Part shown: one piece after another, positions 1 through 32,393 of the stretch
How the letters are laid out: every line of letters begins with the position of its first letter
How positions within the stretch are numbered: the first letter of the stretch is position 1
IMG/VR virus record: IMGVR_UViG_3300036713_000034
Location: 1 to 32,393 of that record
Length of the DNA stretch: 32,393 nucleotides
Origin: a virus
Lineage: Duplodnaviria > Caudoviricetes
Reading direction: 5' to 3' (one strand)
Translations under genes and position numbers: made by a program
Notes under the pieces: generated by a model
Told to the model about the DNA's origin: nothing
What the model saw: only the letters and a program-made list of their open reading frames with translations
Databases searched by the model: none

Positions 1-49
1 CCTATTATTATTAAGGTTATGGAGGATTAAAATGGGAGATGCCCTAAGA

Positions 50-271
50 CTAGGATTCCCGACTAGATCGTCCAGCGTTCTCGTGTTCACGTACCCACTT
101 CATGTGTCTACCGGGAAAATCCCCAGAAGACCCTTCAAGTACGTGCTGAGTTGCTGATACGATTTTTGTAGCGTTGGCTCCGCATCCGCACCTACTGGAT
201 GTGGTGTTGCCGTCTACAAATTCTTCAAAGATATGTCCGTTTGTACAGCGAAAATCAAATACTTTAATCAT
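50..271 (-). CDS. FmdB-like zinc-ribbon protein
   Basis: FDFRCxNGHxFE...CGCG...ATKIVS pattern typical of small phage zinc-ribbon proteins; overlaps the upstream ORF by 8 nt. Confidence 0.7.
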   Translation of the reverse strand: MIKVFDFRCTNGHIFEEFVDGNTTSSRCGCGANATKIVSATQHVLEGSSGDFPGRHMKWVREHENAGRSSRES

Positions 272-512
272 CGCTCTTTGTTAGCTCTTCGTAGTTATTG
301 TTAGTAGTAGTTTCAAAGTTGATTAGATAAGCAAGTACGTTGAGTTGCCCCTTACGAACAAACAAATCGTTTTCATCTTTAGTTGCTTCTACGCTGTTAA
401 TTACGACAGCATTTTGAGTAAGTTCTTCAATTAGCTGTTTCCAACCAGCGGTTCTAAACAGGTCAAAGTACTTGTTGTAGTATTGTTCAGTTTCTTGATC
501 TAGTGAGGCCAT
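264..512 (-). CDS. hypothetical head-module protein (82 aa)
   Basis: Intact ORF directly downstream of the minus-strand promoter at 533-561; 'GWKQLIEEL...KGQL' helical pattern; sits in the portal-scaffold interval. Confidence 0.7.
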   Translation of the reverse strand: MASLDQETEQYYNKYFDLFRTAGWKQLIEELTQNAVVINSVEATKDENDLFVRKGQLNVLAYLINFETTTNNNYEELTKSDD

Positions 513-532
513 ACGGTTGTCTCTATATCCTT

Positions 533-561
533 ATTATAACATATTTTTGACTAAAAGTCAA
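533..561 (-). promoter_or_regulatory. sigma70-type late promoter
   Basis: Minus strand TTGACT (561-556), 17-bp spacer, TATAAT (538-533) with extended -10 TGn. Confidence 0.85.
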
Positions 562-580
562 GTATTATTTTACGGTATTA

Positions 581-706
581 TTACCGATTCTTTTTATTTC
601 GTCCACGAGCTACAGCTAGGTTTGACCAAGCATTTGGGTATTTTACACCTCTTTTCTTGGACATGGCTTTAGCTCTGGCTTTCTGTTGTGGTGTTAACTT
701 AGCCAT
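581..706 (-). CDS. small basic protein, 41 aa (MAKLTPQQKARAKAMSKKRGVKYPNAWSNLAVARGRNKKNR)
   Basis: Hand-translated, below the ORF-track cutoff; ATG 1 nt after the stop of the upstream micro-ORF. Confidence 0.7.
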   Translation of the reverse strand: MAKLTPQQKARAKAMSKKRGVKYPNAWSNLAVARGRNKKNR

Positions 707-707
707 T

Positions 708-749
708 TTAATAACTCGGCTTCTTTACTTTTCTTTTTTTACCGGGCAT
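708..749 (-). CDS. basic micropeptide, 13 aa (MPGKKRKVKKPSY)
   Basis: AAGGAG Shine-Dalgarno ~8 nt upstream of ATG; fills the gap between two small basic ORFs. Confidence 0.5.
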   Translation of the reverse strand: MPGKKRKVKKPSY

Positions 750-912
750 TTGCTTTCTCCTTTGCTTTTTTAGACAAATCCTTATAGTGAAACAGTTTTA
801 CAGAGGTCTTGCCGTGGGTTTTGCCTGTGTGGAGCGAGCCATCAGGCATCTTGTGCGTGTTCCCTGACCACAGGGTTCCATCACGCTTGTAGTGCTTTAC
901 GCCTTTAGCCAT
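739..912 (-). CDS. small basic His/Lys-rich protein, 57 aa (MAKGVKHYKRDGTLWSGNTHKMPDGSLHTGKTH...)
   Basis: Hand-translated; ATG 1 nt after the upstream stop; HKMPDG.LHTG motif. Confidence 0.75.
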   Translation of the reverse strand: MAKGVKHYKRDGTLWSGNTHKMPDGSLHTGKTHGKTSVKLFHYKDLSKKAKEKANAR

Positions 913-913
913 A

Positions 914-1171
914 TTAATTTACCGTATGTACCTTAGTTATAGAGTTTACCCATGCCGTAGGTATAACCAGTTCTGCGTCTCCTTCTGTTACTTTTCCGTC
1001 TTCTATTAACACATGAGGACAAATAATTAACTTGTATTCATCGTTGTGCAAAAGAGTACCAACAGAAATTGCAGTAGCTGGTTCAAGAGATTGTAACTCT
1101 TTTATATCTCTCCAGCCCACGTTTGCTCCTCCTTGAGCGTCTTTCCAAACAACACAGTAAATATCTACCAT
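914..1171 (-). CDS. hypothetical protein (WxDA motif)
   Basis: Likely start at MVDIYCVVWKDA (1171), overlapping the upstream stop; beta-rich small phage protein pattern. Confidence 0.7.
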   Translation of the reverse strand: MVDIYCVVWKDAQGGANVGWRDIKELQSLEPATAISVGTLLHNDEYKLIICPHVLIEDGKVTEGDAELVIPTAWVNSITKVHTVN

Positions 1172-1449
1172 TTTACTTTGTTTGCCCAATAAGCCGCCGA
1201 GCATTTGCCTTTGGCTATGTTTTTAGCGTGACGAGCCTTAAAGGACTTACGCCTTGCCTTCTCCTTAGCAGTCTTAGGACTCTTTCCAGCACCACTGACT
1301 CCTTGTTGTCCAAATCGTATGGTCTTTACTTTACCGTCTTCACACTTAGCCACCACAACGTGTGACTTCGTGGGGTGATTAGGAGTCCTCTTTGGTTTGT
1401 TGAACCCGCTTACTCCCGCCCTTGCTAGTCTTGGATCTTTCTTGCTCAT
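1165..1449 (-). CDS. highly basic 94-aa protein
   Basis: TAATG-coupled to the portal stop; K/R-rich with 'IRFGQQG...RKSFKARH...SAAYWA' motifs seen in marine phage head modules. Confidence 0.8.
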   Translation of the reverse strand: MSKKDPRLARAGVSGFNKPKRTPNHPTKSHVVVAKCEDGKVKTIRFGQQGVSGAGKSPKTAKEKARRKSFKARHAKNIAKGKCSAAYWANKVKW

Positions 1450-1570
1450 TAACCTTGGCCTCCAAATGGTCCAGCTTGGTTTGGAGCAGTTCCAATTTGT
1501 CGAACTGGTCCTTGAACGCTTGGTTGATTTGGTCTAGGAATTTGGTCATTTCCACTTGTGTCATTAGCAC
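1379..1570 (-). CDS. overprinted coiled-coil protein (63 aa)
   Basis: GAGGAG SD 10 nt before GTG; heptad Leu pattern; overlaps the portal 3' end and the next gene. Confidence 0.6.
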   Translation of the reverse strand: MLMTQVEMTKFLDQINQAFKDQFDKLELLQTKLDHLEAKVNEQERSKTSKGGSKRVQQTKEDS

Positions 1571-3488
1571 GAGATGTTGCTCCTCTAGATGCTTGGTTGT
1601 TTAGGTTTTTCTCTTTTAACGCCACTTCAGCAATCTTCAGCCTACGTTCAAACTCTTTGTCGTCAGCGTCACCTTCTCTGAGGTTTCTTGTGATTGCCTC
1701 AATCTTTTCGATCTCAAGCTCCTGTGGCGCAAGCTGTGAATCAACAGCGTACTTGGTAGCCCTAGCCTGAGACTCTGCGGCCTGACCCTGTAGAGCGGCA
1801 GTTTGCGCTTGCTGGAACTCAAGCTGTGCTTGTTGTGCCACCATAGCCATCTGCTGTGCCTGTGGATCAGGTTGTGAAGCCTGTTGCATTGCCGCAATGA
1901 GTTCCTCACGGTTACTGAGGTTCATGTTGTCAATGATGCTCTGGATCAGCACAGGGTACAACGGGCTGTCTTGCTTCATAGTCTGCAAGAGTTGCACCAA
2001 CTGAGTAACCTCGTACTCACGAGCGATAATACCCAGAGTGCTCGTAGCGTTGAACTTGTAGTCAGCTACGGGGTAGTTCTCAGGGTCAAACTGCATGTAC
2101 CGGTGTGCGGCTTTGGTTACAAACGGCAGTAGGAAAGACTGCTGGAAGTTTATAAGAGTGCGCTTATGCCGCTTAATAATAGCACCAAGAGACATACTAA
2201 TGCCAGCGGCAGTAGCTTCACCATTGACTTGTCCCGCAATGCCAGCGGAATCCACGGCTCCAGTTGCTTGTTGCACCATCTGTTGAAGGCTAGCGGCTTG
2301 TGCAAAAGTGATTTGACCCACTTGCCCAAAGTTGAAAGGTTGAAGTACTTCACGGGGATCTCCATTAGTAAGTATCATCTTGCCGGGGCGAACTTCTGGC
2401 CTAGCGCCTCTAGGCAACCTAGTCGCATCAATCGCCAGCATCGGATGAATAGTAAGTGACAACGCATCAATACGTGCACGTAGTTCTGTATCTAGTGCCT
2501 TCTGGCTGTTGTAGCCCTTCTCGCACACACCTCTTCCCCAGAAACGTCCGGGTACTACGTCCCAAGGGAACGCAACTACGGGTCTGTCTTTCATCATGTA
2601 GGGGTTGGCTTCAGCTTTCAAGAGCGTACCGCCGTTAGCAATAACTACGATAGCCTCAACGTACTTAGAGTCTTCTTCTACGTCTACGTCTTCAGCCTCA
2701 AGCATTTCTCGTGGCACAAGGCCGTAGTACTTCGTGAGGCGTACCTTATCGTCGTTGTAGATCGTGAGGTCTTGGTCAGGCTCTAGGTCTGCGTCAGGGG
2801 CCGCTGATTCAATCATAGCCTCCCTGTACACGCCTTGCTCCTGTAGTAGCTCTACGCTGTGCTTAGACACAAACTCGTCTACAGCGACACCCATAGCCTC
2901 CTCAATAGACGTAGCCACTGGGTCAATAAGGAAGTTCTGAGGCAACACGGGCTTCAGCTTGACTACAACCCTGTCGGTGATGTTTACACCCACGGCAGTC
3001 AACTGTCCGTCCATGATCGGCTGAGTAGCCGGAGCCATCTCTTTGATCTCTTCCAGCGTGATCTCACCGATACCTGTGCCAAACACAGCGGCGTTGATGA
3101 GGCACTCTGCTACAGCTTTACGTACCTTACAGGCTTCAAAGTCTTCAGCGAGCTTCTTGCGGAGGTACAGAATGTCCTGCTTGTCTTGGTCGTTGGTGTC
3201 ATCAGAAATGTCAAACCACTTACCTCTGCCAAACGTGGCTTCCTCTAGCTCCGCTACGTTAGACTCTACAGCTTGCTGAAGCGCAGGAGAGATAATTCTA
3301 GAACGTTCCGATGCTCTTTCGGAGTCAGCAGGATCCCATTGACCTCGCCATAGCCTATAGTATTCTTCAAACTTTTGTTCGTAGTTTGACTCATAGTGAT
3401 CTCTCCAGTTTTCACACTTGGTCATCACCCACTCTTCCAGAGACTCCTCAATCATCAGAGGGTCTGGGCTATAAATTTCTTCTGCCAT
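1449..3488 (-). CDS. portal protein
   Basis: ~680 aa downstream of terL; 'FGTGIG', 'VPGRFWGRGVCE', Q-rich C-terminal coiled barrel as in P22-type portals; start MAEEI with AAGGA SD. Confidence 0.9.
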   Translation of the reverse strand: MAEEIYSPDPLMIEESLEEWVMTKCENWRDHYESNYEQKFEEYYRLWRGQWDPADSERASERSRIISPALQQAVESNVAELEEATFGRGKWFDISDDTNDQDKQDILYLRKKLAEDFEACKVRKAVAECLINAAVFGTGIGEITLEEIKEMAPATQPIMDGQLTAVGVNITDRVVVKLKPVLPQNFLIDPVATSIEEAMGVAVDEFVSKHSVELLQEQGVYREAMIESAAPDADLEPDQDLTIYNDDKVRLTKYYGLVPREMLEAEDVDVEEDSKYVEAIVVIANGGTLLKAEANPYMMKDRPVVAFPWDVVPGRFWGRGVCEKGYNSQKALDTELRARIDALSLTIHPMLAIDATRLPRGARPEVRPGKMILTNGDPREVLQPFNFGQVGQITFAQAASLQQMVQQATGAVDSAGIAGQVNGEATAAGISMSLGAIIKRHKRTLINFQQSFLLPFVTKAAHRYMQFDPENYPVADYKFNATSTLGIIAREYEVTQLVQLLQTMKQDSPLYPVLIQSIIDNMNLSNREELIAAMQQASQPDPQAQQMAMVAQQAQLEFQQAQTAALQGQAAESQARATKYAVDSQLAPQELEIEKIEAITRNLREGDADDKEFERRLKIAEVALKEKNLNNQASRGATSRANDTSGNDQIPRPNQPSVQGPVRQIGTAPNQAGPFGGQG

Positions 3489-3498
3489 CTTAGGTTCC

Positions 3499-3591
3499 TT
3501 AAAGTACGGCAACTGTGTACCCTAGTGTACAAAACACCACAGCACTGATTGCGTATATTCCGTAGGTATTTAACCGCCTGTAAACTCTCAT
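3499..3591 (-). CDS. 30-aa single-TM membrane peptide (MRVYRRLNTYGIYAISAVVFCTLGYTVAVL)
   Basis: Hand-translated; AAGGA upstream; basic N-terminus plus hydrophobic stretch; fills the HNH-portal gap. Confidence 0.55.
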   Translation of the reverse strand: MRVYRRLNTYGIYAISAVVFCTLGYTVAVL

Positions 3592-3615
3592 TATCTGGAA
3601 GTATCCTTAAATTTT

Positions 3616-4086
3616 CTAGTCTTTTATCTTAAACGTGTTAGACTTAGCTCTATTTTCTTTAGCCCTAAGTATTTGCAAATTATGTTCTACGTGTAAACCA
3701 CAAACTTTAGAGTGCTGAAGTGGTACGATGTGGTCAATTTCAAAATCAGGCTTAACGCCTACAGACTTAAAAATAGCGTTAGCTTCAGCGGCGTTAACAT
3801 ATAGATCCTCTATGTACTGTTGGCTAGCCCAAGAGGGTTGTGCGTTTTTTATTGTTTTTCTTCTTTTAGACTGTGCGGCGGCGTGTTTTGCGTTATATAG
3901 AACAGGATCTTTAGCTTTCCTTCTTCTATATTCAATAGCCCTAGCTTCAGGATTCTTTACACGCCACTTTTTTACTGCATCAAAAACGCAGGCACGACAC
4001 TTATTTAGCCTACCGTCTTTCATTCTTTTATTTTTGTGAAACTCAACAATAGGCTTATTTTCGCCGCATTTAAAACAAGTCTTCAT
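3616..4086 (-). CDS. HNH endonuclease with N-terminal zinc finger
   Basis: CxxC...CxxC N-terminus; 'EIDHIVPLQ...CGLHVEHNLQIL...ENRAKSN' HNH motif. Confidence 0.9.
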   Translation of the reverse strand: MKTCFKCGENKPIVEFHKNKRMKDGRLNKCRACVFDAVKKWRVKNPEARAIEYRRRKAKDPVLYNAKHAAAQSKRRKTIKNAQPSWASQQYIEDLYVNAAEANAIFKSVGVKPDFEIDHIVPLQHSKVCGLHVEHNLQILRAKENRAKSNTFKIKD

Positions 4087-5336
4087 TAATAGCCCGCCGT
4101 AATATCTAGTATTTCGTGGTCATCTATTTCAAAGTCGTAGCTGTAAGCTACCTTAGCCAACTGGTCTATGTACGCTAGAGCGTCAACTAAGTCGTCGTGA
4201 GTTAGTGCATCAGGAAACTGGAAGAGTTGGTCCAAGAACCTACTGTTCCACTCTCCTTTGCTTAGGGTTACGTATCCGTTCTCAAAGCGCCCTTGTAGCG
4301 CCCACATCACCCTGTCAGTCTTCTTTTTGTTACCGTGAGTTAACTCTTCTACCCTGAAGAACTGCCCGTATCGCTTCATCAGGTCCATCAGAGGACTCAT
4401 TACGGCTTGTTTTGCAATCCCTCGTTCAATACCAACGCTAACGGGTCTGTAGTCTCTAACGGCCTGAAATATCTTGGCGGCAGTCTCGTTAAGCTCCCAC
4501 CGCCCATGTATAATGTTATCAACGTACCAACCATCAGTACCAACTTTAACGACAGCGATTGCGGTTTCATCTAGTTTAGTGTTCTTCGTCCGTTTCTTGT
4601 TTACGTCCTCAAATCCAGCGAGGTCAACTGCGATGTAGTAGTCGCCTTCTTCTGGCTCTTCTCCGAATTTGACCCAATCCTCTCTGAACATCTCTGAGCC
4701 TCTGGCTTCAAACGAGGCCATGAACTCTTGTCTAAAGGCGTAACTCGACATTGATTTCTTTGCCATGTCGATTTCAGTCGGGTCCAAGATTGGATTGTCG
4801 TAGCTGGTGAAATGCCAGCCCCTGTAAGTCTCATCGTCACCTAACTCTGCGTACTTGTACAACTCGTAGAAGTGGTTCCTGCCCATAGGCGTACCTATGA
4901 ACAGTGCTTCACCTTTTTGGTCAGCCAGTGCTGGACGGAGGATCTGTTCCCATACGTCAGGCTTCATGTCTGCGTACTCGTCCATCACGAGAAACTTCAA
5001 GGACACACCACGCATTGTCTCTGGCCTGTCGGCTCCCTTGAGACTAATTGTGGCCCCGTTGACCAGCCTGATCTGGAGGTTGTTGATGTGACTTCCAGAT
5101 ATAACAGGGTGTCCTAGCTCCAACAGAGTCTGCCACATGATGTCACGGGCTTGTCCCTGCGTGGGCGCAACGTAAAAAACGTGTCCTTTGTCGGACTGTA
5201 GGGCGTTGATAATCAACATCCAAGCGGCTAGGCGAGACTTCCCTGTCCTTCGCCCAGCGGCTACTACCTTAAACCTAGTAGGATCAGAGTAGACTTCTTG
5301 TTGCCACGGTAGCAGTTGTACGTTTAGATCAGTCAA
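4086..5336 (-). CDS. terL: terminase large subunit
   Basis: Walker A 'AGRRTGKS', Walker B 'LVMDE', coupling motif 'GTPMG', RNase H-like 'IAVDLA...D.TA...HDDLVDALAY'. Confidence 0.95.
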   Translation of the reverse strand: MTDLNVQLLPWQQEVYSDPTRFKVVAAGRRTGKSRLAAWMLIINALQSDKGHVFYVAPTQGQARDIMWQTLLELGHPVISGSHINNLQIRLVNGATISLKGADRPETMRGVSLKFLVMDEYADMKPDVWEQILRPALADQKGEALFIGTPMGRNHFYELYKYAELGDDETYRGWHFTSYDNPILDPTEIDMAKKSMSSYAFRQEFMASFEARGSEMFREDWVKFGEEPEEGDYYIAVDLAGFEDVNKKRTKNTKLDETAIAVVKVGTDGWYVDNIIHGRWELNETAAKIFQAVRDYRPVSVGIERGIAKQAVMSPLMDLMKRYGQFFRVEELTHGNKKKTDRVMWALQGRFENGYVTLSKGEWNSRFLDQLFQFPDALTHDDLVDALAYIDQLAKVAYSYDFEIDDHEILDITAGY

Positions 5337-5556
5337 CTAACTGTAAACTCTTGAGTGCTTCTGTGAAGTCTTTAGATCCACCAAAGTGGTAGAATACTTG
5401 TGGTATGGATCTCTTTCCTGTCATTGTTTCTACTAAGTCCCAACCGGCTTGACCGGGGGGCATCTCTACGTACTTGTACTCCATGTTGAGTTCTTTTAGG
5501 GTTTTCTTGGTTCTCCTACACGCAGGACACCAATCAGCCCCTATGAATGTAATCAT
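5329..5556 (-). CDS. glutaredoxin / NrdH-like redoxin
   Basis: WCPAC active site; 'TGKRSIPQVF' cis-Pro motif; GG motif. Confidence 0.9.
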   Translation of the reverse strand: MITFIGADWCPACRRTKKTLKELNMEYKYVEMPPGQAGWDLVETMTGKRSIPQVFYHFGGSKDFTEALKSLQLVD

Positions 5557-5561
5557 GGTTT

Positions 5562-5924
5562 TTACGCACCGTTAAAGTTTACAAATACAGGAGGCTGTGG
5601 TAACAAGTCTATAGTTACAACAACTTCTATGCTTCCTGTTGCTGAACTGGCTTGTGCTTTTAATGTTTCGTTTTCAGATAAAACAAAAACTACACCAGAA
5701 CCAGAGTCCCCTAGTATTTCTTTGTTTCCAGCGCCAATGGAAGTACCATCAAAAATGTAAACATCAGGCACTCCACCTGTTTCCCAGAAGAGGTCTATTT
5801 GGTTCGTAGAACCTCCGTGGTTAGCAATAAAAATGTACTTTACGTGGGCTACGTGTCCACTAGGAATTGTTAGTATTGATTGCTCTGTATTATCTGTAAG
5901 GGTTCTATGTCTTGTGTACAGCAT
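5562..5924 (-). CDS. hypothetical beta-sandwich protein
   Basis: Probable start MLYTRH at 5924 (TGATG overlap with the endolysin stop); alternating hydrophobic beta pattern. Confidence 0.7.
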   Translation of the reverse strand: MLYTRHRTLTDNTEQSILTIPSGHVAHVKYIFIANHGGSTNQIDLFWETGGVPDVYIFDGTSIGAGNKEILGDSGSGVVFVLSENETLKAQASSATGSIEVVVTIDLLPQPPVFVNFNGA

Positions 5925-6265
5925 CAGTAAGTCCAAATCACAGGAGCAGAACCCCGTGTATCTACGTGAATAAAGTCACTAGCGACGCCAATCCCAGCGA
6001 AACCCATTGCCAAAGCCTCTCTTATTATCGTGTACCGGTGGGCAGAGTTAGTTATTTTTATGTCTGCCGCTATGCCTTGCGCGTGAGTTCCGGGTACATC
6101 TTTCTTTGCTTCTATTGGGTGCTGGGGTGACCTGTAGCCGCTAGTGATAACAAACGGGAAACCACATCTGTCCCTCAGTTCATCTACCATTTCCATGAAC
6201 TCAGGCTCCATGTTGTTTTCACCTGTGTGTTGACAGTTGAACTCGTCTACTGTGAAGTGTTTCAA
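5924..6265 (-). CDS. peptidase M15 family endolysin
   Basis: 'F..DEF.C...G', 'ITSGYR', 'H..GIAADI', 'FIHVDTR' zinc peptidase motifs; TTG start with GAGGA SD. Confidence 0.9.
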   Translation of the reverse strand: MKHFTVDEFNCQHTGENNMEPEFMEMVDELRDRCGFPFVITSGYRSPQHPIEAKKDVPGTHAQGIAADIKITNSAHRYTIIREALAMGFAGIGVASDFIHVDTRGSAPVIWTY

Positions 6266-6426
6266 GATGCTTTGGTCCTCAAGTACTCAAAGAAGAGGGT
6301 AGATTGGCCTTCGGCCTCGTCAATCAACGAGTTCACCTTCGATTGTGCTACTCTCTGGATAGCTAGAATCAACTGTTGCGCCTCCAACCCCAGTGATATT
6401 AATCTGGATCGCACTTCTGCCTCCAT
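6262..6426 (-). CDS. overprinted 54-aa amphipathic protein inside the terS 3' end
   Basis: AAGGAGGT SD 8 nt before ATG at 6426; its TGA overlaps the endolysin TTG (TTGA). Confidence 0.55.
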   Translation of the reverse strand: MEAEVRSRLISLGLEAQQLILAIQRVAQSKVNSLIDEAEGQSTLFFEYLRTKAS

Positions 6427-6772
6427 CTTTGGTGACCTCCTTCTCAAACGCACCTACAGGTAGTATTCTGTCCATCACCAGCTTCCACGCGGCCGCTTGG
6501 TTCTTGTGGTCGTGGTCCAGTGCGGCCTCAAATATCGTCTCTAGGACTCTAACTGACTTGGGACTCGCTAGCATACGAGCTTTGTACTCGTTAATTATAG
6601 CGGCGTCACCCTTTGGACGCCCACGGACCCCTCTGCCGCCCTTAGATTTAGCTGATATTTCTTTCTTTTTTGGTCTACCTCTAGACCTCTTACGTAGATT
6701 TATCTCTTTTCTAGCCTCTGCTTGGGCTTCTAGGGTGTTTTCTTGAGGTTCTAGGGTGTCTTTTTCCGACAT
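6320..6772 (-). CDS. terS: terminase small subunit (probable)
   Basis: First late gene upstream of terL; AT-hook-like 'RGRPKK'/'RGRPKG', helical core and 'IQINITG' C-terminal strand; AGGAG SD. Confidence 0.75.
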   Translation of the reverse strand: MSEKDTLEPQENTLEAQAEARKEINLRKRSRGRPKKKEISAKSKGGRGVRGRPKGDAAIINEYKARMLASPKSVRVLETIFEAALDHDHKNQAAAWKLVMDRILPVGAFEKEVTKDGGRSAIQINITGVGGATVDSSYPESSTIEGELVD

Positions 6773-6798
6773 TCTCCTGTTTCCTTGTGTTTAACGCT

Positions 6799-6902
6799 AG
6801 TTCGCATGAGTCCCCTGCCTAGGTTGTAACATATGAGGGGATCTATACGAACTGTTTAGTAGTAAACTAAGCCCCGCATCTGTGTAACTAAGTACAACCT
6901 AG
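6799..6902 (-). ncRNA. candidate structured cis-regulatory RNA in the terS 5' leader
   Basis: Perfect 10-bp pairing 6893-6902/6819-6828; stems 6845-6853/6799-6807 and 6836-6841/6811-6816; interleaved (pseudoknot) topology. Confidence 0.55.
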
Positions 6903-6914
6903 TATATACTGTAT

Positions 6915-6943
6915 ATTATACCATATTTTTACTCAAAAGTCAA
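6915..6943 (-). promoter_or_regulatory. sigma70-type late promoter for the terS operon
   Basis: TTGACT (6943-6938), 17 bp, TATAAT (6920-6915), extended -10; 33/40 identical to the promoter at 531-570. Confidence 0.85.
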
Positions 6944-7212
6944 GCATTATTTATAGTAAATAAGTCACAAGTTATACTTAGGGACACTGTATTTACACTT
7001 GTGGCCCCGGCCTGAGTAAATCACGAGGTAAATCAGGAGGTTGTACACGAGTTAAAACCACTCTTTTTTACCTATTTTTTAGCTAATTTGACTCTTTTAT
7101 GAACAGAGGTGGGTACAACTATAATTAACACAGGTCAACCCCCTCCCCCCGTGTCAAAACAAAGGGCCACCCCAGTCTAACACAAGACCGACACGATTGC
7201 AAGGAAAAACAT

Positions 7213-7447
7213 TGGTAATATTCACGAGGCATCAGGGGTTGACACACGGGGCAGACTGTGGTAGTCACGGGGCCCGAAGTCCTACCACAGTTGACACGGG
7301 TTGTCAAGTGTTTTATCACTGGTAATATTCACAAGTAAATATGTGTTGACAAAGTGTGTGGACTAGTGTAGGTGCCTATGGCACACCGCAAGCATACTCA
7401 GCGCAAGATGTCAATAGATAAAACAAACCAGGTCACAAATATTACCA
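7213..7447. repeat. 107-bp-period repeat of TGGTAATATTCAC / TTGACA / TGTCAA elements
   Basis: GGTAATATTCAC at 7214 and 7321; TTGACA at 7239 and 7346; TGTCAA at 7302 and 7409; inverted AATATTACCA at 7438-7447. Confidence 0.7.
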
Positions 7448-7480
7448 AAAATAAATTTAGGTACTGAGTATTATTAACGC

Positions 7481-7509
7481 TTGACAAGGTATAAACAGGG
7501 GTGCACTAT
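7481..7509 (+). promoter_or_regulatory. probable early sigma70 promoter
   Basis: TTGACA at 7481, 17 bp, CACTAT; AT-rich upstream; ~35 nt before the first early gene. Confidence 0.55.
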
Positions 7510-7544
7510 TCGCCTGTAAGTTAACTAATGTAGAGGGTACTGTT

Positions 7545-7805
7545 ATGGAAATGTTCGATTTGATTGAAGCTAACGAGAACGCTATTGTTGAGTCACAGGG
7601 TTTACGTGCAGATTGGTACGAGATCACAGGCGTACATCATGATGGTTACATCTACTATCTGGACATCAGCGCTCGTAGGGGTTCAGAGGCTGAGGCTAGT
7701 GACATTAAGTGGTTTGAGGCTGAGATGTCAGAGCAGGAATTACGGGACGCTATAGACACTATTCCCGAAGATGAACACACGCCTACCGACGCAGACTATT
7801 ACTAG
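7545..7805 (+). CDS. very acidic early protein (86 aa)
   Basis: GAGGGT SD; ~23 D/E versus 5 K/R. Confidence 0.8.
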   Translation: MEMFDLIEANENAIVESQGLRADWYEITGVHHDGYIYYLDISARRGSEAEASDIKWFEAEMSEQELRDAIDTIPEDEHTPTDADYY

Positions 7806-7807
7806 GG

Positions 7808-7862
7808 GGTTGTATTACTGGTGGGCCTAGGGTTACACTCTGGGTTCACTGGTAAGCCAACC
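7808..7862 (+). promoter_or_regulatory. long intergenic hairpin, candidate RNase III site
   Basis: ~23-bp stem including G-U pairs with a 2x2 internal loop; no U-tract. Confidence 0.6.
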
Positions 7863-7902
7863 GGCTTAACTTGGAACCTAAACCATTAAGAGGGTAATAC
7901 TC

Positions 7903-8094
7903 ATGGAAAACGTAACACGCACAAAAGTATTCGGTCGTTCTGTCATCATTCGCAAGCGGGTACAAAAGCGCAAGCCCATTGGCTACGCCAGCGGCTCATG
8001 CTTCCACAAGCTGGACGCTGGCTATTGGTCGCTCTACGTGAGCCTACGCAAGCCACAGCGCAAGGTAGGATTTGGTACTATTACCGATAAGTGA
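7903..8094 (+). CDS. basic early protein (63 aa)
   Basis: GAGGGT SD; intact ORF. Confidence 0.7.
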   Translation: MENVTRTKVFGRSVIIRKRVQKRKPIGYASGSCFHKLDAGYWSLYVSLRKPQRKVGFGTITDK

Positions 8095-8097
8095 TCT

Positions 8098-8142
8098 TGT
8101 GTTTAACAGTGGGCATCTATACGGTGTCCACGATTAAACACA
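8098..8142 (+). promoter_or_regulatory. long intergenic hairpin, candidate RNase III site
   Basis: TGTGTTTAA-CA-GTGGGCATC-TATAC-GGTGTCCAC-GA-TTAAACACA: 9+9 bp with a 2x2 internal loop; no U-tract. Confidence 0.6.
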
Positions 8143-8169
8143 CGAAACACACGAAACGAGGGTAACACT

Positions 8170-8319
8170 ATGTATACAGTTTGGTTGTTTGATAAAGCCG
8201 GGAACCGATCTAACGGCAACACGTTCACAACGAGGGTGGACGCTGTGAAATACGCACAGAATACAGTGTATCCAGATTGGGACTCTGGATGGGTACGCTG
8301 GTTAATACGGGAGGAATAA
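8170..8319 (+). CDS. hypothetical early protein, 49 aa (MYTVWLFDKAGN...)
   Basis: Hand-translated; GAGGGT SD; stop 2 nt before the next ATG. Confidence 0.7.
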   Translation: MYTVWLFDKAGNRSNGNTFTTRVDAVKYAQNTVYPDWDSGWVRWLIREE

Positions 8320-8321
8320 CC

Positions 8322-8966
8322 ATGCTTAAACTATCGAAGGCCTCTAAAATGCCGTGTCGCTCGTGGTCGCTTCAAGCGTTAGACACTTGTCCAGCGTCCA
8401 GAGACAACACAGGTGCGCTCGTGCCAGCTTGTTCTGGATGCTACGCCACCACGGGAAACTACCGTTTCAAGAACGTACGTGCACCACGGGAACACAACCG
8501 TGACGATTGGAAACGTGACTCATGGGTAGATGATATGGTCGCAGAGCTAGATAATGATCGGTATTTTCGCTGGTTTGACTCTGGTGATATGTATGACATT
8601 CGACTAGCGAACAAGATTCTGGAAGTGTGCCAGCGCACACCGTGGGTTAAACATTGGATCCCTACACGCATGTACAAATTTAGCAAGTTTGCGGTGGTAC
8701 TAGCACAGTTACAAGCGTTACCCAATGTTGTTGTGCGCTTGTCATCTGACAGTATCACGGGCGAGACGGTAGACGGCGACACCACTAGCACGATTGCCAC
8801 GATTGACACTGTGTTACGGGATGCGGTAGTTTGCGAGGCATATACACGGGCTGGCAAATGTGACAAGTGCCGGTCTTGCTGGGACAAAACAGTGTCCGTA
8901 GTCTGCTACATTGGACACGGGCGCACAATGGAAAAACAGCAACGCAACGTAATAGCGAGGGTATAA
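8322..8966 (+). CDS. Gp88-like Cys-rich, radical-SAM-like Fe-S protein
   Basis: 'SKMP..SWSL...TCP...CSGCYA..G.Y', 'YFRWFDSGD', 'HWIPTR', 'PNVVVRLS', C-terminal CxxCxxC; start 8322 with GGAGG. Confidence 0.75.
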   Translation: MLKLSKASKMPCRSWSLQALDTCPASRDNTGALVPACSGCYATTGNYRFKNVRAPREHNRDDWKRDSWVDDMVAELDNDRYFRWFDSGDMYDIRLANKILEVCQRTPWVKHWIPTRMYKFSKFAVVLAQLQALPNVVVRLSSDSITGETVDGDTTSTIATIDTVLRDAVVCEAYTRAGKCDKCRSCWDKTVSVVCYIGHGRTMEKQQRNVIARV

Positions 8967-8968
8967 CA

Positions 8969-9175
8969 ATGTACTGGGACAGATTCGACATTTGTGAAGC
9001 GTGGTATGCGTTCTCTGTGGACTACCACCGTGGGCAGTTTTCACCGGAGTACGCCATCATGGGCAGACTGCAACGTATGGGATACCGTGCGGGTTTCGGT
9101 GGTGTGACATACGACGCCTTGACAGAGAACGGTAAAGCAATTTATGATAACCTAGTCAGCAAACTAGAGAGATAA
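8969..9175 (+). CDS. hypothetical early protein (MYWDRFDICEAWY...)
   Basis: GAGGGT SD 6 nt before ATG at 8969. Confidence 0.75.
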   Translation: MYWDRFDICEAWYAFSVDYHRGQFSPEYAIMGRLQRMGYRAGFGGVTYDALTENGKAIYDNLVSKLER

Positions 9176-9179
9176 CATT

Positions 9180-9347
9180 ATGACACTACAAGATGCGGTA
9201 AAAGCGTACATTCACAAGCTAAAGAATGACTCGCCAATCGTGAGCACATCACACGCTCACTACATGGCATACGCTATAAAGTTTGGCGATGACGTATGGC
9301 AAAAAGCGTTAGACGATTATTTTGATTCACAGAAAAAGAGAGGGTGA
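9180..9347 (+). CDS. hypothetical early protein, 55 aa (MTLQDAVKAY...)
   Basis: Hand-translated; tiles exactly between its neighbours. Confidence 0.65.
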   Translation: MTLQDAVKAYIHKLKNDSPIVSTSHAHYMAYAIKFGDDVWQKALDDYFDSQKKRG

Positions 9348-9351
9348 CATC

Positions 9352-9492
9352 ATGCCAGAGACAATCGGAGAACACATTAGCGCACTAATCGCTACGGTAG
9401 CACTTGTATTTGTGCTGGGAATCGTGGGAGAATTAGAACTGCGAGACATTGAACACGTACAACAGCAACAGAAGGAGCAGAGACAGCGATGA
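9352..9492 (+). CDS. 46-aa single-TM membrane protein
   Basis: GAGGGT SD; ISALIATVALVFVLGIVG hydrophobic run; ATGA overlap with the next gene. Confidence 0.65.
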   Translation: MPETIGEHISALIATVALVFVLGIVGELELRDIEHVQQQQKEQRQR

Positions 9493-9731
9493 ACAAACGA
9501 TACGGGCAACACCAGACACCAGTGCAAGTAGATTGCGAGTGGGCTACGCTGGACGTAGTGATACACTGGGAATTAACTTGTGATGACTATCAGGACCTGA
9601 TCACGATTGACAAAATCACAGTAGGCGACAAAGATTTGCGGGAGGGGTGGAACATAGATTACTTTGAAAGTATAATACAGGATGAGGTGTTAGCCGGTGC
9701 TGACTACCATTGGACAGACCACGGGGATTAG
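9489..9731 (+). CDS. acidic hypothetical protein (80 aa)
   Basis: AAGGAG upstream; ATGA coupling. Confidence 0.7.
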   Translation: MNKRYGQHQTPVQVDCEWATLDVVIHWELTCDDYQDLITIDKITVGDKDLREGWNIDYFESIIQDEVLAGADYHWTDHGD

Positions 9732-9734
9732 ACT

Positions 9735-10238
9735 ATGAACATATTTTTCCTTGACCGTGACCCATACGAAGCCGCTAGGCTCCAGTGTGACCGTCACGTA
9801 GTCAAAATGATACTAGAGACAGCACAACTACTCTCTACAGCACACAACGAGCTTGACGGTGGACAGATTGCGTACAAAAGTACCCACAAGAACCACCCTA
9901 GTGCTGTCTGGGTTCGGTCTAACCCTAGGCACTACCGATGGGCGCACCAGCACCTGATGGAGCTAGGGCGAGAATATGAGCGACGTTACGGAAAGGTACA
10001 CAAGACCATTAAGGATCACGGAAAAGCCCTAGAAACGCTTCCTGTGGCCTTAGACGAGATGTTTCACGGTGTTGTACTACAAAATATAGGCCCGTACACT
10101 GATCCACCGCAGTGTATGCCAGATGAGTGTAAACGAGACGACGCTGTGTTAGCCTATCAGGTGTACTACAACTACAAAGCAGACGATTGGGACGCCAGAG
10201 GTATCCCTATGCGATGGTACGGACGGGAGGCAGTGTAA
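9735..10238 (+). CDS. pyrimidine-dimer DNA glycosylase (DenV)-related protein
   Basis: 'MNIFFLD.DP...A...CD.HVVKMILETAQLLSTAH', 'THKNHPSAVW', 'EY..RYGKVHK', 'PPQCMP' motifs. Confidence 0.75.
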   Translation: MNIFFLDRDPYEAARLQCDRHVVKMILETAQLLSTAHNELDGGQIAYKSTHKNHPSAVWVRSNPRHYRWAHQHLMELGREYERRYGKVHKTIKDHGKALETLPVALDEMFHGVVLQNIGPYTDPPQCMPDECKRDDAVLAYQVYYNYKADDWDARGIPMRWYGREAV

Positions 10239-10354
10239 TGTTACTATCAGTGTTAGCCCTAGTGGTTTGGTTTACGTACATAGAAGTAGAGCACCCTAAC
10301 AGGGTCAACGAATGTCCCTACGTTGAGGAACTATGCGAACAGGAGGCAGTATGA
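10238..10354 (+). CDS. 38-aa membrane-anchored peptide (MLLSVLALVVWFTYIE...)
   Basis: TAATG coupling upstream, ATGA coupling downstream, GGAGG SD. Confidence 0.6.
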   Translation: MLLSVLALVVWFTYIEVEHPNRVNECPYVEELCEQEAV

Positions 10355-10557
10355 CAACGGCATATGATTACCCAGAACCAGATTTATCACAGGTTCAGAT
10401 GATTCACGACCTAACTGAGTACGAGTTTAACTTTATTGACTTTGCTACGGTAGTGTCCCTAGCACGTACAGCAATACGTGAGAAGTACTCAAAAATGGAA
10501 TACCAGGAATTATGCAGGGCATACGGACAAATCTTTGGACCGGAGGACAACGGATGA
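10351..10557 (+). CDS. hypothetical protein
   Basis: AGGAGG SD before ATG at 10351. Confidence 0.7.
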   Translation: MTTAYDYPEPDLSQVQMIHDLTEYEFNFIDFATVVSLARTAIREKYSKMEYQELCRAYGQIFGPEDNG

Positions 10558-10787
10558 GATGCAAAGCGTGTGACGTTATCTTAGATGACGCTGAAGTAGT
10601 CAAAAAGGATTCATCAGGGGCTTACTATGACCTGTGTACGGACTGTTTGACGGTATCCATTGCTACGCATTGGGAACTAGAAAACATGGAGTCAATAGAA
10701 ATTGACGGTAATTTTACACAGGATGAAATCTTGACATTGCAGGAAAACTATGATAATATATACTTAAGTATATCTAAAGATAATTAA
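10554..10787 (+). CDS. small zinc-finger protein (CxxC...CxxC)
   Basis: MRCKACD...DLCTDC; GGAGGA SD; ATGA coupling. Confidence 0.75.
   Translation: MRCKACDVILDDAEVVKKDSSGAYYDLCTDCLTVSIATHWELENMESIEIDGNFTQDEILTLQENYDNIYLSISKDN
10731..10759 (+). promoter_or_regulatory. sigma70-type promoter
   Basis: TTGACA, 17 bp, TAATAT with extended TGn. Confidence 0.65.
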
Positions 10788-10804
10788 CTAAAGGATATAT
10801 ACTA

Positions 10805-10969
10805 ATGAATAATACTACAGGAGAAACTAAAGTAGGGAGGCGCTGGAATCCTGTAGCCAAACACGATCACAACAAGGGAGGCGCACACAAGGACAGGAAA
10901 AAAGATGCCAAAAAGTACCAGTCTAGAGGTAAACGGTTGACAAAACCTCTGGAACGTGAGATACTATAG
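10805..10969 (+). CDS. small basic protein, 54 aa (...RWNPVAKHDHNKGGAHKDRKK...)
   Basis: Hand-translated; AAGGA SD; NPVAK...H.DRKK motif typical of small basic phage proteins. Confidence 0.65.
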   Translation: MNNTTGETKVGRRWNPVAKHDHNKGGAHKDRKKDAKKYQSRGKRLTKPLEREIL

Positions 10970-10986
10970 GTGTACCTTCGGGTACA
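10937..10986 (+). promoter_or_regulatory. sigma70 promoter of the replication operon plus 5' UUCG hairpin
   Basis: TTGACA, 17 bp, GATACT with TGn; TGTACC-TTCG-GGTACA at 10971-10986. Confidence 0.7.
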
Positions 10987-11017
10987 GTTAATGTTAACAA
11001 ACGAGGATTATCTCATT

Positions 11018-11392
11018 ATGTCAAGTCAAGTTATTGAAGGAACGGTGAACTTCTCAAACGTCACCCAGCACGATGTGTTCAACGGTCAGGACACTGGTAC
11101 GTTCAGCATGACCATCACCATGTCTGACGATGATGCGGCTACACTAGCGGCACAGGGCGTCAAGATCAAGGAGTACGAGGGCGCTAAACAGCGTAAGTTT
11201 AAGTCCAAGTACTCCATCAGTATGTACGACGCTGAAGGTGATCGGTACAACGGGGAGGTTCCGTACAACTCCCGTGTCCGTCTGAAGTTTAAGACGGGTC
11301 CAGCGCACCCTGTGCACGGTACTCCGGTTTATCTGGAGGCTGTCAAGGTGCTAGAGGAAGCGGAAGTATCTGCTGAAGCGGCAGACTTCTGA
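11018..11392 (+). CDS. ssDNA-binding protein (T7 gp2.5-like)
   Basis: OB-fold-like beta pattern, acidic tail ending in Phe; immediately upstream of primase-helicase; GAGGA SD. Confidence 0.75.
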   Translation: MSSQVIEGTVNFSNVTQHDVFNGQDTGTFSMTITMSDDDAATLAAQGVKIKEYEGAKQRKFKSKYSISMYDAEGDRYNGEVPYNSRVRLKFKTGPAHPVHGTPVYLEAVKVLEEAEVSAEAADF

Positions 11393-11393
11393 G

Positions 11394-13010
11394 GTGAAAC
11401 CTACTTTCTCACACAAAGAGGAGTGTCCTAAGTGTGGAAGTAGGGACAACGTGGCGGTCTACTCAGACGGTGGTCGCCACTGTTTCACCCCTAACTGTGG
11501 TTACCACGTATCAGGGACAGGAGCGCTTCAGGAAATGGATTCTGTGCAACCCGTATCTAACCTACGCATGAGTGGTGTTATTTCTGAGATCAGCGACAGG
11601 AGGCTCTCACAGCGTACAGCACAGAAGTACCAAGTAACAGTTGACTACGCACCAGACGGCAAGATTGCTACCCACTACTACCCGTACTACGACAGAGACA
11701 CGGGCGAACTGGTGGGGGCAAAGCAGAGGTTCGTAAGCAACAAACAGTTTGTGTGTTCAGGTAACATGACCAACGTGGGTTTGTTTGGTCAGAAGCAGTG
11801 CCGTGGGTCCGGTAAGTACGTCACGATCACTGAGGGCGAGCTAGACGCCATGGCTGTCTACGAGATGTTCGGACAGAAGTACGACGTAGTGAGCCTACGG
11901 TCGGGCGCTAGCAGTGCCGCAAGAGAGATCAAGCAGAGCCTAGAGTGGTTGGAGGGCTACGATAATGTTGTTCTGTGTTTTGATCAGGACAAAGCAGGAG
12001 ACATAGCAGTAGATCAGGTCAAGCACCTGTTCAGTCCTAACAAGCTAAAGATATGCAAACTGCCAATGAAGGACGCCAGCGATATGCTGACGGCTAACAG
12101 GGTGCAGGAGTTTACACAGGCTTGGTGGGACGCAAAGGTGTACCGGCCTGATGGTATTGTCGCAGGGACGGACACATGGGACGCACTGGTAAACAAGAGA
12201 CAGGTACAGAGTATCCCGTATCCGTGGGACGGACTAAATGAACTCACAAGAGGACACAGACCGTATGAATTGGTCACTATCACCAGCGGTAGTGGCATGG
12301 GAAAGTCACAGTTTATCAGAGAACTTGAGTACGACTTGCTCCAACGCACAGACGCCAACATCGGTGTACTTGCGCTGGAGGAGGACGTTGCAACAACAGC
12401 TCTGGGAATCATGTCGGTGGCGTCATCTAGGCGGCTACACTTGGAGGAAGACACGCCTATTGATCAGCTTAGACCGCATTGGGAAGCAACGATGGGATCT
12501 GGAAGGTACTACCTTTTTGATCATTGGGGGTCAACGTCAGCGGATGAGTTATTATCACGAGTCAGGCACATGGCGAAGGCTTGCGACTGCCGATACATCA
12601 TCCTTGACCACCTGTCAATCGTGGTTTCTTCTCAAGAGAACGGAGATGAACGGAAAGCCATTGACGAGATCATGACTAAGCTACGCACACTGGTGGCAGA
12701 GACGGGGATTACGTTGTTCCTCGTGTCTCACCTGAAGCGTACCTCTGGCACAGCACACGAGGACGGAGGCAGGATTAGTCTACAGGATCTCAGGGGATCA
12801 CAGTCCATAGCACAGTTGTCAGACATCGTGATCGGCATGGAGCGTAACCAGCAACACGAGGACGAAGACGTAAGGAACACTACGTGCGTCAGGATTCTCA
12901 AGAACCGTTACGCAGGAGAGACAGGCCCAGCGTGTTGGCTACGGTACGACAAGTTCACAGGACGTATCCACGAGTGCGCTAACCCAACACCACCGGAGAC
13001 AGAGTTTTGA
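11394..13010 (+). CDS. DNA primase-helicase (T7 gp4-like)
   Basis: Zn finger CPKCGSRDN...HCF..NC; TOPRIM 'ITEGELDAM', 'FDQDKAG'; helicase 'GSGMGKS', 'ILDHLSI', 'LRGSQSIAQLSD', 'LKNRYAGETG'. Confidence 0.95.
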   Translation: MKPTFSHKEECPKCGSRDNVAVYSDGGRHCFTPNCGYHVSGTGALQEMDSVQPVSNLRMSGVISEISDRRLSQRTAQKYQVTVDYAPDGKIATHYYPYYDRDTGELVGAKQRFVSNKQFVCSGNMTNVGLFGQKQCRGSGKYVTITEGELDAMAVYEMFGQKYDVVSLRSGASSAAREIKQSLEWLEGYDNVVLCFDQDKAGDIAVDQVKHLFSPNKLKICKLPMKDASDMLTANRVQEFTQAWWDAKVYRPDGIVAGTDTWDALVNKRQVQSIPYPWDGLNELTRGHRPYELVTITSGSGMGKSQFIRELEYDLLQRTDANIGVLALEEDVATTALGIMSVASSRRLHLEEDTPIDQLRPHWEATMGSGRYYLFDHWGSTSADELLSRVRHMAKACDCRYIILDHLSIVVSSQENGDERKAIDEIMTKLRTLVAETGITLFLVSHLKRTSGTAHEDGGRISLQDLRGSQSIAQLSDIVIGMERNQQHEDEDVRNTTCVRILKNRYAGETGPACWLRYDKFTGRIHECANPTPPETEF

Positions 13011-14653
13011 ACCTAGTCTTTTGTGACATTGAAACTGACGGTCTGGACGCCACAACTATCTGGTGTGCCGTGTGCCGACACAACGGAGTATCGGAGGTAA
13101 TATGCAATGAACAAGATTTCAAAACGTATGTATCGGATCGCCCGAACTCAAATTGGGTTTTCCACAATGGAATCGGCTATGACTTACCTGTTCTGGGTCG
13201 CCTTTGGAATTTTAGTTTTGACCGGAGCAGGATCGTTGATACACTTGTCCTCTCTAGGTTAGCCGACCCAAGCCGGTCTGGTGGTCACTCCCTGCGTAAC
13301 TGGGGAAACACTCTTGGGTTTGCTAAGGGCGATCACAACGATTGGTCGCAGTTGACACCAGCGATGATCGACTACTGCATACGTGACGTAGAGTTGACTG
13401 AAGCGGTGTACAAGCGGTTACAGGTGGAGCTAGACGGGTTCTCTCAGGAGAGCATTGATCTAGAGCACGAAGTACAGTGGATCATACAAGGACAAGAGCG
13501 CAACGGGTGGTTACTGGATCAGCGCTTGTGTCACATCTTGTGTGCTAAATTTAAGGAGCGCATGAATGTTATTGAAGCGGATCTACAGGCGCTTTTCCCG
13601 CCGATCATTGAGGAGCGATACTCAGAGAAAACTGGTAAACGGCTCAAGGATAAGGTCACTGTATTCAACGTTGGTTCAAGACAGCAAGTGGCCGACAGGC
13701 TTACAGCTAAGGGCGCAGTATGGACGGAACTCACTGCGACAGGCAAACCAGTTGTTGATGAAAAGACGCTTAGGGAGAATCATCATGTTCCCGAAGCGGA
13801 ACAAGTACTGGAATACCTCTTACTCCAGAAGCGGTACGCTCAAGTCAACTCGTGGCTAGAGCACGTACAGGATGACGGTAGGGTACACGGTAGGGTCACT
13901 ACTAACGGTGCTGTAACCGGACGTATGACGCACCAGAACCCAAACATGGCACAGGTTCCTTCAGTTAACTCTGAGTTTGGCAAGGAGTGCCGTGACTGCT
14001 GGATAGTACCAGAGGGACGTAAGCTAGTGGGTGTTGACGCTAGTGGACTAGAACTACGGATGCTCGCACACTACATGGGCGACGAGGAGTTTACAGATGT
14101 CTTGCTTAGAGACGACATTCACACCAGAAATCAAATTGCTTCTGGACTTGCAACAAGACCTCAAGCAAAGACTTTCATCTATGCTTTCCTCTACGGGGCA
14201 GGAGACGCAAAGATTGGAAGCATCGTCGGAGGAACGGCAAAAGATGGCAATGCGCTTAGGACACGCTTTTTACGAAATACACCTTCTCTTGAAACTCTAC
14301 GAGAACGAGTTGGATCTGCTTCTAGGAAAGGATACCTCGTCGGACTGGACGGACGAAAACTCTGGGTCAGATCAGAACATAGTGCACTGAACACACTCTT
14401 GCAGTCTGCCGGCGCAATCATTATGAAACGTGCACTGGTGCTGTTGGATGACTACGCAACACAACACAAGATTGACTACAAGTTTATAGGGAACGTACAT
14501 GACGAAATACAATCGGAGGTGGTTACAGAACAAGCAGAGAAGTTCGGCTGGCTCGCAGTCGAGTGCATCAAGGCGGCTGGTCTATCATTTCAACTCAGAT
14601 GCCCCCTTGACGGAGAGTACAAAGTGGGATCAACGTGGGCGGAGACACACTGA
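13007..14653 (+). CDS. DNA polymerase family A (3'-5' exonuclease + polymerase)
   Basis: Exo 'DIETDG', 'HNGIGYD', 'YCIRDV'; motif A 'DASGLELR', motif B 'RPQAKTFIYAFLYG', motif C 'VHDE'; TTG start overlapping the primase TGA. Confidence 0.95.
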   Translation: MNLVFCDIETDGLDATTIWCAVCRHNGVSEVICNEQDFKTYVSDRPNSNWVFHNGIGYDLPVLGRLWNFSFDRSRIVDTLVLSRLADPSRSGGHSLRNWGNTLGFAKGDHNDWSQLTPAMIDYCIRDVELTEAVYKRLQVELDGFSQESIDLEHEVQWIIQGQERNGWLLDQRLCHILCAKFKERMNVIEADLQALFPPIIEERYSEKTGKRLKDKVTVFNVGSRQQVADRLTAKGAVWTELTATGKPVVDEKTLRENHHVPEAEQVLEYLLLQKRYAQVNSWLEHVQDDGRVHGRVTTNGAVTGRMTHQNPNMAQVPSVNSEFGKECRDCWIVPEGRKLVGVDASGLELRMLAHYMGDEEFTDVLLRDDIHTRNQIASGLATRPQAKTFIYAFLYGAGDAKIGSIVGGTAKDGNALRTRFLRNTPSLETLRERVGSASRKGYLVGLDGRKLWVRSEHSALNTLLQSAGAIIMKRALVLLDDYATQHKIDYKFIGNVHDEIQSEVVTEQAEKFGWLAVECIKAAGLSFQLRCPLDGEYKVGSTWAETH

Positions 14654-14663
14654 GGATGCTTTT

Positions 14664-15185
14664 ATGGACTCTTGCAATACTTGCGGTGTTGAACTCACAG
14701 AGCAAAACTGGAACCCAAGCTGGAAAAAACAGGACCGACTACAGTGTAAAGACTGTAATAACCCTAATCGAAAAAAACACAACCCAAACAGAATGTGGGT
14801 AAACGGGAAATACATTTCAAAAAAGCACCCCTTGTTTAAACCCGGACGCTACAAGACGTTTGAGGATGCCGCCTTTAGCAGTCTGGCGAAGTACGAATTG
14901 AGCAAGGAGGGACAGGTGTACATCATCACTAACCCTAACTTCCCTGAGTGGGTCAAGGTGGGCATGGCTGTGGACTCAGAGGACAGGCTAAACGGTTATC
15001 AAACGTCTTCACCGTTCAGAGACTACGAGTTGTTCGCTTGTTGGTCAGTGTCGGACAGACGGTCTGCGGAGTCAGAAGCCCACAGTCTGCTAGAGAAAAC
15101 GTATGATCGTAAGGGTGAGTGGTTTAATTGCACACCAGATCAAGCTCAGTCGGCGTTATCTAACTTAATGGAGCAACACAAATGA
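14664..15185 (+). CDS. GIY-YIG-superfamily (T5orf172-like) protein with N-terminal zinc finger
   Basis: CNTC...CKDC; 'GQVYII.NP.FPEWVKVG.A...EDRL..YQTSSP', 'E..AH', 'GEWF'. Confidence 0.85.
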   Translation: MDSCNTCGVELTEQNWNPSWKKQDRLQCKDCNNPNRKKHNPNRMWVNGKYISKKHPLFKPGRYKTFEDAAFSSLAKYELSKEGQVYIITNPNFPEWVKVGMAVDSEDRLNGYQTSSPFRDYELFACWSVSDRRSAESEAHSLLEKTYDRKGEWFNCTPDQAQSALSNLMEQHK

Positions 15186-16045
15186 ACAAACTTTACTCAC
15201 TGGTAGACGACATCTACAACGTAGTGTCTACCAAAGAAGTACCAGAGGACGTTGATCTGTACGACGAGATTGACCGTTTTGGTGAGAACTGCAAACGTCT
15301 AATGACTAACCTGTTCACAGAGAAGCGTGACGGTCGCAAGCTACGAATGTCAAACATCGGGCGTGACGACCGTTACCTCTGGAACGTAGTGAACAACTCT
15401 GACGTAGAAGAAGAGATGACTCCTAACACCTACGTCAAGTTTATGTACGGGCATCTGATAGAAGAGATGCTCTTGTTTTTAACTAGACTATCAGGACACG
15501 AGGTGACCGATGAGCAGAAGAAGTGTGAGGTTCAGGGCATTACAGGCTCTATGGATTGTAAAATTGACGGTGTTGTCACAGATATTAAATCTGTCTCGTC
15601 TTTTGGGTTTAAGAAATTCAAGGACGGAAGTTTGGCTTATGATGACCCGTTTGGATACGTTGCTCAAATTAAAGGGTATGCCCATTCGGAAGGCGAAACC
15701 AAGTTTGGTTGGCTAGCGATGGACAAACAGAACGGACACCTGACGTACCTCATGTACGACTCTGAGGACACACAGGCTCCCGTTCACGAAAAGATTGGCT
15801 ACGACATAGAGGAGCACATCAAACGTGTAAAAAAGCTAGTGGAGCAACCGGAGCCGCCAGGATTTTGCCACGAAACCGTACCAGATGGCAAAAGTGGAAA
15901 CAGAAAGCTCGCAGTCGGTTGTTCTTACTGTCCCTACAAGTTTACCTGTTGGCCCGAAGTAAGAACCTTCATCTACTCAAGTGGTCCAAGATATTTAACA
16001 GAGGTGGTCAATGAGCCGAAGGTCACGGAAATCCAAGCTGGGTAA
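15182..16045 (+). CDS. PD-(D/E)xK Cas4-like exonuclease
   Basis: 'LRMSNIG', 'G.L.EE', 'GSMDCKIDG..TDIKS', 'GY..Q..GY', C-terminal 'CSYCPYK..C'. Confidence 0.85.
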   Translation: MNKLYSLVDDIYNVVSTKEVPEDVDLYDEIDRFGENCKRLMTNLFTEKRDGRKLRMSNIGRDDRYLWNVVNNSDVEEEMTPNTYVKFMYGHLIEEMLLFLTRLSGHEVTDEQKKCEVQGITGSMDCKIDGVVTDIKSVSSFGFKKFKDGSLAYDDPFGYVAQIKGYAHSEGETKFGWLAMDKQNGHLTYLMYDSEDTQAPVHEKIGYDIEEHIKRVKKLVEQPEPPGFCHETVPDGKSGNRKLAVGCSYCPYKFTCWPEVRTFIYSSGPRYLTEVVNEPKVTEIQAG

Positions 16046-16421
16046 CTTTAGGTCGGAGTTTGAGAGAGATGTCGCAACGCAGTTACAACCATTTGGCTTT
16101 AGCTACGAACCGTTCCAAGTCCCGTACAGGATTGAACGAAAGTACACACCAGACTTTGTATACGAACTCAACGGACGGACGTACCTCATTGAGTGCAAAG
16201 GATACTTTAGAGCAGGAGACACGCAGAAGTACAGAGCGATCTCTCAGTGTCTCCCAGAGACGCAAGAACTCATATTTGTACTGATGAAGCCTAATCAGAA
16301 AGTGAGTAAAAGTACCAAACTTACTATGGCAGAATGGTGTGACAAGCACGAGATTTTATGGTATAATATAGATACGCTAAAGGAGTTGGTTAGTTATGTC
16401 TCTGACACTAGAAGAAATTAA
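16011..16421 (+). CDS. endonuclease I / Holliday junction resolvase (T7 gp3-like)
   Basis: 'FRSEFE', 'YTPDF', 'IECKGYF', 'WCDKH'. Confidence 0.9.
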   Translation: MSRRSRKSKLGNFRSEFERDVATQLQPFGFSYEPFQVPYRIERKYTPDFVYELNGRTYLIECKGYFRAGDTQKYRAISQCLPETQELIFVLMKPNQKVSKSTKLTMAEWCDKHEILWYNIDTLKELVSYVSDTRRN

Positions 16422-16578
16422 GGAACGGCTGTTGAGGTTATATGATCCTGACGATCTTCTGGAAGCCTTGCAAATATCATCTGAAGAAATACTAGACAGA
16501 TTTGAGGACAAACTAATCAAAAAGATAGAGGCTTTTCACGAGGAACTAGAGGAAGAAGAGGGAGAGTATGCAGAATGA
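16396..16578 (+). CDS. acidic hypothetical protein (60 aa)
   Basis: AAGGAG SD; 'DPDDLLEALQISSEEILDRFED'. Confidence 0.75.
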   Translation: MSLTLEEIKERLLRLYDPDDLLEALQISSEEILDRFEDKLIKKIEAFHEELEEEEGEYAE

Positions 16579-17191
16579 GTGGACTACTTATTTGGATAAA
16601 CACGGTAACGTTATAAATCACGGCTTTTTAGATAAAGCTAAACCAGAGGAATGTCCGAAAATGCACTTTAAATTAACAGCCAAAGATCATCACGACGCTA
16701 CTCTTATGGGACAGGATACTGTCAGACTGTGTGAAATGCAGGGTATTGTCCCAAGGATGAAAGACAAAAAAGGCATGGACACGAGAACTAAAAATAATGT
16801 ACTTGCGTTCAAGGCAGAGTTTTTATTCGCTCGTTTGTTTAATCTACCACTGCCTGTTGTGAATGTCTTGTCTGACGGTGGAATAGACTTCTGGTTGGGC
16901 GAAACATCAGTAGACGTTAAATGTAGCTCGTATACGGACGGCCCGTTAATTTTTGACGATGAAAAATCTTTTGCCGCTGACTTTGCAGTACTATACGGGG
17001 CAACTGATGATCCTAAAGTTTTAAAGCTGAACGGCTGTATAGACAGAAACACTTTCTTTGAACAAGCCTACAAAAAAGACTTTGGTTACGGAGAAAGATT
17101 TGTAATGAGGGCTAATAGTCTAGACCCTATAGAAAAACTATGGAGAGTTTACGTTGAAAAAAACCTGATGGAGAACAACAATGAGTATTGA
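16568..17191 (+). CDS. putative PD-(D/E)xK nuclease-fold protein
   Basis: 'KAEFLFAR...DGGIDF...VDVKCS' catalytic-like E...D...DxK arrangement. Confidence 0.55.
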   Translation: MQNEWTTYLDKHGNVINHGFLDKAKPEECPKMHFKLTAKDHHDATLMGQDTVRLCEMQGIVPRMKDKKGMDTRTKNNVLAFKAEFLFARLFNLPLPVVNVLSDGGIDFWLGETSVDVKCSSYTDGPLIFDDEKSFAADFAVLYGATDDPKVLKLNGCIDRNTFFEQAYKKDFGYGERFVMRANSLDPIEKLWRVYVEKNLMENNNEY

Positions 17192-17477
17192 CGGCGCTAC
17201 GCCAGAAGATTGGGACAGAGTGTCTAAGACATCTATAGGTAAACTGTATCACCCAAGCGACAACCACAACCCCGTGACACAACCCGATCACTACAACAAG
17301 GGAGCGATAGAGGCCATTGAAGCGATCAAGGCGTCCATGCACCCGCAGGAGTACAAAGGGTATCTCAAGGGTAATTGCCTGAAGTACCTCTGGCGTTACG
17401 AGTACAAGAACGGTGTAGAGGACTTGCGGAAAGCTAAGGTCTACCTAGAGTGGTTGATCAAGGAGGTAGGACCGTGA
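17181..17477 (+). CDS. DUF3310 / T7 gp1.7-like nucleotide kinase
   Basis: 'V..P.HY..G.IEAIEAI...GYLKGN.LKYLWR...KNGVEDL.KA..YL'. Confidence 0.85.
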   Translation: MSIDGATPEDWDRVSKTSIGKLYHPSDNHNPVTQPDHYNKGAIEAIEAIKASMHPQEYKGYLKGNCLKYLWRYEYKNGVEDLRKAKVYLEWLIKEVGP

Positions 17478-17734
17478 AAGTAGTAGAAGGCAAGTTCGGT
17501 AACAAAGATGAAGACAAGAAGGAGATCACCACATCAGAGTTTCTATCAGCGTTTGTAGTCAAAGCACTGCAACACGAGGAGGAGGGACGAAAGGTAAAGG
17601 TGGCTGTTGTGATGTACGAAGACGGCGAGATGTTTGAAGTAGCGTCCAACGAGCAGTATCCTGATGGGGTGTACATGCTTCTGCAAATGGCGGCACAGGC
17701 AATCATTAACGAAACACTAGGAGTAACAGAATGA
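17474..17734 (+). CDS. hypothetical protein
   Basis: GTG start with GGAGGT SD; GTGA overlap with the upstream stop. Confidence 0.7.
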   Translation: MKVVEGKFGNKDEDKKEITTSEFLSAFVVKALQHEEEGRKVKVAVVMYEDGEMFEVASNEQYPDGVYMLLQMAAQAIINETLGVTE

Positions 17735-17868
17735 GAATAAGCGATGTAAACATACGTAATGCCACCAACGGATTCATACTTGAGTGGTATGATGACGAAA
17801 GCAAGATTATGATTTACGACACGATGGACGCACTGATTGCCGCAATTAGAGAACTACTGGAGGACTGA
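17731..17868 (+). CDS. hypothetical protein, 45 aa (MRISDVNIRNATNGFILEW...)
   Basis: Hand-translated; AGGAG SD; ATGA and TGATG couplings on both sides. Confidence 0.7.
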   Translation: MRISDVNIRNATNGFILEWYDDESKIMIYDTMDALIAAIRELLED

Positions 17869-19733
17869 TGGACGCATATCAACAGTACATACACAAGAGT
17901 CGCTACGCTAGGTATTTGCCAGAGGAGAAGCGCAGGGAGACTTGGGAAGAAACAGTCAGCCGGTACTTAAACTTTTGGGGCGACAAACTCCCAGAGACTT
18001 CACGTAAGGAAGTGTACGAGGCTATCCACAACCTAGACGTAATGCCTTCCATGCGAGCACTGATGACCGCAGGGGAAGCACTGGAGCGTGACAACGTAGC
18101 AGGATTTAACTGTAGCTACCTACCGATAGATCACCCCAAGGCGTTTGACGAACTGATGTACATTCTGCTGTGCGGAACAGGTGTAGGCTTCAGTGTGGAA
18201 CGACAGTACGTGCAGAAATTACCAGAGGTAGCGGAGACATTCCATGAAACCGATACAGTTATTAATGTGGCAGATTCGAAGATCGGATGGGCGAAATCGT
18301 TTAGGGAGTTGGTATCACTGCTGTATTCAGGTCAGATTCCCCAATGGGACACAAGCAGAGTTAGACCTTCAGGTGCCCCGCTTAAAGTTTTTGGAGGTAG
18401 AGCAAGTGGTCCAGAACCTCTGCTCGAACTGTTCAGATTCACAGTTGAACTCTTTCAGGGAGCTTCTGGCAGAAAACTTAGCTCCGTTGAGTGCCACGAT
18501 CTTTGCTGTAAGATTGCTCAAATCGTCGTTGTCGGAGGAGTCAGACGATCAGCCCTCATCAGTCTCAGCAACCTCACAGACGACAGACTCCGACGTTGTA
18601 AACACGGACAGTGGTGGGTAGATAATCCCCAGCGTGGGCTGGCGAACAACTCTGCTTGCTACACAGAGAAACCAGACTTTGAGGCATTTCTAAATGAGTG
18701 GACCAGCCTATATGAATCCAGATCAGGAGAGCGAGGAGTATTTAGTAGAGTCGCAAGTCAGAAACAGGCTTCAAGAAATGAACGAAGAGATGCTACCTTT
18801 GATTTCGGAACTAATCCGTGTAGCGAAATCATCCTCCGACCCTACCAATTCTGCAACCTTTCAGAAGTTGTTGTTAGGCCACAGGATACACTCAACAGCC
18901 TCAAACGAAAGGTTCGGATTGCGACTATCCTTGGGACTCTTCAGGCTACCCTCACCGACTTCCGATACCTCAGAAATATTTGGAGAGTAAACACGGAAGA
19001 AGAAGCACTGCTGGGTGTATCTCTGACAGGTATCATGGATCACCCGTTGCTCTCAGGACGAGGAGATAAGAATGAACTCAAGAAGTGGCTCAGAGCCATG
19101 CGTCAGGAAGCAATCAAGGTCAACAAGGAGTGGGCTAGTAAGTTGGGTATCAATGTATCTACCGCTATCACTGCAGTTAAGCCTTCAGGCACTGTTAGTC
19201 AGTTGGTTGATTCTGCTAGTGGGATTCATCCTCGTTATTCTGCTCAGTACATACGCAGAGTTAGGGCAGACGCTCGTGACCCACTTTGCGCCGTCCTAGA
19301 GGCCGCTGGTGTCCCTGTGGAGGACGATGTGATGTCCCCCAGTACTAGGGTATTCAGCTTCCCTATCGCCTCTCCAGAGGGCGCTGTGACAGCCTCAGAC
19401 ATGGGTGCTATGGAGCAGTTGGAACTGTGGGAGATATATCAGGATGAGTGGTGTGAACACAAGCCGTCCATGACTTGCTACTACCGTGACGAGGAGTTTC
19501 TTGAGGTGGGACAGTGGCTGTACAACAAGTTTGACAAGGTAAGTGGCATATCTTTCTTACCGTACTCAGACCACACGTACCAACAGGCCCCGTATGAGCC
19601 GGTGGACAAGAAGACTTTCAATCAGTTGAAGAAGGACTTTCCTACAGAGATTGATTGGGACATCAACGAGGAATCCGATATGACTGAGGGTAGTCAACAG
19701 TTGGCCTGTACCGGCAACAACTGTGAACTCTAA
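17868..19733 (+). CDS. nrdJ: class II adenosylcobalamin-dependent ribonucleotide reductase
   Basis: 'FNCSY', 'GTGVGFS', 'VVVGGVRRSA', thiyl 'TNPCSEI', 'QFCNLSE', 'VKPSGTVS', C-terminal 'CTGNNCEL'; no R2 subunit gene nearby. Confidence 0.92.
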   Translation: MDAYQQYIHKSRYARYLPEEKRRETWEETVSRYLNFWGDKLPETSRKEVYEAIHNLDVMPSMRALMTAGEALERDNVAGFNCSYLPIDHPKAFDELMYILLCGTGVGFSVERQYVQKLPEVAETFHETDTVINVADSKIGWAKSFRELVSLLYSGQIPQWDTSRVRPSGAPLKVFGGRASGPEPLLELFRFTVELFQGASGRKLSSVECHDLCCKIAQIVVVGGVRRSALISLSNLTDDRLRRCKHGQWWVDNPQRGLANNSACYTEKPDFEAFLNEWTSLYESRSGERGVFSRVASQKQASRNERRDATFDFGTNPCSEIILRPYQFCNLSEVVVRPQDTLNSLKRKVRIATILGTLQATLTDFRYLRNIWRVNTEEEALLGVSLTGIMDHPLLSGRGDKNELKKWLRAMRQEAIKVNKEWASKLGINVSTAITAVKPSGTVSQLVDSASGIHPRYSAQYIRRVRADARDPLCAVLEAAGVPVEDDVMSPSTRVFSFPIASPEGAVTASDMGAMEQLELWEIYQDEWCEHKPSMTCYYRDEEFLEVGQWLYNKFDKVSGISFLPYSDHTYQQAPYEPVDKKTFNQLKKDFPTEIDWDINEESDMTEGSQQLACTGNNCEL

Positions 19734-20976
19734 GTTACTCCGGTACGCTCTAGTTGGGTTGCTCTTAGGAGCGCCCAACGCCTCTTCTGACACCCTGATA
19801 AGGTCTGGATGTTCTAAGGACTATCCTGGTGTCCAGTGGTCTATCTACGAGGACACAGGCGGTAACAGGTACGTAACCAAGGACCCAAGGTCACGTAAGT
19901 GTGGGTTCTCCCGTAAACTCAATCTGTCTCTGGTCAAGGAAGCTGGAGACAGGTTTGACCCTGTGGTTATCTCTGTGGACTACAGAGACATGCTAGGCCG
20001 TGAGGAAGGCTGGGGCATGGTACACCACAGCACAACCAGAGGTACAGCCAAGAGGGTCGGATGCTGTACTGTGGAGGTGTACGGGGACGGGTCTACGGGT
20101 GACGGTGTGTTTACTCTGGGTGTTGAGCAGATACAGTTTAGGCTTGAGCCAGAACCTGTGTGTCCTACTGAGAGTAACCTAGACTGTCAGGGGTACGAAC
20201 AGAGGGGGTCTTATCCGTTTATCTACTACGGTGAAGACGATGACCGTTTGGTTACGTGGGAGTTAGGTGTGCTTATGTACGCCTCTCACGCTAAGTACGG
20301 AATAGACACACCGATAGAGTTGATGTACGAGTACCCAGAGATGTGGGACCAGTGGGAGGACAGGGTTCAGAAGTACAACGAGGTGTACGAGAAGTCCGGT
20401 GTACACGTTAGGTACGAGCTAAAGGAACTGTGGTTAGCTCACTACCACACGTTGCACGACGTAGAGAAACAGGCTAATCAACTCCCTGTGGACGTTGTGC
20501 TGGCCTACGGTACGTCTTACGCAGATACCTGTGGTGTGGCTTACCCTAACCTGAGTTTCAACGAGGGACAGCCACCGTCGTCCATGTCTCAGTGTGACGT
20601 ATACACTGACCTACACGAGATAGGACACTCAGTGGGTTTAGCACACGGACCAGAGAACCAGAGTAACCAGAAGTCAGGCTACATATTCCCTGAGTTTGGA
20701 CACGGGTGGAACGATGTGTGTGGTAAGTACGACGACTTGATGTCATACGGTATCCACGGGGTGTTCCACAGTAACTCTCTGTTGGTGTGTAACGAGGTGG
20801 TCAACACGTCTGAGACAGCATCAGCAGGACACAGGCAGATCACTGACACTGCTTACGCTATCAACAGGGTTAGGTACAACGTGTCGCTAGTGAACGACGA
20901 GAGTTTTGACAGGAGGGGAGTCTTGAGGCCCGTGGCTACACAGGCCCGTAGACTGAGGGAGATGATCGTGGATTAA
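19723..20976 (+). CDS. secreted metzincin (reprolysin-like) zinc metalloprotease
   Basis: Signal-peptide-like N-terminus; HEIGHSVGLAH (HExxHxxGxxH); Met-turn 'DLMSY'; 'CGVAY'. Confidence 0.8.
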   Translation: MNSKLLRYALVGLLLGAPNASSDTLIRSGCSKDYPGVQWSIYEDTGGNRYVTKDPRSRKCGFSRKLNLSLVKEAGDRFDPVVISVDYRDMLGREEGWGMVHHSTTRGTAKRVGCCTVEVYGDGSTGDGVFTLGVEQIQFRLEPEPVCPTESNLDCQGYEQRGSYPFIYYGEDDDRLVTWELGVLMYASHAKYGIDTPIELMYEYPEMWDQWEDRVQKYNEVYEKSGVHVRYELKELWLAHYHTLHDVEKQANQLPVDVVLAYGTSYADTCGVAYPNLSFNEGQPPSSMSQCDVYTDLHEIGHSVGLAHGPENQSNQKSGYIFPEFGHGWNDVCGKYDDLMSYGIHGVFHSNSLLVCNEVVNTSETASAGHRQITDTAYAINRVRYNVSLVNDESFDRRGVLRPVATQARRLREMIVD

Positions 20977-21167
20977 CTGAAGAATAGGATAGAGTAACCT
21001 CTGTCTTGCTTGGCTACGTCCTCTGGCTTGTCTTTCGGGTCATGGGGCGTAGTCATTCCCATCTGTTGCATCTTACGAATTTTTTCCTTTGACTTCTGGC
21101 ACATACTGTGGTAGTCGTGGGATGTGTAAGAGACACTGTGCTTATCGTTGTTGTTCTTCGTTTTCAT
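20973..21167 (-). CDS. hypothetical protein, last gene of the late arm
   Basis: AGGAG SD; stop overlaps the stop of the converging protease gene. Confidence 0.65.
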   Translation of the reverse strand: MKTKNNNDKHSVSYTSHDYHSMCQKSKEKIRKMQQMGMTTPHDPKDKPEDVAKQDRGYSILFFS

Positions 21168-21318
21168 TTATAGATGCTCCTGTTAACATTCCAACTCTAC
21201 CTACGTTTTTACCAACAGTCATGTAGTCCTTAAGATTAGCAGTTCTTTTGTAAACTCTCGTCACGATACTGTGCTTCTGTTTTTCTAGAGGCCTCTCTGT
21301 ACTGCCTTCGTAGATCAT
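21142..21318 (-). CDS. 58-aa ORF, possibly a gene remnant
   Basis: Hand-translated MIYEGSTERP...GMLTGASINENEEQQR; weak SD. Confidence 0.3.
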   Translation of the reverse strand: MIYEGSTERPLEKQKHSIVTRVYKRTANLKDYMTVGKNVGRVGMLTGASINENEEQQR

Positions 21319-21329
21319 AGAAGTTTTCT

Positions 21330-22922
21330 TTACTCATCTTCTTCAGACCCTTGCTCTTGTTGCATCAAGTCTAGTAGAACTAAACGATCTGCTTTTAATT
21401 GAAACAGTATATTTGGATCGTCTGACTTTTTAATTAATGTGTTTATTGCTTTTAACGTTTCTGCGTACATTTTTGCCCTATTTTTCTTTGACAACAGTTT
21501 TACAGCGCCGTATAAACTAGCGCCGGTTGTTCCTGCCGCAACTGCTGGGCCTAGTCCACCGATGGCACCAGCCACAGCAGTACCAGTAAAATATAAAGAT
21601 CCTAGAGTTGACGGAAGAAGAGCGGCATCTTTCAATCTCTGCCACATTCGCTTCAAAGCGTTGTCTAACTCTCTGTTTCTCTTGTTTACCATTCTATCCA
21701 AAGCTAGGTAACCGTTGTGTTGCTGGTTAAGCAGATGGTGAGCCTCGTCTCCCGGAGTTATTTCTTTTAGTTTTTCGTTCAAAACTTCACGAACAACTCT
21801 AGCCGCTTTAGCCCTACCTGTAGCAGACGCAGGGTCTAAAACATCTGTATAGGCGTCACTTAACAAACTGTCAAACTCTTTTCTAGCTTTTAACAAACCC
21901 ATAGCATCAGTGCCATACCTTTGAACTAAAGACAAAGCATCGTTTGCTAGCTCTAAAACTATTTTTTGTGAATCAGGAGTTATTCCACGAAAACCGGCAG
22001 ATTCTTTGAAAGCGGCTAGAGCCTCTGACATCTCAGCAACTAAATCATTAGCATCTACTTTTGGATTTCCTGCGGCTTTAATAAACCTTTCAAGCTCTTC
22101 TGCCTGATTACCAATGTGATTTAACACAACGTTCATGTTATAAGTGTAAGACCTATTTGGGTCTACATTAGGTATAGTCTCTAAAACACCTATAATCTCT
22201 GAACTTTTTTCATCAGGAATCCAACGCTGGGTTCTTAATATGCCACCCTCCTCAACGACATCAGTTGCGCCAAAGGACTCAGGTTTGATTAACACCTGTA
22301 TCCCGTCCCGTCTCTGTTGTATGTTAATTTTGCTAGATTTTGCTCTAGCCCTCCGTTCCGCGACATCAATGTTTAAATCAGGTCTGGGACTAAACAACAC
22401 AGATAAATCTATAGTATTATCTATTAATGCTTCTCTACCGGGGTTTTGTGTTTTCCATTCGTTGTACTTACCGTACCCCATTTCTATAAAACTAACAGCC
22501 TCTTTAAACCAATCAGTATTCTTTATTTTATTGTATGCTTCTTCAGCGCCTTTGCGAACAGAGTTTGGTATAGAACTAATGGCGTAATCTGTCAGTATGT
22601 CACCAGCAGTTAGAGCACCAGTAGCCACACCACTCGTAACTTCAGCGGCAAAAGGAAACATTGGACTTTCTAAAGGATCTAGCGCTTCAACACGTTTAGC
22701 GTACTCCTGTCTGCCTTCTTCAATCTTCTGAGGCACACGCTCCATAAACCCTTCCATACGAGTTACGTACTCTTCAGTAGGGTGGGATAAACGAGTCCAC
22801 TTACCGTTTATAAAACCCACACGCTCTCCAGTATTAGGGTTTGTAGCAGTCTCAAGCGGAACCCAAGAGTCTCCGTTCCAGTATACCTTTTCTCCCGTTT
22901 CTGGGTTAGTAGCTGTTTGCAT
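21330..22922 (-). CDS. internal virion / ejection protein
   Basis: Position after the tail tube genes; helical; duplicated N-terminal TATNPxTGExV motif; Gly/Ala hydrophobic segment near the C-terminus. Confidence 0.65.
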   Translation of the reverse strand: MQTATNPETGEKVYWNGDSWVPLETATNPNTGERVGFINGKWTRLSHPTEEYVTRMEGFMERVPQKIEEGRQEYAKRVEALDPLESPMFPFAAEVTSGVATGALTAGDILTDYAISSIPNSVRKGAEEAYNKIKNTDWFKEAVSFIEMGYGKYNEWKTQNPGREALIDNTIDLSVLFSPRPDLNIDVAERRARAKSSKINIQQRRDGIQVLIKPESFGATDVVEEGGILRTQRWIPDEKSSEIIGVLETIPNVDPNRSYTYNMNVVLNHIGNQAEELERFIKAAGNPKVDANDLVAEMSEALAAFKESAGFRGITPDSQKIVLELANDALSLVQRYGTDAMGLLKARKEFDSLLSDAYTDVLDPASATGRAKAARVVREVLNEKLKEITPGDEAHHLLNQQHNGYLALDRMVNKRNRELDNALKRMWQRLKDAALLPSTLGSLYFTGTAVAGAIGGLGPAVAAGTTGASLYGAVKLLSKKNRAKMYAETLKAINTLIKKSDDPNILFQLKADRLVLLDLMQQEQGSEEDE

Positions 22923-22923
22923 C

Positions 22924-24234
22924 TTATTGGTCCCTTACAAAACCGGATGGAGGATTGGCAACAGTGTCAACATCTTGCGTTGTTGGCGGTGTTCTCTTTG
23001 TTCTAGAAGGCAACACAAAACCGTAAGCTCCGGGCGCTACCCCCATTTCTTTTACTGTCCTGTTGTACAAGTCAACTTTATTTTCTCCTGCTTTTTTAAG
23101 AATTTTCAAGATTCTTTGCAGAGAAGCCGCAGTCATCTCAATGTCTCCAGCGGCGGCTTTGTTTGCAAACTCACGGTCAGCATCGGACAAGCCTGTGCCA
23201 GCACCAAAGTTTTTGATAATCTCAGCAACACGAGGAGCCGCCAGTGCAATGTATGCTTCTGTGTTTTGCAAAGCAGGGTCTGAAGCATCAATACCTAAAA
23301 ACTCAGACAACTCACTTCTAATTCGTCTAACGAATAACTCAGGCTGTGCTGTTGCTCCTGTTATCATTTCATCAGTCAACGGTAAAACTTCTTCAATGTT
23401 GTTTAAAGTCGCTATTGTTTGAGACGTTGACTCGTGGAGTTCTTGGAAGTGCTTTACTCCAGCTTCTGCTAATTTTTCGCTTCTATAGTTAGCTATGTTT
23501 TCTACTTGCTGTCTATTAGGCGCTCTGCGTAAACCTATCTCACTGGCTCTCTTGAATACCCCATCAGCAGGATCTCTTACTTTAGCGTCTTTTTTGTTTA
23601 CTTCAAGTAAAGTTTCAGTTCCGTCAGGAAGTATAAAAGACTTTAGTTCTGCCTCTTGACCTTCTATAATTTTAAGGAAAGCCTCATCAGTCAGGTCAGA
23701 CATATAAGGCTCATAAGTAATTCCGTATCTCTGAGCAAGCGCTCTTCTTCCGGGAACTCCACGCTGAGAGATAACTTGTTTTATCTCCTGTTCACGTAGG
23801 TCTTTTTGTATTGCCCTAAGCGATTCAGGGTCTGTCGTATTTGATGCTCTTTCTGCAATATCAGGCAAGCCTAGTTTTGTAGCCGAACTTGCGATTGACT
23901 CTTGCAGAGCTGTCAACGATTGCTCCTTAGCTGTTGTAGCTTGTGCTTCTGTCAAACGCTTTGCCTCATCCATCAGCAACTGACCCATTCGTTGCATATT
24001 TTCATCAGGATTCATTAATGCGTCTTGTGCCGCACGTACCATCCCAGCAGGGTTGTTCTGGTAAGCCCCAATAATCTGCTGGAACTGCTCTTGAGCACTC
24101 TGCGCCTTTCGTTTTTCAGCGCGACGCGTAAGCATACCAGCAATCCCTGTGCCTACGCCAGAGATTCCACCGCCAATAGACTGTCCGATGTTTTGCCCTG
24201 CTGAAGCTAACATTCCACCTACGTTATAAGCCAT
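22924..24234 (-). CDS. internal virion / ejection protein
   Basis: Gly-rich amphipathic N-terminus, coiled-coil, 'GTGLSDADREF' motif. Confidence 0.65.
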   Translation of the reverse strand: MAYNVGGMLASAGQNIGQSIGGGISGVGTGIAGMLTRRAEKRKAQSAQEQFQQIIGAYQNNPAGMVRAAQDALMNPDENMQRMGQLLMDEAKRLTEAQATTAKEQSLTALQESIASSATKLGLPDIAERASNTTDPESLRAIQKDLREQEIKQVISQRGVPGRRALAQRYGITYEPYMSDLTDEAFLKIIEGQEAELKSFILPDGTETLLEVNKKDAKVRDPADGVFKRASEIGLRRAPNRQQVENIANYRSEKLAEAGVKHFQELHESTSQTIATLNNIEEVLPLTDEMITGATAQPELFVRRIRSELSEFLGIDASDPALQNTEAYIALAAPRVAEIIKNFGAGTGLSDADREFANKAAAGDIEMTAASLQRILKILKKAGENKVDLYNRTVKEMGVAPGAYGFVLPSRTKRTPPTTQDVDTVANPPSGFVRDQ

Positions 24235-24256
24235 TATATTATCCTCTGTCCTTTAA

Positions 24257-25315
24257 TCACCAGAACTTCCACCAAGGCTCTTCAGCACCCAATATAGTTC
24301 CTAAACCACCCAGCAAACCACCGTACACGTTACCGTACAAACTAGCAAGTCCTGTTTTTTGGCCCATTTCAGCACTTAGTTTAGCCATTGCCGCTTCTAG
24401 CTCGTATTCGCCCATTTGTCTACGTGCAACGTCAGCCATAGACGCAACGTTGAGAGCAGGAGAGAACGCAGAGAGCATAGCCGCCTGTGGTATGTAAGCG
24501 CCCTGAAGCGCACTCAAGCCAAGCCCTTGCTGTGCCTCTTCTAACCCAAGACTTCCTGCCAGCAAGCCCATACCACCTGTCATAGCTTGTTGAGCCATAA
24601 GTTGTTGTGCGGCTTCCAGAGCCTGTCGTTGAGTAGCAATGTTAGAGCCTAGTTGACCGTAAGTAGAACCTATGTCAGCTTGTTGTAGTTGCTCTTTTTG
24701 TGCTTGAGTTATTGCCATAAGAGCCGCTTGGTTCTGTGCTTCTTCTTGTGCCTTAGACAACGCTAGTTGCTCTGGCGTACCACCGTACATAGCTGTCCGT
24801 ACACCGCCTCTTCCTTGAGCAAACAAACGTTCTTCTAATTCAAGTCTCTTTCTTTCTTCTTCACCAAGCTGTGTAGCCCTAATTCTGTCGTACACTTCTT
24901 GTTCTCTAGCACCCATAGGCATACCAGCTTGACCCATGAATTGCCCACCTAAGCCAAACGCCTGTTGTGCCGCCTGTTGTTGACCAGCGAGGCCAAACGG
25001 AGATACGCCTAACTGCTGTTGACCTATGCCCAACAACTGTTGACCGGCAGTTCCCAGTTGTCCAGCGCCAACAGGAGTAGCACCAAACCTAGAGAGTGCC
25101 TGAGTTTCCAGTGCGCTCTGTAAGGCCGCAGAAGTAGGATCTAATGTGTACTGAGTTCCTCCTGCTCGAGTAGCTTGTATTCTACCTGTAGGACCGCTAA
25201 CCGTAAACGGTTTAAACGCAATGTCAGGGGTAGGTAATGCAGGAATATCTTCTTTAAAGATACTCTCAATAGTACTGGGAACAAGCCCTTCAACAATATC
25301 GCTTAAAAAGCCCAT
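24257..25315 (-). CDS. internal virion / DNA pilot-like protein
   Basis: Gln/Gly/Ala/Leu-rich; Gly-rich hydrophobic C-terminus. Confidence 0.65.
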   Translation of the reverse strand: MGFLSDIVEGLVPSTIESIFKEDIPALPTPDIAFKPFTVSGPTGRIQATRAGGTQYTLDPTSAALQSALETQALSRFGATPVGAGQLGTAGQQLLGIGQQQLGVSPFGLAGQQQAAQQAFGLGGQFMGQAGMPMGAREQEVYDRIRATQLGEEERKRLELEERLFAQGRGGVRTAMYGGTPEQLALSKAQEEAQNQAALMAITQAQKEQLQQADIGSTYGQLGSNIATQRQALEAAQQLMAQQAMTGGMGLLAGSLGLEEAQQGLGLSALQGAYIPQAAMLSAFSPALNVASMADVARRQMGEYELEAAMAKLSAEMGQKTGLASLYGNVYGGLLGGLGTILGAEEPWWKFW

Positions 25316-25346
25316 TAGTAAGTACCTCTGTTGTTATTATAATTCA

Positions 25347-26870
25347 TCATAGCGTTTTACCTATCAGTGCTAGTACATTCATTTCCTGTATGGACAGTGC
25401 GTATCCGTTAATGTCTGTTTCAAGACCTACGCTGATTACTGAGCCGTAACCTGTTGTGTTAATAGAAGAACGACTAATAATTGTGCCTTCTTCTGAAAAC
25501 TCTGCTACGTTGTACTCAGACTGTCCGTAGAATCCGGGTGTAGCACTGCTGGTTCTAAACGTGCTAGTGCTGGTTGCTGTTGAAAAGTCGTAAGACCACT
25601 TGAGAAATATGTCTGCGTTGTTACCACCAATAATCGTAGGTCTAATCTTTTTCAGCATCTTAATCTTAGATGGATCACCAAAGCTCAAGCCGGGACTGTA
25701 GTAACGAAAACGATAGACACTACCGTTATCAAAGTAGTTATCGTAAGTTCCAATACCCGCCGTTGTGCCTATGTATATGTCACCGTTTCTGTCCCTGTGG
25801 AAACATTTGAAGTCCACACTAGGCCATCGTGTTACCCTGTACGCACCGTTCTCCAGTGTGCCTCGTACATCAAAGCAATACACGAGGTTGAGATCAGGAA
25901 AGCACAGAAGATAGAAGTAGTTCTCAGGACTGTACACTGTACTAACTGGTTCTGTTTTACCCAGTGTGTTAGCAATTAGTTCCTGTTTGATGTTTCTACT
26001 CAAGTCGGTAATAGGCAAAGACTTCTCTTGTATAGATCGCCCTAAACTCCTAAGACCTGTAGGTGAAAGAAACAATAAATCTGTTCCTATACTCTGTACA
26101 CTCTTTCTGTCTACACAGCCAACACCGGGAATGGTGTCTTGTATAGCCATATTTGCTGGACTCTCTGCACCACCGTACACCAGCGTATTGTTTTCACCAA
26201 AGACCACTAGCAGTCCGTTGTGTGCCGCTATAGCTACAACCTTGTCAAACCCGTTAGGCCACGCCTTAGATACATCAATAGATCCGCTAGATCCACCAGA
26301 GAAATCGTGTCCTATTAACAAGTCAGACCAATAGATCGTGTTGTCATTAGTAGCGTTACCTACGCACCACACTCGTCCGTAAGCACCTATAGCTTCGTTA
26401 GCGTACTGTGCAGAAGTTACAGACGCACCAGCAACACTAGACATCTTAGTAACTGCACCTAGACTGTTGCTGTACACGAGGGGCTCGTAGCCACGTTGGA
26501 AGAAGTAAGCGTGATCGTTAAAGTTAAATATCTTCCAATCGTTATCTGTAATCGTGTACGACCCCGGAGTTGCGTCAACCAGTGTAGTCGTACCTGTCAT
26601 TATCTTGTTGTTGCCAGTACTAAAGATTACCTCGTTACCAGCGTTGTCGTAAAACTCGTGGATGTTAGAGAGGTAGTCAGTACCTAGTACAGTCTTGTCT
26701 GTAGTTACAACAGCGTTGCCCTTACGTGAAGCTAATCGTCCTCGTCTGTCAATAATAGCGTTATCCGCAATCTCCGCAAAAGACGTATCCTGTGCAAGCG
26801 GAGAATCCTCTGTGTTGATCCCTTTAAACGCAGGAGCAACTAAGTTAATGCTTTGTAGTGGCTGGGCCAT
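25347..26870 (-). CDS. tail tube B / nozzle (P22 gp10/T7 gp12-like)
   Basis: ~500-aa beta-propeller pattern ('GINT.DSP', 'IYWSD', 'GVGC...SVQ..G.DLLFLS..GLRS'); follows the adaptor gene. Confidence 0.8.
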   Translation of the reverse strand: MAQPLQSINLVAPAFKGINTEDSPLAQDTSFAEIADNAIIDRRGRLASRKGNAVVTTDKTVLGTDYLSNIHEFYDNAGNEVIFSTGNNKIMTGTTTLVDATPGSYTITDNDWKIFNFNDHAYFFQRGYEPLVYSNSLGAVTKMSSVAGASVTSAQYANEAIGAYGRVWCVGNATNDNTIYWSDLLIGHDFSGGSSGSIDVSKAWPNGFDKVVAIAAHNGLLVVFGENNTLVYGGAESPANMAIQDTIPGVGCVDRKSVQSIGTDLLFLSPTGLRSLGRSIQEKSLPITDLSRNIKQELIANTLGKTEPVSTVYSPENYFYLLCFPDLNLVYCFDVRGTLENGAYRVTRWPSVDFKCFHRDRNGDIYIGTTAGIGTYDNYFDNGSVYRFRYYSPGLSFGDPSKIKMLKKIRPTIIGGNNADIFLKWSYDFSTATSTSTFRTSSATPGFYGQSEYNVAEFSEEGTIISRSSINTTGYGSVISVGLETDINGYALSIQEMNVLALIGKTL

Positions 26871-26881
26871 CTAGCGTCTCC

Positions 26882-27529
26882 CTACGGTGTGTACCAAATA
26901 GTTTCTTCAGGGTGCTTCTGTGCGTCCAGAGCGATAGCGTCAGACAAGTACTTGTCAGCAATAGCAAAGTACTCTGGTGTTGACGTACCGCCTGTCTCCC
27001 CACGTTCACGAGCCAACAGAGCTACCGCCATGTGAATTACAGGCTGACTAGGAATAGCCAGTGTGTCAGAGTCAGAACTCAAGGCTACGTTCCTGATGAC
27101 GCTTTTGACTTTAATAGAGTAAACACCGTCAGGCTTAGGGTACACATCAATCTGTGCGTCACCAGAGCCGTCGATGCCACTAAACGTGTAGTACTCTGGC
27201 TTACCAGATGTCGGTGTGTTTACCAAGAACTTATCGTCAAACCAAGTCTGTGGTCTGTACTCCATCACAATGTTAGACGTATCGTTGATAATGTTTAGGA
27301 TCTTACCTTGGTCTTGGTATCCCGTGAGTGAGTACGTGTAGTCGTCAGCCGCCGTGGTGATCGTAAGGGTAGACCTAAGATTAGACCAATCCCAAGCGTT
27401 TTCCACGAGTTGCTTTGCGTCGTTAATAAAGTCACCAACCATAGCACTGTACGTGTTGGCGCTCACTGTCGTTACTGTGTCTTCTCGTAAACGCCTCAGT
27501 ACGTTGTTTACTATGTCTAAATAGGTCAT
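26882..27529 (-). CDS. tail tube A / head-tail adaptor
   Basis: 'MTYLDIVNNVLRRLRE...FINDAK..VE.AWDW', 'VYPKPDGVY'. Confidence 0.8.
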   Translation of the reverse strand: MTYLDIVNNVLRRLREDTVTTVSANTYSAMVGDFINDAKQLVENAWDWSNLRSTLTITTAADDYTYSLTGYQDQGKILNIINDTSNIVMEYRPQTWFDDKFLVNTPTSGKPEYYTFSGIDGSGDAQIDVYPKPDGVYSIKVKSVIRNVALSSDSDTLAIPSQPVIHMAVALLARERGETGGTSTPEYFAIADKYLSDAIALDAQKHPEETIWYTP

Positions 27530-30294
27530 ACTAAGCCCTCAAACAAACTAGTTATGCTAGTATTTTGGTTATCTATCCCTTCTACGTATTGTTGTAAAAA
27601 GTTTTGAATTGGAAACTGCATTTTAGTCAAAAGCTGTGGATCGCCTTGTAACTCAAAACCAGCATCTACGGAAAACATACCGCCACCGGCACCGCCAGTT
27701 CCACCACTACCGCCACTAGGAGGTTCTGGAGGGGGAGCTGTACCACACTCTTCTGGGTTAGCCGCCGCGTACTCAGCGCAAGTACAATCGTTACACTCTG
27801 GATCTGTTCCACAGATAGTAGGATTAGCTTTTGCATACTCAGCGCAAGTACAATCGTTACACTCTGGATCCATTCCACAGATAGTAGGATTAGCTTCTGC
27901 ATACTCAGCACAAGTACAATCGTTACACTCTGGATCTGTTCCACAGATAGTAGGATTAGCTTCTGCATAGGCTGAATCTAAACAAGGGTCAACTGTAGTT
28001 GGACACTGTTGATCTTTAGGAATGTAAGAACCGTTGCACTCTTTGTAACCACATTCGTCTGCATTAGTAGCATCTATTGTTGAACAAGGATCAACTGTAG
28101 TTGGACACTCTTGTTCTTTAGGAATGTAAAAACCATTGCACTCTTGGTAACCACATTCGTCTGCATTAGTAGCATCTATTGTTTCACAGTTGTCGTCTAT
28201 TGAACAATCTTCATTAGTAGATCCGTTTATACAATCTCCACACTCACTAGGTTTATTTTGTTCGGGAACAGCGACAACGTGGTATCTGCCTAGAGCTTTA
28301 CACTCTTCAGGAGTAGGTCCGGGGTTTACAAAGTCAGCGACACAATCACAGTTGTCTGCGTATTTACCGGGAGCACCGTCTTTTGTTGTACAAGGGGTGT
28401 TTGGAGTACAATCAAGGGGTTCTACACACTCTCCTGTTATGTCATCTTTTACAAGTCCTCTAGATTGACAGTTGTCTAATGAAGGAATACACGGGCCTGT
28501 TGGATTATTAGCATCTGGGTCAAAGCCCTCTTCGCATTGACCGCACGAACTCTTAGTTCCAGCCGCAGTACTAGGAATATACTCTCTGTTTAAGGCGATA
28601 CAATCGTCCTCAGTGTCTCCGGTATCTTTCCATTCGACACACTGCCCGTCTATTTCTTGGTGAGTACTCAAGCACGGACCACAGCCTGTTACTTTGTCGC
28701 CTTGTTTTGTTCCCCTGTCTCCTTGTCTACCTTCTGATGCACAATCAACTGTAAAGTCATCAACAACAGCTTTATCTCTACACCGATCATCAGTTCCTAT
28801 TTCTTGTGTTTTGTTTAAACACCCTCCACATTCTTCTATACTTTTTACTTCACCGCCTTCTCTACCGTAGTCTGAACAGTTAATTAAATTTGTCGGAGTA
28901 TCTAAAGGAAGTCCTGTTATTTCATTAATTTTGTCTATAACGTCGTTTTTCTTGCCTTCAATTTCTTGTAGGATAATACCGGATATGGTTGTGCCTAGTA
29001 CACCTGTAATCCAATCAGTAATCTGTCCCGGCGTTACGTCGTCTATACCGCCAAAAATGTCGTCTATTTTACCTAGTACCCAATCTTTAGCTCTCTGAAT
29101 AAATCCTTCGTCGTCTTCGTCACCTTGAGGAGCACTAAAGATGTCCGAAATAGTGCCACCTATTTCTTCTACTTTATTTTCTAAGTCTCTAACTGTGCCT
29201 ACATCTATGTTTCCGGGGGGCATAGGCAAACCGGGTATTCCACCAAGGACACTAGCACTTACACAGTCTTTCCAGCACTGGTTTCCTTCAGTGCCGTCGG
29301 TTCCCGCACAATCCCAAGGCTCTTCACCTTCACCTGTTAATTCACAGGTATAACCTCCGCTTCCAAAGACAGCTTCTAGGACATCATCAACTGTCATGTC
29401 CTTGACTTTGCCTATTTGACCTTCAATCCAATCTTTGATGGCTTGCGCTGTTTTTGTCTGATCTTCTGGAATTTGAGAGCCTGTGCCCTCCATATCAGGA
29501 CAGTCGTTTATAGTTTCTGCGAAAACACCACCACCACAACTGACGTAAGTGGGGTAGCTTTCTGGATCTTTGCTTAAATCTTTAGGTACAAGTTGACCGT
29601 CACTGCTTATTTCGTAACCACATTCATCAGCATTTTCTTGAGTAATGACTTTACAATCAGGACCAGCAGGAGTAGTAGATACGCACTCCCCTCCTTGTAT
29701 TGTGCCGTCTAAAGGACCGTTAGTAACTGTAGCGCACTTGTCTCCCTCTTTAAGTCCTGAATTACCTACTGGACTTACCTCCCAATTATCGGCGTCATAG
29801 CCAATGTCTCTTAAAATAGTCGCAAGTACGTTGTTTCCTTTAAAATTTTCATTGTCAACTGTAGCCCTAGCTATTTCGTTTATTGCTTCGTCAGAATAAC
29901 CAGCGCCTTTTAGTATTTTGTATATTGACGCATTGTCAGTAGGAGCCTGTACAATAACAATGTCGTTGTAGTAGTCTTCAAAACCTTCTACGTCCATTAG
30001 ACCACTAACGTCTACTTCTTGCATGTCCTTTAGCGTAGCGTCACCAGAACCGTACTTAACCAGAGCCTCTAGCCAATCTGCCGCCGCTTGACCCTTGCCT
30101 TCCAGTTTGTCACCAAATTTACTAATGAAGTCTCTGAATAGCTGAGTTTCAGCAATCTCATCACGGATGAGGTCAGAAGGTATAGTACCGTAGTCAACAT
30201 CTCCGGGCAAACCTACTCCGGGTTCTACAGTAACTGTAACGCCTCCTGTAGTGCTGGTATTATCGCCGCCTGTTCTAAACATTCCGTTAGCCAT
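27526..30294 (-). CDS. 922-aa acidic cysteine-rich modular protein, probably structural
   Basis: ~54 Cys by hand count, mostly in 4-Cys modules; ATGA-coupled to the adaptor gene; no signal peptide. Confidence 0.8.
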   Translation of the reverse strand: MANGMFRTGGDNTSTTGGVTVTVEPGVGLPGDVDYGTIPSDLIRDEIAETQLFRDFISKFGDKLEGKGQAAADWLEALVKYGSGDATLKDMQEVDVSGLMDVEGFEDYYNDIVIVQAPTDNASIYKILKGAGYSDEAINEIARATVDNENFKGNNVLATILRDIGYDADNWEVSPVGNSGLKEGDKCATVTNGPLDGTIQGGECVSTTPAGPDCKVITQENADECGYEISSDGQLVPKDLSKDPESYPTYVSCGGGVFAETINDCPDMEGTGSQIPEDQTKTAQAIKDWIEGQIGKVKDMTVDDVLEAVFGSGGYTCELTGEGEEPWDCAGTDGTEGNQCWKDCVSASVLGGIPGLPMPPGNIDVGTVRDLENKVEEIGGTISDIFSAPQGDEDDEGFIQRAKDWVLGKIDDIFGGIDDVTPGQITDWITGVLGTTISGIILQEIEGKKNDVIDKINEITGLPLDTPTNLINCSDYGREGGEVKSIEECGGCLNKTQEIGTDDRCRDKAVVDDFTVDCASEGRQGDRGTKQGDKVTGCGPCLSTHQEIDGQCVEWKDTGDTEDDCIALNREYIPSTAAGTKSSCGQCEEGFDPDANNPTGPCIPSLDNCQSRGLVKDDITGECVEPLDCTPNTPCTTKDGAPGKYADNCDCVADFVNPGPTPEECKALGRYHVVAVPEQNKPSECGDCINGSTNEDCSIDDNCETIDATNADECGYQECNGFYIPKEQECPTTVDPCSTIDATNADECGYKECNGSYIPKDQQCPTTVDPCLDSAYAEANPTICGTDPECNDCTCAEYAEANPTICGMDPECNDCTCAEYAKANPTICGTDPECNDCTCAEYAAANPEECGTAPPPEPPSGGSGGTGGAGGGMFSVDAGFELQGDPQLLTKMQFPIQNFLQQYVEGIDNQNTSITSLFEGLV
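27770..27967. repeat. 3 x 66-bp tandem repeat (22-aa CGTDPECNDCTCAEYAEANPTI unit)
   Basis: Units start at 27770, 27836 and 27902; near-identical. Confidence 0.95.
27981..28184. repeat. 2 x 102-bp tandem repeat (34-aa TIDATNADECGYxECNG.YIPK.Q.CPTTVDPC unit)
   Basis: Units start at 27981 and 28083. Confidence 0.95.
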
Positions 30295-30297
30295 GCG

Positions 30298-30672
30298 TTA
30301 CTTACCCTTCATCTGCATCAGCTTGTCAGCACCACGTATGCCAAAGCTAGCCGTGACTGCTACGTAAAGCAAGTACTGGTAGTAATCAGGTAGCTTGTCT
30401 AGCTCAACAAAAGCTAACCCTACCCTCTGCATAATACTCAAGTCATCCATAGCAACTCCGTAACATACGGCTAACAAAGGCAACGACAGCACCACAGTGA
30501 ACCACTCGTCTTTCCACGAGGTTGCACTAGCCGCCGCCATCTCTTGTTCCCACGTAGCTGTGTTCTTGATGACTTCCATCTTAGCTACGTGTTTAGCTTG
30601 TGACTGCTCGTGCTTGTTGTTAATCCAAGTCTTAGCGAGTCCAGCGATAGGTCCGATCAGTGCAGTCCACAT
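30298..30672 (-). CDS. holin-like membrane protein (GTA-type 3-TM holin pattern)
   Basis: 'SWKDEWFT', two clear TM segments plus amphipathic N-terminus, 'ASFGIRG' end. Confidence 0.7.
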   Translation of the reverse strand: MWTALIGPIAGLAKTWINNKHEQSQAKHVAKMEVIKNTATWEQEMAAASATSWKDEWFTVVLSLPLLAVCYGVAMDDLSIMQRVGLAFVELDKLPDYYQYLLYVAVTASFGIRGADKLMQMKGK

Positions 30673-30675
30673 ACC

Positions 30676-30846
30676 TTAGTCTTTGTCCTTGTTCCTAAAT
30701 CCCTGTACTGTATCTGTTTCCCATATTCGTATGGCTACCCATATGATAGTGAACATGGCAGATATAGGCGGCAGGATTGCACTGATAGTGCCTAACATAG
30801 TACCTACGCTCATTACATCAACAATTTGCTTTGCGGACTCATCCAT
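30676..30846 (-). CDS. 56-aa small membrane protein, holin-like (MDESAKQIVDVMSVGTMLG...IRIWETDTV...)
   Basis: Hand-translated and absent from the ORF track; hydrophobic core; tiles between neighbours. Confidence 0.7.
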   Translation of the reverse strand: MDESAKQIVDVMSVGTMLGTISAILPPISAMFTIIWVAIRIWETDTVQGFRNKDKD

Positions 30847-31315
30847 TACTAACCCCTTGTATAACGCTTATGGTTGTCCAGATAATCCCAGCAGTGACCA
30901 TTAGGCTTATAATAATTGCTGATACATCTAGCATACGTCTTTGTTTTCTTCGTTGCTTGTAGATCACTTGTTCGCGTTTGGTTCTTATGTCACGACGCAT
31001 CTGCATCATTTCTCTGTACGTGTCTTCACCGTATGCGTACATGATCAACTCGCGTATTTGCTTTTCCTGCTCCTCTATTTTCTTCTTTGCTATGATGGCG
31101 TTTAACGCTTGTTCTTCTACAGAGCTGTTGTCAAACACCTTCTTAAATAGTGGAGGGTTTTCTATCTCCTTTTCAGCTTCTTTTAAATCACTTGCAAGTG
31201 TGTACCACTGACCTAACTTCTGAGCTACGTGTTCTATCTCTGCGCCTTTGGATACAAGAACCTGTACACCCTTGAACGCAGTAGACGCCATCGCTACCAG
31301 AGATACAGGATCCAC
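30839..31315 (-). CDS. coiled-coil protein with C-terminal TM anchor
   Basis: 'MDPVSLVAMASTAF', 'EEQAL...KKK.EEQE', basic stretch then TM. Confidence 0.75.
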   Translation of the reverse strand: MDPVSLVAMASTAFKGVQVLVSKGAEIEHVAQKLGQWYTLASDLKEAEKEIENPPLFKKVFDNSSVEEQALNAIIAKKKIEEQEKQIRELIMYAYGEDTYREMMQMRRDIRTKREQVIYKQRRKQRRMLDVSAIIISLMVTAGIIWTTISVIQGVSNG

Positions 31316-31318
31316 GGG

Positions 31319-31573
31319 TTACTCTGCGTTAGGGTCAACCCAATCAGGGTTTTGCGTCCATGTGGTCCCGTCAAATGTATATTTATTACCTGTCCAATCG
31401 CTAGGCGCGTTAGTGACGTTTTCTGTAATAGTCGCGTTACTGGAATTTAGATCTGCAACAATAAATTCAGGTGGATCACCCACGACAATGTGGTCAGAAT
31501 TGGCAGTGATCGTCACACTGTCATTGAGCAGGTATTTTGATAAGCCAGTTGCGGTTTCTACAATCGTTTTCAT
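31319..31573 (-). CDS. small tail-associated protein
   Basis: 'APSDWTGNKYTFDGTTW..NPDW' motif typical of proteins downstream of tail fibres. Confidence 0.65.
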   Translation of the reverse strand: MKTIVETATGLSKYLLNDSVTITANSDHIVVGDPPEFIVADLNSSNATITENVTNAPSDWTGNKYTFDGTTWTQNPDWVDPNAE

Positions 31574-31576
31574 GTT

Positions 31577-32393
31577 TTATCCCTTAACGATAAGTTGAGT
31601 TGATGATACAGCCGTTCCTGCAAACACTTCTGGACTGTCGGCAGTCAAGCCAAGTGAGCCGTCACCTTGCACGAAATACTTTTGCCCTGCAGTCAATCCG
31701 GTCTGCGCGTCATCTACAGACCCCACGATCTGAATTGTTGCTGTTGTTGCGTCAGAGTAGGCGGCATCAGAAATGCCAATGTAGTTTTCTGCGGTAAGGT
31801 TGGTACTTGTAGACTCAGCCGTAAGCACGACAGCCGTACCATAACCAGAGTTCCCATTATCCGTATAGGCTATTACTACCTTCTGGGCATTAGCATTATA
31901 GGTAGCTGAACTAGTAAGGCTATAAGCACTTTCAAAGACGACTGCTGTGCCGAAACTAATGGATGTACCACTAACAGTACCGACAATAGCCGTTCCATAA
32001 TCAGAGTTTCCACCATCCGTATAGGCTATTACTACTTTTTGAGCGTTAGCATCATAGGTAGCTGAAATGTCATAGGCAGTGGCACTTTCAAAGACAACTG
32101 CTGTACCAAAGCTAATTGATGTACCACTAACAGTACCAACAATAGCCGTACCATAAGCAAAGTTCCCACTATCCCGATAGGCTATTACTACCTTCTGGGC
32201 ATTGGGATCGTAGGTAGCTGAAATATAATAGGTAGTGGCACTTTCAAAGACAACTGCTGTACCAAAGCTAATTGATGTACCACTAACAGTACCGACAATA
32301 GCCGTTCCATAATCAGAGTTCCCACCATCCGAATAAGCTATTACTACTTTTTGAGCGTTAGTATCATAGGTAGCTGACATAAAATAGCTAAGA
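31577..32393 (-). CDS. tail/receptor-binding protein with 52-aa beta-propeller-like repeats (5' truncated)
   Basis: Frame open to the window edge; repeats of four beta strands; C-terminal 'GLTAGQKYFVQGDGSL...AGTAVSST.LIVKG' domain. Confidence 0.8.
   Translation of the reverse strand, partial: LSYFMSATYDTNAQKVVIAYSDGGNSDYGTAIVGTVSGTSISFGTAVVFESATTYYISATYDPNAQKVVIAYRDSGNFAYGTAIVGTVSGTSISFGTAVVFESATAYDISATYDANAQKVVIAYTDGGNSDYGTAIVGTVSGTSISFGTAVVFESAYSLTSSATYNANAQKVVIAYTDNGNSGYGTAVVLTAESTSTNLTAENYIGISDAAYSDATTATIQIVGSVDDAQTGLTAGQKYFVQGDGSLGLTADSPEVFAGTAVSSTQLIVKG
31830..32393. repeat. 156-bp tandem repeats (at least 3.5 units)
   Basis: GGTAGCTGA anchors at 31901, 32057, 32213 and 32369 (period 156). 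Confidence 0.95.

Follow-up and report, generated by a model that had tools for sequence, protein, structure and literature searches.

Predicted propeller blades of a likely phage tail fibre appear to be reshuffled by recombination and to diversify under selection at six codons each

We analyzed a window of 32,393 nt, the whole of the virus record IMGVR_UViG_3300036713_000034 (completeness estimate 89%), in which a tandem repeat runs to the end of the contig. Our analysis makes it probable that the repeat units are predicted propeller blades at the end of a likely tail fibre, that they are kept alike and reshuffled by short-tract recombination between blades, and that selection favours new amino acids at about six codons in each blade, all on one predicted face. 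Behind this reading stand the repeat anatomy, an excess of nonsynonymous change at six codon columns, blades that carry no positional identity, linkage that is very short, and searches in which neither a reverse transcriptase (RT) nor a template was found.

A seven-blade repeat array in a fibre-like gene

Profile matches to portal, terminase, family A polymerase, primase-helicase and ribonucleotide reductase mark the record as a podovirus-like phage, and the runs that hold the region are labelled as sediment and freshwater metagenomes. Its backbone genes are 82–89% identical to those of the complete sister phage of contig L014. The repeat lies on the minus strand in an open reading frame at 31577..32392, the 3′ part (271 aa) of a 794-aa fibre-like gene that is cut by the contig end. 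Contig L082, 100% identical to window positions 29772–32393 (2622 nt), continues beyond this end and holds the whole gene (L082:104–2485), whose 794-aa product has all seven blades; the window has only blades 4–7 and, at 31577..31831 (minus strand), the non-repetitive C-terminal half of a carrier module that is split to flank the propeller. The capsid gene is followed by the propeller gene in L041, L014 and L002, and, judged from L014, L082 and L041, the part missing from the record comprises scaffold, capsid and the N-half of the propeller gene. L041 is identical to the phage's fibre gene over 1676 nt, and L041:338–929 is only 88% identical to window positions 1–595, which suggests a sister or recombinant phage.

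Tandem Repeats Finder returned a period of 156 with 3.6 copies at 31832–32387 and 84% matches between units. An earlier reading of the sequence alone had described four 156-bp units; the repeat and its period are real, but only three units are full and the fourth stops after about 31 codons. On the minus strand, unit 1 (32237..32392) is blade 4 of 7, unit 2 (32081..32236) blade 5, unit 3 (31925..32080) blade 6, and unit 4 (31832..31924), in register for about 31 codons, blade 7. We numbered the 52 codons of a unit from 0, so that loop A spans columns 0–4 and loop B columns 20–26. Loop A, a predicted connection between strand d of one blade and strand a of the next, lies on the minus strand at 32378..32392 in unit 1 and at 32222–32236, 32066–32080 and 31910–31924 in the following units; its most variable columns are 0, 2 and 3. 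Loop B, a predicted b–c turn, lies on the same strand at 32312..32332 in unit 1 and then at 32156–32176, 32000–32020 and 31844–31864; its most variable codons, 20, 22 and 26, surround the near-invariant residues D21 and N24. All nine loop codon columns quoted in the sequence-only reading are present as written in the minus-strand frame 31577–32392. Differences in the framework, which is 0.91 identical between blades of this gene, had been called nearly all synonymous; most are, but columns 10 (T/P/A/A) and 9 (D/N) change the residue.

The contig terminates within the array, as might be expected of a chimera made by an assembler in a repeat. We regard this explanation as practically negligible, given that L082 is identical over 29772–32393, that exact matches to 30584–31991, 32078–32206, 32108–32293 and 31794–31944 occur in contigs of other runs (L082 or run X1 may come from the window's own sample), so that most of the units have exact cover from other runs, and that the same codon pattern recurs in a separate lineage, referred to below as lineage A. 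Off-target contigs with blade-like sequence in these runs belong to other phages.

The module belongs to a family with more than 7883 longer related proteins, from which 78 viral loci were fetched; in these, the split carrier module flanking the repeats is joined to many different N-terminal regions. AlphaFold2, applied to the module of a relative of the window gene (L001) with an alignment of 48 of the 60 modules found, gave a model with a pLDDT of 91.5, a pTM of 0.81 and a four-strand pattern that recurs every 52 residues; the carrier module's C-terminal half, at pLDDT 58–86, scored below the rest. The window gene's own module, folded without an alignment, reached a pLDDT of 34.5. In structural alignment the best match of the L001 model was a seven-bladed propeller (Z 36.8, rmsd 2.4 over 330 residues), the fold matches covering residues 31–400 only. 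With seven four-stranded blades closing a ring in this model and seven repeats in the gene of L082, the module is a predicted seven-bladed β-propeller. Column 0 corresponds to residue 49 of the model, which places loop A between strand d and strand a of the following blade, a stretch called extended rather than coil by DSSP, and loop B at the b–c turn. The d–a and b–c connections of WD40 propellers lie on the top face (PMC1805685), and by this standard topology both loops are predicted to share one face of the L001 model; the propeller fold and the shared face are in line with the sequence-only reading. Pfam matches to DUF1923 and Cyclophil_like2 in the window had no passing stretch and were set aside as repeat noise, and an Rfam scan of the window gave 0 matches.

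Homogenised blades (identity ≥0.85) were found in 14 of the 53 loci with at least two blades, the other 39 falling below 0.85, and homogenisation is not family-wide. All genes that were compared closely have seven blades. The complete sister phage of L014 itself has diverged blades (0.76). Some loci carry several propeller genes, namely L025 (1468–5742), L027, L040 and L043; L025 has three homogenised seven-blade arrays, whose blades are intermixed on a tree.

Gene context suggests that the protein is likely a phage tail fibre with the propeller at its end. The L003 copy of the module forms the end of a protein that matches a tail-fibre family (phrog_38058, E 5e-27); the N-terminal part of the window gene has no tail-fibre family match, and no family match to gp38 was obtained. 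Gene 49 of Lentibacter phage ICBM2, annotated only as hypothetical, has a homologous module (31% identity, E 1e-9; Foldseek E 2e-21), and the module of genes around it is described as one of tail fibres and chaperones (PMC6775973). Directly 3′ of the propeller gene, at 31319..31573 on the minus strand, the window has an 84-aa gene (42% identity over 81 aa, E 2e-22) whose homologue in ICBM2 comes after the propeller homologue and is annotated "tail assembly chaperone protein". We infer from this context that the variable face binds the host. The same evolution could also act on a head-decoration or capsid-spike adhesin, or serve attachment to particles or glycans instead of an infection receptor-binding fibre. 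The capsid gene adjoining the propeller gene in L041, L014 and L002 is consistent with such a role, and the top fold matches of the L001 model include the lectins BP39L and PLL, a likeness that by itself shows no function; against it stand the placement of the ICBM2 homologue, the downstream chaperone homologue and the tail-fibre match of L003, and we consider this alternative unlikely.

Other features of the window were recorded alongside. Among the virion genes, 27526–30294 (minus strand) encodes a 922-aa acidic, cysteine-rich protein without a Pfam or PHROG match, and its gene has internal tandem repeats of 66 nt ×3 (27770–27969) and 102 nt ×2 (27981–28183). At the end of the replication arm, 19723–20976 (plus strand) encodes a protein of 417 aa whose N-terminus is hydrophobic and which weakly matches a reprolysin-like metallopeptidase (E 3e-5). 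Between the divergent arms, a gene-poor region holds an inverted repeat of 26 nt with a 17-nt spacer (7239–7307), and a 39-nt AT-rich direct repeat, possibly promoters, recurs in two intergenic regions (532–570 and 6914–6952). One homing-endonuclease-like gene (3616–4086, minus strand) sits between terminase and portal and is absent there in L014, as judged from a blastn gap; another, of the T5orf172 type (14499–15185, plus strand), follows the polymerase.

Excess amino-acid change at six codons per blade

Changes at codon positions 1 and 2 are concentrated in the loops, as originally noted: among the four units of the window, position 2 varies in 9/9 loop columns versus 0/43 other columns, and position 1 in 6/9 versus 3/43. 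We extended the comparison to two lineages with near-identical frameworks, lineage A (77 unique blades from 10 contigs) and lineage B (21 blades from the window, L041, L001 and L002, a count that includes the blades of both the window and L041, which are one gene). The same six columns (0, 2, 3, 20, 22 and 26) are hypervariable in both. Across the seven blades of the window gene, read from L082, these columns have a pN of 0.552 and a pS of 0.089 (pN/pS 6.2), versus a pN of 0.026 and a pS of 0.361 (pN/pS 0.07) in the other 43 columns; pairwise pN/pS is here a rough counting estimate on recombining paralogous repeats. The six columns were picked for their variability, a selection bias that a cross-lineage test answers in part: the nine columns chosen in the window gave a pN/pS of 2.32 (bootstrap 1.41–3.94) in lineage A. 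There, the six columns gave 2.3 (bootstrap 1.4–4.4) and the other columns 0.24 (0.11–0.43), and the ratio of six-column pN to whole-blade pS was 1.98. With Jukes–Cantor correction, dN/dS at the six columns was 3.4 in both lineages, with frameworks at 0.16 and 0.05. The ratio at the loop codons thus exceeds 1 in the window gene and in an independent lineage, the result that the sequence-only reading had predicted for targeted diversification.

The loops might merely be unconstrained, so that neutral drift in recent duplicates, together with the choice of the most variable columns, would produce the pattern. Consistent with this, the four window units show no significant third-base contrast (p 0.46), and many framework silent sites are fixed too; the identical copies of the gene in L082 and L041 show no change. 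Drift would, however, give a pN/pS of about 1, and the cross-lineage estimate of 2.32 has a lower bound of 1.41; moreover, entropy over 370 unique blades shows variation at the same columns, and D21 and N24, which the variable codons flank, are strictly kept. We regard drift as an improbable explanation, and continue with selection at about six codons per blade.

The behaviour of the third codon base required closer reading. It had been described as almost fixed in the loops, which is clear across relatives only: in the four window units third bases vary in 2/9 loop columns versus 17/43 others (Fisher p 0.46). In the whole gene, 41/42 third bases at columns 0, 2, 3, 20, 22 and 26 agree with their own column, and the third base varies in 1/6 of these most variable columns versus 26/46 of the rest (p 0.094). 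Third bases are column- and lineage-specific, column 2 being NNC in lineage A and NNT in lineage B. A general codon bias was rejected as the cause, the same residues being T-ending in column 0 and C-ending in column 2 within one lineage. For third bases the observed share was 0.88 versus a codon-usage null of 0.59 (reached in 0/2000 simulations), which indicates inheritance of the third base; it does not mean that this base exceeds every framework site in fixation. Fixation amounts to 0.81–0.93 in three homogenised genes and 0.50–0.75 in eight genes with diverged blades; because it is stronger in the homogenised genes, we read the frozen third base as most likely a product of recent common ancestry combined with fast amino-acid change.

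Silent diversity also dips around the loops. At the loops, near them and in the rest of the blade it was 0.11, 0.03 and 0.28 in lineage A and 0.17, 0.16 and 0.43 in lineage B, the columns of low silent diversity that flank the variable codons in both lineages being 51, 1, 4–7, 17–19, 21, 23–25 and 27; the near-loop set was picked after viewing lineage A, and lineage B serves as replication. This dip could reflect hitchhiking, or loop-flanking DNA that is kept as recombination handles.

Exchange of blades within and between genes

If blades were inherited by position, they should group by position in the ring, and they do not. A tree of 72 blades from 12 genes groups them by lineage (1 change, support 100/100) and not by ring position (51 changes; shuffled mean 46.8), and blades compared across genes are 0.840 identical at the same position versus 0.843 at other positions. 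Silent markers tell the same story: the A-B-A-B alternation first described was an artefact of having four units, the seven blades reading B,B,A,A,B,A,B, and this mosaic marker tract rules out a strict A-B dimer periodicity. All four gametes occur in 15/15 and 76/91 site pairs, a pattern that recurrent mutation can also produce. In lineage A, r2 is at most 0.14 at 6–12 nt, with decay within about 10 nt, and no linkage is seen even between the neighbouring variable codons 2 and 3, in a test between many-allele codons that has low power. The combination of loops A and B is unique in 77/77 lineage A blades, and recurring loop-A haplotypes have differing loop-B partners in 9/9 cases. The exchange between units that the sequence-only reading had proposed is borne out by the lack of positional grouping, the mosaic markers and the very short linkage.

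Comparisons between genomes extend this picture. L003 and L013 are 98.9% identical over the 1353 nt upstream and only 83% identical in their propellers, where 39/42 variable residues differ and 58 silent differences fall in 303 framework codons; such differences are not expected from point mutation in place. Conversely, L012 (L012:2978) and L013 have identical propeller DNA on unlike N-terminal fibres, the fibre of L013 being common to L003. Taken together, these sequences point to concerted evolution with exchange both within and between genes.

The mechanism that we propose for these patterns begins with out-of-register homologous recombination or gene conversion, within the gene and between co-infecting phages, which would homogenise the frameworks. 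The phage's own gp2.5-like annealing protein and exonuclease could be the source of this recombination. Ordinary point mutations at positions 1 and 2 of the loop codons would be favoured and would then spread from blade to blade together with their own third base and with silent sites nearby; third bases would look frozen because each spreading mutation brings its own, and the dip in silent diversity near the loops fits the spread of favoured mutations with their near neighbours. The roughly 42 variable residues would form a face that binds the host surface in an arms race.

RT-free targeted hypermutation at the loops, for example by error-prone repair coupled to recombination, might act on top of selection. 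The adjacent codons 2 and 3 are unlinked while silent diversity is lower at and near the loops, which would suit such a process, and for point mutations in recombinant gp38 segments localised error-prone repair is among the explanations mentioned (PMC3157838). Hypermutation would, however, also strike third bases and the silent sites beside the loops, and these vary least; hitchhiking accounts for the dip in silent diversity with no need for a new enzyme, and no candidate mutator gene appeared among the 37 ORFs scanned. We give this addition little credence.

Diversity-generating retroelements and other known systems

Variation at NNY codons had first raised the idea of a diversity-generating retroelement (DGR), located in the missing part of the genome or acting in trans from the host, that uses an AAY-rich template to rewrite the loop codons. 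Targets at a distance are within reach of DGRs (PMC5758913). In keeping with this idea, third bases are column-specific and most combinations at positions 1 and 2 are present (in lineage A, 60/96 dinucleotides over the six columns); adenine is the most frequent base at both of these positions, with shares of 0.43 and 0.48 in lineage A and of 0.33 and 0.38 in lineage B; and loop residues are rich in Y, S, D, N and G, as for AAC/AAU products (PMC12875486). The eight records that are at least 90% complete are without a homogenised array; among records that have one, this record and G004 (83%) have the best coverage. In prokaryote genome contigs 0/70 candidate relatives of the propeller were confirmed, so that no host or prophage was found.

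Direct searches gave no trace of such an element. The RT profile PF00078 matched neither the phage's own record (0/1, 89% complete) nor related records (0/45), in a search whose controls matched in 3/14 genomes, and the missing part of the record, as judged above, holds scaffold, capsid and the N-half of the propeller gene. Only 18/1586 blastn matches to blades were out of register, all of them inside long propeller ORFs and none a non-coding copy; whole-record searches of four records placed blades inside the propeller gene only, and an A-rich loop-B pattern, searched for as one exact pattern, had 0 matches in viral contigs.

The strongest argument against a DGR comes from silent adenines that are fixed next to the loops and in the stretch separating them. 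In lineage A, at a distance of up to 12 nt from loop A, TCA is kept in 76/76, GCA in 73/73 and ACA in 58/62 cases; ATA is never ATT or ATC in the 77 blades, and AAC at column 24 is kept in 75/77. The window gene keeps 27/28 silent adenines between the loops; the error rate of the BPP-1 RT at template adenines is about 30.65% (PMC12875486), at which such retention has p ~5e-4 if sites are independent, a figure that is illustrative only. Furthermore, column 20 is NNG while the five other variable columns are mostly NNY, an off-column third base changes the residue (Q, E, W and others) in 26/462 and 7/126 loop codons, and non-A bases vary as well (columns 10, 23 and 25). These results largely refute a canonical DGR, which we consider very improbable here. 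The other option of the sequence-only reading, an RT-free system of repeat shuffling plus positive selection, gains support from a pN/pS above 1 and from blade exchange.

The closest system that we found is that of the fungal HNWD/NWD NLR sensor domains, such as Podospora het-d and het-e, whose WD40 repeats have high internal conservation. HNWD propeller repeats are reported as more than 80% identical and under concerted evolution, with exchange within and between genes, and as having positively selected codon pairs around a conserved residue, 7/9 in the d–a loop and 25/27 in the b–c turn, on the top face (PMC1805685, PMC12222747). The phage gene has a similar layout, with columns 0/2 around column 1 at the predicted d–a connection and 20/22 around the invariant D21 at the predicted b–c turn, plus columns 3 and 26. 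Unlike HNWD genes, it has no HET, NACHT or WD40 Pfam match in the whole protein, its repeat is 52 aa long, and it is free of RIP; its target is likely a host surface, not a cytoplasmic protein. The gene works like HNWD and, with no HET, NACHT or WD40 match, is not a member; the likeness would be one of convergent logic, with no homology implied.

Other systems share single features. As in DGRs of the BPP-1 Mtd type, the variable residues lie on what is probably the binding surface of a fibre-like protein and the codons vary mainly at positions 1 and 2; unlike in those DGRs, no RT or template was found, adenines are not selectively mutated, and variation extends over all blades instead of one variable repeat. 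In T-even gp38 adhesins, hypervariable segments between conserved motifs are described as shuffled by recombination in or near the motifs (PMC3157838). The phage gene has in common with them the likely recombinational shuffling of hypervariable parts, and differs in that tandem paralogous blades would be exchanged out of register and that variability sits at single codons, not whole segments. ICBM2 gene 49 (Cobavirinae) and unnamed marine phage propeller proteins have a homologous module with a homologous chaperone gene next to it; unlike the window gene, most relatives have diverged blades. In a literature search by title and abstract start, with thin coverage of subscription papers, we found no description of phage propeller blades diversified in this way. 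The present analysis adds the selection test, the exclusion of a DGR, the positionless blades and the HNWD parallel.

A bolder extension seems possible to us, though doubtful: aquatic phages may keep an RT-free antibody-like library, a population-wide pool of interchangeable blades recombining over about 10 nt within and between genomes, in which each fibre gene would be a fresh draw of about 42 binding residues, loop-flanking DNA would be kept as recombination handles, and local mutation might be raised. If true, such a blade library would be a viral counterpart of the fungal HNWD repertoires and an evolved alternative to DGRs.

Codons of NNY style with a fixed third base are, by themselves, no evidence of a DGR. 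The gene is a worked example of the way in which lytic aquatic phages that lack DGRs may vary the surface that binds their host; its two-loop paired-codon layout is the one seen in fungal non-self receptors. The family is very large and has no name, and with its variable residues mapped, receptor specificity becomes directly testable, for example with the cultured relative ICBM2.
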